A stretch of DNA of 64,000 bases from Chloroflexota bacterium (GCA_947446285.1 CANFGH010000004.1:12926-76925), one strand, 5' to 3'. Positions 1 through 64,000 are shown, counted from the first letter of the stretch. Numbers and translations are program-made. Notes: generated by a model not told the origin, from the letters alone.

Positions 1-349
1 CGCCAATATCCTCCGTCAGATAGAGCGCGCCCACCCAGAGCCCGCATGCGTGCCGGTGAAACACCAGCGAAAAGAGTGTCCCGCCAAACACAAGCCCCAC
101 TATGAGCGGCACGATTGGCGCCCGCTCGAATACTGCACCCCACCAGATCCCGATTGTTGCGAGGATCGTGGTCGCCACTAGATTGATCGCCATGCCTCCA
201 GTGACTTCACCAGTGCGTGTCTCGATTGGGGCGCGACACGCCGGGCAGGACTCGACGAGGGTGAACAACGTCGCACTGATATGCCCGCGCCCGCAGCGGG
301 GGCAGCGCAGGGTAAGACCCCGCAGCAGCAGCCTGAGTGGAACGTTCAT
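1..349 (-). CDS. DUF983-like zinc-ribbon membrane protein (partial; 3' end runs off left edge)
   Basis: ATG at 349-347 on the minus strand. My translation is MNVPLRLLLRGLTLRCPRCGRGHISATLFTLVESCPACRAPIETRTGEVTGGMAINLVATTILATIGIWWG..., a CxxC..CxxC ribbon plus hydrophobic helices. The frame is open to position 1. It is absent from the ORF track because there is no in-window stop. Confidence 0.6.
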   Translation of the reverse strand, partial: MNVPLRLLLRGLTLRCPRCGRGHISATLFTLVESCPACRAPIETRTGEVTGGMAINLVATTILATIGIWWGAVFERAPIVPLIVGLVFGGTLFSLVFHRHACGLWVGALYLTEDIG

Positions 350-381
350 GCCTCGATTATGCGGGCATTCAGGTCCGCCCC

Positions 382-1761
382 CTAGGCTTCTTGCCCGAGA
401 GCCTTCACGGCGAGGGACCCGCGGGGGCGCATCAGGGTGCCCCGGTACCGGATCAGCACGAGCGATAGGAGCGTGCCTGCAACCCCGAGCATCGTGAACG
501 CGGTGACCGGGTCGGTGGCGTCTATAAGCCCCCCGACCAACGGCGTCGTCAGGCCGGAACTCTCCTGGCCGATGAAATAGTACATGCCCAGTACTGTTGA
601 ACGGCGATGGGCGGGAACCGCATCGGCGAACAGGGACTCCAGCACGGGAAGGCGGGTATTCATTGAGAGCCCGTACAGGAGGAGCACCACGATCATCCCG
701 ACCCCGTACGGAACGTAGGTCAGTGCCAGAATGAGCGGACCAACCGATGCGGTCACCGCAATCAGCACTGGTGCCCGACCAAACCGGTCTGAAAGTGCAC
801 CACCAACCGGGGCGGAAACGATCCCGATCCCGGCCAGGAGGGAAATAGACAGTCCGGCAAGGTCACTCGGGACGTGATGGTGATCGACAAGGAAAAATGG
901 GATATAGGCGAACATCGAGGCAGTCAGGAGCTGTTCGCCAAGTGCCACGAACACCAACGGGCCAATCCCACGCAACGACGCGAGTGCACTCCCCTGTGAA
1001 GCGCGTTCCTGTTCGGTTGCCGGCCGTTCGCTTGTGGCTGCCCGAGCCGTCGTGATGAGCATCATTACTCCCGCGACCAGCGGTGCCACACTCAAGGCCA
1101 TGAATGAGTAGCGCCAACTCCCTGTGTAGCGAGCAACAGTGATCGCCATCACGGGAGTTAGCAGGAACGCGAGCGAGCCACCAATCACGTGGGTGCCAAG
1201 TGCCCGGCCTCGCGCTGCCGAAACAAAGGTCGCAGACAGGTAGGTCGACGCCGGCGCATGGTAGGTCGACGCCAGGATGCCCATCAACACAAGACATCCA
1301 ACCAGCGACCAGAAATCCTGCGTGAGCGAGATGGCGATGCAGAGCAGACCCGCACCGACGAGGCCAACGGCAATGACGAGACGCTTGCTCATGTGGTCGG
1401 CAAGGGCCGAGACTGGCAACTGCGCCAACCCAAGGGCTAGCCCTTGGGCCGAAAGCAGCAAGCCCGCCTGCGTGTAATCAAGATGGAAGTCATCCCGCAA
1501 CAGCGGAAGCAGAGGTTGCAGCCCACCAGTTCCGACGTGATGCGCGAGGTGGGCAAACATGAACGTCGGCAGTACCAGCCAGGAAACGACCCGGGACGAG
1601 ACCGCAGGGACCGCAGGCTGCGCTGGAGGCTGCGCTGGAGGCTGCGCTGGAGGCTGCGCTGGAGGCCCCACCTCTGACGCCTGGGCGTCGCCCCCAACCA
1701 CCGAGTGTCTTGATGTGTCCGGGTCATCATCACTGCGATGGGATGCAGGGTCAGTCTTCAC
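382..1761 (-). CDS. MFS transporter
   Basis: 459-aa ORF with about 12 hydrophobic helices, the MFS loop motif G-x-L-S-D-R-F-GR and an acidic/Pro-rich N-terminal tail. Confidence 0.85.
   Translation of the reverse strand: MKTDPASHRSDDDPDTSRHSVVGGDAQASEVGPPAQPPAQPPAQPPAQPAVPAVSSRVVSWLVLPTFMFAHLAHHVGTGGLQPLLPLLRDDFHLDYTQAGLLLSAQGLALGLAQLPVSALADHMSKRLVIAVGLVGAGLLCIAISLTQDFWSLVGCLVLMGILASTYHAPASTYLSATFVSAARGRALGTHVIGGSLAFLLTPVMAITVARYTGSWRYSFMALSVAPLVAGVMMLITTARAATSERPATEQERASQGSALASLRGIGPLVFVALGEQLLTASMFAYIPFFLVDHHHVPSDLAGLSISLLAGIGIVSAPVGGALSDRFGRAPVLIAVTASVGPLILALTYVPYGVGMIVVLLLYGLSMNTRLPVLESLFADAVPAHRRSTVLGMYYFIGQESSGLTTPLVGGLIDATDPVTAFTMLGVAGTLLSLVLIRYRGTLMRPRGSLAVKALGQEA
1616..1663. repeat. 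Perfect 12-nt tandem repeat x4 (ggctgcgctgga), in frame, encoding (PAQP)4 in the MFS N-terminal tail
   Basis: Read directly from the sequence at 1616-1663. The minus-frame protein shows PAQPPAQPPAQPPAQP. Confidence 0.9.
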
Positions 1762-1803
1762 GGCGCGATGGTATCCGCATTACTGACCCAAGTGGCACCG
1801 TAA

Positions 1804-3318
1804 ATGACCCGGCTACAATGCGCAAGTGAGGCATCAATGACATCATCGGGGACGAGGACCGTCGTCGCGGTCATCGCGGGAACCTTCCTGATCATGTTTG
1901 CGGTGTCCCCAATTTCCATCGTCCTGCCGACGTTGGCTGCTGAACTCGGGATTGACCTCGCCGAGGCAAGCTGGATCATGACGGCCTATCTGGTGCCGCT
2001 GACAGCGTGTCTGCTGCCGTCCGGACGACTAGGCGACCAGTTCGGTCACACACGGATCTTCTTCTGGGGTCTCGTGCTTTCGACGTGCGCAGCAATCGCC
2101 GGGTCACTCGCACCACATTGGTACCTGCTGCTGATTGCCCGCGCCGTGCAAGGCGTCGGCGCGGCCCTCGTCTCCGCAAACTGTTATCCGATCATCACGG
2201 CAACGGTTGCGTCCAATCAGCGTGGTCGGGGTGATGGGATTGCGACCATGGCATCTTCCCTCGGGTCGATGGCTGGAACGGCATTGGGGCCGCTCTTTGT
2301 CTCACCGCTGACCTGGCGGTGGGCGTTCGTAACCGCGGCGGCTGCCGGATGCATCGCAATCGCCGTGGCATGGCCGACAGTTGTTTCACCAAGTCCGGCA
2401 CAGTCTGGCGCGACGCCCCGCCGTAACCAGACCGACTGGCCGGGGGCAATCCTCCTCCTGCTCACATTGATCGTGGCGTCGCTGTCACTCAACCACTTCC
2501 ATGACGGCCCGGAAACTTTTGCAGACGGGTGGCGATGGCACCTGCCGATGCACGGGGTCACCGCGGCACTATTCCTGATGTTCGTGTTGATCGAACAGCG
2601 GGTGCCGGAACCCCTAATACGGTTCAGTCAGTTCCGCAATATCCGGTTCTCGACCGCGATGGTGGCGAACGGTGTCCTCCACATGACCATGATGATGACC
2701 ATCTTCAGCATGCCATTCCTCATGCAGAGAGGTCTGGGCATGTCGGCCGTGACGACCGCTGGGCTGGTGGCAACCATGCAGGCCGTCACCGTCGCGATGA
2801 CCCTCATCGGAGGCTGGTTGTATGACCGCACCCGTTCGCCATGGCTGTGCGTCGTCGGTCTGAGTTGCGTGGCAGGAGGACTCACAATCCTTGGGCTCGA
2901 CCCAAGTGGCATGGACATCGTGACGCTTTTCATCCTGATCGTGATCATGGGCTTTGGGTCCGGGATCTTCCTCACCACGAACAACACGCGCATCATGAGC
3001 GCCCTTTCGCCGGAATACCGAGGGTTTGCGTCCGGCATGCTCGAGACGACCAGGCAGTACGGCCACACGCTCGGAGTTGCGGTCGCCACGATTGGCCTGT
3101 CCGGAGTCATCGGTGGGGCGGTGACATCCGAAACGAACCCGGCAGTCCTTGAGGGTTTCGCACTTTCAGCTGCCGTGACAGCCGCAATTACCTGGGTAGG
3201 TGTCGGTCTGGCGGCATACCCCATCTGGTCACGTACGACGCGAATCTCGGAAAGCAGTGACGCCCTTGACGCATCGCCCCTCGGTCTCGCGGTCGAAACC
3301 CGGACCACGAGGGGGTAG
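1804..3318 (+). CDS. MFS transporter, DHA2 (EmrB/QacA-like, 14-TM type)
   Basis: 504-aa ORF with the motif LPSGRLGDQFG, many TM helices and a length typical of DHA2. The start could be the internal ATG at 1837. Confidence 0.85.
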   Translation: MTRLQCASEASMTSSGTRTVVAVIAGTFLIMFAVSPISIVLPTLAAELGIDLAEASWIMTAYLVPLTACLLPSGRLGDQFGHTRIFFWGLVLSTCAAIAGSLAPHWYLLLIARAVQGVGAALVSANCYPIITATVASNQRGRGDGIATMASSLGSMAGTALGPLFVSPLTWRWAFVTAAAAGCIAIAVAWPTVVSPSPAQSGATPRRNQTDWPGAILLLLTLIVASLSLNHFHDGPETFADGWRWHLPMHGVTAALFLMFVLIEQRVPEPLIRFSQFRNIRFSTAMVANGVLHMTMMMTIFSMPFLMQRGLGMSAVTTAGLVATMQAVTVAMTLIGGWLYDRTRSPWLCVVGLSCVAGGLTILGLDPSGMDIVTLFILIVIMGFGSGIFLTTNNTRIMSALSPEYRGFASGMLETTRQYGHTLGVAVATIGLSGVIGGAVTSETNPAVLEGFALSAAVTAAITWVGVGLAAYPIWSRTTRISESSDALDASPLGLAVETRTTRG

Positions 3319-3356
3319 CCCGGCACGGTGAATACACCCACCGGAGGAGACCGGGA

Positions 3357-4700
3357 ATGACTATTCACTTCCCGGAGGTGACCCTATCCCGGCTTCATGG
3401 CCCCGCACAAACTTATGCCATAGCGGTGCGCTCATTTTCGCCAGTATCACGGAACTTCCTCGTGGCCTCATCACTTGGCGGGATCAACGCCGGCGTCTCG
3501 AGCGTCCTGTTGAACCTTTACATCCTTTCCCTCGGGAACGCAGAGGGTTATCTCGGACGTCTGCTTAGCCTTGGATCACTCGGTGCTGCGGCAGGTGCGC
3601 TCATCGGCGCCCAGATTGCCGACAAGTGGAGTTCCTGGGTCGCACTGATGCTTGGAACAGTCGTCGCCGGATCAGGTCTCCTCATCGTGCTCGTACCAGG
3701 GCTTGACCTCTTCCTGCCAGTCGGGACCTTTCTTGGAGGGCTCGGAGCGGTGACAGTCTATCTGGCCGTCCCACCGTTTCTTGCCAGCCACTCCAAACCA
3801 TCGAATCGGCCGTACTTGTTCGGGATCGCAGGTGCGAGCTATGTAGTGAGTACTGCCATCGGAAGCATCCTGGGAGGGTTCCTGCCGGCGATACTCAGGG
3901 ACGCGTTCCCAGAGACGTCTCAACCAGACATCTACCGCATATCGCTTGCGTTCGGTATCGCGTGCTCGGCAATCGGTGTTCCCTTCCTTTGGCGTGCGAG
4001 GCCAACCAGATCAGGATCGAGCGGGAACGATGACAGGGGATCGGATCAAGCGCCTGAATCGCGAATGGCAGGCATCCCAATCGCCCTCGACAAGGTTTCG
4101 TGGGCAACAGTCGTTCGCGATCCCATCGTGCGTCGCACGCTCGCCCGCTTTGTCCTGACAGATGGACTGATCCGCCTCGGGGGAAACCTGATTGTACCGT
4201 TCTTCAGTGTGTACTTCGTTCGCGAACTCGGTGCGTCGGAGGCCTGGTTCGGGACATTGCGCATTATCGAACGATCAATCGAAGTGATTGCAATGCTCGC
4301 AATCGCACCCGTCGCCGCGAGATTCGGTCCCGTGGCAACGATTGCTCTGTCGCAACTGGCCTCGGTTCCGATGCTGCTCGGGCTCGGGTTCGCACCTAGC
4401 CTTGGCTTCGCGTCAGGAATCTTCCTAATCCGTGGCACCCTGATGGAAATGACCGTTCCACTGCGCGACAACTTCATGATGGACCGCTTGCCACCGGGAT
4501 CCAGGGCGACGGTCAGCGCCGCCGTCCTGCTGTTCGGCTACGCGATCGCATTCTTCAGCGTCCGGGTTGGAGGACAGATGGTCCAATCCGGCCATCGAGA
4601 CTACACCTACATGATCGCTGGCGCACTCTACACCATTAGTGCCGTACTCTTCTTCAGTCTCTTCAGAGACGAACCGAGCGACAAAGCGCGCGTCGCCTGA
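3357..4700 (+). CDS. MFS transporter
   Basis: 447-aa ORF with 12 predicted hydrophobic helices and a central cytoplasmic loop. Confidence 0.8.
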   Translation: MTIHFPEVTLSRLHGPAQTYAIAVRSFSPVSRNFLVASSLGGINAGVSSVLLNLYILSLGNAEGYLGRLLSLGSLGAAAGALIGAQIADKWSSWVALMLGTVVAGSGLLIVLVPGLDLFLPVGTFLGGLGAVTVYLAVPPFLASHSKPSNRPYLFGIAGASYVVSTAIGSILGGFLPAILRDAFPETSQPDIYRISLAFGIACSAIGVPFLWRARPTRSGSSGNDDRGSDQAPESRMAGIPIALDKVSWATVVRDPIVRRTLARFVLTDGLIRLGGNLIVPFFSVYFVRELGASEAWFGTLRIIERSIEVIAMLAIAPVAARFGPVATIALSQLASVPMLLGLGFAPSLGFASGIFLIRGTLMEMTVPLRDNFMMDRLPPGSRATVSAAVLLFGYAIAFFSVRVGGQMVQSGHRDYTYMIAGALYTISAVLFFSLFRDEPSDKARVA

Positions 4701-4911
4701 GCCCAGGAACCACCCAACTCGAGCACCATCCATTCGCGTCAGAGACACAAACGGTATATGCTGCGGCCTATAATCACCGTGGGCGTGACCTGGTGCGGGT
4801 CTCCAAGATGAGCATGCTCACGACGCATCCCTCGAAATAGGCCGTGTTCCCGACCACACCAACCTGCTCCGCTTGCGGACCAGTGAACTAGACCCTGAGG
4901 ACTGAATCGGA

Positions 4912-5298
4912 ATGGTCGGTACATCAAACGACCCAACGGAACCGATCGATATACGCTACGACAACTCGAACGCCCGTCTTGAGATCGACTGGGCCGATGG
5001 GGTCACGAGCGTGTACCGCTATGAGTTCCTCCGGTGGGAATGTCCGTGTGCCCAGTGTGCCGGCGAAATGGGCATACCCGGTCAACTTCAGTTCGTCACG
5101 GCATTAGCGCCGGAACAGTACCTGCTTGCAGGCATCCAGATTGTTGGACATTACGCGGTCCGACCAACGTGGTCCGATGGCCATGACACCGGGATTTATG
5201 CGTTCGCCCGCCTCCGCCGGATTTCAGACCGGGCAAGGGAGGATTTCGAATCTCCTCGACCTGCGGGCACCAAAACAACAGTCAATGGTCCGGCGTGA
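4912..5298 (+). CDS. DUF971 (gamma-butyrobetaine hydroxylase N-terminal-like) small protein
   Basis: The pattern LEIDWADG..YRYEFLRWECPCAQC...VRPTWSDGHDTGIY is typical of DUF971. Confidence 0.75.
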   Translation: MVGTSNDPTEPIDIRYDNSNARLEIDWADGVTSVYRYEFLRWECPCAQCAGEMGIPGQLQFVTALAPEQYLLAGIQIVGHYAVRPTWSDGHDTGIYAFARLRRISDRAREDFESPRPAGTKTTVNGPA

Positions 5299-5813
5299 TG
5301 GAACGCCAGTTTCGCGCGTCTTCGTCGGTCAATTGGTGCATCGGGCTTTTGATGTTTGACGCGATCGCATTGGTTTGGGACGCCTTCAACCGGTACCGAG
5401 ACGGGGCGACATTCACACCCATCATGTGGGTCTTGGTTGCCATCGTCTGTGCCGTCACCGGTGCGAACCTGTACATGCGATGGGGACGTTCGCGATGTCG
5501 CTTGAACACCGTCGGCATGGAACTAGAGGTTGATGGCGTCGCCCGGGAAATCCGTTGGGCTGACGTTGCAGGAATTCGTGAGTTTCGCGGCCCAGCCCTT
5601 GGCCTGTACGACCAAGGCCTCCTGGTTGGGCCATTCCTGCCTGGTGGGATGCTTGCCGGGGAACGGATCCTGGAGATCATTCACCGACCCGGGCAACGCA
5701 CCTTGATCAGGGACTCCCTCTTCGAAGGGTATGGGGCACTTCGCGGCGACGTTCTCCGCTTCTGCCGGGACGCCGAGGTCAACATGAACGCGCGCTACTG
5801 GCGGGCCGAGTGA
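5298..5813 (+). CDS. Hypothetical membrane protein (two N-terminal TM helices plus a soluble domain)
   Basis: The ATG at 5298 overlaps the preceding TGA (TGATG), suggesting coupling. Codon bias is coding-like. No family recognised. Confidence 0.45.
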   Translation: MERQFRASSSVNWCIGLLMFDAIALVWDAFNRYRDGATFTPIMWVLVAIVCAVTGANLYMRWGRSRCRLNTVGMELEVDGVAREIRWADVAGIREFRGPALGLYDQGLLVGPFLPGGMLAGERILEIIHRPGQRTLIRDSLFEGYGALRGDVLRFCRDAEVNMNARYWRAE

Positions 5814-5847
5814 CCCGCCGGTAACCAGCGTTCGCTAACTATTGCGA

Positions 5848-7404
5848 TCAATCGTGATACGACGCTTGCCGTTCAAATGGGAAAAGCGGCTTCCGGCGAT
5901 GCACGTAGACGAATGAGTTGAGGTCCGCCGACGTGACCCCGGCGGTATTCGCGAGGATCACTTCCGAGGCGATTGGCTGGTAGGCAGGACGTGGCGAAAC
6001 GACCCCCTTCGCCACGATGATCTGCTTCTGTTCGGGACGAACTCCGCACGAATACATCTGCTCAATGCTTGTGTTGCCGATGCGATGACTGGTCAGGACC
6101 AGCGTGACGCCTCCTGCAAGCTCCAGGACACCCGTCGCACCGCCATCGAAGAAGCGCTGGCCACCGTGTGTGGGACGCCAATCCTCAAAGACTCCGTCGG
6201 TGATCGCACGCACCGTCCCGGTGACCCGCACAGGCTTGCCGTGACGCCCATCGGTCTTGCCACCAACTGAAAGGGTCACTTGCGCCCCAGGGCCGACCTC
6301 CATGCATGCTGCGACGGCCTCGGGGTCATACAAGGTCTGGAGATAGTTCTTGACACCCTGTTTCAGGGCAATCTCAAGCAGAAATGTCGAGTCTGCCGGT
6401 CCGCCACCACCGATGTTGTCTCCGACATCCATGATGACCACCGGTCCAGGTGCCGACGCAGCGTGGGCGATGGCATCGGCAGGGGAATACACATCACCGA
6501 CAAACGCCTCGCGGTTTTCCCAAGCCCTCGCCGCCATCCACCTCGAGCCTCGGGCCGCAAGGTCGGGGTCTCCGTCGGAAATCGCCAGGAATGCCATTCC
6601 CATTTCCTCGACGTCGGCATACGGATACCCTTCTGCCGCACTGGCTGAAAGCATCCCCGGCCAACGTTCGACGGTATCGACATCGGCAACGACAGAGGCC
6701 ATCGGCTCCTCGCCGGTGTATTGCTTGATGATGTTGATCACCATCGGAGGCGTTTCAAGGTGCTGGACCGGACGGATCTCACCCCGGATCGTGCGAAGGA
6801 TCAGGTTGGCACATTCACGTGCCCTTACCCGGGAATCGATGTGTGGGTTTGTCCGGTAGATCGTGGTGATCGTCGTGGCATCGATCATCCTGTGGGTGAT
6901 GTTGCCGTGCATGTCCAGCGCCATGCCGACTGGCACGTCCGGGCCGACGACGGCGCGCACACGTGACGCGACCTCTCCATCCGCGTCTGGGAACCCCTCG
7001 GCAACTGCGGCTCCATGTTGGGCAAGGAGAACCCCATCCCACGGACCATGCTTCTGAAGCAGGTCAATGATTTCTCCGACGATCCGGCCGAACGCGTCAG
7101 ACGTGATCTGCGCACAAGGTCCAGTGGTGGTGTAGAGCAGCGGGACAACGGTGACCCCTGGTTCGCTCCCTACCTCAAGAAATCCGGCAACCGTCGTCTG
7201 CGCCGTTGCATGGACCGCAAGGACTTCGTCCCCACGCAGGATCCCGTCAGCTTCGAAACTCTCATACCGCGCGGGCACGTCTGAGAACGTGTTCGTCTCA
7301 TGCGCAATACCGACCAGCGCGAGGCGGATTGGGCGGGCTTCGGATCGAACAGTCGTGGTCACGCAAACCTCCAGGATCGCATCGGAACTGGTCACGAGGG
7401 TCAC
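5848..7404 (-). CDS. M81 family metallopeptidase (MlrC-like, DUF1485 N-terminal domain)
   Basis: N-terminal IRLALVGIAHETNTFS and overall 518-aa length resemble MlrC/microcystinase C-like proteins. Confidence 0.8.
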   Translation of the reverse strand: MTLVTSSDAILEVCVTTTVRSEARPIRLALVGIAHETNTFSDVPARYESFEADGILRGDEVLAVHATAQTTVAGFLEVGSEPGVTVVPLLYTTTGPCAQITSDAFGRIVGEIIDLLQKHGPWDGVLLAQHGAAVAEGFPDADGEVASRVRAVVGPDVPVGMALDMHGNITHRMIDATTITTIYRTNPHIDSRVRARECANLILRTIRGEIRPVQHLETPPMVINIIKQYTGEEPMASVVADVDTVERWPGMLSASAAEGYPYADVEEMGMAFLAISDGDPDLAARGSRWMAARAWENREAFVGDVYSPADAIAHAASAPGPVVIMDVGDNIGGGGPADSTFLLEIALKQGVKNYLQTLYDPEAVAACMEVGPGAQVTLSVGGKTDGRHGKPVRVTGTVRAITDGVFEDWRPTHGGQRFFDGGATGVLELAGGVTLVLTSHRIGNTSIEQMYSCGVRPEQKQIIVAKGVVSPRPAYQPIASEVILANTAGVTSADLNSFVYVHRRKPLFPFERQASYHD

Positions 7405-7548
7405 CGAAGTGCCTTACATGAATGCAAGCACTCATTGCCCAGATTGGGCAGATTGCTCGTGCTTCCTGCCGTTTTGCGACGGTGAGTACGGTATCCGACA
7501 ACGGAATTCCATGCCGAATACCGCTCGCCTCAGTCGGGTGACTTGCAA

Positions 7549-7776
7549 CTACACCCGACCCGTGAGTTCCCCAGGGTTGGGAAAGCGACCACTGTGCTTC
7601 TTGGAGAAGAGAACCTCGGAGCCGCGTCGAACTTCGAACACGCCACCGCTACCCGGGATCAGCCGAACCTGGTTTGGCATCCCCGCCTGCTTGAACTCTG
7701 CCGCCAGACCGGCGGCTCGCTTTTCATACCCTCAAGACGTGCAATATTCAATCGTGATCTCGACATTTTCGGCCAT
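7549..7776 (-). CDS. SelW/SelT/Rdx-family thioredoxin-fold selenoprotein with in-frame UGA (Sec15)
   Basis: My translation is MAENVEITIEYCTSUGYEKRAAGLAAEFKQAGMPNQVRLIPGSGGVFEVRRGSEVLFSKKHSGRFPNPGELTGRV. The TGA at 7734-7732 falls at the second position of the CxxC/CxxU motif. A GGGAG Shine-Dalgarno sits 5 nt upstream of the ATG. A hairpin lies downstream of the UGA. Confidence 0.75.
7700..7716 (-). promoter_or_regulatory. Putative bacterial SECIS hairpin (GCCGCC-GGUCU-GGCGGC)
   Basis: The stem starts 15 nt after the UGA. The apical GGUCUG is in the reading frame as GGU CUG, and resembles my recollection of the E. coli fdhF SECIS apical sequence. Confidence 0.55.
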
Positions 7777-7887
7777 GGGAACTCCCTTTCACACGGTGCC
7801 AATGATCCCGACCACGCAGGTCCGGAGCGGAACCGCAATGCCCGTCCGGGCGTGCCGCCATTCTGCCACACTTCCGCGTGAACCCAA

Positions 7888-8319
7888 ATGCCGTCCGGCT
7901 CAAAGTTCGAACCTGAAAGCATTGTGATGTGTGACGCGTCTACCATTCGTGCACTTCAGGACCAGACCGGCGAGCGCATCTCCAGTGACGAGGGATGGCA
8001 GTCCCGTTCCAATGCGGACTCCGCGACCGCGAACATCTTTCTGGAACAGGTAATCGCGCGCACGGATGCCGTCATCGCAGAGTGCTTCAGCGCGCAAACT
8101 TACGGAAACAAGTCCCGCAGCCCAAACGAGATTGCCGACGATGTCGCCGATAACGCGCGTCTCCTCCTCCGCGATCTTTGCGAACTCTGGAGAGGGGTTG
8201 CGTTTGAGACTACATCGTTTCACCCGCATGCTGGTACCACGCTGTTTCCCGGGGTTTCCGATCTCGATGAATGGCTTTCGGCGCTCAACACAAGAATGCA
8301 AATGACTGGACTGAGATGA
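7888..8319 (+). CDS. Hypothetical protein (start may be the ATG at 7927)
   Basis: Coding-like GC3 bias. Its stop overlaps the next gene's ATG (ATGA at 8316-8319). No family recognised. Confidence 0.4.
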   Translation: MPSGSKFEPESIVMCDASTIRALQDQTGERISSDEGWQSRSNADSATANIFLEQVIARTDAVIAECFSAQTYGNKSRSPNEIADDVADNARLLLRDLCELWRGVAFETTSFHPHAGTTLFPGVSDLDEWLSALNTRMQMTGLR

Positions 8320-9422
8320 AACTGCGCGGGCGGCTCACATACCTCGCAGTCGTACTCCTCGTCATCGTCATCGTTTTTGCGGTCATCTTGCCTCGCATGC
8401 GCGGGTCCGCGGCGTCCAGACCAGACCCCGCCGCTTCCGGCCCTTGGTTTGACATCGCCTTCACGACACCGGCCGAAGTCGATCGACCGGGAACGCACCA
8501 AGGAGGCATTGATACCCGCTTGGTGAGCCTCATCGACGGCGCACAACGCTCGGTCGATATTGCAGCCTATGACTTCGACCTGATGAACGTCGCCGAGGCA
8601 ATGGCTCGAGCCGCCGGTCGTGGCGTTCGGGTCAGGATGGTGACGGACTCCGACACGGTTGCGAACGTCAAGGACGAACACATTCAGGCTGCCCTCAAGA
8701 CTGTCCGAAGCGCGAGAGTGACAATCGTCGAAGACAACCGTAGAGCCATCATGCACCACAAGTTCGCGGTCGTCGACGAGGCCATAGTCCTTACAGGATC
8801 ATGGAATTTCACCGACGGCGATACCTATCGACTGAACAACAACGCCGTCATCGTCAGGAACGCACAACTCGCCGAGAACTTCACGCACGAATTTGAGGAA
8901 ATGTTCGTGCAGAAACACTTCGGCCCAACAAAGTCAAAGGTCGTGCCGAACCCCCGCATCACGATCGGGACTTCGACGATTGAGTCGTACTTTGCGTCTG
9001 AGACCGACCCGTCGCAGCCTCTGATCCGTCGAATCGAAGCTTCGACATCGAGCATCGACTTTCTCGCCTTTGCGTTCACCCACGATGGCTTGGGTGCCGC
9101 ACTTATCTCCCGCAAGCGTGCCGGGATCCCGGTCCGGGGGGTCTTTGAGAAGACCGGTTCGGAAACGAGATTCTCGGAACACGCGCATTTGAAAGGTGTA
9201 GGCGCCGAGGTCTATCAGGACGGCAACCGCTACGTCATGCACCACAAGGTATTCGTGATCGACGGCACGACGACGGCGTTCGGATCCTTCAATTTTTCGG
9301 ACAACGCCGCCACGGAAAACGACGAAAACCTGCTGATCGTGGATGATCCAGTGTTTGCAAAGGCGTTTACCGCCGAAGTGGATCGGGTCGTTGCGCTGGC
9401 ACGGAAAGTGTCCGGTCGCTGA
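8316..9422 (+). CDS. Membrane-anchored phospholipase D/nuclease-superfamily protein (two HKD motifs)
   Basis: N-terminal TM segment LTYLAVVLLVIVIVFAVIL. HKD motifs are HHKFAVVD..GSWNFT and HHKVFVID..GSFNFS. Confidence 0.8.
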   Translation: MKLRGRLTYLAVVLLVIVIVFAVILPRMRGSAASRPDPAASGPWFDIAFTTPAEVDRPGTHQGGIDTRLVSLIDGAQRSVDIAAYDFDLMNVAEAMARAAGRGVRVRMVTDSDTVANVKDEHIQAALKTVRSARVTIVEDNRRAIMHHKFAVVDEAIVLTGSWNFTDGDTYRLNNNAVIVRNAQLAENFTHEFEEMFVQKHFGPTKSKVVPNPRITIGTSTIESYFASETDPSQPLIRRIEASTSSIDFLAFAFTHDGLGAALISRKRAGIPVRGVFEKTGSETRFSEHAHLKGVGAEVYQDGNRYVMHHKVFVIDGTTTAFGSFNFSDNAATENDENLLIVDDPVFAKAFTAEVDRVVALARKVSGR

Positions 9423-9425
9423 CCA

Positions 9426-10406
9426 ATGCAATTTACGGTTCCTACCCGTGTTCTGACCCGACCCGTCGTGCGCCGCGCCGCACTGGCTGCGGGTTTGGCA
9501 ACGGTTGCCACAGCCACCTCCTGCGCAAGTCCCCCTCACCCGATCGTTATCGCGATCACTGGACGGTCACTCGGCATGGCCTCGATCTTTCTCCTGGTGC
9601 GCCCCGTTGAGGCCGTCACGCGGCTTCTGGACCGTCAGACCAAACTTCCACCACGCCCACCGGTTGCTCTCCGACAAGTCGCGTCACTCAGTGAAGTAAT
9701 GAATCTTGCATCACGACGCGAGGTCGATGCGTCCGTGATGCCAAAAGGGGCGATGCTTGCCAATCTCGCCCGGGAATGGGTTCGTCCCGGTGCCGACATG
9801 CCCAGCCCATGGCCCCCCACTGGTCTCGTCGTTGGAGACCCTGTCGGGGACGAGGTTCCCCTCACCCTTGTGATCCGCCAGTCTGTAATGAATGCCTCGA
9901 TCGACCGCGATGGGTTCTGGACCGGGGCCAAGCGCCCACCCGTGTTAGGACACGTCGCCCCACCGGCAGGCGTGCCGACCACGATGGTCGTCAAGGACAT
10001 CGTGCCCGATGTGTCATCCGGCCTGCCCTCCAGGTTCGGATTTCTCCCACTCGGCGACCCCAACCGATGGGTTTCGTTTCCATCCGATGAGGCAATCGTC
10101 ACTGCAATCGTCGACGACCGATGTGACGTGGCCCTGCTTAATCCCGAGGCGATTGCGATGGCGCGAAATGTCGCACCGCTCGGGTTTGAGATGCAGGTAC
10201 ACGCCGTGAGTCCAGATGGGTGGGCGCACAACTCGTGTCCGGGCCTGATCGGGAACGAATTTCCCGAACCACTTCGCCAGTGGATCCGTGCCACGCGCGA
10301 TGGCCTGCGAGGCCCGGCCCCGACTGATCTCTATCGGCTTGCTTTCCCGGAGCGCGACCCGCTGACCCTAGCCATCGCCTCAAAGGTCGCAACCACTCAT
10401 AGGTAA
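9426..10406 (+). CDS. Hypothetical exported protein or lipoprotein
   Basis: N-terminus carries RR and a hydrophobic stretch ending ATSC (lipobox-like). No confident family. The antisense ORF 9635-10294 is judged a shadow. Confidence 0.4.
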   Translation: MQFTVPTRVLTRPVVRRAALAAGLATVATATSCASPPHPIVIAITGRSLGMASIFLLVRPVEAVTRLLDRQTKLPPRPPVALRQVASLSEVMNLASRREVDASVMPKGAMLANLAREWVRPGADMPSPWPPTGLVVGDPVGDEVPLTLVIRQSVMNASIDRDGFWTGAKRPPVLGHVAPPAGVPTTMVVKDIVPDVSSGLPSRFGFLPLGDPNRWVSFPSDEAIVTAIVDDRCDVALLNPEAIAMARNVAPLGFEMQVHAVSPDGWAHNSCPGLIGNEFPEPLRQWIRATRDGLRGPAPTDLYRLAFPERDPLTLAIASKVATTHR

Positions 10407-10442
10407 TGCCTCGGCATCACGCTGGCGTCTGGTGTCGATGCA

Positions 10443-12014
10443 TCACGTACCGGGCACGAGATCCTTGCGTGGAAAGAGGGGAGTGGGCGTTCCAACCGTC
10501 ACGCCGGCGGGAAATGAACCCCATTCCACGGTATCTGACCATGCACCGGCAACCAGGGGTGGCAGGCCAAGTTGCTCCTGCATCGTCGCGCATGCGGTCG
10601 GCATGAACGGCGTCAACCAGATTGACAAGTTGCGCAAGGCCTCAGCCGTTCCGTGAAGGACGGTGTCCAGTCGGGCAGACTGCGCCTCGTCACGGGCGAG
10701 TTTCCAAGGTTGGTTCTCATCGACGTACTGGTTCGCCCGTTTGACAAGGGTCCACACCGCGTCGAGCGCCCCATCGAAGTCCCACGCCTCAAGACAGGCC
10801 CGCGCTCCAGCCCCGGCCCGTATTGCAATGTTCTGAAGGTCACTATCGCGTAAGTCTGAATGGCCTGATGGTTTCGGGACCAGACCTCCACGGTACCTGC
10901 CGATCATGCTAACCGTGCGGTTGAGCAAGTTTCCGAGATCATTGGCCAAGTCACTGGTGTACCGGGTACGCAGATTCGCGCGATTGAAGTCGCCATCACG
11001 GTCAAACGACACGTCACGAAGAACGTAGTAACGGATCGCATCCGCCCCCCACTCCTGCACCAGTTCCACCGGATCGATCGTGTTTCCGGTGGTCTTGGAA
11101 ATCCGCTGTCCCTCTAGGGTCATGAACCCATGAACAGCCACCTGCCGGGGAACAGGTACACCGGCCGCCATCAACATGGCCGGCCAATAGACGCAATGGA
11201 ACCGAGTGATGTCCTTGCCAATCACATGCGTGTCCGCGGGCCACCAATGTTCGACCCGGCCGGGATCATCTGGAAAGCCAGAAGCCGTCAGGTAATTCGT
11301 CAGGGCATCGAACCACACGTAAAGGACATGGTCAGGGTCACCGGGCACGGCAATGCCCCAAGGCTTTCCGTCAACCACCCGAGCACTTCGAACCGGACGT
11401 GAAACCGAAAAGTCACGAAGTCCGCGTTGCAAGAGACTCCTGATTTCACTCGCCCAGACGTGGGGCACGATGAAGTCCGGATGCGCATCGAGATGGGCGA
11501 GCAGACGATCTGTGTACCGCGAGAGGGCGAAGAAGTAGTTCTCCTCCTCCAGATAGTCGGGGGTGATGGTCTGGTGGTTGGGACAGCATCCGGCCGGCGT
11601 CAGGTCGGCAACTTCATAGAACGTGTTGCAGTTATGGCAGTAATACCCGGTGTAAAGGCCCTTGTAGACATCTCCGGCCGCAAGTGCACGGCGGAATAGT
11701 TCCTGCGACGCCCGTGCGTGGTCTTGATCGACCGCGGTGCGTATGAACCGGTCCGGCGAGACCAACACGCTCGCCCAGGTGCGGCGGAACGTGGCATCCA
11801 TGTGATCGACCCACTCGCGTACGCCCATCCCGTTGGCATCAGCAGCCTTCGGGACGTGCTGACTGTTCTCATCCAGACCCATGCAGAAAAAGGTCTCATC
11901 CCCACACAACCGGTGGTACCTGGCAATTACATCAGCGGCGATCTTCTCGTACGAATGACCGATGTGTGGCGCCGCATTCGGGTAGTCAATCGCGGTGGTG
12001 ATGTAATACTTCAT
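10443..12014 (-). CDS. metG: Methionine--tRNA ligase
   Basis: N-terminus KYYITTAIDYPNAAPHIGHSYEKIAADVIARY (HIGH motif), a Cys-rich knuckle and the KMSKS-like motif RISKTTGN. Confidence 0.95.
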   Translation of the reverse strand: MKYYITTAIDYPNAAPHIGHSYEKIAADVIARYHRLCGDETFFCMGLDENSQHVPKAADANGMGVREWVDHMDATFRRTWASVLVSPDRFIRTAVDQDHARASQELFRRALAAGDVYKGLYTGYYCHNCNTFYEVADLTPAGCCPNHQTITPDYLEEENYFFALSRYTDRLLAHLDAHPDFIVPHVWASEIRSLLQRGLRDFSVSRPVRSARVVDGKPWGIAVPGDPDHVLYVWFDALTNYLTASGFPDDPGRVEHWWPADTHVIGKDITRFHCVYWPAMLMAAGVPVPRQVAVHGFMTLEGQRISKTTGNTIDPVELVQEWGADAIRYYVLRDVSFDRDGDFNRANLRTRYTSDLANDLGNLLNRTVSMIGRYRGGLVPKPSGHSDLRDSDLQNIAIRAGAGARACLEAWDFDGALDAVWTLVKRANQYVDENQPWKLARDEAQSARLDTVLHGTAEALRNLSIWLTPFMPTACATMQEQLGLPPLVAGAWSDTVEWGSFPAGVTVGTPTPLFPRKDLVPGT

Positions 12015-12146
12015 TGCAACTCCAGAAGGGCGGTCACCGAGCTAGGCGCCAAGATCAGCGCGGTAGTGCGACGGTGATGGTCAGTGATTGTGACCATTAC
12101 CCGCCACCTACGGAAGGCCACGTTGTCGGTTGACGGGAAATGGGAC

Positions 12147-12171
12147 GACCCGGCGGGATACCCGTCGGGTC
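12147..12171 (-). terminator. Hairpin downstream of the FliD-like gene (possible terminator)
   Basis: On the minus strand, GACCCGACGGG-TAT-CCCGCCGGGTC forms an 11-bp stem with one mismatch, followed by a weak U-tract. Confidence 0.35.
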
Positions 12172-12198
12172 GCCTTTGAGATGGTCCAGCGTCACGGG

Positions 12199-13608
12199 TC
12201 ACGCCTGGAAGTCGAGCAGGCGCTTGGTGCCACGTGTCTCTAGGCGGTCTGCCTGTGTGATCGAACTCGAGTACGGGGTGCTGTCCTGGCCCCGCGCAAG
12301 CGTCGTGAGAACTTCGGGTGACACCTGGACCGCCCGAGTGATTGCAGCGATTTTGGACGCGAAACCACCAGGACCGCCAAGGACATTCTCAACCGCAGTT
12401 GGGTTCGTCGCGAGCGCTTCCCGAAGCTTCGTCTCGCTCAACTGCAATGCACCATTGGCTCCCGAAGCAAGCCCCAGAGATTCGAGTGACGCCTTCAACC
12501 CATCCGCCGCGCCCTGCAGCCGACTTGCAAGCCCCGGTGAGAGCAGCGAGGGGTTCGCGGCCAAATTTCCTAGAAATGCATTGAATTTGCTGGTCAGGTG
12601 ACGGGTCGCATCGACCACCGCCGCAATATCTGGTGATACCCCGACCGAAATCGTCACCGTCGATGTGGTTGGTCCCTGCAGATACAACTGAACCCGTCCA
12701 GTCGTCGATGACGAATTCGCCAAGTCCAGGTGAACAACGTTGCTCGATGACGTCTGTTGGGACCCGTTCAAGGTGTATGACGAATCACGCGCCGCGGTCG
12801 TTGTCGTGAAACCGAGGACGGTTGCGATATTCCCACCAGTGGTGAATGTGGCAGAGGTGCCGGTGGACGTATGGGTGAGCGCAAGCGTGGAAGTTCCACC
12901 CGTCGACACTGCTTGCGCCCTGACCGGTATTCCCGCAGCGTTCACCGCGGTCGCGATTGCCTGAAGCACGCCAAGATTGGATGTGACTGTAGAGAAGTCC
13001 GGAGTGATCGTCGTCGTGGTGCCACCAGTTGTGACGGTCATGCTCGTTGACCCGGTGATAGGGGACGTGTTGGTGTCCGCGTCGACCACTCCGCCGCTCG
13101 TCAGGCTCTGACCCGCGGCTGTTTGTGAGACCGTGACTGCGTACGTTGCTACCCTGGCTTGATCAGCGACTGACGCCAGAACCCCACCGCCATGTCCGGA
13201 GATCGCAACCTTGCGCGCGCTGAACACACCGCTTGGCGTGGTGCTTGCCGTGGAACCCGAGTTCGACCGATTTCCGCTCGTCCCCGCCATGCGTGACGAC
13301 GAACCAGAAACCAGTTTCGAGGCTGATGCGCCCAACTCGCGTAGCTGGTTCAAGACGTCAGGAACGACATTCTTCAGCGCAGCCGTTGCCACATTCGTGA
13401 GGTGGTCAACGGCCACCATGACTCCGTCCCCAAGGCCGAGCTGATCTGCAGTCTTGAGGACCGCTTGAGCCCCTTGGCGATCAACCAGCGAGTTCCTCAT
13501 TGTCGGTGAGGGAATGCGGTTGCCGGGGACAAACGGGTTCCCTGCACCCGCGTATCGCGGATTCCCGACGAGCGACCGACTGCTGCTCGGCTGACCGGTA
13601 GACGGCAT
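12199..13608 (-). CDS. FliD-like (flagellar cap/hook-associated protein 2-like) Thr/Ser-rich protein
   Basis: Core and C-terminal patterns resemble FliD: YAVTVSQTAAGQSLTSG, YTLNG..SSSNVV, KFNAFLGNL and GALQLSETKLREALATNPTAVENVLGG. The N-terminus is atypical. Confidence 0.5.
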   Translation of the reverse strand: MPSTGQPSSSRSLVGNPRYAGAGNPFVPGNRIPSPTMRNSLVDRQGAQAVLKTADQLGLGDGVMVAVDHLTNVATAALKNVVPDVLNQLRELGASASKLVSGSSSRMAGTSGNRSNSGSTASTTPSGVFSARKVAISGHGGGVLASVADQARVATYAVTVSQTAAGQSLTSGGVVDADTNTSPITGSTSMTVTTGGTTTTITPDFSTVTSNLGVLQAIATAVNAAGIPVRAQAVSTGGTSTLALTHTSTGTSATFTTGGNIATVLGFTTTTAARDSSYTLNGSQQTSSSNVVHLDLANSSSTTGRVQLYLQGPTTSTVTISVGVSPDIAAVVDATRHLTSKFNAFLGNLAANPSLLSPGLASRLQGAADGLKASLESLGLASGANGALQLSETKLREALATNPTAVENVLGGPGGFASKIAAITRAVQVSPEVLTTLARGQDSTPYSSSITQADRLETRGTKRLLDFQA

Positions 13609-13782
13609 CTTGCTTCACCTCACGTGATCGTACTTGTACCTTGATAATGGTTGGTGGGCATCGGTCACCCGGCGGATTTTCTCGGTGGGACCACGACATC
13701 TACCATCGAAGCGGTCGCGACGTGCATCGGTTTCAGCGGCTCGACGCAAAACCCAAGAGATTTCAATCCTCCGGCAACGTGA

Positions 13783-14847
13783 ATGACAGCGCTTCCTGAC
13801 GCCGCATGGCGGATTTCCCGAGACGTGGCGCGCCACCTTGGCCTCGGTGACATCCAGGATCTGGTTGCGGCACCGGGCGGGCGCCTCAACCAAAACCTGG
13901 TCGCAACTACACCGCGTGGCCGCTATTTCCTGAAAGGTTCCCGCTACCCAGACATCGAGACCATCCGGAAAGAACACCAGGTCATCGCGTACGTCGGGAC
14001 CCACAACATCCCGATTGTCCCACCCCTCGCAGCCCGATCGGGTGAGACCGTGACCCGTGCCGGAAACCGATGGTGGGTGGCCTATCCGTGGATGGAAGGT
14101 GCCCCACTTGACACAGGTGGTGTCGGCCCGACAGCCGCCCGCACGATAGGTCGCACATTGGGGGCGTTGCACCGGGTGCTCGCACAAGTGCCTGTCTCGG
14201 TCTCTGCATCGCTACCCCGGCGACCACTGCTCAATGCAACCGAGGCAAGAATGCGTGACCTAGAAGCAGTCATTTCGCGCAACCCGAACCTGTCGGCATT
14301 TGACCGGCACGTCCTTGCCAGCATCGCCTACCGTCGCACCCTCATCAGCCGAGATGGTTCATCCCATGAAGCGTTCGCAATGCTTCCAACCCAAGCACTG
14401 CATGGCGATTTCCACCTCGGAAATCTCCTGATCCACAGATCCACACTCACTGCTGATGTCTCGATCAACGCCATTCTCGACTGGGAACTGACCTGTTGTG
14501 GGCCTCGGATCTGGGAAGTCGCGCGGTCGGCAGACCTGATCCTCGACCTCGCTGCCGATCTCAAGAACGATGCCCCGTGCCTCCGTGAATACCTTTCCGG
14601 CTACTTGCAATACGCACCGCTGACGTCGCAGGAAGCTTTCCAGCTTGCCCCGTTCTACCGTGCCTCGCGGGTGCAGTCGCTGTGGGTCATTGAGGAGCAC
14701 TACCGTCAGGGCCAAGCCCCGACGGATGACATCGCCATCGATGACCTTGGCGCGCTCGATTGGTGGTATCGCAACGGCGAAGCCGTTGGGCAACTGGTCG
14801 GGGAACTCGTCAGGTCAACGAAGGTCATCGAGGGCTTAGCAACCTGA
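13783..14847 (+). CDS. Aminoglycoside phosphotransferase (APH)/homoserine kinase type II-family kinase
   Basis: Catalytic-loop motif LHGDFHLGNLL and a downstream DWE motif in a 354-aa protein. Confidence 0.8.
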   Translation: MTALPDAAWRISRDVARHLGLGDIQDLVAAPGGRLNQNLVATTPRGRYFLKGSRYPDIETIRKEHQVIAYVGTHNIPIVPPLAARSGETVTRAGNRWWVAYPWMEGAPLDTGGVGPTAARTIGRTLGALHRVLAQVPVSVSASLPRRPLLNATEARMRDLEAVISRNPNLSAFDRHVLASIAYRRTLISRDGSSHEAFAMLPTQALHGDFHLGNLLIHRSTLTADVSINAILDWELTCCGPRIWEVARSADLILDLAADLKNDAPCLREYLSGYLQYAPLTSQEAFQLAPFYRASRVQSLWVIEEHYRQGQAPTDDIAIDDLGALDWWYRNGEAVGQLVGELVRSTKVIEGLAT

Positions 14848-14895
14848 TCCGGATGCGAGACCAGAGTGCATCCCTTGACACTTTCGTACGAGCCA

Positions 14896-15252
14896 TCATT
14901 CCTTGAGATGGGTAACGGTCACGGTCGTCGTGATCCCACCCCGCACATTGAACGCACCGACCACGGTAATCCGGCGTGGGTCAAGTGACGCGATCAGATC
15001 ATCCGCGATCTGGTTCGTGACCGCTTCATGAAATCCGCCCTCATCTCTATAGGCCCACAGGTACAACTTGAGGGACTTGAGTTCTATGCACCGCTGATCC
15101 GGGACGTAGGTGATCGTGATCGTCGCAAAATCCGGTTGACCCGTCATTGGGCACACGTTGGTGAACTCCGGGCAGACGCACTGGATCTCAAAGTCGCGTC
15201 CCGGATTGGGGTTCGGAAATGTCTGGATTTCTCTAGAAGCTTGGGTTGACAT
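14896..15252 (-). CDS. queF: NADPH-dependent 7-cyano-7-deazaguanine reductase (unimodular)
   Basis: The motif [23 protein letters not shown] and the downstream sequence ..[21 protein letters not shown] are characteristic of QueF. Confidence 0.95.
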
Positions 15253-15364
15253 CGTGAGTTGAGTGTAACGTCGTCGTGGCTAACCCCAACTTGCAGGAAA
15301 TCCACCAGATGGCCCCCCGGCATCCGCTAGATGACGTGCGCGCCAGCACTCGGAACCCGGTACC

Positions 15365-16543
15365 ATGGCGCTAGAGATGCCAACCAACAACGTGCCGGAC
15401 CCAGTCAGCCAGGCCCGTGCAGCTGCGCGTACTGCGCCCCGGGCGGTGACGCCACGTACGACCCAGATTGGCGTGGACGCACTATCTGGGAATGCCAACT
15501 CTTCGTTCCCGAACCTCCTGACGGACGCCTTACAGGGCTTGGATCCGTCACTTTCGGGAACGTCCGACGGGTTCGGTGTTCCGGGTCTGGGTTCCTCCAC
15601 GAACCCCTTGTCGGCCCTCGCGAACATGACCGGCCTCTCAGGCCTTCAGCGACTAACATCCGGCGCATCTGCGCTCGGCCTATCGGGTATTCCTGGCTTG
15701 ACTGGCCTTACCGGGCTAACCAATCCGGCCCAGGCACCCACCTCGCACTTGGGACAGGCGGCCGTTGACACTGCACTTGGGTATCTGGGACGTCACGACT
15801 GGAACAACTACTGCGAACGGTTCGTGGAAGTTTCCTACGGGACCCAAAACCTCTACCCGAATGCGGCATCAGCCGGCCGGGCGCTCGTCACGCATCGCGG
15901 GACATCGGCGCTTGCCACCGCGCCTGCCGGAGCAATTCTCTACTTCGCTGCTAATGCGGGCAACCAGCAGCAAGGCCATGCCGCCCTCTACCTAGGTGAT
16001 AGCAGAATGGTTTCCGCGACCCCGAACGGTGTCAAGATTGAGCGGGTCGATTCGCCCGCGTATCAGGGGCAGTTTCTGGGTTGGGCAGAACCAGGCAGCT
16101 TCGGTCAGGGCCAGGTCACCGCGCCACGAGGAGCCTCACAGTCCGGGCGCGCACCAACCGTTGCACCACGATCATCAAGCACCTCACGCGTAGGCAACAC
16201 CGTGCCACCCGGCCTGCCCCGCGCCGTGGCATCCGCCCGGGTGACGGCTCCACGTTCGGACGCAACTGCCCTGACGGGGGCGTCGCAGGCCTCCGACACC
16301 GGCCGCATGGCACTCAACCGGACTGTTGCACCCGCGGTACGTGGTCGCGCCACAAGTGAGCCGATTGCACCAAGTAGTGCGAGCCCCGTGGTTCGAACTG
16401 ATCCGGCGGCACCGCTTGTCGCCCCGCTGCCTTTGGCCGCGCAACCGGTGCTCCCGGCAGGTCGGGCACCGGTAACGCCGCCCCAACGGGTTAACCCCTT
16501 GCTTCCTGGCCAGACCGGAAACACGGTTAGCCGTCGCGCCTGA
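15365..16543 (+). CDS. Secreted NlpC/P60-like (papain-fold) cell-wall hydrolase-like protein with a Pro/Ala-rich tail
   Basis: The central segment ALGYLGRHDWNNYCERFVE...GHAALYLGD...V resembles a Cys-His hydrolase core. The N-terminus has GL[ST]G-rich repeats. Confidence 0.55.
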   Translation: MALEMPTNNVPDPVSQARAAARTAPRAVTPRTTQIGVDALSGNANSSFPNLLTDALQGLDPSLSGTSDGFGVPGLGSSTNPLSALANMTGLSGLQRLTSGASALGLSGIPGLTGLTGLTNPAQAPTSHLGQAAVDTALGYLGRHDWNNYCERFVEVSYGTQNLYPNAASAGRALVTHRGTSALATAPAGAILYFAANAGNQQQGHAALYLGDSRMVSATPNGVKIERVDSPAYQGQFLGWAEPGSFGQGQVTAPRGASQSGRAPTVAPRSSSTSRVGNTVPPGLPRAVASARVTAPRSDATALTGASQASDTGRMALNRTVAPAVRGRATSEPIAPSSASPVVRTDPAAPLVAPLPLAAQPVLPAGRAPVTPPQRVNPLLPGQTGNTVSRRA

Positions 16544-16577
16544 CGAGTCGCGTGTCGCGTGTATGCCGGCTCTCGGG

Positions 16578-16600
16578 CTTCGTGAGTGTCTGTCACGAAG
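16578..16600 (+). terminator. Hairpin after the P60-like gene
   Basis: CTTCGTGA-gtgtctg-TCACGAAG forms an 8-bp stem. There is no strong T-tract. Confidence 0.3.
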
Positions 16601-16699
16601 TGTTGCCTGGAGTTGATCTTGGAAGTCACCCTTGAAAGTGCTGCATTCCACGAGTTCCCATCGTAGTCTTGATACGACAGCCAACTACCTTGCGCCTGC

Positions 16700-18004
16700 A
16701 TGGGGGACTACATGCCACTTTTTCCGGGTGCCCGAAACGTTCGATTGAGCCTACCGGTCATTTCAGTACTCATCGTGATGGCCACAATCGTCGGCACGCT
16801 CGCCATGCGCTACGGAACTGTCCAGATATGGCAAGCCATCGTGTCTCACGTCCCTTACGGGATCACAACGGTCGATGCTTCCACGTCCTCGGCACTCTTT
16901 GAGACCGCAATCGTTGTTCCCGAAGGAATGCGACGGGGACGTTTCTCGCAGCCGCGCTACCTGAGCGTGCCGGAGAACTTCTCTGTTTCGGTCTTTGCGC
17001 TTGTTGACGGCGCCCGCGCGCTTCACTACGCACCGTGGGGAGAATGGCTGGTGAGCCTGCCAACCCAAGGGACAATCCTAGGGCTCAGGGACACTGATGG
17101 CGATGGAACCGTGGATCAGACACGAACTGTCCTTTCCGGATTGCGCTGCCCATACGGAATTGTGATCCGCGACGACAACCTGTTCGTCGCCCAATCAACG
17201 TCGATTGCCCGCTTCAACCATCTTTGGGGTGAAGGCACACCTGTCCCCAGCGGCGTGGTTGTGGATGGCCTTCCGGATTCCGGTTGCGGTGCTCACCATT
17301 TCCGCCCGCTAGCGCTCGATGCAACCGGAGCCTTCTACATCGCATTCGGGTCCAGCTGCAACGTGTGTGTTGAAGCCGATACCCGGCGAAGCACTATCTG
17401 GCGGTACGCAAACGACGGCACCGGTCGCGAGTTTGCTAGAGGACTCCGAAACGTCGTCGACCTCTCCTTCGACCCATCATCAGGAACCCTGTGGGCGGCG
17501 ACGAATGAGCGGGATGCTCTGGGCGATGACATCCCACCTGAACCTGTCACCCCGGTGAACGAGGGTGCCGACTACGGCTGGCCCTACTGTTACTGGAATG
17601 GGGATTCTTGGCAGGTCGACACCCGAGTGCCGTCACGAAACCCGCGGTGCGAAGGATTGACACGCTACTTCGGAGTGCAAGCCCATTCGGCACCCCTAGG
17701 AATAACGTTTCCCGTCGGGACGAGCCTACCTGAGTCGTTCCGCGGGAACGGTTTCGCCGCGTACCACGGATCATGGAACCGCAGCATCGCTACCGGCTAC
17801 AAGGTTGCGCGGGTCATAACCAATGAAGGACGACCGGTGGCTTCCGAGGACTTCGTGACTGGTTGGAACCGCGGTCCGCGTGGCCCAGGAGATGCCTGGG
17901 GGAGACCAGTTGACATCCAGGAAGGTCCGGATGGATCACTCTTCCTGACCGACGACGTGGCCGGGGCGGTGTATCGAATTGCATACACGCCACCGGCCCA
18001 GTAA
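16700..18004 (+). CDS. PQQ-dependent sugar (glucose/sorbosone) dehydrogenase-family protein
   Basis: N-terminal TM anchor plus beta-propeller motifs: NERDALGDDIPPE..GADYGWPYCY and GRPVDIQEGPDGSLFLTDD. Confidence 0.85.
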   Translation: MGDYMPLFPGARNVRLSLPVISVLIVMATIVGTLAMRYGTVQIWQAIVSHVPYGITTVDASTSSALFETAIVVPEGMRRGRFSQPRYLSVPENFSVSVFALVDGARALHYAPWGEWLVSLPTQGTILGLRDTDGDGTVDQTRTVLSGLRCPYGIVIRDDNLFVAQSTSIARFNHLWGEGTPVPSGVVVDGLPDSGCGAHHFRPLALDATGAFYIAFGSSCNVCVEADTRRSTIWRYANDGTGREFARGLRNVVDLSFDPSSGTLWAATNERDALGDDIPPEPVTPVNEGADYGWPYCYWNGDSWQVDTRVPSRNPRCEGLTRYFGVQAHSAPLGITFPVGTSLPESFRGNGFAAYHGSWNRSIATGYKVARVITNEGRPVASEDFVTGWNRGPRGPGDAWGRPVDIQEGPDGSLFLTDDVAGAVYRIAYTPPAQ

Positions 18005-18010
18005 CCCACT

Positions 18011-19030
18011 TTAGCGGGGCGCGAGCGAGAAGCGGACCGTCGCGTCCCAGACCTGCCCGGGTTCTAGGATCACCAACCCCGCATCAACCCCCTCGATGTG
18101 GAGATTGACGGCGTTTGTCGTTCCGGAATACGGTTCGAGGCACACCACCGGACGGAACGGGGGAGCGAAGATCACCCATTCACGAAACTCGGGGCTCGCC
18201 TCTACCAGAAGTCGCAAGCCGGAATCCGGATAGATCACACCTGCCTCTGTCCAGCCGTCGGCACGGCGCTCGACATCGGTATACACGTGATCAAGCTCAC
18301 GGGTGGCAATTTCCGGCCAGCCCCGGAGGTCTAGTTCATTGCCCTGGACCGGTATGCGCGTTCCCGTCGGGACGAGATTGTCAAGTTCCCAGATTGAGGC
18401 ACCTGGCACACACACCTGCGTGGCCTCGCGAGGCGATGGTCCCATCGTGACCGGGAACCATGGGTGAATGCCATAGCCCATCGGCATCGCACCAGTTCCG
18501 TGATTGGTGACGATCGTGCGCTGCGTCAGATGGGCTCCGTGCAGCGACGTAGTTATTGAGATCACCGCAGCAAACGGGTATTGCCGTTGGACATCCGCGT
18601 CCGCCCGGAGATCGAACGTCGAGATCTGCCAAGCACCGCGCATTTCATCGACGCCCACACCATCGACCCTCCACGGTCGCCGGTTCACGAGCCCATGGAT
18701 GTGGTTGCCACGCGCAGTCTCATTGACATCCAACTGATGCTTGACGCCTCCAAAGGTGTATGTGCCACCTTTGACCCGGTTTGGGAATGGAAAAAGGATC
18801 GGGTTTCCATATGAATACCCACTATTTGCCTCGTCCGGCGGAACAAGCACGTCTATGAGCTGGTCACCGCCCGCGACATGCACCTGAAACCGTGCCACGT
18901 TGTTGCCTTCGGCCACGCGGATCACTGCCCGTGCCCCGGTGGAATCAGTCAGCGTGACCACGTCGCCGGAATGTGTCGCCGAATACCCTGTACCGACGGT
19001 CTCGTGAGTTTGCATCACATGTCCCTTCAT
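18011..19030 (-). CDS. Aldose 1-epimerase (galactose mutarotase)-family protein
   Basis: Motifs include GNPILFPFPNRV, HG and GYGIHPWF. The protein is 339 aa. Confidence 0.8.
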   Translation of the reverse strand: MKGHVMQTHETVGTGYSATHSGDVVTLTDSTGARAVIRVAEGNNVARFQVHVAGGDQLIDVLVPPDEANSGYSYGNPILFPFPNRVKGGTYTFGGVKHQLDVNETARGNHIHGLVNRRPWRVDGVGVDEMRGAWQISTFDLRADADVQRQYPFAAVISITTSLHGAHLTQRTIVTNHGTGAMPMGYGIHPWFPVTMGPSPREATQVCVPGASIWELDNLVPTGTRIPVQGNELDLRGWPEIATRELDHVYTDVERRADGWTEAGVIYPDSGLRLLVEASPEFREWVIFAPPFRPVVCLEPYSGTTNAVNLHIEGVDAGLVILEPGQVWDATVRFSLAPR

Positions 19031-19071
19031 CTTCGCCAGTGCCGCGGAAGCCGCCCTCTAGTGGCAACGGC

Positions 19072-20166
19072 TCAAAGAGAAATAACCTGGTTTGTGCGCG
19101 CTGACTCCGCCGCAGCTTCGAGTAGCAGGATTGATCGAAGCACCGATGGCGCCGTGACCATCAATTCCTCACGACCCAAAATCGCTCCCGCGACATTTTG
19201 GTAGTAGGCGAGGTAGTTGCCCTCAAGCCCGTCGAGTGCAACGTCCTCGAGCACGCCCTCAACCTCTCGAACAAGTCGTGGTGCATGCTCGGGAAGCATC
19301 TTCCGAGGCCCCACCTCACCCCGGTGCAGAGCCTGTTCCTGTGCGTCGCGCCCGTACTGGACATACGCGCCCGCAGACCCACGAATGAGCCACCGGGGCT
19401 TCGGAACCGCCGAGATGTTCCCCACCTCGACGACGAACCTGACCCCATCACGGCCTGTCCCATCTCCCGCACCAAAGACAAGGGTCGCGGTTCCCGCGGT
19501 CTCCACGTCCCAGTCACGTCGATACTGGAAGTCTGCAACCACGCGCTTCGGCGACCCGCCACACAGTTGAACCGCCTGATCAAGCAGGTGCGCGCCCCAA
19601 TCACGGAACGGCCCACCGCCGAACTCCGCGTACGTCCGCCATCCGCGGGGACGATCACCTGCCGGCAAGCGATAGCCAGGCGTCAACCCAAACCCGGTCA
19701 CCGACGACTCGATCACGAACGGTTCGCCAAGCAGCCCACGGGTGATCACGTCTTGCACAGTCAGGAAATCCGCGTCCCACCTTCGGTTCTGAAACACACT
19801 CAAGAGGACCCCGTTCGTGTCCGCCGCCGCGATCATCGCCTCGCCTTCCAAGACATTCATGCACATGATTTTGTCAACAACGACATGCTTGCCCATTTGG
19901 GCAGCTTCGATGCACAAGGAGGCGTGGGTGTCGTGAGGCGTGGCAATTACCACGAGGTCGACATCGGCATTTGCGAACAGTTCCGACGCAGACGAGTGGA
20001 TGGTCGCTTCCGGGTGATCCGACACCGCTTGCGCGCGACGGCCTTCGTTGCGGACCGTGATTGCGCGAACGGCGAACTCTTCGACGTTGCGTATCAGGGT
20101 CGAGTGAAAGACTCGACCGGCCAATCCATACCCGACAATCCCGACACCGATAGGGCGTTGTTTCAT
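19072..20166 (-). CDS. Gfo/Idh/MocA-family oxidoreductase
   Basis: N-terminal Rossmann motif IGVGIVGYGLAGRVFH and the motif EKIM/DKIM in a 364-aa protein. Confidence 0.9.
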   Translation of the reverse strand: MKQRPIGVGIVGYGLAGRVFHSTLIRNVEEFAVRAITVRNEGRRAQAVSDHPEATIHSSASELFANADVDLVVIATPHDTHASLCIEAAQMGKHVVVDKIMCMNVLEGEAMIAAADTNGVLLSVFQNRRWDADFLTVQDVITRGLLGEPFVIESSVTGFGLTPGYRLPAGDRPRGWRTYAEFGGGPFRDWGAHLLDQAVQLCGGSPKRVVADFQYRRDWDVETAGTATLVFGAGDGTGRDGVRFVVEVGNISAVPKPRWLIRGSAGAYVQYGRDAQEQALHRGEVGPRKMLPEHAPRLVREVEGVLEDVALDGLEGNYLAYYQNVAGAILGREELMVTAPSVLRSILLLEAAAESARTNQVISL

Positions 20167-20405
20167 TGAGGCTTCAACCGGATCTATTCGACGGCAAGGT
20201 CAACGGACGGGATCGTATCACGCACCCTCGTGCCATCTGTGGCGCGCCCGCCCGAATTCCGGGAAGACCGTCGCACCAAGTCTTGGCCGATTACTCGGGC
20301 GCACCCGCACACGCGCTATACTGCCGCTCATCCCTTGCGCGTTCAGGGTGCGATCTGACCGTTTCCGCAAGTTGAACGCACGATCACAGAGGATCACTAC
20401 GAACC

Positions 20406-21077
20406 ATGAGCGAATACCGACCCTACCCCACTGAGGATCTCCCTCCCGAAGACCCCGATGCCGAGGTCAGTGGCGAACATGAAGAGGTCGACGACTTGTC
20501 CGAATCTGGTGGTGAAGGTCGTCCTGCACGTCCGGCACCGAACACCGAACATCCCGGCGGACATCTGCAAGGGACTGTTGCACGACTGAACCGCCCGCGC
20601 CGGTTCGGTTTCCTCCGGGTTTCCGAGGGTGTTGAGGTCTTTTTCCATGCCTCAGCGATTGACAGCGGCCCACAAGCCTTCGACGCCCTGAGAACGGGCC
20701 AGGAAGTGGAGTTCCAGTGCCATCAGGACGATGGCGGCCGAGGATTGGCTGCGAGTGTCGTGACGGTCACCGGCGCACCTCCGGAAGCACCAGTAAGGGC
20801 ACCTCGCCCACCGCGTGCAGAGCGACCGGAACGTCCGGAGCGGGCAGAGCGCCCGGAGCGTCCCGAACGTCAGGCAGCCCCACGACCAGTCCGCGCATCG
20901 TCGCAGACCGGTTGGCATGTCGCGGTCCTTCGTGACCGATATGACATGGCGGTGCCAGCACAGCTTGAGAGGCTCCTTAACGAGCGTCACATCCGGCCGG
21001 GCAACTTCACGCTTGCGGTGAAGGAAGCGTCAGATGGAACCGCTGAGTGCTGGGTGGTCTACCACCTCGGCGACTAG
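20406..21077 (+). CDS. Cold-shock-domain-like protein with an (ERP)n linker and an uncharacterised C-terminal domain
   Basis: The segment GTVARLNRPRRFGFLRVSEGVEVFFHASAI..GQEVEF is CSD-like. It is followed by ERPERPERAERPERPER. Confidence 0.6.
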   Translation: MSEYRPYPTEDLPPEDPDAEVSGEHEEVDDLSESGGEGRPARPAPNTEHPGGHLQGTVARLNRPRRFGFLRVSEGVEVFFHASAIDSGPQAFDALRTGQEVEFQCHQDDGGRGLAASVVTVTGAPPEAPVRAPRPPRAERPERPERAERPERPERQAAPRPVRASSQTGWHVAVLRDRYDMAVPAQLERLLNERHIRPGNFTLAVKEASDGTAECWVVYHLGD

Positions 21078-21110
21078 CCATCCCCTTGCGAACGTCGTGA
21101 ACATGCTTTT

Positions 21111-21147
21111 GGAGGCCTCCCGCTACAGGGTCCGGCCTCCTTTTTTT
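21111..21147 (+). terminator. Rho-independent terminator
   Basis: The stem GGAGGCC...GGCCTCC is followed by TTTTTTT, just after the stop at 21077. Confidence 0.6.
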
Positions 21148-21170
21148 GGCCCGTTATAACCGAGCTGGCT

Positions 21171-21839
21171 TCACGCGTGTTGGGCAACGCCACGAATGGC
21201 GTTGTCCTGCTGCTCCCACTCGCGTGAAACCACCGTGAACTCTTCGGGAGTGAGGCTCCAGACCTGAACATCGGTGAGCGCTCCAATCGGTGACCGACCG
21301 AAATGGCGCAACGTCCCATCCAAGTGGAAACCGCATCGCTCGGCAACCCGCGCACTTCTCCAGTTCCGGACGTCACACCTGATTTCGATCCGGGCTACCC
21401 GGAACGTTTCCAGGCACACCCTTGAAACGGCCCGGACCGTCTCCTGCATGATGCCGTGGCCAGCGGAGTCATCGGCAAGCCAGTAGCCCAGTTCAACCCT
21501 TGGAACCGACCAATTGATCGACTGCAAACCAACCCCACCAAGCAACATCCCCTGATGATTGGTGATCACCAAGGACAACATGTCCTCGTGAATCTGCCAA
21601 CGATGCAGGGCCTGCACGATGAATTGCCGTGTGTTCGCTTGGTCGAGATGACCCGTCTCGGCCCACGGCAAAAACTCTTTCAAAGTGCCTCGAGAACCGT
21701 TGATCGCATCAAACAGCGCGTCTACATCCCCGATCGCATACGGCCTGATGACGAGCCGCGGGGTCTCAAGCCGTTCCGGGAAGCGGATCCGACGGTCAGT
21801 CAAGGTGGAAAACTTCCTCAAGTGGAAGCATCGCCTCAT
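21171..21839 (-). CDS. GNAT N-acetyltransferase (RimJ/RimL-like)
   Basis: Motifs include LETPRLVIRPY, IELGYWL and RSARVAERCGF. The track ORF (to 22070) is over-extended through rhaM. The exact start is uncertain (ATG at 21839 or a nearby TTG). Confidence 0.8.
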   Translation of the reverse strand: MRRCFHLRKFSTLTDRRIRFPERLETPRLVIRPYAIGDVDALFDAINGSRGTLKEFLPWAETGHLDQANTRQFIVQALHRWQIHEDMLSLVITNHQGMLLGGVGLQSINWSVPRVELGYWLADDSAGHGIMQETVRAVSRVCLETFRVARIEIRCDVRNWRSARVAERCGFHLDGTLRHFGRSPIGALTDVQVWSLTPEEFTVVSREWEQQDNAIRGVAQHA

Positions 21840-22113
21840 CGGGCCGTCCCGTGATGCTTTCGAAGAACGGAGCCATGTCGGCCTGCCACCGCGCGTTGAC
21901 TTCGCGGTTTGCCATTCCGGCCCGAGCGGCCTCGAAATCTGGCGTCTCGAGATATCCAAAAAGCATGCCGTCGGGACGCATAAAGATCGAATAGTTGTGC
22001 CACCCGGTCTCACGAAGTGCCTGCAGCATGTCGGGCCACACTTCAGCGTGGCGAATCTTGTACTCCTCAAGTCGATCCTGGCGGACTTTCAATATGAACG
22101 CAACTCGTTGCAT
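21796..22113 (-). CDS. rhaM: L-rhamnose mutarotase
   Basis: The protein begins MQRVAFILKVRQDRLEEYKIRHAEVWPDMLQALRETGWHNYSIF. A strong AAGGAGG Shine-Dalgarno sequence precedes the ATG at 22113. Confidence 0.9.
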   Translation of the reverse strand: MQRVAFILKVRQDRLEEYKIRHAEVWPDMLQALRETGWHNYSIFMRPDGMLFGYLETPDFEAARAGMANREVNARWQADMAPFFESITGRPDEAMLPLEEVFHLD

Positions 22114-22324
22114 TGCACAGCCTCCTTCGGAACGTCGCGCCTGAACACGACCACGGGACAGATGCGGATGAAACGTCCGCGACGCCCGCGAGGCAACAAG
22201 TCGCGTCAACCACATCCCGGAAACAATTTGTGCGATTTGCGGGATGTCCGTTACAGGCACGTTCCGTTCCTGCGCGACGCCCTTGACCCTTCCGCCAAAT
22301 ACCCTTTAGTGTTGCAAAAGAGTT

Positions 22325-22924
22325 ATGGGCCAAAAGGAAACCGGCGGCGCGGTGCTCGCCAAAAACGACGCCCCTACTGAACGGATTGCCGTTGCCGTCC
22401 CACGAGCCCTCGTGATCGACTATCTCAAGATCTTTGATGAACTTGAACGGGCAACGCACGCACAGCGCCAGTTCCACCATTCAGAGGCTTCGCGCCTCTC
22501 GCAGACACTGCTGAAGCAGCCCTTTCCAGAGCGACGGTTGGTGTCTCCAGCGCAGGTGCAACTTGTCATTGACCTGTCGGAACGGGGCCCGGGAACGATC
22601 GGAGAACTTGCGACCCGCCTGAAAGTAACACCATCTGCAATCAGCCTACTGGTTGACCGGATTGAGTCGCACGGGATAGTCGAGCGGGTACGGAGCACAC
22701 TTGACCGTCGGGTAGTGCAAGTACGTCTCACCGATGTCGCCACGCAGATCTCCGCCATCATGCTCCGTGTGGCGCGCGCTCAAATCGAAGAGTTCCTTGA
22801 GGCAACCCCTGCGGATGAGCGGGAGCCCTTCCTTAGAAACCTCACCCGGTTCGTGAAGACAATCGAACGGGTCGAGGATTTCATCCCCGATACACCACGA
22901 GTCACGACACCGGAGGCCACATGA
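22325..22924 (+). CDS. MarR-family transcriptional regulator
   Basis: Winged-helix region TIGELATRLKVTPSAISLLVDRIESHGIVERVRSTLDRRVVQVRLT. The gene lies directly upstream of the RND gene. Confidence 0.85.
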   Translation: MGQKETGGAVLAKNDAPTERIAVAVPRALVIDYLKIFDELERATHAQRQFHHSEASRLSQTLLKQPFPERRLVSPAQVQLVIDLSERGPGTIGELATRLKVTPSAISLLVDRIESHGIVERVRSTLDRRVVQVRLTDVATQISAIMLRVARAQIEEFLEATPADEREPFLRNLTRFVKTIERVEDFIPDTPRVTTPEAT

Positions 22925-23000
22925 GACGTGGCCCACCAGTCCAACCAACAAGGCTCCAGTCACGCACCATGAATTGCACACCGAAGGACGACCGTTCACA

Positions 23001-26000
23001 ATGACCAGCAAGACCACTCCAAACCAGCCAGCAAGTCACGAAGTTGAAAGTGCGCTGAATGACCCTTCCGGTGGCATTGGTGGCATCACCGCGCTGTCGA
23101 TCCGCAGGCCACTCTTGATGCTCATGGTCATCCTCTCGGTGATGATCTTTGGACTGATCGCCTACGGACGCCTAGGCGTTGACTTGTTTCCATCGGTGAA
23201 TTTCCCGGTGGTCAGTGTCAGCATCCCATATCCGGGTGCGAGCCCCGAGGTCGTTGAATCCCTTGTGACTCGACCGGTCGAGGACGCGGTGTCCGGCCTC
23301 GCAGACCTTGACACGATCAATTCGACGTCGTCAGAAGGCGTGGCGGTCGTGATCGTCACCTTCAAGGACAAGGCAGACCCTCAGACGGTCGCCATTGAGG
23401 TGGAAAAGCGGGTCAACGGAATTCGTGGCCAGCTACCCAATGACATCATTGCCCCCACAATCCTCAAATTCGACTTCACTGCCGCCCCCATCATCACTCT
23501 CGGACTGACGGGCGCCAACGTCACTCCTGCGCAGGCTTTCCGGATTGCAGATGAATTGGTGCGTCCGAAGCTGGAGACCACAAACGGTGTTGGTCAGGTC
23601 TCTATCTTTGGAGGCCAGCAGCGGGAAGTTCAGGTCAAGGTTGATCCAAATCGCCTTCGTGCCTACAACCTGACCCTCGCTCAGGTCTCCCAGGCACTTG
23701 GATCAGAAAACATCGACGCACCCGGTGGTCGCGTCGACGACGGCTCCCGGAACCTCAACATCCGCCTCGATGCAAGATTCCGCTCGGTCGATCAGATCAG
23801 GGATACGGTCGTACAGGCTTTGCCTACAGGCGGCACCATCCGGGTGCGTGACCTTGCTGAGGTGATCGACGGATACAAGGAACAGACCTTCCTGGCCCGC
23901 GTCAATGGGAGCCCCGGCGTCGGTATTTCCGTCTCAAAGCAATCGTCCTCAAACGTGACCCAAACAGCCGCCAACGTGCGGGCAACCCTGGCAAAAATAC
24001 GGACGACCCTCCCTGAGGGCGTCCAACTCATCGGTATTCAGGACCAGTCCGAATTCATCCAGACTTCCCTGGCTGGTGTTCAGCGAACCCTGCTGGAAGC
24101 GAACATCCTTACCGGTCTTGTCCTCCTTGCATTTCTTCATTCGTGGAGGAGCACACTGATCGTCCTGTTGGCGATCCCGACCTCGCTCATCGCCACGTTC
24201 GCCTTCATGTATTTGCAGGGGTTTACATTAAACTTCCTGACAACTCTTGCCTTGACGCTCACGGTCGGCATCCTCGTCGACGACAGTATCGTCGTGCTGG
24301 AAAACATCTTCCAGTTCCTCAAGCGCGGTGACTCCCCTCGAGTTGCCGCCGTACGGGGTCGCGCGGAAATTGGTCTCGCGGCCATCGCGATCACCTTGGT
24401 GGACGTCGTCGTCTTCGCTCCGGTAGGCCTTCTTTCGGGCCAGATCGGGCAGTTCTTCCGTCAGTTCGGGTTCACCGTTGTCGCCGCGACCCTCGCATCG
24501 CTCGCGGTCAGTTTCACACTCACTCCCTTGCTTGCGTCCCGCTGGCTTACATCGGAAGACGAACACGGAACCGGACCGCTCGCAATCTTCGGTCGCTGGT
24601 GGGACCGAGGCTTCGATCGACTCGAAGATCGGTACCGCGGGATCCTTCGCTGGTCACTCAGCCACCGTTGGGTCATCATGTTGGTGGCTGTCCTGTCATT
24701 TGCCGGGAGCATTGCCCTGCCGGCTGCAGGTCTGGTGAAGACCAGCTTCTTCCCGAACCAGGATCAGGGCACGTTCAATATCATTCTCGAACTCCCCCCG
24801 GGATCCACCCTTGACGCTACCGCGTCTGCGGTTGCTCAAATGGAAGCAGGGATCACCAAACTTCCCGAGTTCAAGGCCATCTATTCGGTCATCGGCCAAG
24901 GGGAAGGCGGAACGTCCCGCCAGTCTCGATTTGCAAATCTCCAAGTCATCCTCGTCGGGAAGCGCGAACGCACCAAATCAGTCGAACAGCTGGCACGGGA
25001 AGTCAAGGCTTTCGGTGAAGGTTTCCCCGGCCTGAAGGTTCGCGCAGGTGTTCCAGGGCCTGGAGGAGGCGCCGCGCAGCCGGTTAGCCTTCGTGTGTAT
25101 GGCGACGATCTCAAGGTCCTCAACGATCTGGCCGATAAGATCATCGGCAAGTTCCGCGAGACTGGTGGTCTCGTCGACATCACCAACAGCGGTCAAGCGG
25201 GTGCCCCGGAATACGTTGTCACGCTTGACCGGGCAAAGGCCGCTGATCTCGGTCTGTCCGCTGGCCAAGTGGCCCAGACGCTGAGGACCGCGTACGCCGG
25301 TTCTGTGGCCACAACCCTGCGTCGCGACCAGACTTCCGGAACCGCGAGTGGAGTTGACGTTCGTGTCCAGCTGACGGACGACACTCGAAAGGACATCACC
25401 CTTCTCCAGCAGGTGCCCCTCATTAGCCCTGCAAAGGGTGGCCAAGTTTACCTCGGCCAAATTGCGACCGTCGTTCCAGCTGCCGGTCCATCGCAGATCC
25501 AGCGCACCGACCGGCAGCGCGCGCTCACGATCGGTGCCAACCTCGGTGCAGGCCTGATCCTGAGTGATGTGACGAAACGGGTCAATGAAGCAATCGCTTC
25601 CGTTGAAGTTCCAGCAGGCTACCGGATCAAGATCGGCGGACAGGCTGACCAGCAGAACAACACGTTTACTGAATTCGGCAACGCGCTTCTCCTCTCGATC
25701 GCCCTTGTCTACATCCTCCTTGTAGCCCTCTACGAGTCTCTCCTCTATCCGCTGATCGTCATCGCGGCGCTGCCACTTGCCCTTGTCGGGGCAATGGGAG
25801 GGCTGGCCCTCGGACAAGAGACCCTGAATACCTTTTCGCTTATCGGGATCATCGCCCTCGTCGGCCTCGTTGGCAAGAACTCGATCCTTGTGATCGACTA
25901 CACCAACACTCTCCGGCGGGAGCAAGGGATGGGTAGATTTGACGCGCTCATGGAAGCGGGGCCACGACGGCTTCGTCCGATCCTCATGACCTCATCAGCA

Positions 26001-28637
26001 CTGATCTTCGCGCAGATCCCGCTGATGCTCAAGATCGAAGACGGCGCGGAGGTCCAGGCACCGATTGGCTGGGTCATTTTCGGCGGGATGATCAGTTCCA
26101 CCATTCTCGCCCTCGTCTTCGTCCCCACGCTGTACACACTCGTCGACGACTTCCAGAACTGGATTTTGCGGGGGTTCAAGCGCGACCGGTCGCGTGGACC
26201 TAAGGAGAAGGATATGAATGGATCGGGTTCCTCCACATCGGGCAACAACGACGAGATCGTTGTGCGTCCGGCCACGGAGAAGGTTGGCGTCGGGGCCACC
26301 GTCTCGCGCATCGCCACCACTGGCACCAACCTCGCAGTTGCAATCGTTGCCGTCGGAGGACTGTTCCTGAGTGCTTGCGGAACCCAGCCAGACACCGCCA
26401 AGGCTGCCCCGGTTGCGCCACCACTCAATGTGGCGGTCGTCGACGCTCGCAAGGAAACGGTTCGTGCGTCCGTGACCAGCAGTGGCGCGGTTGAGGCAAC
26501 GGATCAGGTTTCAGTCAGTACAAAGGTTTCGGGACGGGTCACCCGCCTCGACGCCGAAGTCGGCCAGAACGTGAAGGCCGGGCAACTGATCGCCGAACTT
26601 GATCGCGTGATCATCGAAGCCCAAGTTGCCCAAGCCGAAGCCGGACTGATGGGTGCCCAGGTCCGCTTGGGCCAACTCGAACGGGGACCACGCGCTGACG
26701 ATGTCGCCGTGGCCGCCGCCCAGCGCACCGCTGCCGAGAAGCAAGCCGACGCCGTCGCATCGCAAGCGGCTGTCGCAGAACAGTCCCTGACCACCTTTGA
26801 CGCCCAGATTGATGCCTCCACCAGCCAGGCCAACGCCTCCAAGGCGTCGGCACAGGCAGCAAAGACGCAGTCCCAAGGCGCACGTGCCCAGGCAAGCGGC
26901 GCGCGCAACCAGGCCAATGCCGCTCGCGCTCAGGCAAACGCCGCCAAAGTCCGCCTTGACCAGCTGAAGAACCCGCGTCCCGAAGACCTCGCTCTTCTTG
27001 AGAGCCAGGTCGAGACTGCCAAGATCCGACTTTCCCAGGCGTCCCAGCGTGACGAGGAAATCCGGGTTGTCCAGGCACAGGTCGAAGCCGCCCGCCTCGC
27101 CCTTCAGCAGGCGCAGGATCCGGCCCGCCCGGAACAGCTCCGGGCCGCTCAGGCACAGCTCGATGTCGCCAAGGCGACGCTGTCGAACCTCACCGAGGCT
27201 CCAGTCCGCGCTGAAGACCTTGAATCGATCCGTCTGGCGTATGAGAGCGCCGACAAGGCGTACGAAGCATCCGGTGACAGCCTGCGAATCGCCGAGAAGG
27301 CATATGACGCGGCCAAGCGCAGCCGGTCCACGTACGGCCCAGCCGTCGTGTCCGACTCGGTTCTCGCCCAGGCCGAAGGTGGTGTCGTCGCAGCTCAGGC
27401 AAATATCGAGCAAGCACGGATCCGCCGTGACACCGCCCGCGAGTCCTACAACAAGGCCCAAGCCGGCGCGACAGGTTGGGACCTCCGCAAGACCCAACTC
27501 GCCGTCGAAGCCGCGCAGGCCACCGTTGACCTGACCCGCAATCCTGACCCGGTCCGCGTCAAGAATGCCCAACTCACCCTCGAACAGGCTCAACTCAACC
27601 TCGAACTCCGGCAGCGCCAGATTGGCTTCGACCTCCAGACCGCCAAGGAAGGCCTGAAGGTTGCCGAGAACCAGCGCGCCAAGGTCGTCAACCCCGGAGA
27701 GTTCGACATCAAGTCCCTTGAAGAGGCTTCAAAGGCCGCTGAGGCCCAGGCACTCGGTGCGGAAGCTTCGGCCCAAGCCGCCGAAGCCAGCGCAGACGCC
27801 TCTGCAATCCAGGCAGAGGCTGCGGCTTCACAGGCCGGCGCCGCGGCCGCTCAGGTCAACGCTCTCTTGTCGCAGCGCACTGGGGCCGAATTCCAGATAA
27901 CAGGTGCCCGCAGTCAAGCCGACGGGGCGCGCGCAACCGCCGACCAGGCGGCTAGTGCGTACAAGTTGCGTGCGAACCCTTACACAGAGGACGACCTCAA
28001 GACCGCTCGTGTCGGTGTGGCTCAGGCCGAGGCGGCCGTCCGCCTCGGCCAAGCCAACCTTGCCGAAACCTACGTCTATGCGCCCATCGATGGCGTGATT
28101 ACCGCCCGGAACACCTCCATCGGATCACTGCTCAATCCGGGCCAACCAGTCGTCACCATCATTTCATCTGCCATCGAAATCACGGTCCCGGTTGAGGAAG
28201 CGAAGGTCGGTTCCGTCAAAGAAGGCCAAGCCGTCACGATGACCTCTCCCGCCCTTCCCGGAGTTTCGCTCGAAGGGAAGATCAACGCTGTCACTCCATC
28301 GGGTGACACCCGTAACCGTTCGTTCACCGCCCGCGTCCGCCTGGTGAAGCCCGACAGCCGACTGCGTCCGGGCATGTTCGTCAACACATCCATTGCCACC
28401 GAAGAGCGAGCGAACGCCATCGTGGTGAACCGCGAGGCCATCATCCTGACCAACGGCAAGAGCCAACTCTTCATAGTTGGAGCTGGCAACAAGGTTGAGA
28501 GCAGGGCCATCAAGGTGGGAATCTCCACGGGCAGCCTCGTGGAGGTTCTCGAAGGCGTGAGCGCCGGCGACAAGGTCATTGTCACGGGGGTCGAGGATCT
28601 CCGGGACGGACAGGTGGTCACCCCGGTATCGAAGTAG
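23001..28637 (+). CDS. RND (AcrB/HAE1-like) efflux permease fused in frame to a TM/lipobox segment and a periplasmic adaptor (MFP) with a giant coiled coil
   Basis: There is no in-frame stop from 23001 to 28637. The N-terminal ~1,070 aa are typical RND (SIRRPLLMLMV..FPSVNFPVVSV..). The segment ..LFLSAC (Cys codon 26376-26378) follows. Lipoyl, hairpin, beta-barrel and MP domains of an adaptor come next (VSGRVTRLDAEVGQNVKAGQLIAELD ... YVYAPIDGVI ...). The TTG at 22974 in the track is a less likely start than the ATG at 23001. Confidence 0.8.
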   Translation: MTSKTTPNQPASHEVESALNDPSGGIGGITALSIRRPLLMLMVILSVMIFGLIAYGRLGVDLFPSVNFPVVSVSIPYPGASPEVVESLVTRPVEDAVSGLADLDTINSTSSEGVAVVIVTFKDKADPQTVAIEVEKRVNGIRGQLPNDIIAPTILKFDFTAAPIITLGLTGANVTPAQAFRIADELVRPKLETTNGVGQVSIFGGQQREVQVKVDPNRLRAYNLTLAQVSQALGSENIDAPGGRVDDGSRNLNIRLDARFRSVDQIRDTVVQALPTGGTIRVRDLAEVIDGYKEQTFLARVNGSPGVGISVSKQSSSNVTQTAANVRATLAKIRTTLPEGVQLIGIQDQSEFIQTSLAGVQRTLLEANILTGLVLLAFLHSWRSTLIVLLAIPTSLIATFAFMYLQGFTLNFLTTLALTLTVGILVDDSIVVLENIFQFLKRGDSPRVAAVRGRAEIGLAAIAITLVDVVVFAPVGLLSGQIGQFFRQFGFTVVAATLASLAVSFTLTPLLASRWLTSEDEHGTGPLAIFGRWWDRGFDRLEDRYRGILRWSLSHRWVIMLVAVLSFAGSIALPAAGLVKTSFFPNQDQGTFNIILELPPGSTLDATASAVAQMEAGITKLPEFKAIYSVIGQGEGGTSRQSRFANLQVILVGKRERTKSVEQLAREVKAFGEGFPGLKVRAGVPGPGGGAAQPVSLRVYGDDLKVLNDLADKIIGKFRETGGLVDITNSGQAGAPEYVVTLDRAKAADLGLSAGQVAQTLRTAYAGSVATTLRRDQTSGTASGVDVRVQLTDDTRKDITLLQQVPLISPAKGGQVYLGQIATVVPAAGPSQIQRTDRQRALTIGANLGAGLILSDVTKRVNEAIASVEVPAGYRIKIGGQADQQNNTFTEFGNALLLSIALVYILLVALYESLLYPLIVIAALPLALVGAMGGLALGQETLNTFSLIGIIALVGLVGKNSILVIDYTNTLRREQGMGRFDALMEAGPRRLRPILMTSSALIFAQIPLMLKIEDGAEVQAPIGWVIFGGMISSTILALVFVPTLYTLVDDFQNWILRGFKRDRSRGPKEKDMNGSGSSTSGNNDEIVVRPATEKVGVGATVSRIATTGTNLAVAIVAVGGLFLSACGTQPDTAKAAPVAPPLNVAVVDARKETVRASVTSSGAVEATDQVSVSTKVSGRVTRLDAEVGQNVKAGQLIAELDRVIIEAQVAQAEAGLMGAQVRLGQLERGPRADDVAVAAAQRTAAEKQADAVASQAAVAEQSLTTFDAQIDASTSQANASKASAQAAKTQSQGARAQASGARNQANAARAQANAAKVRLDQLKNPRPEDLALLESQVETAKIRLSQASQRDEEIRVVQAQVEAARLALQQAQDPARPEQLRAAQAQLDVAKATLSNLTEAPVRAEDLESIRLAYESADKAYEASGDSLRIAEKAYDAAKRSRSTYGPAVVSDSVLAQAEGGVVAAQANIEQARIRRDTARESYNKAQAGATGWDLRKTQLAVEAAQATVDLTRNPDPVRVKNAQLTLEQAQLNLELRQRQIGFDLQTAKEGLKVAENQRAKVVNPGEFDIKSLEEASKAAEAQALGAEASAQAAEASADASAIQAEAAASQAGAAAAQVNALLSQRTGAEFQITGARSQADGARATADQAASAYKLRANPYTEDDLKTARVGVAQAEAAVRLGQANLAETYVYAPIDGVITARNTSIGSLLNPGQPVVTIISSAIEITVPVEEAKVGSVKEGQAVTMTSPALPGVSLEGKINAVTPSGDTRNRSFTARVRLVKPDSRLRPGMFVNTSIATEERANAIVVNREAIILTNGKSQLFIVGAGNKVESRAIKVGISTGSLVEVLEGVSAGDKVIVTGVEDLRDGQVVTPVSK

Positions 28638-28657
28638 GGACCTCTCCAGACCAGCAA

Positions 28658-28693
28658 GCCGAAGGCCCGGTCATGCGTGACCGGGCCTTCGGC
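28658..28693. terminator. Bidirectional stem-loop terminator between convergent genes
   Basis: GCCGAAGGCCCGGTCA-tgcg-TGACCGGGCCTTCGGC forms a 16-bp perfect stem, followed by ATTTC. Confidence 0.6.
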
Positions 28694-28696
28694 ATT

Positions 28697-28951
28697 TCAA
28701 GCGTCCGCAGGGTCGCCGTCAGGTGACGCAAGCAGATAGATGCCAAGAGCCGCCAAAGCCAAGAGCGCGGACAGGACAACGGGCCCGCCGTGCCTGCCGA
28801 CAAATGCCACGACGACACTTGCAGTAACCAAAACCCCGATGGCCCAATTGGCAATCTGTCTCATCGTGAACCCGGCAACCAACGGCTCGGGATTGGCCTC
28901 GCCGTCTCGCAACGGGTCACTTGGGTCGGGAGTGCGATCATCCAACGTCAT
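28697..28951 (-). CDS. Small membrane protein (two TM helices), hypothetical
   Basis: The protein is MTLDDRTPDPSDPLRDGEANPEPLVAGFTMRQIANWAIGVLVTASVVVAFVG..LLALAALGIYLL. Its start overlaps the upstream stop (ATGA). Confidence 0.4.
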   Translation of the reverse strand: MTLDDRTPDPSDPLRDGEANPEPLVAGFTMRQIANWAIGVLVTASVVVAFVGRHGGPVVLSALLALAALGIYLLASPDGDPADA

Positions 28952-29562
28952 GCCAGTCCTATCAGGATGAACGCCACGGCGCCGGCATTGGTCACGTAAT
29001 ACTGGGCAAGGCACGCACCCGGAGGCCCCTCGGCGCGTGAACTCTGGTAGTCTGCAGCACTCAGCACACGTGCCAAAGACACGCTATCGAACCGTTCACG
29101 AGGCCCCGCCTCGCGATCGCCAACGACAAACGCCTCTACTCCTTGAAAAACCGCGTCGGTAGGCAACCACGACCGTGCAACAGTCCCGGCTTCGGCAATC
29201 GTCCAGTCATCCGGTTCGACATCGACCGCATTCGAACTCTGCCTTTCACGACCAACTGAGACCTGGCGCACACGTCCCCCTGGAAGGACATCGGCCACGA
29301 TCCGACCCGGAGGCATCGTCCACGCCAGGCGGAGTTCTCCCCGGTCTCCAGTCGCCTGGAGTGGAGCATGGCCGGAAGCGCGTTGTTCCCACGTCGCAAG
29401 CAATCCACCGATACGCCCGCTCAGCGTTGCAGGTTCAGCAAATGGCATGCCTTCAACGGCAATGCCAATTCCAATCCCCGCAATGCCACTCCCAGCAACG
29501 ATTCCGGCCGTCACAAGGCCGTCACGTCGCGACCACCTGCCCAGTCGCGAGGCTTCAGGCAT
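28948..29562 (-). CDS. Hypothetical membrane-anchored protein
   Basis: One N-terminal TM segment (IVAGSGIAGIGIGIAV) and a C-terminal hydrophobic end. No family recognised. Confidence 0.4.
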   Translation of the reverse strand: MPEASRLGRWSRRDGLVTAGIVAGSGIAGIGIGIAVEGMPFAEPATLSGRIGGLLATWEQRASGHAPLQATGDRGELRLAWTMPPGRIVADVLPGGRVRQVSVGRERQSSNAVDVEPDDWTIAEAGTVARSWLPTDAVFQGVEAFVVGDREAGPRERFDSVSLARVLSAADYQSSRAEGPPGACLAQYYVTNAGAVAFILIGLA

Positions 29563-30031
29563 GGGCCCCACCCTCAAAGTCAGTCGCCCCAATCAGTCCG
29601 ATGACTTGACGCGATGCCACGTCAACTGATGGGTGAAGATTGGTCGCCTTCATGAACTTCATTGTCATGCTGGCCTTCGCCAGGGGATGAGCCCCGACCA
29701 CGTCGCAAAGGTAGACGCCATCGAGGCCCGTACCGCGTGATCGCCGGGCCGAGACCGGGCGCCACTCGTCTGCCTTGATACCGTGCGTGCTTTCCAGGTG
29801 TTCCCGCAAACGCGACTGCGGTTGGTCAAAACGCCCTAATGAAACTCCCGGCAAGGACCACTCGCCAGATGGATCAGCCACCAACAGGACGGCACCGTCG
29901 GAGCCTCGGACCTTACCCACCGCACGAACGGCAACCTTCTCATTGAGAAGCCACATCGTGTGAACGCGTCTACGTTCGATAAAGACCCACGTCCAGACCC
30001 ACGCAACGGCACAAACCGCCATCCGAACCAT
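29555..30031 (-). CDS. Hypothetical protein with an N-terminal TM helix and a degenerate Nudix-like segment
   Basis: LPGVSLGRFDQPQSRLREHLESTHGI loosely resembles a Nudix box. This is a weak call and the start is uncertain. Confidence 0.3.
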   Translation of the reverse strand: MVRMAVCAVAWVWTWVFIERRRVHTMWLLNEKVAVRAVGKVRGSDGAVLLVADPSGEWSLPGVSLGRFDQPQSRLREHLESTHGIKADEWRPVSARRSRGTGLDGVYLCDVVGAHPLAKASMTMKFMKATNLHPSVDVASRQVIGLIGATDFEGGAHA

Positions 30032-30068
30032 GAAAGTCAAGGAGCGCAACTCGGCGATTCGGATGCCG

Positions 30069-31202
30069 TCAGAAACTCGTCGATAGTGGCACGGTACGGC
30101 CATCCCGGGCCGCGACCGGGCACGCGTTCATGATTTCAAGAACGTGGCGAGCATGAGCCGCCGTGAGGACGGGTTCGCGTCCCTCACGGATCGCCCCAAC
30201 CAGATCCTCAACCCCAATAGCCTGCTTGGCTCGGTCAAGCCGTGTCATCGGGGACATCCAGCCTCGCACACCGTGGTCCGCATCATCCAGATAAATCTCG
30301 AAAGGGAGACCACCGGCACGATCTCCACCCGGACTCCCGACGGAAAGCGATCCCTTGCTTCCGAAGATCTCCATCGATGGACCATTCGCCGCCTTCACGC
30401 AGTAACTGCTGTCCACAACTGCGAAGGTCGCGTTTCCAAAGTCCAGCGTGATGAGGTAGTTGTCCGGCACACCCGTGTGGATCTCCTTGCCGTCAAAGGC
30501 ACCTGACCGAACGGTCCGGACGGCCTCCGAGATGCCCGCCAGGCAACTCACCGCCCGAGCAGGTCCCAGGATCCCCGTGATCATTGTCAGTCCATGCACC
30601 CCCATGTCGAGCAGCGGACCCGCACCTTCCTGATGGAACCAAGACGGGTCATGGTCGCGATATTGGAAGTACTCCGGCCCACCATGAGATGACCGAACGC
30701 GTGCGAGTGACACCTTCCCTAGGGCACCCGAACCGACAAGGCGTCGCATCTCCCGCATTTCAGGCCGCAGCATGTGAATTGGCGACGCAGAAATGTAGAG
30801 ACCGCGCGCAGTGGCCTCGGTCATCAAGGTTGAAACCTCCTCGACCGTCGAGGCAAGCGGCTTCTGGGAATAGACATGGAGGCCAGCCTTCAAGGCTGCA
30901 AGGTTGACCGAAAAATGCGCCGGAATGCTTGCCAGATCGACAAGCGCGTCGACCTTTTCAGCCTGTGCAAATGCAATCAGCTTGTCAACATCAGTGAAGA
31001 CGTGGCGAACACCAAACCTCGCCGCCTGGGTCGCCGCCCAATCCGCCCGGACGTCGCACACGGCAACGATCTCGACAGCCGACATTTGGGCGATCTGAGG
31101 CAGGTACTGGTCGACAGCAATGCCACCCAGACCAACGATCACTAGACGGACGTTTCGCGACGGGTTCCCTGCCATCTTGCGCTCCAAATTCGACGGTGTC
31201 AC
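30069..31202 (-). CDS. Gfo/Idh/MocA-family oxidoreductase
   Basis: N-terminal VRLVIVGLGGIAVDQYLP Rossmann fold and the motif QKPLA in a 377-aa protein. Confidence 0.9.
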   Translation of the reverse strand: MTPSNLERKMAGNPSRNVRLVIVGLGGIAVDQYLPQIAQMSAVEIVAVCDVRADWAATQAARFGVRHVFTDVDKLIAFAQAEKVDALVDLASIPAHFSVNLAALKAGLHVYSQKPLASTVEEVSTLMTEATARGLYISASPIHMLRPEMREMRRLVGSGALGKVSLARVRSSHGGPEYFQYRDHDPSWFHQEGAGPLLDMGVHGLTMITGILGPARAVSCLAGISEAVRTVRSGAFDGKEIHTGVPDNYLITLDFGNATFAVVDSSYCVKAANGPSMEIFGSKGSLSVGSPGGDRAGGLPFEIYLDDADHGVRGWMSPMTRLDRAKQAIGVEDLVGAIREGREPVLTAAHARHVLEIMNACPVAARDGRTVPLSTSF

Positions 31203-31217
31203 AACCGCTTCACTGTG

Positions 31218-32192
31218 TCAGGAAAGTTCCGGAACGACGTGCAACGGTCGCTCTCCCCGGTGAACCCGGAGGACCTCGTCAAGGCACATCGCCGCCGAAC
31301 GTGTCTGCGCCTCGATTGCCGCACCGGCGCAGTGTGATGTCGGGATGACCTTCGGGTGTGCGATCAACGCCGCCTGTGCAGCGGTTGGTGGCTCATCGCT
31401 GAAGACGTCCAGCGCTGCCCCGCCCACATGACCGGTGACCAAAGCCTCGAGCAGGGCATGTTCATCGACAAGCTCACCACGGGCCGTGTTGATGATGCAG
31501 ACGCCCGCACGGGCCTGCGCGAGAGATGCGGAGTTGATCAAGTGCCGAGTACCCGCCGTTGATGGCGCGTGCAGGGTGACAATGTGGCTAGCAGCCATCA
31601 ATTCGTCAAGTGATACATAGGAAACGCCGGATTGCGATGCCCAATCATGATTGGGAAAGAGGTCGTACGCAACCAACTTCAGTCCGAAACCCACCGCCCG
31701 GGCCGCAACTTCACGACCGACGCGGCCAGTTCCCACAATCCCGAGCGTCTTGCCCCGGAGCTCGAAACCTGGAAACCGTGCCCATGTGCCATTCTTGGTC
31801 GCATTGGCGGTTTCGGTGACACGCCTCGCAAGGTCGAGCATGAGGCCGAACGTGTAATCGGCGACCGCATCGTGGTTCGAACCGACGGTACTCGTCACCC
31901 ACACTCCGTGAGCTCGCGCGGCCTCAAGGTCGATCGAGTCGTAGCCAACCCCGGATCGTGCAATAAGTTTCAAGGTTGGCGATGCCGCTGCAATCACCGC
32001 TTCCGTGTATGGGTCGGGCATCGAAACCGCGGCGATGCACCCCGGCAGTTGGTCGAGCAACTCCGCCTCGGTGAGCGTCACCGCCTTTGTATCCGGGATC
32101 ACCAGTTCAATCCCGGCTTCCCGCAACCGGTCGGCGTACTCGGGTAGCACCAGACGCACATTTCGCGCGGTAGCAAGGACACGTGCCGACAT
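31218..32192 (-). CDS. D-isomer-specific 2-hydroxyacid dehydrogenase (PGDH/GyaR-like)
   Basis: NAD-binding motif GIVGTGRVGREVA, plus NTARG and the catalytic His region. Confidence 0.9.
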   Translation of the reverse strand: MSARVLATARNVRLVLPEYADRLREAGIELVIPDTKAVTLTEAELLDQLPGCIAAVSMPDPYTEAVIAAASPTLKLIARSGVGYDSIDLEAARAHGVWVTSTVGSNHDAVADYTFGLMLDLARRVTETANATKNGTWARFPGFELRGKTLGIVGTGRVGREVAARAVGFGLKLVAYDLFPNHDWASQSGVSYVSLDELMAASHIVTLHAPSTAGTRHLINSASLAQARAGVCIINTARGELVDEHALLEALVTGHVGGAALDVFSDEPPTAAQAALIAHPKVIPTSHCAGAAIEAQTRSAAMCLDEVLRVHRGERPLHVVPELS

Positions 32193-32320
32193 GGATAGGT
32201 TCAGCCTCTCAATGAAGGGTCACCACACGAACCGTGTCGGCGCCGTTCGCGAGTATATCCCCGTCCGGATTGACTGACCGGTTGACGGCGACATGGTCAC
32301 CATGACACCCTCAGTGCATC

Positions 32321-32617
32321 ATGATTGTTGAAGTCGTCCACCTCCGCGCCAAGTCGGATCAGGCTGATGCGCTTCGTGAAGGTCTGCAAGCGGCCCGCGC
32401 CGTAATGTCACAGGCAGATGGCTATCTCGACAGCGCATTCCACCAAGGGATCGAAAACCCCTTGGCGTTCCTGTTGACCATTCGGTGGACCAACGTTGAC
32501 GCGCACATGGTCGGGTTCCGAGGCGGTCCCCTCTTCCCCGCCTGGCGCAGCCTCTTCACCCACACACTGGACGGTGCGCCGGTAATGAGCCACTACACAA
32601 TCTTCGCCGGGTCGTGA
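32321..32617 (+). CDS. Antibiotic-biosynthesis-monooxygenase (ABM) domain protein
   Basis: 98 aa with a ferredoxin-like pattern (W.s.eAh..f). Confidence 0.7.
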   Translation: MIVEVVHLRAKSDQADALREGLQAARAVMSQADGYLDSAFHQGIENPLAFLLTIRWTNVDAHMVGFRGGPLFPAWRSLFTHTLDGAPVMSHYTIFAGS

Positions 32618-32708
32618 ATCGCTCCTTCAAGGCACCCCTCGCCTCGCCCTGAGAGACATCGTTCGCAACTTGGCAATCCGCACGAACACCAAGGTAGGTA
32701 GCCCACGA

Positions 32709-33866
32709 ATGGCCAAAGCAGTCCCGGGGGCAACCCTGCCAGTTCTCCGCTTTTCCGGCGGCCATACCGCCCTTGGACGCACGATGGGCGCGTATCGTTG
32801 CATTCAAATCCTGAGTACTGTCGAAATCGCCCACGAGGTCCTGACGTCCGAAGGGACTGATGACGCGACCCTTCGGGCTCAGATCGAACCGTATCTGGAG
32901 TTCGCTGAACGGTACACGCCGGGTGCACTCCGCGAACTCGAAGGGCTGGCGTTGGGTGCCGATGTCCCATTCGACACACTCTTTCGCCTGAACTGCTTTG
33001 AATCGCGTCCCGCAGGCTCGGCATTCCTATGGTCACGTCCCGACCGACCAACACCCGACCCAGTCCCGTCGCTTGATCCGGATATTGCGGACACGGGCAT
33101 CCCGCGTTCCCTTGATGCGGGCACTCACACGGATACGGATGCCGCTCCAGGTGGCTGCACAAGCATCGCCAGCCGAAGCGAACAGGGTGTCGTGGTCGGT
33201 CACACCGAGGACTCTTCGCCCGAGAACCTTGATGGCATCTATCTCCTGGACGCCACCGTCCTCAGCGAAGGCAGCAAGGTGGCAAACCGCTTCTCCGCAT
33301 TGAACTACGCCATGTCCCTTGCCGGGTGCGCCGCCGCGGTCAATGGACACGGCTTAATGATCATGATCGACGCCCTCCCGGACCCGGATCGCCGCCATGG
33401 GGTCCCGAGAAGTTGCGTGTCCCGCGTCCTTCTGGATCAACCGTCGATTGATGAGGCAATCGACTTGCTTCACCAAATGCCTCGCGGTGGTGGGTGGAAC
33501 TACTTCATGGTGCAGGGCCACCGGATCGTCAATGTTGAGACAACGGCCACAACCGTGATCGTCAATGACGCCACGCTCAGCGGCGCGTACGCCCATAGCA
33601 ATCACTACCTGACGCCAGAGATTGCAGAACGGGCCGGAGACCCCCGCCCGAACTCCATCGCGCGCCTTGGGAGGGCCCAGGAACTTGTGCGTCCCAAGAT
33701 GCACGTGCAAGACATGATTTCGGCCCTGTCGGACCGGACTGGGTTTCCAGACAGTATCTGTCGCGAGCGCACTATAGCGGCGTGGGTAGCCGACACCGTC
33801 GCGCGCACCGTCAAGGTCTGCTGGGGCGAGCCAGACGACGCGACCTGGACGACGTTTTCGTACTAA
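32709..33866 (+). CDS. C45-family peptidase / acyl-CoA:6-APA acyltransferase-like Ntn hydrolase
   Basis: GGCTSIA is a candidate nucleophile Cys. The overall length and pattern resemble the C45 family. Confidence 0.55.
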   Translation: MAKAVPGATLPVLRFSGGHTALGRTMGAYRCIQILSTVEIAHEVLTSEGTDDATLRAQIEPYLEFAERYTPGALRELEGLALGADVPFDTLFRLNCFESRPAGSAFLWSRPDRPTPDPVPSLDPDIADTGIPRSLDAGTHTDTDAAPGGCTSIASRSEQGVVVGHTEDSSPENLDGIYLLDATVLSEGSKVANRFSALNYAMSLAGCAAAVNGHGLMIMIDALPDPDRRHGVPRSCVSRVLLDQPSIDEAIDLLHQMPRGGGWNYFMVQGHRIVNVETTATTVIVNDATLSGAYAHSNHYLTPEIAERAGDPRPNSIARLGRAQELVRPKMHVQDMISALSDRTGFPDSICRERTIAAWVADTVARTVKVCWGEPDDATWTTFSY

Positions 33867-33882
33867 CCCGGACCCTGGTCGC

Positions 33883-35082
33883 CTACTGCGCGGGCGCGAT
33901 AGCCCGCACTGTCGCGACACGCCAGTTCACCGTCACCACCCACGGGGTGACAACGAGGGCAAGGCACCCGAACGCAATGAACGGTGCAACGGTCGCCGCC
34001 CCAAAGACCTCGGCCAACTGACCGCTCCCAACCTCGCCCGCCACGACGCCAAGCGAGTACGCCGCGTAGAAGACGCCGTACGCCATGCCTCGTTCCGCAG
34101 GGGAGGAGTGGTCAGCAATGTACGACGTGACTGCCGGGAACAGCAGCCCGAAGCCGCAGCCGAAAAGTGCCATCGCACCGTAGACCCCCGCAGTGGTGGC
34201 GGTCACCGCCAATCCAAGCAAGCTGACACCTATCAACGACAATCCACCAGCCAGTGGAAGAAGCCGTCCAAACCTGTTCACCAACCATGGCGACGGTCTT
34301 GCGAAAAGCACTAGCGACACAAGCGCATACACGCTGAACGCAGTACCGCGAACGCTCGCGGATGCCCCACGCGATTCGAGTAACAGGGGCAAGTGAACAA
34401 CCAGTGTGCCTATGCCAGCAGTCCATGCAAGACATGCGACGTTAGCGACGATCAGTTGGGGGCGGCTCAGGATTGCCCCAAGTGACACCTTCGAGGCCCC
34501 AGCGACCGGATCATTCGGGTCCGCCGACACCTCAACGTTCCTGCCAAGGAAAGCCACGAGTGCACTTGCTGCGAGCATCAGCACGGCAACCGCCTGGAAA
34601 ACCGCAACCGACCCGAACACTGTCCCAGCGATGCCTGCGACCGCCGGTCCGATCACGGCGGCAATCGCGATGAACGCACCCGCAGTACCCATCGCCTGTG
34701 CGCGACGGGCAGGAACTACGCTGTCACTCAGCAACGTGAAGGCACCTGGCGAAAGGACCGCCTGCCCAAGCCCATGCAAGGCGCGTACTGCCCCAAACTG
34801 CCAGGGTTCGGACACCACGCCGTAGAGTGCCAGTGCAATGGCAGAGGCTAGTAACCCTCCAACAAGGGTTCGCTGCCGGCCAATTCCAATCAGAACGAAC
34901 CCGGCTGCAAGGTTCCCAATGAGGTTGGCCGCATCGTACGTGGCAACGGTGACCGCAGCGACCAAAGGATCCGCGCCAAGTTGCCGGGCGAACGGTGCCA
35001 CGATCGGGAACTGGCAAAAAAGGTCAAAAAAGGCGACAAAGACCACCAGCCGTGCGACACCAGATCCAGACATTTCCGGCAA
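33883..35082 (-). CDS. MFS transporter
   Basis: 399 aa with 12 hydrophobic helices. Confidence 0.85.
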   Translation of the reverse strand: MPEMSGSGVARLVVFVAFFDLFCQFPIVAPFARQLGADPLVAAVTVATYDAANLIGNLAAGFVLIGIGRQRTLVGGLLASAIALALYGVVSEPWQFGAVRALHGLGQAVLSPGAFTLLSDSVVPARRAQAMGTAGAFIAIAAVIGPAVAGIAGTVFGSVAVFQAVAVLMLAASALVAFLGRNVEVSADPNDPVAGASKVSLGAILSRPQLIVANVACLAWTAGIGTLVVHLPLLLESRGASASVRGTAFSVYALVSLVLFARPSPWLVNRFGRLLPLAGGLSLIGVSLLGLAVTATTAGVYGAMALFGCGFGLLFPAVTSYIADHSSPAERGMAYGVFYAAYSLGVVAGEVGSGQLAEVFGAATVAPFIAFGCLALVVTPWVVTVNWRVATVRAIAPAQ

Positions 35083-35256
35083 AGTGTACGTGAGGGTCCC
35101 GCTCAGAACGTTCCCCGAAGGCGACCCTCAACGGTCATGAAGGAACAATGCCGAACACCAGACCTACCCTCAAATCAGGTCCATGTGCGGGTTCGCGACA
35201 TCGAAGCATCAGTGTCGCCATCCGTATCGCGTCGTCAGACGGCGATGATCCCGAAG

Positions 35257-36729
35257 CTAAAGGTCCGGGGGTTCGTACCCACCTTGCGTGCCTGAACCGG
35301 GGCGCCAGGCGGTGCCACTGACTTCCGAGAGCATCGACCATTCGCCGGGTGTGAGGTGCGCATAGTTGTGATAGACAACCTGACGCACGCCCCCCTCCTT
35401 GATTGCATCGAGAAGCCTGCGGAAGTCGGCAACTCCGACCGGATCGCCCCCTTGGGGACGCCGTCCCGAGCCGACCGAGGGAAGAACCCTCCACGGATAC
35501 CCGTCGGCTTGCGCGATTGCCCGGCGCGCCTCAGGCACCATGAACTCACGCCAGAACGCATCGGGATATCCACGCTCGAAATCACGCAACGTGAGCATTC
35601 GTTGACCCGCCGGAGCGGCCGGATCTGTACTTGGCAAATGCAAGCCGGTCAGCGCGCCGACCGCCTCGAACGACTCCGCTTCCCAAAGCGATGATGACCA
35701 CTCATTCATCGCGGCAACCCATTTCGAGAGCAGTCCATACAGGCCATCATGGCCCCGGTGATGGATGCCAAACCGGGGAACGACCATGTCGCAAACCGTG
35801 GCGAGCCCAGGGAAATCGTAGCCAGCCAAGGGCGCCAGAGACGGCATCGGCGGGCTGAGGCCAAACTTGACTTCCTTGCCACGCGACTTGCCGAGGCGTT
35901 CCGTGACATCGTGAACGGTGAGCAGGAACTTGGAAAGCGCGCGCGCACGGAACGTGAGCCAACTCACAATTCCCGGATCATTTCCCAGCATCGTCGTGGT
36001 TGCGAAGGCCCCACCCCCGGCACCAAGACGCGCAGCTTCCCGGGTCAGCTTTCTCAGACGCGTAACCAACCGTGATTGCGCGGCGATCAATCGGTCAAGG
36101 TCGAAACCCAGAGAGGATGCAACTGGCCCCGCCGTGGCAGGCAACGGCCCAAAGAAGTCCTCCGCACCAGTCGTACCCGGCAGGTACCCCCACTCCGGGC
36201 CAGTGAGGATGATCCCATCGGCCTGAGGCACCTGACCAAGCGTGTCCTCGACCCGTGCGATGAGTGCGCGCTGCCAGGATTCCTCGAAGAGAAGCCGATG
36301 GCGCAAGTCCGAAGGCAACAACCCATCGGCGTCAGGGTTCGGGTCGGGTGCGACCATGCCATTGTCTGGTTCGATGACCCAGACGGCGATGTTCTTGCGC
36401 TTGACTGCATCCAGGAACCGGCCAAGTGCCGCCCACCTTGCCAGCATGTCATGGCCAGAAGGTAAGGGCGCCACGACGCCGTAACGTCGGTATATGGTCG
36501 GGTTCGGTTCAAATGCTGGTACCGAACGCAGGTCGGATGCCGAGCACAGGGTCGCCGTACGCAGGTCCGCAATTGACGGCGCGTCTGGCAGGGCGGTATC
36601 GAAACGAAGCGGACCAATCAGGATCCCCTTGACACCAGCGGACTGCCAAGCGTCGACAACTCGCTCGGTGTCACCGAGGACCGTTTCGATCGGATAGCCG
36701 ACCCGCATCCACGCTTCGAGATCTGCCAT
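35257..36729 (-). CDS. Hypothetical 490-aa soluble protein (possibly a TIM-barrel/glycoside-hydrolase-like fold)
   Basis: Long ORF with coding-like bias. No motif I can name. Confidence 0.5.
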   Translation of the reverse strand: MADLEAWMRVGYPIETVLGDTERVVDAWQSAGVKGILIGPLRFDTALPDAPSIADLRTATLCSASDLRSVPAFEPNPTIYRRYGVVAPLPSGHDMLARWAALGRFLDAVKRKNIAVWVIEPDNGMVAPDPNPDADGLLPSDLRHRLLFEESWQRALIARVEDTLGQVPQADGIILTGPEWGYLPGTTGAEDFFGPLPATAGPVASSLGFDLDRLIAAQSRLVTRLRKLTREAARLGAGGGAFATTTMLGNDPGIVSWLTFRARALSKFLLTVHDVTERLGKSRGKEVKFGLSPPMPSLAPLAGYDFPGLATVCDMVVPRFGIHHRGHDGLYGLLSKWVAAMNEWSSSLWEAESFEAVGALTGLHLPSTDPAAPAGQRMLTLRDFERGYPDAFWREFMVPEARRAIAQADGYPWRVLPSVGSGRRPQGGDPVGVADFRRLLDAIKEGGVRQVVYHNYAHLTPGEWSMLSEVSGTAWRPGSGTQGGYEPPDL

Positions 36730-36851
36730 TGTAGTTCCAGTAGCGCTTGGTGATCGTCGGTCAGGTCACATGCCGTGCGGGGTCAAACGCCCTGCGACAC
36801 CAGCACGGAGGGAGGACCTATGTCCCCAAACGGACGGCATTCCCGAGGCCG

Positions 36852-37772
36852 TCACGGAAGGGCAATACGTAGACCGTGCGCCTTCGCCGGGGTCACACCC
36901 CGTCCGGCACCGTCTGCAGTCCCTCGTTCGCGCAGGTACTCGAGCGTTGCATTCCGGTCAGATGCCTGCAGTGCGATTGCTGTCGGGTGAGGACCGGGAG
37001 GCAAGACGCGACCGCCGCTCGGCGGCGCAATCAGTTCCAGACGGATCGCCCCAAGCCCGAGGACAACCCCACGCCCAGCCAATCCATCATTGATCCTTGG
37101 CCATCCGAACGCCGTCTGGTAGCACTGGGCCGCAAACTCAGGATCCGCAACGAGTACTGAAACACTTTGAAGGTCGCGCCACCCAGCAACGTGCACGGCA
37201 TTGCCTCCAAGACGTTCCACCACATCCCGGCGTCCATCATCACCACCCTCGTACTCCACGAGAATCGGCATTGGCGGCAGGGTCGGACGCGGTGCGGGCT
37301 GTCCACGTGCAGGCAACGAGGGCGCCCTACCCGAAGCGGCGATCACCGCGGGCGCTTGGGTCCGAGGGGTGGATTCCGGCGCCACAATTACTTCACGCCA
37401 CCGCACCATGGACCCGTCGGGCAGTACCCGCTCGCATGCCGTGATCTCAGAGTGGGGGATCCCTTGGGCATCGAGCCGTGCCACGGCACCCTCAAGGTCA
37501 TCCACGGCAACCGCGAAACTCGGAGGGTTCTCCTTCGCGATGTCAAGCCACTCTTTCAGCCACCGGATGGACGGACTTGCTTGGTCACGAACCGCGACAA
37601 GCTCGACCGAGTAGATACCGAAGTGCACGGCGGCCGCGGTTGTCCCCACCAAATCATCTCCGGCAGCCACCACCGAGAACCCCAAGCCATCGCGATAGGT
37701 CGCGATGGCCTTCCTGAGGTCCTTGACAGCGACAACAATATGGTCGAACCTTGCGGCGGTCACTTCACTCAT
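36852..37772 (-). CDS. VOC (glyoxalase/bleomycin-resistance/dioxygenase) family protein, multi-domain
   Basis: The N-terminus is MSEVTAARFDHIVVAVKDLRKAIATYRDGLGF. The track ORF extends to 38009 and is over-extended into bcp. Confidence 0.7.
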   Translation of the reverse strand: MSEVTAARFDHIVVAVKDLRKAIATYRDGLGFSVVAAGDDLVGTTAAAVHFGIYSVELVAVRDQASPSIRWLKEWLDIAKENPPSFAVAVDDLEGAVARLDAQGIPHSEITACERVLPDGSMVRWREVIVAPESTPRTQAPAVIAASGRAPSLPARGQPAPRPTLPPMPILVEYEGGDDGRRDVVERLGGNAVHVAGWRDLQSVSVLVADPEFAAQCYQTAFGWPRINDGLAGRGVVLGLGAIRLELIAPPSGGRVLPPGPHPTAIALQASDRNATLEYLRERGTADGAGRGVTPAKAHGLRIALP

Positions 37773-37884
37773 GGGTTTAGCCCTAATAGTGTACCGGCGA
37801 CGGCACTTCGGCATCCAGAGACGCCCGACGCTAGGACGGTACAACGGTGCGGGAGACCAGCGGTCGGCACCATGTTCGTGAACG

Positions 37885-38349
37885 CTAGGCTCGCAGGCAG
37901 GCAAGAACCTCCTGGGCATGGCCCTTTGGGGTGACACTCGCGAAGACATGCCCGATCGTCCCGTCAGGTTCGACGATGAACGTTGACCGCATGACCCCCA
38001 TGTACTCACGCCCCATGAATTTCTTCAGACCCCAGACCCCGAACGCTTCCGCCAAGGCGTGGTGTTCGTCGGCGATCAGCGTGAACGGAAGCTCAAACTT
38101 CTTCCGGAACTTGGCTTGCGCCTTCACTGGGTCTGGACTGACCCCGAGCACAACGACGCCCAGGTCACCGAACCCTGAGAAGTCATCTCGGATCTCGCAC
38201 GCTTCTGTCGTGCAGCCAGGCGTATCGGACTTTGGATAGAAGTACACCATCACCCGTTGCCCGTAGAAATCATGAAGCGAAACGGACTCGCCGGTGTCAG
38301 TCAACACCGAATCCGTCGGTGCCATTGCTCCAACCTCAAGCATTTCCAA
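37885..38349 (-). CDS. bcp: Thioredoxin-dependent peroxiredoxin Bcp
   Basis: The motif is VYFYPKSDTPGCTTEACEIRD. Confidence 0.9.
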   Translation of the reverse strand: MEMLEVGAMAPTDSVLTDTGESVSLHDFYGQRVMVYFYPKSDTPGCTTEACEIRDDFSGFGDLGVVVLGVSPDPVKAQAKFRKKFELPFTLIADEHHALAEAFGVWGLKKFMGREYMGVMRSTFIVEPDGTIGHVFASVTPKGHAQEVLACLRA

Positions 38350-38381
38350 CCTCTTCTACGCGCCATGACTGGCGCAGACTG

Positions 38382-39041
38382 TTACCCCGACCCCAGTGGT
38401 GTCCGGTGACGTGCGCCATCGCGCCCGGCAACATGCCGCGCCATCGCGTCGTGGGCGAATCCGATCAAGCATGGCACAACATGATCGTCGATCAAATCGT
38501 CGTCCCAACGTGGATCAAGGCGCCGCCGGAGTTCCACCCACCCCCGGTCCGGGTCGTACCGCAGGGTCAGGCACACGAGTGTCACTGGCGCATCCATGTC
38601 CGGTGGCGGCAAGGGACCACCTGGCATCCGACGAGGCTTCACTTCATACGGATCTCCAGGCAAGACCCCCACTGGTGGAACATGCCGGGCGGGCGGGGGC
38701 CGATCGGCCTCAAGCGCGAAGAACAGCGAATGCCACGCACTTAGACGCACACCGACCGCCCCGCCCGGCCCCGGAATGCCGTTGTCCTCGAAGACTGGGT
38801 AACCAGTTGGGCAGTAGCAGTCGATGATGCTCACTGCATCACGCAATCGTGGGCCGACTCGCGCCCTAACTTCAGCGAGGGCCTTCTCACCGTCCCGCCT
38901 CGTCAGAATTTGAGGGGTCGGATAGCGCGCAACAATAGCCGCAACGCGAGCCGAAGCCCGCACCAGTTCAGCCGACCGGTGCAAACTGTCGTGACCATCG
39001 TCGAGGCGTTCGCCTGGGTTCGAGGATTCTGAGGCGGTCAT
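38382..39041 (-). CDS. Hypothetical protein
   Basis: 219-aa ORF with coding-like bias. No family recognised. Confidence 0.4.
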   Translation of the reverse strand: MTASESSNPGERLDDGHDSLHRSAELVRASARVAAIVARYPTPQILTRRDGEKALAEVRARVGPRLRDAVSIIDCYCPTGYPVFEDNGIPGPGGAVGVRLSAWHSLFFALEADRPPPARHVPPVGVLPGDPYEVKPRRMPGGPLPPPDMDAPVTLVCLTLRYDPDRGWVELRRRLDPRWDDDLIDDHVVPCLIGFAHDAMARHVAGRDGARHRTPLGSG

Positions 39042-39210
39042 CTCTAGACAAAATGGTAAGCGCCCACGCTAACGCAAGGTCCTGCCGTTGGAACATCCAT
39101 GAGGCTGTCGCCGGTTGCCCGGGGACGCTACCTGGCGGCGACCCAGTCGGGCGGCAACGTTCAGTGCGCGCTATGCTGCCCGACGACCACAACGTGAAAC
39201 GAGGTATGTC

Positions 39211-40203
39211 ATGTCTGCCGGCGCCCCATCCACCACGTTCTCATCTGCCCAAGTAATCGGAACACCCGGTCAGCAGCCTCGACCTGCACCTACCGGAGCA
39301 TCTACCCGCTTGCCCGACGCGCCCGCCCGACGCCTGCGCGTCCTCCTGACCGGTGCCACGGGGTACATCGCCTCCCAATTGCTGCCGACCTTGCAGACAC
39401 GCTACGACGTGGTCCTTACCGATGCGCGTGGAGCCCGCCGGGACGGAACGAGCATTCCGGACGTACATGTCCTCGACTTCCAGTCGGTCAACGACGACGC
39501 TCTCCGGCCACTGTTTGCCGGATGCGACGCCGTCATTCACCTCGGCTATCACAAGCCAACCGGCCCAGTGACCGTCGGAACCCAGCTCGCCTATGAAGAT
39601 GAGCGAGTGAACGTGGACATGGCCGAACGTGTCTACCGACTTTCACACCAGGCTGGCGTGCAACGGGTCGTGATGGCGTCCTCGAACCACGCCGCTGACT
39701 GGTACGAGCCGCTGATACACGCACGCTCGCTCGACCAGGTCACGCCAGCGGACCTGCCTCGCAGCGACAACTATTACGGGTGGTCGAAGATCGCCTACGA
39801 GGCCCTTGGGTTCACCTACGCCACAGGCGCGCCCGGCCGCCCACTGGAGGTTGTGCAAGTGCGGATCGGTGCTCCAAGACACATCGAGGAGGCGCACTTC
39901 GTCGGGAACCCGGTGGGGTTCAAGCGCGACCTCGGCGCGTGGATCAGTCCGCGAGACCTGACCCAACTCATCGTCCGGAGTGTCGAGACCCTTGACATCC
40001 GCAACAGCGATGGCGTGCCCTTCCTGATCGTCAACGGTGTATCCAATAACACCCGCGGTTTCTGGAGCATCGCCAACGCACGCGTCACCATCGGCTACGC
40101 CCCGGAAGACGACTCCGAGGTGTTCTACGCCGATGCAATCAGGCACATCCTGCTCGACCACGGTGATCGGGGCAGGGTTGGCACCGAACCGACGGGCCAC
40201 TGA
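39211..40203 (+). CDS. NAD-dependent epimerase/dehydratase (SDR extended family)
   Basis: The motif VLLTGATGYIASQLLP and a YxxxK-type motif (YGWSK). The track ORF start at 39115 is over-extended. Confidence 0.8.
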   Translation: MSAGAPSTTFSSAQVIGTPGQQPRPAPTGASTRLPDAPARRLRVLLTGATGYIASQLLPTLQTRYDVVLTDARGARRDGTSIPDVHVLDFQSVNDDALRPLFAGCDAVIHLGYHKPTGPVTVGTQLAYEDERVNVDMAERVYRLSHQAGVQRVVMASSNHAADWYEPLIHARSLDQVTPADLPRSDNYYGWSKIAYEALGFTYATGAPGRPLEVVQVRIGAPRHIEEAHFVGNPVGFKRDLGAWISPRDLTQLIVRSVETLDIRNSDGVPFLIVNGVSNNTRGFWSIANARVTIGYAPEDDSEVFYADAIRHILLDHGDRGRVGTEPTGH

Positions 40204-40232
40204 ACGCACACAGCCAAAGAGGACCACCAGAC

Positions 40233-41435
40233 ATGAAAATCCGTGCCATCACCCCGTGGATTGTGGCCGTGCCGAACCGGGAACCGGGCATCCTGTATTC
40301 CCAGGGTCAACCGGGCTCCGAATCATCCGCCCCTGTGCCAACCCGCCAGTACGTCTTCATCCAGGTCGACACCGACGAGGGGATCACCGGATGGGGCGAG
40401 ATCACTACGTACCCAGGCCCCGTCGCCAACCGTGCGGTATGTGCTGTGGTGCGCGAACTCGCCCCAATGCTCATCGGCCATGACGCGTCTCGCATCGAAG
40501 AGATCTGGCACCGGATCTTTCGGGCATTCACCTATGTCGGGACGCGGGGCTTCACCACGGCGGTCATCAGCGGGATCGACATCGCCCTCTGGGACATTCG
40601 TGGGAAGGCGCTCGGCCTTCCGATCTACGAGCTGCTGGGCGGCGCGATCCGTGACTCGATCGCCCTCTACACCCACTTCCCGTACGCCACGACACCCGAG
40701 GAGAGTGCGCGAAACGCCCTCGTTCCGGTCAACGACGGCGTCCACGCCATTAAGACCGATCCATTCTGGGAAGAGATGGGACGGACCGGGACACGCTATC
40801 TGGACGGCAACATAAGCGCGGCCGGCGAGCAGAAGGGCGTCGACATCATCGCCGCAATCCGTGAAGCGGTTGGCCCTGATGTCGAGATCCTGATCGATGC
40901 GCACGCCCTCTACAACGTTCCGACAGCGATCCGCCTTGCGAACCGCCTCGCCGCTTACAACATCACCTGGTTCGAGGAACCCGTCCCGCCGGAGAGTTAC
41001 CACGCCCTCCGCCAGGTCAGAGATCAGGTGCAGACCCGCATCTGCGTCGGAGAACGGCTTCACACCCGTTTCGACTTCGTCCCTGTGCTCGAACAGCGCC
41101 TTGCGGACTTCATCATGCCCGACGTCACCTGGACCGGAGGCATTTCGGAACTGAAGAAGATCAGCACCATGGCGGAGGCGTACTACGTCCCCGTCAGCCC
41201 CCACGACGCGAGCGGGCCGATCAATGTCCTCGCCGGCGCCCACGTGATGATGACCGTCCCGAATTTCTACAAACTTGAGACCATCCGGTCCAAGCTAGAC
41301 GCTTACAACGCGTTCATCGACACGCCACTCGACACCCGTGGAGGCCACCTCTTCGTGCCGAACAAGCCGGGGCTTGGACTGGAAATGAACATCGACTACC
41401 TGCGTGCCCACGCCCTGGAGGGTTGGGGAGGGTAG
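40233..41435 (+). CDS. Enolase-superfamily (mandelate racemase/muconate lactonising enzyme) sugar-acid dehydratase
   Basis: Motifs include GITGWGE, DIALWD, ILIDAH, WFEEP and GER. The protein is 400 aa. Confidence 0.9.
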   Translation: MKIRAITPWIVAVPNREPGILYSQGQPGSESSAPVPTRQYVFIQVDTDEGITGWGEITTYPGPVANRAVCAVVRELAPMLIGHDASRIEEIWHRIFRAFTYVGTRGFTTAVISGIDIALWDIRGKALGLPIYELLGGAIRDSIALYTHFPYATTPEESARNALVPVNDGVHAIKTDPFWEEMGRTGTRYLDGNISAAGEQKGVDIIAAIREAVGPDVEILIDAHALYNVPTAIRLANRLAAYNITWFEEPVPPESYHALRQVRDQVQTRICVGERLHTRFDFVPVLEQRLADFIMPDVTWTGGISELKKISTMAEAYYVPVSPHDASGPINVLAGAHVMMTVPNFYKLETIRSKLDAYNAFIDTPLDTRGGHLFVPNKPGLGLEMNIDYLRAHALEGWGG

Positions 41436-41505
41436 GCGCCGGCGGACGAGACAGTAACGCGAGGCAATGACGTGGCGGGTTGCGAAAGCCCGCCACGCCC
41501 ACAGA

Positions 41506-42579
41506 TCAGAGCGGGAGGCGAACTTCGGAACCGCTGATGGTCGACTCGCGAATGGCCTTGATGAACTCGATCGAGCGGCGACCTTCCTCGCCCGTCACGA
41601 GTGGGTCGCGTCCTTCGCGGATTGCCGCCAGAAAATCCTGCAGCTGCCACTTGTGGCAGATCGGGAAGGGAGAGAAGTGGTCCTCCTTGGCTTCCCGCGC
41701 CCGTGCCAGTTCCGAAGCTGCCGAAGCTTCCTCGCCTGGGATTGTCCAGATATCGTTGACGCCCATCCGACTCTCCGGGTCCTCAAGCACCGATATCGTT
41801 GCGCCAGTCTCTCCGGTAATCGTAATCCGGGATCCAAGAGTGGGCGTCGTCGAGATTGACACCGACGCAACCCCCAAGGCGCCGTTCTCCCAACGCAGTG
41901 CAGCCACCGCAGTGTCTTCACATTCAATATAAGGATGCGTCAGGTTCGCCCATTTGCCGTAGACGGATGTACATGGCCCGGCCGCTGACATGAGCCAGAG
42001 GTACATGTCGATCCCGTGGACCGCTTGGTTCACCAACGCCGCACCGTTTTCGCCCTTCCACGTGCCACGCCACGGGGCATCGCGGTAATACGACTCATCT
42101 CGGTGCCACTTGAACATGAAGTCACCGCTGATCGGACGCCCGATCTTTCCCGCCTTGATGGCTTCGTGTGCCCGGAGGGCCGCCGGCCAGAACCTGCGCA
42201 TGAAGATGACCCCGAACCGGACATTTGCCTTGCGGGTCGCCTCAATTGCGCGGTCTGCCTCCGCCAAATCCATCGTCATCGGCTTCTCGACAATGGTGTG
42301 CTTCCCTATGGCAGTTGCCATGAGGGTTGCAGGCAGGTGGAAAGGCGGGTTCGTGCACACCGCGATTGCCTCGATGCCCGGGTGGTCGATCACCGCACGC
42401 GCATCGGTGTAGTGGTTCGGGATCCCATGATCCCGCGCCAGCGTGGCTGCCTTCTCCCCATCAAGGTCGGCACACGCGATCAATTCGCACTCGCCCTCGG
42501 CCTCGAGTGACTTCAATGCCATCGCGTGAAACCGAGCGATGTTTCCGCACCCGATGATCCCAATACCTATCCGTCGCAT
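41506..42579 (-). CDS. Gfo/Idh/MocA-family oxidoreductase
   Basis: N-terminal MRRIGIGIIGCGNIARFH and the motif EKPM. Confidence 0.85.
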   Translation of the reverse strand: MRRIGIGIIGCGNIARFHAMALKSLEAEGECELIACADLDGEKAATLARDHGIPNHYTDARAVIDHPGIEAIAVCTNPPFHLPATLMATAIGKHTIVEKPMTMDLAEADRAIEATRKANVRFGVIFMRRFWPAALRAHEAIKAGKIGRPISGDFMFKWHRDESYYRDAPWRGTWKGENGAALVNQAVHGIDMYLWLMSAAGPCTSVYGKWANLTHPYIECEDTAVAALRWENGALGVASVSISTTPTLGSRITITGETGATISVLEDPESRMGVNDIWTIPGEEASAASELARAREAKEDHFSPFPICHKWQLQDFLAAIREGRDPLVTGEEGRRSIEFIKAIRESTISGSEVRLPL

Positions 42580-42734
42580 CGTCCCGCCATTCCTTCCATG
42601 CCGCTCCAACCATGGTCCTGCACAACTCTCTTGAACCCAAGAGGTATGAGGTTCCCGGTCGATTTCGTGCGATCATAGGGGCGTTCGGCCGCATACGTCG
42701 GTCAACGTCACTCACCACGAGGAGTGCTCCGGGC

Positions 42735-43100
42735 GTGGACAGTTATTCGATCACCTATACGCCGGTCATCGCGGCCACATTCCTGGGCATCGGGTTCATT
42801 TCCCTAACCCTCTTGATTGCCAATCTCCTCGCACCACGGGTACGCACCCGAGGCAAGGAGAGCATCTACGAGTGCGGGTCGCCGACCATCGGACAGGGAT
42901 GGAGCCAGATGAACCTGCGCTACTATCTTTATGCGATTCTCTTCCTGATCTTTGAGATCGAGTCGGTATTTCTCTTCCCTTGGACGGTGGTTTACAAGGG
43001 GCTCGGCCCCTTCGCGTTCTGGGAGATGATGCTTTTCATGTCCATGCTGCTATTCGGTCTGGTCTATGCCTGGCGCAAGGGAGTACTGACGTGGGAGTAA
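42735..43100 (+). CDS. nuoA: NADH-quinone oxidoreductase subunit A
   Basis: The segment YECGSP...[25 protein letters not shown] start with GAGGAG upstream is preferred over the track start at 42612. Confidence 0.85.
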
Positions 43101-43732
43101 ACCTAGGGGCACCGACACCGTTTGCGACGGCTTACGCGAACGCAACCGCCCCTGACCTGCCATTAAATGACGGCGCGGCCGGAATGCTTCCGGCGGAGAA
43201 CCTCTATGCACGTCTGCCCCAAGGCATCGTGACAACGAGCGTCGACCAGCTGTTCCAGTGGGCACGCAAGAGCAGCCTGTGGCCGATGACCTTCGGTCTC
43301 GCCTGTTGCGCGATCGAGATGATCTCGACCTTCATGGCCAAACACGACCTTGACCGTTTCGGCCTGATCGGTCAGGTTGGCGCGACGCCGAGGCAGTCAG
43401 ACTTGATGATCGTCTCCGGCACCGTGACGACCAAGATGGCCCCCGCGGTCCGAGTTCTCTGGGAGCAGATGCCAGAACCCAAGTGGGTCATCTCGATGGG
43501 TGGATGCGCCACCTGCGGCGGGCCGTACTACCGGTATCCCACCGTGGTGCAAGGTGTTGACCAGGTTATTCCGGTAGATGTCTACATCGGTGGATGCCCA
43601 CCTCGGCCGGAAGCACTGATGCACGGCATCCTGAAACTTCAGGAAAAGATCATGCGACAGGCAAAGGAAGGTCGTCGTCCGACAGCGGATCTAGAGCTCG
43701 TCTTGGCCGGCGAGGGCGTCGAGGTCGCGTAG
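43091..43732 (+). CDS. nuoB: NADH-quinone oxidoreductase subunit B
   Basis: Motifs include [25 protein letters not shown] and GCPPRPE. The GTG start overlaps the end of nuoA. Confidence 0.9.
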
Positions 43733-43816
43733 GCGGTGGCGATCCGCAGGGATGACCCGGGCGTGCCTCGTGGTGCATCGTGACGTTACGCACGAACTCA
43801 GGAAGGCGAAGCACAC

Positions 43817-44722
43817 GTGAGCACCGAAGGCGGGGCCGCCGGGGCGGCAATATCTCTACGCGCAACCCTTGCGAACTCCAAGTGGTTGGGCACTGCATGC
43901 CCCAAATGCAGCGAAGGGTTTGCGGTTGCCGACCAGGTAGTCCTGTGCCCGTCATGTTTCTCAGCGCACCACGCTGCTTGCTGGCGAGAGAACGGGAATA
44001 CGTGCGCCAAGGACCAGACGCCTGGTCGCATCATCGAGCCCCGTGGGCGCGGTGCCTCGCCCGCATCTGAGGCTCCCGCTCCGGTTCAGGCTCCAGCTTC
44101 GGCTGGGCCAGTCGCAGCACTCGCAGCAGTTGCACGACCCGCCGCTCCGGCCAAGCCTGCTGCACCCGCCGCCCCGGTGAAGGGTGCCGGCCCCGCAGTG
44201 CGCGACGCCAAGGGCCTCCGTCCGATCGATGGTGTGCGTGCTCGAATTCAATCAGCGACGAATGACCTTGCGCCCGTCTTTGGCACCGCCATCGACGAAG
44301 TTACCGTGACCGTTCCACCTGAAAATCTTCCCGAAGCGGCACGCAGGCTGAAGGAAACCGACGGGCTGAAGTTCGATTACCTGAGATGCCTGAGCGGCGT
44401 TGATTACCAGTCAGACGGCATCGAGGTGGTCTACCACTTGTTCAGCACCCGGCTGGCACAGAAGTGCGTTCTCAAAACCCGTTTGGCAGCCGAGGGCGAC
44501 GCCGTTGGGACGGTTACCACGGTCTGGGCAGGTGCCGACTGGCACGAACGAGAAACCGCCGAAATGTTCAACATCCGGTTTGAGGGGCACCCATACCCCG
44601 AACCACTTCTTTTGGAACGCGATGACCAAGGCACCATCGTTCCCGGACCGGTTCTTCTTAAGCGCTTCAAGTTGCGCCCCAAGGAACCGCCCGCTCAGTA
44701 TGGCTTTCCCGAGCAAGAGTAG
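43817..44722 (+). CDS. nuoC: NADH-quinone oxidoreductase subunit C with an N-terminal zinc-finger (prokaryotic RING-like) domain and a Pro/Ala linker
   Basis: The C-terminal ~160 aa are canonical NuoC (FDYLRCLSGVDY...WHERETAEMFNIRFEGHP). The N-terminus has CPKC-x12-CPSC-x3-HH-x2-CW-x7-C. Confidence 0.85.
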   Translation: MSTEGGAAGAAISLRATLANSKWLGTACPKCSEGFAVADQVVLCPSCFSAHHAACWRENGNTCAKDQTPGRIIEPRGRGASPASEAPAPVQAPASAGPVAALAAVARPAAPAKPAAPAAPVKGAGPAVRDAKGLRPIDGVRARIQSATNDLAPVFGTAIDEVTVTVPPENLPEAARRLKETDGLKFDYLRCLSGVDYQSDGIEVVYHLFSTRLAQKCVLKTRLAAEGDAVGTVTTVWAGADWHERETAEMFNIRFEGHPYPEPLLLERDDQGTIVPGPVLLKRFKLRPKEPPAQYGFPEQE

Positions 44723-44731
44723 GAGTTCGCC

Positions 44732-45904
44732 ATGGCCATTGCAACTTCCATCGACATGCTTCGCGAACCTGTGCCCTCGGTGGCTGAGGAGCGCAATCTC
44801 GAAACGGTCGAGATGACGATCAACATGGGGCCACAGCATCCCAGCACGCACGGTGTGTTTCGGATGGTCCTGACCCTTGAGGGTGAACGCGTTAAGAACG
44901 TGCAGTCACACATCGGGTACCTGCACCGGGGCGCCGAGAAACTCGGTGAATCTGGCGATCTCGAGGGCTACCGCAAGGCGATGATCACCCTCGACCGCAC
45001 GGACTATCTCTCGTCATTGCTCAATGAGCATGCGTATGTGATGGCGGTTGAAAAACTGGCGGGTATCAGCGTGCCGGAACGCGCTGAGTACATCCGCGTC
45101 ATTCTGGGTGAAATCACCCGGATAAACTCGCATTGCATGTTCTACGGCGCATTCGGTGCCGACGCCGGTGCCACGACGCCCTATATGTATGCGTTTGCGT
45201 TGCGTGAAGAAATCCAGCAACTGTTCGAGGCGGTCGGTGGCGCACGGATGTTTCCGAACTACTACCGCGCCGGAGGCCTGCGCGAGGATGTTCCCCAGGA
45301 CTTCGTTCGCCGGGTCCAGGCGATCGTTGACCGGGCCCTATACGCCTTCGATGACTTTGACAACCTGATCACCGCCAACGAGATCTTCCTGTCGCGGACC
45401 CGGGGCTTGGGCATCCTTGATCAGACTCGTGCCCTTGACCTCGGTGTATCTGGCCCGTTGCTTCGTGCGACCGGACTCCCATACGACGTGCGAAGGTCCG
45501 AACCCTATTCGATTTACGATCGCTTCGCCTTCGACGTGCCCATCGGCACGACCGGAGACTGCTACGAGCGGTACCTCATTCGCCTAGAAGAGATGCGCCA
45601 GTCAATCCGTATCATTGAACAGGCGCTCAAGGATCTGCCCGCCGGCCCGACCATGGGCAACGCCCCCAAGGCACTGCGTCCCCCGAAAGGCGAGGCGTAT
45701 GTCCGCATCGAGAACTCCCGAGGCGACTTCGGCGTCTACTTGGTGTCGGATGGGAAGTCGAGTGCGCCATACCGGGTGAAGTACCGTTCCCCCTGCTTCG
45801 TAAACCTTCAATCACTCAACGACATGGTGATCGGAACCTACATCGCCGATGCCGTCGTCGCGCTTGGGTCGATTGATATCGTCCTCGGCGAGGTTGACCG
45901 CTAG
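44732..45904 (+). CDS. nuoD: NADH-quinone oxidoreductase subunit D
   Basis: Motifs include NMGPQHPSTHGVFR and IGYLHRG. The protein is 390 aa. Confidence 0.95.
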   Translation: MAIATSIDMLREPVPSVAEERNLETVEMTINMGPQHPSTHGVFRMVLTLEGERVKNVQSHIGYLHRGAEKLGESGDLEGYRKAMITLDRTDYLSSLLNEHAYVMAVEKLAGISVPERAEYIRVILGEITRINSHCMFYGAFGADAGATTPYMYAFALREEIQQLFEAVGGARMFPNYYRAGGLREDVPQDFVRRVQAIVDRALYAFDDFDNLITANEIFLSRTRGLGILDQTRALDLGVSGPLLRATGLPYDVRRSEPYSIYDRFAFDVPIGTTGDCYERYLIRLEEMRQSIRIIEQALKDLPAGPTMGNAPKALRPPKGEAYVRIENSRGDFGVYLVSDGKSSAPYRVKYRSPCFVNLQSLNDMVIGTYIADAVVALGSIDIVLGEVDR

Positions 45905-45963
45905 CCCGTCTCCCGGCCATTCACTGTGCGATCAGCTCAGCCCAGACACCGAGGTTCAGACAT

Positions 45964-47205
45964 ATGACTAACAATGCCGCGTCGGAGTTGACGCTTCAGG
46001 CCGTTCCTTCATGGATGCCGGCATTTCTCGTCGCTCCGATGATCGGGGGACTCAGCCTCGCCGACCTCATTGCGCTGGTCGTCCTGCTGCTCTTCGTCCT
46101 CAACTTCGTCATGATCGAAATCTGGATGGAGCGCAAGGTTGCGGGGCATATCCAGCTCCGTCGCGGACCGCTGCACGTCGGCCCACACGGGTCACTGCAA
46201 AGCCCGGCCGACGTCCTGAAACTGCTCACCAAGGAAGACCTCACTCCAGTCGCTGCGGATCCAATCGTCTTCCCAATGGCTCCCTACCTCGTCTTCGTGC
46301 CCGTCTTCCTGACCTTCCTGGTCATCCCTTGGGGTCCACTCGTCCTCTTCGGGAATTTCGTGATCCGACCGTTCGACCTCGGACTGGTCTACATGGTTGC
46401 GATCCCCGCTATGCAAGGGATCGGGCTGGTAATGGCCGGCTGGTCCTCTGGGAACAAGTATTCGCTGCTTGGCTCGGCCCGGGTGGTCGCCCAGCTCATC
46501 TCCTACGAACTTCCGATGGTGATTGCCCTGCTTGGCGTTGCGATGATGGCGGAGAGCCTGAACCTCACCACAATTGTGGAATCCCAAATGAAGCAGGGAT
46601 GGAATGTCTTCCTGCAGCCAATCGGCTTCCTAGTCTTCTTCCTCGCCACGATGTCAGAAATGAGTCGTGCCCCGTTCGACATTGCCGTGGCTGAGTCGGA
46701 AATCGTGGGCGGCCCGTTTGTCGAGTACAGCGGCATGCGTTGGGGCATGTTCTATCTCGCTGAGTTCGCCGCCGTCTGCCTCAACTCGGCACTTTCGACC
46801 GCCCTCTTCCTCGGAGGATGGGAACTGTTTCCCGGATCGCGTGCCCTCGGTCTTGGGTGGATCTCCGATCAGTTCGGGCTTCTGTTCTTCATGGGGAAGA
46901 TGATCGTCCTCGTCCTGATCATCCAGTGGGCCCGTTTCGCGCTTCCCCGTCTCCGCATTGACCAACTCATGGACTTCGCATGGAAGTTCCTTCTTCCGGC
47001 AGGCTTCGTGAACTTCATCCTCACCGCAATCCTGCAGGTATTCGGCTTTGTGCCGTTTGCCATCGGGATCGGCTTGACCCTCGCATTCGCCGCCGTGTTG
47101 CTTGCGACGTATCAGGCACGACGAAGCCCTTCCACCGTTGCGCTCATCCGGACAGCAGCAGCCGCCGCCGTGCCGACCAGCCAGGGCGTCGGCCTTCCAG
47201 TCTGA
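45964..47205 (+). CDS. nuoH: NADH-quinone oxidoreductase subunit H
   Basis: Motifs include ERKVAGHIQLRRGP, GWSSGNKYSLLG and FDIAVAESEIVGG. Confidence 0.95.
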   Translation: MTNNAASELTLQAVPSWMPAFLVAPMIGGLSLADLIALVVLLLFVLNFVMIEIWMERKVAGHIQLRRGPLHVGPHGSLQSPADVLKLLTKEDLTPVAADPIVFPMAPYLVFVPVFLTFLVIPWGPLVLFGNFVIRPFDLGLVYMVAIPAMQGIGLVMAGWSSGNKYSLLGSARVVAQLISYELPMVIALLGVAMMAESLNLTTIVESQMKQGWNVFLQPIGFLVFFLATMSEMSRAPFDIAVAESEIVGGPFVEYSGMRWGMFYLAEFAAVCLNSALSTALFLGGWELFPGSRALGLGWISDQFGLLFFMGKMIVLVLIIQWARFALPRLRIDQLMDFAWKFLLPAGFVNFILTAILQVFGFVPFAIGIGLTLAFAAVLLATYQARRSPSTVALIRTAAAAAVPTSQGVGLPV

Positions 47206-47238
47206 CCTCCTGACGCTGACCCACAAAGGATTTGACCG

Positions 47239-47730
47239 ATGCGTGGCGTTCTCGGTGGCTTCTTGCAGACACTGAAGTCATTCCTGACCAAACCAGTAAC
47301 CCGCCTGTATCCATATGAAAAGCCACCTCTCGAAGCGCGGTTCATGGGTGCACCTTCCCTCCTTTGGGACGATGCGGTAGACGAGGTCGTCTGTGTTGCA
47401 TGCAATATCTGTGCGCGTTCTTGCCCGGACGACTGCATCACGCTTACCGGAGACAAGTACACGGACGGCAAGACCAACAAGAAGAACATCATCAAGGACT
47501 ATTTCATCGACCTTGGCCGATGCTCTTACTGCGGCATCTGCGTGGAGGTGTGTCCATTCGATGCCAACGAAATGTCCCCGCACTTCGAACTGAGTACCTA
47601 CGACCGCATGACCTTGGTCTACGACAAGGACCAGCTGATCGAGATTGGTAGGGGTGTGACCCGTCGCACCGGCAAGCCGGAACCAGTGGGGCCGCTCCCG
47701 GGGATCCTCGATCCATCCACCTATCGCTAG
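47239..47730 (+). CDS. nuoI: NADH-quinone oxidoreductase subunit I (2x[4Fe-4S])
   Basis: The two cluster motifs are CVACNICARSCP and CSYCGICVEVCP. Confidence 0.95.
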   Translation: MRGVLGGFLQTLKSFLTKPVTRLYPYEKPPLEARFMGAPSLLWDDAVDEVVCVACNICARSCPDDCITLTGDKYTDGKTNKKNIIKDYFIDLGRCSYCGICVEVCPFDANEMSPHFELSTYDRMTLVYDKDQLIEIGRGVTRRTGKPEPVGPLPGILDPSTYR

Positions 47731-47833
47731 TCACAAATCGGTTCGCCCGGACCGTCGAAATCGGGTGTCGGGTGTAGCATCAACGCTTGCACGCGCGAGC
47801 TAATGGATGCGGCATCGTGTCATTGGAGAAGCC

Positions 47834-48352
47834 ATGGAACTGAGCGCGCTCGCCTTCTACGTCGTTGCCGGGGTCACCCTCGTTGCAGCGCTTGGCGTGG
47901 TTGTCGCGCGCAGCGTCGTCTACGCCGCTCTCCTGCTGATCCTGTCACTCGTCATGACTGGCCTCATTTACCTTCTTCTGCTCGCAGACTTCCTCGCCCT
48001 CATCCAAATCCTTGTGTACGGCGGAACAGTGAGCATCCTTCTCCTGTTTGCCCTGATGTTGACGCCACCTGAGACACGCCCGGAACTCAACCATCGGGGA
48101 TGGGCGCTTGGTGCCGTCGCTTCGGGTGCGCTGTTCGTCCTCTTGCTTGTTGCATCACTTGCCGACAAGTGGCCTGCAGCCGGGGGAACGCGTCACATCA
48201 GCCTCGTCGACCTGGGTCGTGCACTCTTCTCGACGTGGGCGGTCCCCTTCGAAGTGGCATCGGTAGTCTTGCTCGTTGCGCTTCTCGGCGCGCTGACCAT
48301 CGCGCGCAGCACCACACCTGGCAGCAAAATCGCCCCCCGTGCTTCGGCATGA
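47834..48352 (+). CDS. nuoJ: NADH-quinone oxidoreductase subunit J
   Basis: The segment FLALIQILVYGGTVSILLLFALML. The ATG at 47834 has GGAGA upstream. Confidence 0.85.
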   Translation: MELSALAFYVVAGVTLVAALGVVVARSVVYAALLLILSLVMTGLIYLLLLADFLALIQILVYGGTVSILLLFALMLTPPETRPELNHRGWALGAVASGALFVLLLVASLADKWPAAGGTRHISLVDLGRALFSTWAVPFEVASVVLLVALLGALTIARSTTPGSKIAPRASA

Positions 48353-48373
48353 TGATCGTCTGAGGCGAAACGA

Positions 48374-48682
48374 ATGGTTCCCATCGAACACATCATGGTT
48401 TTCACCGGCGCCCTGTTCTGCATTGGCGTCTACGGTGTCATGGCTCGCAGGAACGCCGTGCTGGTGCTCATGGCGATCGAACTCATGCTCAACGCCGTTG
48501 CCATCAACTTGGTGGCTTTCGGCACGCTGGTCTATCCCGGGCAAATCAATGGCATGGTGTTTGCGATCTTCGTCGTGACCATCGCCGCTGCCGAACTCGG
48601 GCTCGGTCTTGCAATCGTCCTGCGGGTGTACCGGATGCGTTCAAGCATCAATGTTGACGATATCGATTTGATGAGGTGGTAG
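48374..48682 (+). CDS. nuoK: NADH-quinone oxidoreductase subunit K
   Basis: 102 aa with three TM helices and the segment IELMLNAVAIN. Confidence 0.9.
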   Translation: MVPIEHIMVFTGALFCIGVYGVMARRNAVLVLMAIELMLNAVAINLVAFGTLVYPGQINGMVFAIFVVTIAAAELGLGLAIVLRVYRMRSSINVDDIDLMRW

Positions 48683-48685
48683 CTC

Positions 48686-50695
48686 GTGGACTACGCGTGG
48701 CTCGCGCCCGTGCTGCCGATCGGTGCCTTTGCGCTCAACGTGCTGATCTGGCGACAGATGGGCGCCAGAAAGCATGCCCTGTCGGCTCTGACAACACTCG
48801 CCGCCATCGGTGGCGCGTTCCTGGTTTTTCTCGCCGTCTTCTCAGATGCGTCAGCGCACCTTGAAGAAACCGCAACGAGCAGTGGCCGACATCTGATCTT
48901 CGAGGGTGCGCCGTGGTTCACGGTGGGCATCTCGCCACACCTCTATGTCTTCGCGCCAACATTGGTGGTCGACTGGCTGTCGATCATGATGCTTGGCGTC
49001 GTCACATTCCTTGCATTCCTGATCGAGTTCTACGCAACGGGCTACATGAAGGGAGACAACCGCTACTGGTGGTTCTTCTCCGTCAAGGCCCTCTTCACCG
49101 CAGCAATGCTCGGTGTTGTCCTTTCATACAACTTCCTGCTGATGTACATCTGTTGGGAGCTCGTCGGCCTCTGTTCGTTCCTCCTGATCGGTTTCTGGTA
49201 CTCGGAACGGGCAAACGCCGAGGCTGCCAAAAAGGCATTCATCACCACCCGCGTCGGTGACGTTGGGTTCTTCATCGGCCTCGCCCTGCTATTTCTCAAG
49301 ACTGGTACCTTCGACATGAAGGCGACGTTCGCCGCCGTCGAATCCGGCGCGATCGACCCTGCCACCGTCACGATTGCCGGCATCCTGATTTTTCTCGGGG
49401 CGATGGGCAAGAGTGGACAGTTCCCCCTGCATGTCTGGTTGCCTGACGCCATGGCCGGCCCGACGCCGGTCTCTGCACTCGTTCATTCGGCAACCATGGT
49501 CGCGGCGGGTGTCTATCTAGTCGGTCGTGCATATCCGATCTTCCATGCGTCGTCAACGACGATGGGAGTGATCACCACCATCGGAACCATCACGGCCATT
49601 TTCGCGGCAACGATCGCGCTGACCCAACGCGATATCAAGCGCATCCTTGCCTACTCGACCATCAGCCAACTCGGATACATGATCATGGCCTTGGGTGTCG
49701 GTGCCTACACCGCGGGCCTTTTCCACCTGTTCACTCATGCCTTCTTCAAGGCCCTACTGTTCCTTGGTGCCGGATCAGTCATCCACTCCATGGAACCCGT
49801 CCTGCACGGGACCGGGCGCAACCCAAATGACATCTTCAACATGGGTGGCCTTCGCAAGCAGATGCCCGTGACGTTCTGGACCTTCCTGCTGGCTTCACTT
49901 TCCCTGGCGGGCATCGCGCCTCTCGCTGGCTTCTGGAGCAAGGACGCCATCCTCGTCGGCGCCTATGAAGCCGAAGCCTGGTTGCCTTTGTTCGTTGCAC
50001 TGCTTACGGCGTTCCTGACCGCCTTCTACATGTTCCGGTGCATCTATCTGGTGTTCTTCGGACCGGCCAAGTGGCAGGTCGCGACGGCAGCAGGCGACCA
50101 CCATGACAACCGTTCGACTGACCACGTCACGGGTCACCATGCAGTGCCCCACGAAAGCCCGTGGACGATGTCACTTCCACTTGTGGTGATATGCGTGCCC
50201 GCGATTGCAGCCGGGTGGATCGGTATTCCCGGATTTTCTGAGGGCTTCGCCGAGACCGTCCGGTTCGGTCCAGTGATCGAGGAACACATCAATCTGGTCC
50301 TTGCCGGGGCCGGAACGCTTGCCGGGGTGCTCGGCATCGGTCTCGCAACATTGATGTACCTCACGCCCGTATCCGGACCTCGCCTCATCTCGGAGAGTTT
50401 CCCGTCCGCCTACAAGACCCTCTACAACAAATACTACTTTGATGAGATGTACCAGTGGATCATCGACCATATTGTGCTTGCGATTGCCTCACTGGCTGCG
50501 ACAGTCGATCGGAAGATCCTTAACGATCGCATCGTTGACTGGTGCGGGCCATTCCTGCAGGGCGCGGGCGCCCGCCTGCGCCTCACCACCTCCGGCTACA
50601 TCTATCACTACGCGTTCGGCTTCATTGTCGGCATCATGGCCATTGGTGTGGTCATGTCGGGCGGTATCCCGGACATGCGGTTCGCACTCTGGTAG
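48686..50695 (+). CDS. nuoL: NADH-quinone oxidoreductase subunit L
   Basis: Antiporter-like motifs GKSGQFPLHVWLPDAMAGPTPVSALVHSATMV. The protein is 669 aa with a C-terminal lateral-helix region. Confidence 0.95.
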   Translation: MDYAWLAPVLPIGAFALNVLIWRQMGARKHALSALTTLAAIGGAFLVFLAVFSDASAHLEETATSSGRHLIFEGAPWFTVGISPHLYVFAPTLVVDWLSIMMLGVVTFLAFLIEFYATGYMKGDNRYWWFFSVKALFTAAMLGVVLSYNFLLMYICWELVGLCSFLLIGFWYSERANAEAAKKAFITTRVGDVGFFIGLALLFLKTGTFDMKATFAAVESGAIDPATVTIAGILIFLGAMGKSGQFPLHVWLPDAMAGPTPVSALVHSATMVAAGVYLVGRAYPIFHASSTTMGVITTIGTITAIFAATIALTQRDIKRILAYSTISQLGYMIMALGVGAYTAGLFHLFTHAFFKALLFLGAGSVIHSMEPVLHGTGRNPNDIFNMGGLRKQMPVTFWTFLLASLSLAGIAPLAGFWSKDAILVGAYEAEAWLPLFVALLTAFLTAFYMFRCIYLVFFGPAKWQVATAAGDHHDNRSTDHVTGHHAVPHESPWTMSLPLVVICVPAIAAGWIGIPGFSEGFAETVRFGPVIEEHINLVLAGAGTLAGVLGIGLATLMYLTPVSGPRLISESFPSAYKTLYNKYYFDEMYQWIIDHIVLAIASLAATVDRKILNDRIVDWCGPFLQGAGARLRLTTSGYIYHYAFGFIVGIMAIGVVMSGGIPDMRFALW

Positions 50696-50769
50696 GAACC
50701 CGCCACCTCGAGTTGTCGGTCACCAACGTAATCTGAAACCATCAATCGCTACCTGTAAGGACAAGCTCA

Positions 50770-52242
50770 GTGGGCTACCTGTCGACGATGACCCTCGCGC
50801 CGTTCATAGCGGCGCTCATCATCATGCTGATACCGAGTCAACGGCCGGGTCTGACCCGTGCGGTGGCGCTCGTAGCCAGCGTCATATCGTTCGGGTTGTC
50901 CCTTGTGGTCTTCGCCGGGTACGACTGGCATCGGGCCGGGTTCCAGTTCCGCGAGGCTTACCAGTGGCTTCCGGACTACGGGATAACGATCAGCCTTGGC
51001 GTCGACGGCATCTCAGCTCCTCTGATCATTCTCAATGCCGTGGTCCTTCTGACCGGCACGATCGTCTCATTCAAGATCGCTGACCGCCCGAAGGAGTTCT
51101 ACGCGCTCTTCCTGGTGTCGGTGGCCGGGGTCTTCGGCGTCTTCGCTTCCCTCGACCTTTTCATCCTATTCCTCACCTATGACATCGCCGGCCTTCCGAT
51201 GTACCCGCTGATCGTGATCTGGGGCAGTACCCGCAAGAATTACGCCGCACTCAAGCTCACCCTCATGCACGTCTCCGGAAGCCTGTTCATATGGGTGGGC
51301 ATGATTGCCATCTACGTCCAGGCCGGTGCGAAATCCTTCGATCTTGAGTACCTCGCTTCCCAGGCACATTCCCTTCTCACACCGGGCTTCCAGACCATCT
51401 TCTTTCCCGTCATCTTCATCGGGTTCGGCTTCCTCGCCGCGATGTGGCCACTTCACACGTGGTCGCCCGATGGTCATGGTGCGGCGCCAACCGCAGTCTC
51501 GATGGTGGCTGCTGGAGTGTTGATGAAGCTCGGCGCCTACGGATGCATCCGTGTCGGCGTCTGGCTCCTGCCTGAAGGTGCGATGGTGTGGTCTCCGGTC
51601 TTTGTGACCCTCGGGACAATCGGTGCCGTATACGGTGGCGTCATGGCAATCGCGCAACGTGACTTCAAGTTCGTGATCGCCCATTCATCGGTCAGCCACA
51701 TGGGATACGTGATCGTAGGCATCTCAACGATGTCACTGGTCGGCTTGAATGGCGCGGTCTTGCAAATGGTCAGCCATGGCCTCATGACTGCCCTCTTCTT
51801 CGCAATGATCGGTGCCATGTATGACCAAGCACACACGCGCGAAGTTGGCATCTTTGGCGGGTTGGCCAAAAACATGCCCTGGTACACCGGGTTCTTCACC
51901 ATTGCATGCCTCGCGTCACTTGGCCTGCCAGGGTTGTCGGGGTTCGTTCCTGAACTACTCATCTTCCTGGGGGCCTTCCAGACATATCCAATGGTGGGCA
52001 TCCTTTGTGTTGCGACCGTCGCACTGGCGGCCACCTACATGCTCCGGTTGGTGGCTCGTGCATTCTTCGGACCACTCAGTCCTCGCTGGGCGTCACTCCA
52101 TGACCTCCTTCCAAACGAGTGGTTCGTGGGTGCTTTCCTTGTGATGACACTGATCATCGTCGGCGTCTATCCCACCCCGTTCCTCGACATGATCAACGCC
52201 TCAGCCGCACCAGTAATTGAGCGCGTGGGAGGGATACGTTGA
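50770..52242 (+). CDS. nuoM: NADH-quinone oxidoreductase subunit M
   Basis: Motifs include WPLHTWSPDGHGAAPTAVSMVAAGVLMKLG and IAHSSVSHMG. Confidence 0.95.
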   Translation: MGYLSTMTLAPFIAALIIMLIPSQRPGLTRAVALVASVISFGLSLVVFAGYDWHRAGFQFREAYQWLPDYGITISLGVDGISAPLIILNAVVLLTGTIVSFKIADRPKEFYALFLVSVAGVFGVFASLDLFILFLTYDIAGLPMYPLIVIWGSTRKNYAALKLTLMHVSGSLFIWVGMIAIYVQAGAKSFDLEYLASQAHSLLTPGFQTIFFPVIFIGFGFLAAMWPLHTWSPDGHGAAPTAVSMVAAGVLMKLGAYGCIRVGVWLLPEGAMVWSPVFVTLGTIGAVYGGVMAIAQRDFKFVIAHSSVSHMGYVIVGISTMSLVGLNGAVLQMVSHGLMTALFFAMIGAMYDQAHTREVGIFGGLAKNMPWYTGFFTIACLASLGLPGLSGFVPELLIFLGAFQTYPMVGILCVATVALAATYMLRLVARAFFGPLSPRWASLHDLLPNEWFVGAFLVMTLIIVGVYPTPFLDMINASAAPVIERVGGIR

Positions 52243-52275
52243 TCTCGGTACGAGCCGGCACCAAGAGGTTTTCCG

Positions 52276-53979
52276 ATGCCCAACTTTGATCCAGCGACGC
52301 TCGATTACGTCCTGCTCGCCCCCCAGTTCATCGTCACCGGCCTGATTTTCGTGTGCCTCACGCTTGACCTCATGGTCTCCGGGCGAGGGCACCGGTTCAT
52401 CGGGTGGGTCGCAATCCTGGGCCTCGGGATAGGCATAGGCGCACAGGCATCGCTGTGGGGTGTCCGCAGCTCGTTCGCAGGCGTGCTCCGCGTCGACGAC
52501 TACTCGAACCTGTTCAACATCATCTTCATGGCGGCTGGCATGGGAGTCGTCTTCCTGTCGTTCGACTACGCCGAGCGGTTCTTCACGCAACCTGGCGAGT
52601 TCTACGCGTTCCTTGTGGCCGGGGTTCTCGGCATGGGACTGATGGCCCAAGCCCAGGAGCTGCTAACCGCGTACATCGCGCTGGAACTGCTGAGCTTTTC
52701 CAGTTACGTGCTCGTGTCGTACGCCAAGACCAACTTGAAGAGCAACGAAGCGGGATTGAAGTACATCATCCTCGGATCGTTCAGCTCGGCAATCCTCCTC
52801 TACGGAGTGAGCCTCCTGTTCGGCGCCGTTGGCTCCACCATGTTTACCGACATCAGGACAGCGCTCGGCACCTCGGTTGCCACGAGCGCCGTAGCCCAGA
52901 TTGCGCTTCTGATGATCACCGCCGGCTTGGCGTTCAAGGTCGCGGCCGTCCCCTTCCACATGTATTCACCGGATGTCTATGAGGGGGCACCAACCCCGAT
53001 TACCGCATACCTGTCAGTTGCCTCCAAGGCCGCTGGGTTTGCCCTCACCATGCGGTTCGTCGTCATGGCCCTTTGGCCAGTGCGTGGCCCCGTATCCGAC
53101 GTGATCGCCTTCCTTGCCGTCCTCACAATGACGCTTGGCAATGTGGTCGCTCTCCGACAGACAAACATCAAGCGTCTGATGGCGTACTCAAGCATTGCCC
53201 AGGCCGGCTACGCACTGATCGGGGTGGCAGCGTTCTTTGCCGCAGGTGAAATCGCCGAGCAGGCTTCCCGGGGCGTGATCCTGCAACTCATTGGCTACCT
53301 GTTCACCACGCTGGCAGCGTTCGGTGGGATTATCGCCTTCCAAGTGGTTGCCGATGGAAGAGAGAACATCTCAGACTTGGCAGGCTTGTCTCGGCGGTCG
53401 CCATTCGCCGCGTTTGCCATCATGTCCGCGCTGTTCAGCCTTGCCGGCATGCCCATCTTTTCGGGGTTCATGACGAAACTCTTCCTGTTCGCACCCGTGG
53501 CCCGCGCGGGCCTCCTTTGGCTGGTGGCAATCGCCGTACTCAACAGCACCATTTCCCTGTACTACTACTTGCAGGTCCTCCGCGTGATGTACTCAGAGTC
53601 ACCTGCGGGTGTCACCGCACTCAATGCTTCCGCCGTGGCAGCTATCAAGGCGGCGGCTATCCACTACGAAGTACCGGTACTCGTCGGTGCTGCAGTCGCT
53701 CCTGGGTCCGGACACGCATCGGACAGCCACGGAACGGCTCATGGAAGCCGTGGTGCCGAAGCGCATACCGAGGTGGCGCCGTCACCCGTCGGACCGTGGT
53801 GGCGACGACGTCTCACCGATGGCATGGAACCCGAACTGCGTTTCCCGATCGATCCGATTTCCGTTGAGCTCGGGATCGGGATCACGCTTGCGCTTGCCGG
53901 CATCTTTGCATTGGGGCTGTATCCAGCCCCGTTTGTAGACCTTGCGTATGACGCCAGCATGGCCCTCTTCGCCAAGTAG
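52276..53979 (+). CDS. nuoN: NADH-quinone oxidoreductase subunit N (with a ~90-aa insertion before the last TM helix)
   Basis: Motifs include PFHMYSPDVYEGAPTPITAYLSVASK and LMAYSSIAQAGY. The protein is 567 aa. Confidence 0.9.
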   Translation: MPNFDPATLDYVLLAPQFIVTGLIFVCLTLDLMVSGRGHRFIGWVAILGLGIGIGAQASLWGVRSSFAGVLRVDDYSNLFNIIFMAAGMGVVFLSFDYAERFFTQPGEFYAFLVAGVLGMGLMAQAQELLTAYIALELLSFSSYVLVSYAKTNLKSNEAGLKYIILGSFSSAILLYGVSLLFGAVGSTMFTDIRTALGTSVATSAVAQIALLMITAGLAFKVAAVPFHMYSPDVYEGAPTPITAYLSVASKAAGFALTMRFVVMALWPVRGPVSDVIAFLAVLTMTLGNVVALRQTNIKRLMAYSSIAQAGYALIGVAAFFAAGEIAEQASRGVILQLIGYLFTTLAAFGGIIAFQVVADGRENISDLAGLSRRSPFAAFAIMSALFSLAGMPIFSGFMTKLFLFAPVARAGLLWLVAIAVLNSTISLYYYLQVLRVMYSESPAGVTALNASAVAAIKAAAIHYEVPVLVGAAVAPGSGHASDSHGTAHGSRGAEAHTEVAPSPVGPWWRRRLTDGMEPELRFPIDPISVELGIGITLALAGIFALGLYPAPFVDLAYDASMALFAK

Positions 53980-54013
53980 CGGTGACAATCTGGCGGAGTG
54001 ACCCTTCGTCGGG

Positions 54014-54064
54014 AAAACAAAAAGAAGGAGGAGAGTTCGAACTCTCCCCCTTCTTTTTGTTTTT
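54014..54064 (+). terminator. Rho-independent terminator of the nuo operon (long near-perfect palindrome)
   Basis: AAAACAAAAAGAAGGAGGAGAG-TTCGAA-CTCTCCCCCTTCTTTTTGTTTT forms a stem flanked by A- and T-runs. It lies 35 nt after the nuoN stop. Confidence 0.7.
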
Positions 54065-54116
54065 AACGCACTGATCTGGGATGTCCCGCCCAGCTAGTCG
54101 GCTAGTCGGGAGCCGA

Positions 54117-54227
54117 CTAAACCCCGGTGAACTTCTGCATGAAGTAGATCCCACCGATTGTGAAGAAGAGGACAAGCAGCACGCAGACCAACTGCATGGT
54201 TTCGCTGATCACGACGCCATTAATCAT
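54117..54227 (-). CDS. Possible 36-aa single-TM micro-protein downstream of the MFS gene
   Basis: The peptide is MINGVVISETMQLVCVLLVLFFTIGGIYFMQKFTGV. GC3 bias is coding-like and GGAG lies upstream. A 9-bp hairpin (54095-54119) overlaps the stop. Confidence 0.3.
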   Translation of the reverse strand: MINGVVISETMQLVCVLLVLFFTIGGIYFMQKFTGV

Positions 54228-54302
54228 TGTCCAAGACTCCAGACGAGCCAGTTGGGCAACGTATCGTGCCCGGCCCCTAAAGGCGGTTTTCACTGTCAAG
54301 GA

Positions 54303-55571
54303 TCATCGTAGCAAACCTGCCCGTCGACCCGCGCGATCACTCATGAAAAACGTTCCGCACGCGACCGCCATCAGGACTGACGCGATGACAAAGACTGGCG
54401 ACCACCCGATGTTCTCGGCAACATAGCCAAGCGCGGGCGCCGCCACCACCGGTCCAACCATCGACGCCGCGTTGTACACTGCAATCGCGGTACCGCCTCG
54501 CTTGGGAAGCAAGTTCTGGGCGTGGACGATCCCGAATCCAAACGTCGCCGTAACGACGATCGCGTAGAGGACCTCGATGGCGAGGAATGGTGCGAATGTC
54601 GATGTGAACGCGATGGCACCAAAGTAGAAGATGCCAGCCGCATTGCCGATAAACAGGAACGGCACCACCCCGTAACGGCGCACCACTGACGCCGCCAACA
54701 ACGAGATCGGTATCTCGTACACCGGTTCAATGCCGAAGACGATGCCAACCGATTCAGTGTCAACTTTGACGACATCTCGGAGATACAAGGGCAGCATCGT
54801 CATTCGTGCCACTGAAGCGGCGCCAGTACATATCGTGGTGAGCAGGTACCACGCCATTGGTGCCCGGATGAGGTCGTGCCAAACCGACTTGGCCACGACC
54901 CCGTCAACTTCCACGACTGGCGCAATGTTCGTGAATGGAGCATCACGCACACCCAAAGCGAGGACCGCGAACGACAGGAATTGCAGCACGGCAGTCGTGA
55001 GAAACAGCCCATCAAAACCAACCATGGCAACGACGCGTCCCGCGGCGAATGAGCCGATCAGCCAGCCGATGGTGAACCCAAGCCGGACGATGTTCGTAAT
55101 CTCGGCCCCGCGCTCGTCTTTCCGATGCCGAAACCAGTCCCCAAGGATTGCGAAGAACAGGGTAAACATGGCCACGCTGATGGCCGCATAGAGCAACGTG
55201 CCGATGATGAAGTTTTCGGTCCAGGCAATCGCGATGCGCAGCGGGATCGCAAGGCCGAATGCGACCACCAGCCATGGCACACGCCTCCGCGTCCGGTCTG
55301 TAACCACACCGTAGCTCAGGCCGAATGCGGCCGTCGCAAGTGATGTCACCAGCGAAATCGTTCCAACCTCTACAGGACCAACGCCAAGGCGTTCGGTTGC
55401 CCAAAGTGGCATGAACGGCATCTGGGATCCCAACGCAACTCCCTGGATGATGAGAATGATGAAGATTGACCGGAAGACCGGATCAGTCATCACCGCTTCG
55501 ATCGCACCACCGGACAGCAACCGCGAAGCCCACCCGGGCCTCACACCTTGGCTCCTCGACGCTCCCGTCAC
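54303..55571 (-). CDS. MFS transporter
   Basis: 422 aa with 12 TM helices. The GTG start overlaps the stop of the upstream CCA-enzyme gene (GTGA). Confidence 0.85.
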   Translation of the reverse strand: MTGASRSQGVRPGWASRLLSGGAIEAVMTDPVFRSIFIILIIQGVALGSQMPFMPLWATERLGVGPVEVGTISLVTSLATAAFGLSYGVVTDRTRRRVPWLVVAFGLAIPLRIAIAWTENFIIGTLLYAAISVAMFTLFFAILGDWFRHRKDERGAEITNIVRLGFTIGWLIGSFAAGRVVAMVGFDGLFLTTAVLQFLSFAVLALGVRDAPFTNIAPVVEVDGVVAKSVWHDLIRAPMAWYLLTTICTGAASVARMTMLPLYLRDVVKVDTESVGIVFGIEPVYEIPISLLAASVVRRYGVVPFLFIGNAAGIFYFGAIAFTSTFAPFLAIEVLYAIVVTATFGFGIVHAQNLLPKRGGTAIAVYNAASMVGPVVAAPALGYVAENIGWSPVFVIASVLMAVACGTFFMSDRAGRRAGLLR

Positions 55572-56977
55572 GTTGGATCTCCCGCGGCAAGGAACGCCCG
55601 TGCCAGTTCCGTTGCACGCTCACGGTCATATTCGGCCAGTTCGCCGTCAATGACCAATCCGAGCAGGTAATCCTTGACTGGCCTGATCCATTGGCCAGGT
55701 CCACGGCCGAACAGGTGCATCAACGCGTCCCCATCCAGTGGGCTCTGAAGACGTGCCACATCCTGCGCTGCTTGGAGTTCACGGCATCGTCGCGCAAAGT
55801 CGTCGACGCGGTCATTCACGGCCTGGACTTTCTCGGCACGGTAACTCGTCACGTCAGCACGGGAAAGCGCGATCAGATCGTCAAGTTCATCGCCGACCTC
55901 ACGGATCAGGCGCCGGACCGCCGTGTCGGTCCATGTCGGTTCATACGCATTGATCCGCAAATGCATCCGCACAAGGTTCGTGACCCGTGCGATCAGCGAC
56001 GCATCCAGGTTGAGGCTTCGCATGATGCGGTTCGCCATGCGTGCACCTACTTCTTCATGCCCGAAGAAATGCACCGCACCCTGGTTCACAGACTTTGTCG
56101 GGGGCTTGCCAATGTCATGAAGGAGGGCGGCCCATCGCAGCCCCGCTTCAGCAGGAATGTTCTCGACCACACCCATGGTGTGCTCAAATACATCCTTGTG
56201 ATGGACTGGCCGCTGGCTCATTCCACGCATCGGCAGGACATCAGGAATGATGCGTTCCATCAATCCCAGATCCGTCGCGAGACGCAATCCCATCGCCGGT
56301 CGTGTCGACACCAGGATCCGGCCCATTTCAGCCGCAATCCGCTCGCGACTGATCCGATCCAGCCCAGCGGCGCCGGTGGCGATTGCAGCGCGGGTCGGTT
56401 CCGCAAGCGTGAACCCGAGCTCGCAGACGAACCGTATACCGCGCAGCAATCTCAGCGGATCGTCAGAAAACCGGGCATCAGCGTCACCGACCGCTCGCAC
56501 AACCTTCGAGACGATGTCGTCCCTGCCACCGCACGGATCATGGAGTTCGCCCGTAAGCAGGTTGACCGCGATCGCATTGATGGTGAAATCGCGTCGGGCA
56601 AGGTCTTCGTTGAGTGACGTTCCGAACTGAACGGTCGGCTTCCGGGTGCCATCCTGATACTGCTCAGTCCTGAAAGTCGTAATTTCGACACCCCAGGTCG
56701 CATCGGTCGTCCCACCGGATGGGTCAGGCACCGTGTAGACCATGCCTATCGTGCCGAACCGTGCACCAACGTCGTAGACCGCCGACGGACGTGAAACGCC
56801 CACCATGCGGCGGACTTGATCCGGCGTCGCGTCCGTCGTGAGGTCCACGTCCTTGATCGGCCGTCCGATAAACCAGTCCCGAACCGGTCCGCCAACGACG
56901 AAGAGACGATGACCGTGAGCGTGAAAAGCCTGCGCCAATTCCATGAGGCGGTCGTTGATGGGTGTTGCCAGTTCCAT
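55568..56977 (-). CDS. cca: CCA tRNA nucleotidyltransferase / poly(A) polymerase-family protein with an HD domain
   Basis: Motifs include LFVVGGPVRDWFIGRPIKDVDLTT, RRDFTINA and HD-domain LLHDIGKP. The track start at 57169 would overlap gpsA, so the ATG at 56977 is preferred. Confidence 0.85.
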   Translation of the reverse strand: MELATPINDRLMELAQAFHAHGHRLFVVGGPVRDWFIGRPIKDVDLTTDATPDQVRRMVGVSRPSAVYDVGARFGTIGMVYTVPDPSGGTTDATWGVEITTFRTEQYQDGTRKPTVQFGTSLNEDLARRDFTINAIAVNLLTGELHDPCGGRDDIVSKVVRAVGDADARFSDDPLRLLRGIRFVCELGFTLAEPTRAAIATGAAGLDRISRERIAAEMGRILVSTRPAMGLRLATDLGLMERIIPDVLPMRGMSQRPVHHKDVFEHTMGVVENIPAEAGLRWAALLHDIGKPPTKSVNQGAVHFFGHEEVGARMANRIMRSLNLDASLIARVTNLVRMHLRINAYEPTWTDTAVRRLIREVGDELDDLIALSRADVTSYRAEKVQAVNDRVDDFARRCRELQAAQDVARLQSPLDGDALMHLFGRGPGQWIRPVKDYLLGLVIDGELAEYDRERATELARAFLAAGDPT

Positions 56978-57059
56978 ATACCTGCCGGTAAGTATCCCTG
57001 TCGGCCGAGGCACCGCGATGCCTTGCCCGGGATCATCGACCAATCGTCGAACCGCGGGA

Positions 57060-58160
57060 TCAATCGGTTGGGGTGACCCGGTGCGGTGCGGGGTAATCAA
57101 CCCGCTCGCGACCCGCTTGGCGACCAAGCAACCGGGCACCTGCCTCGCGAGGATCCAGTGTTCCGTCAATTACCGCTCCCAGTATCGCCGTGATGGGCAA
57201 TTCAACCCCCAGTTGCGACGCCACATGTAGGGCAGCCCGCGTCGTTGGCACTCCTTCCGAGACCGATCCAGACGTCTCGATCAGGTCTTCCAAGCGCTCA
57301 CCACGAGCAAGGCGAAGGCCAAAGGTGCGATTTCGGCTCAGTGGGCTTGAACAGGTCGCGACCAGGTCGCCAAGTCCAGCCAGACCCGCGAAGGTCAGCG
57401 CCTCGCCACCAAGCGCCTGCCCGAGACGAGCCATCTCCGAAAGACCTCGGGTGATCAACGCGGCCTTCGCGTTCTCGCCAGCATCGAGACCTTCGGCAAT
57501 GCCGATCGCAAGGGCAATCACATTTTTGAGCGCCCCGCCAAGTTCCACACCAATCACGTCATGATGCCGGTAGATCCGCCACGTCGGCGTCGATAGGATC
57601 GACTGCACCAACTGGCCAACACGGTCATCCGTACACGCCACCACTGATGAAGCCGGCTTTCCGGAAGCGATCTCGGCCGCCAAGTTGGGTCCGGACAAGG
57701 CACAAATCGGATGAGCACTTCCGGTGAACGACGCAATGACCTCGGTCATGCGGAGTCCAGTTGCAATCTCTAGTCCCTTGGTGGCACTTACCACCGTCGC
57801 CCCTGGTGAAAGGTGCGGCGCAACCAACCCGAAATTCAGACGCATCGACTGGGCGGGTACCACCATGACCACGATGGACGCGGTAGAGATGGTGTCCTGG
57901 AGATCGGCAGAAACCTGAAGGTTGTCAGGTAAGGCGATGCCCTGAACCCGCGGGGATCGTCTTGTCGTACTGAGCAACGATGCCTCTTCACGGGTACGCG
58001 CGACGAGCGTGACTGCACGCACCTGGGACGCAACCTGCGAGGCAACCTGCGAGGCCAAAACCACACCCCACGCACCGGTGCCCACCACCGCAAGGTTCGT
58101 TGAGCGTGTGCTTGCGACTACCGGCCTCATTGGTGTCCTGAACGTCAGCAACAGCTTCAC
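57060..58160 (-). CDS. gpsA: NAD(P)H-dependent glycerol-3-phosphate dehydrogenase
   Basis: Motifs include VVGTGAWG, GALKNVIALAIG and SSPLSRN. The start may be the internal ATG at 58130. Confidence 0.9.
   Translation of the reverse strand: MKLLLTFRTPMRPVVASTRSTNLAVVGTGAWGVVLASQVASQVASQVRAVTLVARTREEASLLSTTRRSPRVQGIALPDNLQVSADLQDTISTASIVVMVVPAQSMRLNFGLVAPHLSPGATVVSATKGLEIATGLRMTEVIASFTGSAHPICALSGPNLAAEIASGKPASSVVACTDDRVGQLVQSILSTPTWRIYRHHDVIGVELGGALKNVIALAIGIAEGLDAGENAKAALITRGLSEMARLGQALGGEALTFAGLAGLGDLVATCSSPLSRNRTFGLRLARGERLEDLIETSGSVSEGVPTTRAALHVASQLGVELPITAILGAVIDGTLDPREAGARLLGRQAGRERVDYPAPHRVTPTD
58030..58065. repeat. Perfect 12-nt tandem repeat x3 (gcaacctgcgag) encoding (QVAS)3 inside gpsA
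   Basis: Read directly from the sequence. The protein shows LASQVASQVASQVRAV immediately after the GxGxxG motif. Confidence 0.85.
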
Positions 58161-58259
58161 GGTGCACTTGCCCCGGAACTTCCGTGCATGGACAATGCAT
58201 CACGACCTGCGTACTACCACCCCTTTGGTAAACGCTTTGCCATTTCGTCACGGATACCA

Positions 58260-59213
58260 ATGCCTGAGTTACCTGAAGTCGAGACAATCTGCCGAACCCT
58301 CGCCCCCATTTTGGTCGGATCGGCATTCGCACGCGCCGAGCTTGTCTGGCCAGGTTGCATCGGAAACGGCAGTGCACCCGACTTCGAGGCCTCGTTGGCG
58401 GGTTCGATTTGCACTGGCATTTCCCGCCGTGGCAAGTATCTATTGATCGCCCTCGACCATTCACGGTGGTTGGGGGTCCATCTGCGGATGACCGGTCGCT
58501 TCACGATGATGGACAGCGGCGCCGACCGCGACCGCCACCTGCGTGCCGTCCTCCACCTTCAGGATGGACGCGAACTCCACTTCATTGATCAGCGGAAGTT
58601 CGGTCGCCTTGCCCTCGCGTTCGGCATCGACGGCCTACGACACTTCCTCCGCCGACTTGGGCCGGAGCCAGTGATTGCTGCCGCACGATCGTCGAACAGT
58701 CACCCCGGAGAGGCGGACGACACTGCGGGTTCTGGGTTCGCGAACGTTCCCGGACCTGAATTCATGACTGCGGCCAGCCTCGCCTCCCGATTCTCCGGTC
58801 GACGCGCGCCCATCAAGTCGCTCCTCCTCGACCAGCAATCGGTAGCGGGCCTTGGGAACATCTATGTCGACGAGGCACTCTTCCGGGCACGCATCCACCC
58901 CCTGACGTCGGGAGGCAGTCTCGGGACAGCCGAAATCGGAAACCTCTGCGAAGCGATCCTTGAATCACTTGCGCAAGGCATAGAGAATCGGGGCACTACC
59001 CTTTCCGACTACCGTGACGCACTTGGGGGCACGGGATCGAACCAGACGAAATTGCTCGTCTTCCGACGAAATGGCAAACCATGTCTGGTCTGCGGCACCG
59101 AAATCATCCGTGTCCGTGTCTCCGCGCGGGGCACGCACATTTGCCCGCGATGCCAAGTTGAACCCACTGCCACTTCTGCCGCTGTGCGCCCACCAAGTGT
59201 GAAGGGCGACTAG
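58260..59213 (+). CDS. mutM: Formamidopyrimidine-DNA glycosylase
   Basis: N-terminus MPELPEVETI, H2TH region LLDQQSVAGLGNIYVDEALF and C-terminal zinc finger CLVCG..CPRCQ. Confidence 0.9.
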   Translation: MPELPEVETICRTLAPILVGSAFARAELVWPGCIGNGSAPDFEASLAGSICTGISRRGKYLLIALDHSRWLGVHLRMTGRFTMMDSGADRDRHLRAVLHLQDGRELHFIDQRKFGRLALAFGIDGLRHFLRRLGPEPVIAAARSSNSHPGEADDTAGSGFANVPGPEFMTAASLASRFSGRRAPIKSLLLDQQSVAGLGNIYVDEALFRARIHPLTSGGSLGTAEIGNLCEAILESLAQGIENRGTTLSDYRDALGGTGSNQTKLLVFRRNGKPCLVCGTEIIRVRVSARGTHICPRCQVEPTATSAAVRPPSVKGD

Positions 59214-59259
59214 TCGCTCGCAGGGGTCAATCAAAAATATCCCCGTACACTCTACTTAT

Positions 59260-61308
59260 ATGTCGCTCGTATCCGCTTCAAATCTCGCCCGCGCCTACGG
59301 TGCCCAAGACATCTTCGCCGACGTGGGATTCGAGATACATGCCCGTGAGCGCATCGCCCTCGTCGGAGTCAATGGCGCCGGTAAATCGACCTTGCTCCGG
59401 TTGCTCGCCCGGGTCGAACCTCTTGACCGCGGTTCCCTCTCGCTCCCGCCACGCGACCGCGTTGGGTACCTGCCCCAGGAAGTCACCTTCGCCGAAGGCA
59501 TGACCCTCCAGACCTATCTGGACGAGGCATTTGCCCGTGTCCGCCAACTGGAGGTCGAACTTCGGGAACTTGAGGACGCGCTGGCATCGCCACCGCCCGG
59601 TGTGACGATTGACGAACTGCTTATCCGTCACTCTGATGTCTCAGTTGCGTTCGAGGCCGCCGATGGGTACGCGTACCGCCACCGGATTCATGAGACGATT
59701 GCCGGGCTTGGCATCCCGGAAGCACACCTCGAACGCGAGGTGACGACATTCAGCGGAGGTCAACGAACCCGGGCAGCCCTTGCCCGGCTCCTACTAGGTG
59801 GGAGTGACCTCCTGCTCCTCGACGAGCCCACGAACCACCTCGACGTTGATGCGACCGAATGGCTTGAGGGCTTCCTCACAGGGGTCCACGCGGCCGTGGT
59901 TGTCGTCTCCCATGACCGCTACTTCCTCGACGCTGTCGCAACCCGGACGTGGGAAATAGCCGACGGCAACTTTGAGACGTACACCGGCAATTACACCCAA
60001 TTTGCGCGTCAGCGAGCCGAACGGGAAGCGCGAAAGCAGCGCGACTTCGCAACCCAGCAGGCGCACATTGCCCGGACCGAGGCATTCATTCGACGCTATC
60101 GCGCCGGGGTCAAGGCTCGTCAGGCACGCGGTCGCCAGAAGCAATTGGACCGCCTCGGCCGCGTCGGACCACCGCGTACACACGGGCAAATGAACCTGGC
60201 AATCCGGGCAACCCTCCGGGCGGGAGACACTGTCCTCGCCTTCGAGAACCTAGGCATCGCCCCCGACGCACCGGTCGGGAATGGCTTGCTCGGCCAAACC
60301 CCTGGCATGCCGTTCGTTCACGAAACAACTGCCCAGTCGCGCGCCTTGGCCCCCTTGGCTCACGCGCACGAGATCGAAGTGGCCCGGGGAGAACGGGTTG
60401 CGATTGTCGGGCCAAACGGAGCCGGGAAAACAACCCTCCTTCGCGTCATCATGGGAGAACTCATTCCGGTCCGCGGTCGCGTGCACATCGGCTATGGGGT
60501 CCAGATCGCCTATTACGCGCAGGCGCACGAGCAACTCGATCCCAAGGGCACCGTGATGACTGAGGTCACCGACGGGCACGCAATGAGTGAAACCGAGGCA
60601 CGCACCTACCTCGGACGCTTCCTATTCACGGGCGACGACGTCTTCAAGGCCGTCCGCGCACTATCCGGTGGTGAGCGAAGCCGTCTCGCACTCGCGAAAC
60701 TCGCCCTCTCGTCGGCGAATGTCCTGATCCTCGACGAACCGACAAACCACCTCGATATCTACTCGCGCGAGGCACTGGAGGGCGTCCTTGACCAGTTCGA
60801 CGGAACCATCATTTTCGTGTCGCACGACCGCTTCTTCATCGACGGTCTCGCGACCCAGATCTGGGAAGTCGCTGACGGAAAGCTGACCGTCCACCGGGGG
60901 ACGTGGTCGGAAGTCCGCGCCGCGAGACACGACGTCGGGCGACGAACCGCGAAGCCAGAAGACCGCCCCGGTCTGGCAAACGCGTCCACTGTGCCCGAAC
61001 CGACGAAGCAACTCTTCCCACCCATTACACGGTCATCACCTGCCCCCAGACCAACGGCAAACCCGAGGGAAATCCGCGCGGCACGGGAACGTATCGAGAA
61101 ACTCGGTCGAGAACTTGCGAAACTCGAGACCGATCTGCAGCTCCTCGATCAGGAAATAGATGTGTCATCACGTTCGGGAGACGGCGTCAAACTGGTCGAA
61201 CTTGGGGCACGCCACGTGGTCGTCAGTGAGCAATTGCGGGCGACTGAGGAGCGTTGGCTCGACGCACAGGCAACCCTTGAGGCGCTTGAGTGCGTGACCG
61301 CGTCCTGA
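59260..61308 (+). CDS. ABC-F family ATPase (two NBDs, no TMD; Uup/EttA-like)
   Basis: Two Walker A motifs (GVNGAGKST and GPNGAGKTT), two LSGG signatures, an inter-domain linker and a C-terminal coiled coil. Confidence 0.9.
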   Translation: MSLVSASNLARAYGAQDIFADVGFEIHARERIALVGVNGAGKSTLLRLLARVEPLDRGSLSLPPRDRVGYLPQEVTFAEGMTLQTYLDEAFARVRQLEVELRELEDALASPPPGVTIDELLIRHSDVSVAFEAADGYAYRHRIHETIAGLGIPEAHLEREVTTFSGGQRTRAALARLLLGGSDLLLLDEPTNHLDVDATEWLEGFLTGVHAAVVVVSHDRYFLDAVATRTWEIADGNFETYTGNYTQFARQRAEREARKQRDFATQQAHIARTEAFIRRYRAGVKARQARGRQKQLDRLGRVGPPRTHGQMNLAIRATLRAGDTVLAFENLGIAPDAPVGNGLLGQTPGMPFVHETTAQSRALAPLAHAHEIEVARGERVAIVGPNGAGKTTLLRVIMGELIPVRGRVHIGYGVQIAYYAQAHEQLDPKGTVMTEVTDGHAMSETEARTYLGRFLFTGDDVFKAVRALSGGERSRLALAKLALSSANVLILDEPTNHLDIYSREALEGVLDQFDGTIIFVSHDRFFIDGLATQIWEVADGKLTVHRGTWSEVRAARHDVGRRTAKPEDRPGLANASTVPEPTKQLFPPITRSSPAPRPTANPREIRAARERIEKLGRELAKLETDLQLLDQEIDVSSRSGDGVKLVELGARHVVVSEQLRATEERWLDAQATLEALECVTAS

Positions 61309-61361
61309 TTTGTTGCCATCGCCCCTCTTGACGCCGTGGACCACCCACGCTATCGTGACAA

Positions 61362-61664
61362 GTGCCAATGGAAACTGAGAACATCATCCTGATTGCGTTC
61401 ACCCTGACCATCTTGGGTAGCCTTGCGTCTTTTGTGAACGGGTACCTCGGCGCCGGTCTCGCGACGTTTGCCTGGCTGGTCCTGCTCGGCATCGTGCGTC
61501 AACCGGTGGCAGTCACCGCTGAAGTCCTCCAGGTCACGGAAAATACCTGGGCGCCGCACCTCCTCTTGCCACTCACGTTGTTTCTGATCGTTTGGCAGGC
61601 GCGTCTACGCGGACGCATCGCACCCCACATCGGTCTCCGTGACATCTTCGGACGGCGGCGCTAG
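61362..61664 (+). CDS. Small membrane protein, hypothetical (3 TM helices)
   Basis: 100-aa hydrophobic ORF with a basic C-terminus. Confidence 0.4.
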   Translation: MPMETENIILIAFTLTILGSLASFVNGYLGAGLATFAWLVLLGIVRQPVAVTAEVLQVTENTWAPHLLLPLTLFLIVWQARLRGRIAPHIGLRDIFGRRR

Positions 61665-61817
61665 AGGGTACCTCCCGTCACTTTTTGCCGGAGAATAGCG
61701 CCCGGTCTGTATCCTGTGACTGGCAATGCACGCGCACCGGAGACGTTTTTGTTACGTCAACAGATGCACATGTATGCCTGATCAGATACTCGAACCGGAA
61801 GAGAGAACCGAGCGATC

Positions 61818-62735
61818 ATGGCGAGTCTTGACACCTTGCGAACCCATCTGAAAGGCGTGACAGCCTTCCCGATCACGCCGTTCCACGCCAACCTTGACCT
61901 TGACCTCGACGGTCTCCGCCACAACGTGGACTGGATGATCAGGCACGGGATCGTGACCTTGGTCGCCGCCGGCGGAACTGGGGAGCTCTATTCCCTCACG
62001 ACCGAGGAAACAGAAGCCGTCCACCGCACGGTCATCGAAGCGGCCTCCGGTCGTGCCGCGGTCATCTGTGGAGTGGGCGGGAAACAACGTGAGTCCCAAA
62101 AACTTGCTGCAACCGCCGAAAAGGCCGGAGCGAGCGGCATCCTCATGCTCCCTCCCGCGTACGGACCCTCACCCGAGGATGGCTTGCTTGCCTTCTATGC
62201 GGGCATTGCGCAGTCGGTCCACATTGGCGTCTTGCCCTATGCCCGCGACTGGGCCGTCTTCACGCCCGAGATGGTCGAGAAACTCGCAACCACGTCACCA
62301 AATGTTGTCGCCTTCAAGGATGGTTCGGCTGACTTGCGCCTGTGGGCGCGCATTCGGGCCAGACTCGGCGACCGACTGGTTTGGGTCGGCGGGGTCGGAG
62401 ACGATATGGTGCACACCTACTTCGCAGCTGGCGCCGAGGGCTTCACCTCCAGTGTCGCGAACTTCATGCCCTGGGTAAGCCAGGAGCTGTATGACACAGC
62501 TCATCGTGGTGATTTCGCCGCAACACGTCGCATCTTTGATGAGAAGGTCGCCGAGTTCTACGCAATCCGCGCGCGACGCCGGGGTTTTGAAGTCTCAAGC
62601 GTCAAAGCTGTAATGGAACTCTGCGGCTTGCCAGCGGGTCCGGTCCGGCCACCGCTCGGCGCCCTCGGGTCCGAGGAACACGCAATCATCGCTTCGGTTG
62701 TGGCACGTCTTGGCCTCGGAGCGAAGAACCCTTAG
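61818..62735 (+). CDS. DapA-family lyase, 5-dehydro-4-deoxyglucarate dehydratase (KdgD)-like
   Basis: The segment FPITPF...LVAAGGTGELYSLTTEE and FKDG (catalytic Lys region) resemble KdgD more than DapA. Confidence 0.8.
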   Translation: MASLDTLRTHLKGVTAFPITPFHANLDLDLDGLRHNVDWMIRHGIVTLVAAGGTGELYSLTTEETEAVHRTVIEAASGRAAVICGVGGKQRESQKLAATAEKAGASGILMLPPAYGPSPEDGLLAFYAGIAQSVHIGVLPYARDWAVFTPEMVEKLATTSPNVVAFKDGSADLRLWARIRARLGDRLVWVGGVGDDMVHTYFAAGAEGFTSSVANFMPWVSQELYDTAHRGDFAATRRIFDEKVAEFYAIRARRRGFEVSSVKAVMELCGLPAGPVRPPLGALGSEEHAIIASVVARLGLGAKNP

Positions 62736-62816
62736 GCACCACCAACACACGCCGGACCTCCGCGCGAATCATCACGTGATGCGACGTTCCGAATTACTGA
62801 CTGAGGAATATCCCGC

Positions 62817-64000
62817 ATGGCACGATCACCAGGCACAGTAGCGAGTACTCCAAAACCAAACGGCTTGCGTGACCTCGTGTGGCAGGCGTTTCACCGACCT
62901 GGTTCCGCCGCGTTTGGTTTCACATCGCGGGTCACGTTCCTGATGATCAGCCTGTCCGTCGGGTCACTCATCGTCGAATCGATGCAACCCGATGCGGCCA
63001 CCGTTGCGACGCTCAACGTTATAGAGGCACTGCTCGTCGTGGTTTTCACGGCCGAGTACCTGCTTCACCTCTGGGTTGCTGAAAACCGGATCAAGTACGC
63101 CACCAGTTTCTGGGGAATTGTCGACCTGTTGGCAATCCTCCCGGCACTTTTGGCATTCCTTCCAAACGCAGGCCTTCGTGTCGTGCGCACGCTGCGGGTG
63201 CTGCGGGTGCTCCGGATGCTCAAGTTGATGAAGCTCGCCGCCGATCAGGCTCGGGCGAGTGCCCACCTCGCATCGCGAGGCAAGCCATCGGTCTTCAACG
63301 ATGCGCTCATCTACTTCATGGCGCTCTTTACCGTGTTGACAATATCCGCAACGCTTGCATATTATGCAGAGTTCGACGAGACGGCCGAGGCGACGGCAAC
63401 CACTTTCAGTTCAATCCCCCAGGCAATGTGGTGGAGCATCGTGACTATCACGACCACCGGGTATGGCGACATGGTCCCGTCAACCCTCATCGGACGGCTG
63501 ATTGCCGTGGCGACGATGTTTTCGGGACTTGCGCTCTTCGGCATCCTGACGAGTGTGATCGGGCGTGCAGTGTTGACCACGGTGTTCGGGCGTGACCCGG
63601 AGGTCGTTGAAGCTGACGACACCGATCCTGATCCAAGGTTTGCGTCCACGGTTTCACGGGTCGCAGCACCCCCCGTACCTTTGCGTGACGTCGGAATTGC
63701 GATCGCCGCGGTCATTTCCGTGATCATGCTTGTACTGGAAACGGTCCCTGGAATCTACGATTCTGCGCCGACCTTCTTCTCGTACGGTGAGATAGTTTTT
63801 GTAGCCATATTCTCGATCGAATATCTCTACAACATCACTACGGCACCATCGAAGCGTGCGTACCTGCTGAGTTTTGGTGGGCTCGTCGACCTCCTTTCGA
63901 TCCTTCCCTCGTACATGGGACTGATCGACGTCACCGGTCTGAAGGCATTCCGTGCACTGCGCGTGCTCCGTGTGCTCCGTGTCCTCAAACTGATCAAGAT
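62817..64000 (+). CDS. Voltage-gated K+ channel with a tandem second voltage-sensor repeat (partial; runs off right edge)
   Basis: My translation runs from the ATG at 62817, with GAGGA upstream. It contains S1-S4 (RVVRTLRVLRVLRMLKLMK) and pore TITTTGYGD (TTTGYGD codons 63450-63470) plus S6. A second S1-S4 (FRALRVLRVLRVLKLIK) follows from about 63691. No stop occurs before 64000. Not in the ORF track. Confidence 0.8.
   Translation, partial: MARSPGTVASTPKPNGLRDLVWQAFHRPGSAAFGFTSRVTFLMISLSVGSLIVESMQPDAATVATLNVIEALLVVVFTAEYLLHLWVAENRIKYATSFWGIVDLLAILPALLAFLPNAGLRVVRTLRVLRVLRMLKLMKLAADQARASAHLASRGKPSVFNDALIYFMALFTVLTISATLAYYAEFDETAEATATTFSSIPQAMWWSIVTITTTGYGDMVPSTLIGRLIAVATMFSGLALFGILTSVIGRAVLTTVFGRDPEVVEADDTDPDPRFASTVSRVAAPPVPLRDVGIAIAAVISVIMLVLETVPGIYDSAPTFFSYGEIVFVAIFSIEYLYNITTAPSKRAYLLSFGGLVDLLSILPSYMGLIDVTGLKAFRALRVLRVLRVLKLIK

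What the first reader, a model, noticed from the sequence alone, without database searches (positions are those of the whole stretch)
62817..64000. Tandem-repeat voltage-gated K+ channel (two Shaker-like repeats in one bacterial polypeptide), cut by the window edge
The ORF is not in the track because it has no in-window stop. Repeat I is a complete Kv module:
- S1-S3;
- an S4 with Arg every third residue (RVVRTLRVLRVLRMLKLMK);
- S5;
- pore helix plus TTTGYGD filter (63450-63470);
- S6.
After an ~45-aa acidic/Pro linker, a second homologous S1-S4 begins at about 63691. Its S3 is FGGLVDLLSILPSYMG, against FWGIVDLLAILPALLA in repeat I. Its S4 is FRALRVLRVLRVLKLIK. Two-repeat voltage-gated channels are known from eukaryotic TPCs and are proposed intermediates towards four-repeat Nav/Cav channels. 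Prokaryotic Kv channels are normally single-repeat tetramers, so a bacterial tandem form would be evolutionarily informative.
Basis: partly seen in the sequence, partly recalled or inferred. Interest (0 to 1): 0.65.

Follow-up and report, generated by a model that had tools for sequence, protein, structure and literature searches.

The report
Bacterial two-repeat voltage-gated potassium channel
A freshwater Chloroflexota bacterium encodes a potassium channel in which two complete voltage-sensor-plus-pore modules are fused in one protein, an arrangement reported so far only in eukaryotes; it arose here by a separate duplication.

Summary
The ORF starting at 62817 is open to the window edge. An independent contig that differs from the window at 1 of 5,826 bases carries it on to a stop, giving a 543-aa protein. 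Repeat II is complete, with S1-S4, S5, a pore helix, its own TTTGYGD filter and S6. The repeats are 44% identical (E 8e-45). Each has seven basic S4 residues and the Kv charge-transfer residues. Both are under strong purifying selection (dN/dS 0.06-0.10), while the linker is relaxed. Misassembly is excluded. The repeats share no exact DNA word longer than 11 nt. The tandem gene also recurs in 51 protein clusters from independent assemblies, in conserved synteny down to 58% identity. All named members are Chloroflexota. Each repeat is Kv-like (best solved matches Kv4, Kv1.2, Kv2.1, KvAP), not TPC-like. Both repeats nest inside a clade of bacterial single-repeat channels, so the duplication is lineage-specific and not an ancestor of TPC/Nav/Cav. 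The most likely function is a dimer forming a pseudo-tetrameric voltage-gated K+ channel; this is inferred, not shown. I found no published prokaryotic precedent. Verdict: new variant of a known kind, of moderate to high interest.

The parts
62803..62808 (+). Shine-Dalgarno-like GAGGAA, 8 nt upstream of the ATG
   Evidence: Read directly from the sequence. The upstream ATG is supported by homology of residues 17-56 to the pre-S1/S1 segment of Kv4.2.
62817..64000 (+). First 394 codons of a 543-codon tandem Kv-like channel gene. The gene would end at window-equivalent 64448 including the stop.
   Evidence: L002:4643-6274 is the complete gene. The L002 overlap with the window has a single mismatch, at 62633, which lies outside the ORF.
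62907..63233 (+). Voltage-sensor domain I (S1-S4, residues 31-139). S2 carries E70/F77/E80 and S3 carries D103.
   Evidence: AF2 helices 31-55, 60-87, 98-113 and 120-153. Alignment to Kv4.2 conserves the S2 Phe/Glu and the S3 Asp. F77, E80 and D103 are invariant across 34 family members.
63177..63233 (+). S4-I: R121, R124, R127, R130, R133, K136, K139
63291..63587 (+). Pore domain I: S5, pore helix, filter and S6 (residues 159-257)
   Evidence: Pfam Ion_trans_2 at residues 173-252. AF2 helices 159-188, 200-213 and 224-257.
63450..63470 (+). Selectivity filter I, TTTGYGD (residues 212-218)
63588..63680 (+). Inter-repeat cytoplasmic linker (residues 258-288), acidic and Pro-rich, net charge -4, predicted disordered
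   Evidence: pLDDT below 50 for residues 256-286. dN/dS 0.24-0.95, against about 0.07 in the repeats. Composition.
63681..63998 (+). Voltage-sensor domain II (S1-S4, residues 289-394). It carries E325/F332/E335, D358 and S4-II K376...K394.
   Evidence: AF2 helices 289-308, 318-342, 353-369 and 376-406. Pfam second Ion_trans stretch. Residue positions.
61818..62735 (+). Upstream neighbour, a DHDPS-family gene. It is part of a conserved neighbourhood (341-aa ORF, ABC-F, 98-aa ORF, DHDPS, channel, DksA/TraR on the minus strand).

Best explanation
The ORF encodes the N-terminal 394 residues of a 543-residue, 12-transmembrane protein made of two complete Kv-type modules (S1-S4 sensor, S5, pore helix, TTTGYGD filter, S6). 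The modules are joined by a disordered acidic cytoplasmic linker of about 31 residues. SHOWN: the architecture, the intact second pore, the conservation of gating-charge and charge-transfer residues in both sensors, purifying selection on both repeats, vertical inheritance in a freshwater Chloroflexota lineage, and an origin by tandem duplication of a bacterial single-repeat Kv-like gene that is independent of other tandem channels. INFERRED from established K+ channel architecture (four pore loops around one axis; K2P, TOK and TPC all solve this as dimers of two-pore subunits): two polypeptides dimerise, and the repeats alternate I-II-I'-II' around a pseudo-fourfold K+-selective pore surrounded by two VSD-I and two VSD-II. 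Membrane voltage moves the seven-charge S4 helices. The roughly 20-residue S4-S5 linkers, a length typical of domain-swapped Kv channels, transmit this to the glycine-rich S6 gates. The polarity of gating cannot be read from the sequence; I favour depolarisation-activated by analogy with Kv1-4 and KvAP. A 30-residue acidic loop (GDDGKPVLDDDGEP...) inserted after filter II only, and under purifying selection, makes the outer mouth two-fold rather than four-fold symmetric.
For: - Complete ORF and second pore.
- Two Ion_trans plus two Ion_trans_2 stretches.
- R1 against R2: 44% identity, E 8e-45.
- AF2 model predicts all 12 TM helices and two pore helices, mean pLDDT 70.
- Nearest solved structures are Kv4.2/4.3, Kv1.2-2.1, Kv2.1, Kv3.1, KCNQ and KvAP.
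- S2 Phe/Glu and S3 Asp are conserved against Kv4.2 and invariant in the family.
- S4 charges.
- dN/dS is 0.06-0.10 in both repeats, 0.24-0.95 in the linker and 0.06-0.22 in the insert.
- 51 two-repeat clusters.
- Synteny is kept down to 58% identity.
- The closest genomes are lake Chloroflexota MAGs.
- Both repeats lie inside a 100%-bootstrap clade of bacterial single-repeat channels.
Against: - No functional data exist for any family member.
- The dimeric assembly, K+ selectivity and voltage dependence are all inferred.
- The AF2 monomer does not reproduce a channel-like packing of the two repeats: TM-score is only about 0.25 against four-repeat Nav/Cav, and its confidence is moderate.
- Deep nodes of my neighbour-joining trees are weakly supported (7-66%), so it is unresolved whether there was one duplication or two within Chloroflexota.
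Confidence: 0.8

Rival explanations
1. Artefact: two adjacent or paralogous single-repeat channel genes were joined by misassembly, frameshift or read-through, and repeat II is fragmentary or decaying.
For: The window ends inside the gene, so the second repeat is unseen within the window. In one MAG (ZH-03apr19-133) the gene is split over two contigs.
Against: L002 and L001 (two samples) carry an uninterrupted 543-codon ORF. So do L003, L004 and L005 (543-547 codons) and L008 (about 527 codons) from other lakes and assemblers. There are 51 clusters with two repeats. The longest exact DNA word shared by the repeats is 11 nt. dN/dS for repeat II is 0.06-0.10.
Confidence: 0.01
2. It is a prokaryotic homologue or ancestor of eukaryotic two-pore channels (TPC), an intermediate on the path to four-repeat Nav/Cav channels.
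For: It has the same 2x6TM topology. Foldseek aligns the whole chain to Nav/Cav chains.
Against: Both filters are the K+ signature TTTGYGD. The top 60 sequence matches in PDB are all Kv, KCNQ or KvAP, with no TPC. The Foldseek matches to Nav/Cav have TM about 0.25 and 13-18% identity, against 26-28% identity to Kv4 per repeat. R1 and R2 both nest among bacterial single-repeat K+ channels. No EF-hand or other linker domain is present.
Confidence: 0.03
3. Non-canonical assembly. Either four tandem chains form two separate homotetrameric pores (4xR1 and 4xR2), or only one repeat lines the pore while the other acts as an accessory sensor module.
For: Nothing here fixes the stoichiometry. Related bacteria do encode channels with extra sensor modules (VSD-VSD-pore), which shows that accessory VSDs are tolerated.
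Against: Both pore domains keep a perfect filter, pore helix and S6 under equally strong purifying selection. The linker of about 31 residues is short. Every characterised two-pore-loop channel class (K2P, TOK1, TPC) is a dimer (established knowledge; summarised in PMC7576140).
Confidence: 0.08
4. It is a channel but not a voltage-gated K+ channel: the sensors are vestigial (a leak channel), or the selectivity is not for K+.
For: Sister subclades of the same family have lost the GYG signature (R1 ATHGSP, R2 TTTG[AS]G), so selectivity is evolvable in this scaffold. The physiological roles of prokaryotic Kv channels are generally unknown (PMC7576140).
Against: In the window's clade both filters are canonical. 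Both S4 segments keep 7 basic residues, and the charge-transfer Phe/Glu/Asp are invariant across 34 members.
Confidence: 0.08

Closest known systems
[quoted passage not shown] 2020, PMC7576140)
   Same: Two complete 6TM Kv-like repeats in one chain. K+-type T-x-G-Y-G filters in both. First and second repeats form separate, mirrored clades. Long S4-S5 linkers. No functional data.
   Different: This one is bacterial (Chloroflexota). Repeat identity is higher (44%, against 30% or less reported for the eukaryotic ones). Both S4 segments are equally charged (7 and 7). The tree places it apart from the eukaryotic multi-repeat proteins recovered here, inside a bacterial single-repeat clade, so the duplication is independent.
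Two-pore channels TPC1/TPC2/TPC3
   Same: 2x6TM topology. Function as dimers forming a pseudo-tetramer. Two non-identical voltage sensors per chain.
   Different: TPC filters are not GYG-type, and the proteins group with Nav/Cav (established knowledge; PMC5150636). They are eukaryotic endolysosomal or vacuolar channels, and plant TPC1 has EF-hands in the linker. Here the filters are K+-type, the nearest relatives are Kv channels, and there is no linker domain.
Prokaryotic single-repeat Kv channels (KvAP, KvLm, MVP)
   Same: Same module. KvAP (1orq, 2a0l, 6uwm) matches repeat I at E about 1e-16 to 5e-17. There are no cytoplasmic T1, RCK or CNBD domains.
   Different: Those are homotetramers of one 6TM subunit. 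This protein fuses two diverged modules. The NCBIfam MVP model scores 59 bits against a cut-off of 300.
K2P (4TM/2P), fungal TOK1 (8TM/2P) and the Paramecium 12TM/2P K+ channels
   Same: Two K+ pore loops per polypeptide, so a dimeric pseudo-tetramer. The Paramecium topology S1-S6-S7-S12 is the same on paper (PMC2234077).
   Different: K2P has no voltage sensors, and TOK1 has one. All are eukaryotic. In 2005 the architecture was stated to be absent from 270 prokaryotic genomes (PMC2234077).

Membership tests
Voltage-gated ion channel superfamily (Pfam Ion_trans PF00520) | Match to the 6TM Ion_trans profile above the gathering score | tested here: met
   159 bits for the window fragment and 189 bits for the full protein, against a cut-off of 25; two stretches.
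Kv-type (Shaker-like) 6TM K+ channel module | S4 with basic residues at every third position | tested here: met
   Seven in each repeat: 121-139 and 376-394.
Kv-type (Shaker-like) 6TM K+ channel module | Gating charge-transfer centre: S2 Phe plus acidic residue, and S3 Asp | tested here: met
   E70/F77/E80/D103 and E325/F332/E335/D358. These align to the Kv4.2 S2/S3 residues. F77, E80, D103, E325, F332 and D358 are invariant in 34 members.
Kv-type (Shaker-like) 6TM K+ channel module | K+ signature sequence T-x-G-Y-G-D after a pore helix | tested here: met
   TTTGYGD at residues 212-218 and 462-468.
Kv-type (Shaker-like) 6TM K+ channel module | Subunit is a single 6TM module that homotetramerises | tested here: not met
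   Two modules per chain.
Kv-type (Shaker-like) 6TM K+ channel module | Voltage-dependent K+-selective current | not testable with these tools
   Requires electrophysiology.
Two-pore channels (TPC) | Two 6TM repeats in one polypeptide | tested here: met
Two-pore channels (TPC) | Non-GYG, Nav/Cav-like filters and closest kinship to Nav/Cav domains | tested here: not met
   GYG filters are present. The top 60 PDB sequence hits are all Kv, KCNQ or KvAP. Both repeats nest in a bacterial K+ channel clade. No TPC sequence was placed in the tree.
Eukaryotic tandem Kv-like channels (PMC7576140) | Two Kv-like repeats with K+-type filters | tested here: met
Eukaryotic tandem Kv-like channels (PMC7576140) | Common descent of the duplication with those proteins | tested here: not met
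   In the NJ tree of 95 repeats, the Chloroflexota repeats lie in a 100%-bootstrap bacterial clade that excludes the eukaryotic and unknown multi-repeat proteins recovered. The published dinoflagellate and oomycete sequences themselves were not available to include.
MVP-type hyperpolarisation-activated K+ channel (NCBIfam NF040645) | Score at or above the curated equivalog cut-off | tested here: not met
   59.1 bits against 300.
Kch (NCBIfam NF007828 / PRK10537) | Score at or above the curated cut-off; RCK/TrkA domain | tested here: not met
   19.9 bits against 425. No TrkA/RCK domain in Pfam.

The most novel reading that the evidence does not exclude
The Chloroflexota tandem family may be a natural prokaryotic experiment in breaking four-fold pore symmetry. 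Once two modules were covalently linked, they could diverge. In the window's clade only repeat II gained a constrained acidic outer-mouth loop. In sister clades the two filters diverged into an asymmetric, non-K+ pair (R1 ATHGSP, R2 TTTG[AS]G) that no homotetramer could form. That would be a bacterial parallel to the route that gave eukaryotes the asymmetric Nav/Cav filters. It would come with small, intron-free, tractable proteins for structural and biophysical work. Together with a second tandem family that includes an Asgard archaeon, it would show that internal oligomerisation of 6TM channels is a recurrent prokaryotic event and not a eukaryotic innovation.
Probability: 0.4. Interest if true: 0.75.

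Novelty: new variant of a known kind. Interest (0 to 1): 0.6.

Why it matters
Multi-repeat voltage-gated channels (TPC, Nav, Cav, and the recently reported tandem Kv-like channels) are treated as eukaryotic products of intragenic duplication, and a 2005 survey explicitly found no two-pore-domain K+ channel in prokaryotes. This gene shows that a bacterium did the same thing independently and has kept both halves under selection. It offers three things. First, it is a compact prokaryotic model of a pseudo-symmetric, two-sensor-type K+ channel, useful for structure determination and for asking how non-identical VSDs cooperate. Second, within one family there is a graded series from symmetric to asymmetric filters. 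Third, it is a caution that the 2x6TM topology alone is not evidence of kinship with TPCs.

Tried and rejected
1. Foldseek of the AF2 monomer against PDB. It confirms the VGIC fold, but the whole-chain TM-scores of about 0.25 say nothing about inter-repeat packing or domain swapping. No multimer prediction was possible with the tools.
2. Resolving one duplication versus two inside Chloroflexota. The NJ trees give 7-66% support at the deep nodes. Repeat-specific HMMs favour a single duplication for subclade P0021-24 (+27 to +61 bits for R1 on the R1 profile). They are uninformative for P0029-49. This remains unresolved.
3. Cluster look-ups for taxonomic names of further members returned no names.
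4. Eight full-text literature searches found no prokaryotic tandem 6TM K+ channel. A Saier-lab paper that mentions both the VIC family and 12 TMS does not describe one. Subscription-only literature and TCDB could not be searched.
5. The roughly 550-aa betaproteobacterial hits first looked like more tandem channels. They turned out to be VSD-VSD-pore proteins with a single filter, so they were not counted.
6. A riboswitch upstream was considered, but the intergenic gap is only 81 nt, so no Rfam scan was run.

Full report
**Observation.** The sequence at 62817-64000 is as described. An ATG at 62817, preceded by GAGGAA at 62803-62808, opens 394 codons that run to the window edge. Every quoted motif is present at the stated position. 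This includes TTTGYGD at 63450-63470 (residues 212-218), S4-I (RVVRTLRVLRVLRMLKLMK) and S4-II (FRALRVLRVLRVLKLIK). Pfam Ion_trans matches in two separate stretches (E 1.2e-46), and Ion_trans_2 covers the first pore.

**Completing the gene.** A protein search found a 543-aa protein 99% identical to the fragment (P0001) and a 501-aa call that is 100% identical (P0003).
- The contig carrying P0003 (L002, ENA ERZ27265268) matches window 58175-64000 with one mismatch in 5,826 bases, at 62633, which is outside the ORF. It extends about 1.5 kb further.
- Read from the window's ATG, the ORF ends at a stop after 543 codons.
- Beyond the window lie the S4-S5 linker, S5, a pore helix, a second TTTGYGD (residues 462-468), a 30-residue acidic insertion (AKAPILGDDGKPVLDDDGEPTMTADVQPVT), S6 and a short tail.
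- The full protein gives two Ion_trans and two Ion_trans_2 stretches.
- The two halves align at 44% identity, E 8e-45.
- An AlphaFold2 model built on a 34-sequence family alignment (mean pLDDT 70, pTM 0.58) predicts all twelve TM helices and both pore helices. It also predicts a disordered linker at residues 256-286.

**Not an artefact.**
- The same uninterrupted two-repeat ORF occurs in L001 (a second sample, 99.7% nucleotide identity) and in species-representative MAGs from Lake Baikal (L003, 90% protein identity), UBA2235 (L004, 86%) and LBMAG...TK10 (L005, 84%). It also occurs in two more distant MAGs (L007 and L008, 58-60%).
- Among the best 120 database hits, P0001-P0051 (51 clusters at 90% identity) all have two repeats, and single-repeat proteins start only at P0052.
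- The neighbourhood (341-aa ORF, ABC-F ATPase, 98-aa ORF, DHDPS, channel, DksA/TraR on the opposite strand) is conserved down to 58% channel identity. This indicates vertical inheritance.
- The longest exact DNA word shared by the two repeats is 11 nt, so repeat-driven misassembly is not plausible.
- Nei-Gojobori dN/dS among the close orthologues is 0.06-0.08 for repeat I and 0.06-0.10 for repeat II. It is 0.24-0.95 for the linker and 0.06-0.22 for the acidic insertion. Both modules, and the insertion, are therefore maintained by selection.

**Organism.** The closest genomes are all freshwater-lake Chloroflexota MAGs. Every family member that carries a source name is labelled Chloroflexi or Chloroflexota (P0002, P0006, P0035, P0041, P0050, P0051). 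Window GC is 0.606 and gene GC is 0.580, so there is no compositional sign of recent transfer.

**What each repeat is.**
- By sequence, the nearest solved structures are Kv4.2/4.3, the Kv1.2-2.1 paddle chimera, Kv2.1, Kv3.1, KCNQ1-5, Shaker and KvAP. No TPC appears among the 60 matches shown, out of 172 matches (full protein, E at most 1e-5) or 142 matches (repeat I, E at most 1e-10).
- Repeat I aligns to Kv4.2 from the pre-S1 segment to S6 (residues 18-247, E 3e-23). The S2 Phe and Glu and the S3 Asp of the gating charge-transfer centre are conserved. That pre-S1 homology also supports the upstream ATG over the shorter gene call in L002.
- The corresponding residues are invariant across 34 family members: E70/F77/E80/D103 in repeat I, and E325/F332/D358 in repeat II, with E335 present in this protein.
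- Each S4 has seven basic residues at every third position.
- Foldseek gives 26-28% identity matches to Kv4, Kv1.2 and Kv2.1 per repeat. Whole-chain alignments to four-repeat Nav/Cav are only loose (TM about 0.25, 13-18% identity).
- NCBIfam models for MVP and Kch are far below their cut-offs.
- No cytoplasmic regulatory domain is detected.

**Origin of the duplication.**
- In a repeat-level NJ tree of the 120 hits, the R1 and R2 subtrees mirror each other within every subgroup. The duplication therefore predates the diversification of each subgroup.
- A broader tree of 95 repeats added a second prokaryotic tandem family and eukaryotic or unassigned multi-repeat proteins from an exhaustive search. 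In that tree all Chloroflexota R1 and R2 copies fall inside a 100%-bootstrap clade of bacterial single-repeat channels, and that clade excludes the other tandem families.
- The duplication is thus lineage-specific and independent.
- Whether the whole Chloroflexota family descends from one duplication or two is unresolved. Deep nodes have 7-66% support, and repeat-specific profiles weakly favour a single event.

**Mechanism.** The steps listed above are shown by the data. The following steps are inferred. A K+ pore needs four pore loops, and every characterised two-pore-loop channel class is a dimer (K2P, TOK1, TPC; summarised in PMC7576140). The even TM number per repeat and the short cytoplasmic linker place the repeats side by side. 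Two chains therefore most likely form an I-II-I'-II' pseudo-tetramer with two kinds of voltage sensor. The roughly 20-residue S4-S5 segments are of the length associated with domain-swapped Kv channels (PMC7576140). Gating polarity cannot be predicted from the sequence. The acidic loop after filter II would give the outer mouth two-fold symmetry; its role is unknown.

**Comparison with what is known.**
- Loukin et al. 2005 (PMC2234077) reported that two-pore-domain K+ channels, including the 12-TM form seen in Paramecium, were absent from 270 prokaryotic genomes.
- Pozdnyakov et al. [quoted passage not shown] These were only in eukaryotes (dinoflagellates, oomycetes, chlorarachniophytes). The authors argued that internal oligomerisation occurred many times independently.
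- Eight full-text searches found no description of a prokaryotic tandem 6TM K+ channel. Database records call these proteins 'ion transporter', 'hypothetical protein' or 'voltage-gated potassium channel'.
- The protein works like a Kv channel and is built like a TPC or a eukaryotic tandem Kv. It is not a member of the TPC family, because the filter and kinship tests fail. It does not share the duplication event of the other tandem families examined.

**Verdict.** Novelty: new variant of a known kind, namely a prokaryotic, independently evolved 12TM/2P Kv channel. Interest is 0.6. It is a real and apparently undescribed architecture for bacteria, with clear experimental value, but it is conceptually anticipated by eukaryotic precedents and has no functional data.

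Noticed in passing
Related proteins P0021-P0024, P0029, P0032, P0034-P0049 (not in the window): A large subclade of the same Chloroflexota tandem family has lost the K+ signature asymmetrically. Repeat I has [AS]THGS[PA] and repeat II has T[TSA]TG[SA]G in place of TTTGYGD, a filter pair that only a linked heteromeric pore can have. The selectivity is unknown.
   Followed up: partly
P0141 (locus L083:1848-3632), P0275, P0158, P0277, P0174, P0278, P0215, P0279, P0280, P0213: There is a second, distantly related (about 33% identity) prokaryotic 2x(6TM+P) family with asymmetric filters (SVGYG[DE] plus TVGYGD). P0141 sits in a compact bacterial-type gene neighbourhood on a 51-kb MAG contig. P0279 is annotated as coming from a Candidatus Hermodarchaeota (Asgard) archaeon MAG, with filters TIGYGE and TTGFGD.
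   Followed up: partly
P0285-P0389 (e.g. P0347 Betaproteobacteria, P0359 Limnohabitans sp., P0369 Pseudomonadota); P0282: About 100 clusters of roughly 550-aa betaproteobacterial 'ion transporter' proteins have two tandem S1-S4 voltage-sensor modules followed by a single pore (one SVGYGD filter) and a C-terminal extension of about 150 aa. P0282 (745 aa) has three sensor modules and one pore. This is a VSD-VSD-pore architecture, distinct from the finding.
   Followed up: partly
P0268 (Diphylleia rotans, 1148 aa), P0123 (1493 aa, ENA metagenome, 6.1-kb contig), P0122 (1748 aa): Four-repeat Kv-like proteins with four K+-type filters (TVGYGD/TVGYGE/TVGYGD/TVGYGE in Diphylleia; 4x TIGYG[DN] in P0123). 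These are K+-filter analogues of the 4x6TM Nav/Cav layout. The origin of P0122 and P0123 is unknown.
   Followed up: no
Beyond the window: L002:6050-6139 (residues 470-499 of the channel): A 30-residue acidic insertion sits between filter II and S6-II and contains a doubled DDGxP motif (GDDGKPVL / DDDGEPTM). It is present only in the window's closest clade. It is shortened to about 12 residues in the 60%-identity group and absent elsewhere. dN/dS is 0.06-0.22, and AF2 predicts short beta bridges. A role as a divalent-cation site is possible, but this is pure speculation.
   Followed up: partly
window 61368-61664 (+): A 98-aa ORF with hydrophobic segments and no Pfam hit lies between the ABC-F gene and DHDPS. 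It is conserved at 67-100% identity in all related Chloroflexota loci.
   Followed up: no
L006 and L009 (MAG ZH-03apr19-133, contigs CAMDTO010000021.1 and CAMDTO010000136.1): In this Lake Zurich MAG the channel gene is split across two contig ends near the repeat I pore helix and filter (residues about 200-207). The record title assigns the MAG to 'Thermoflexus hugenholtzii JAD2', which looks like a taxonomic mislabel for a lake Chloroflexota MAG.
   Followed up: no
L002:4769 versus L002:4643 (window 62943 versus 62817): The public gene call for the identical sequence starts 42 codons downstream (501 aa), which would cut into S1. Homology of residues 17-56 to the Kv4.2 pre-S1/S1 segment and the GAGGAA upstream of 62817 favour the 543-aa start.
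   Followed up: yes
P0121 (730 aa; members P0262, P0264, P0265, P0267): A further two-repeat relative (45% identity over matched stretches) has no recognisable K+-type filter motif in either repeat.
   Followed up: no
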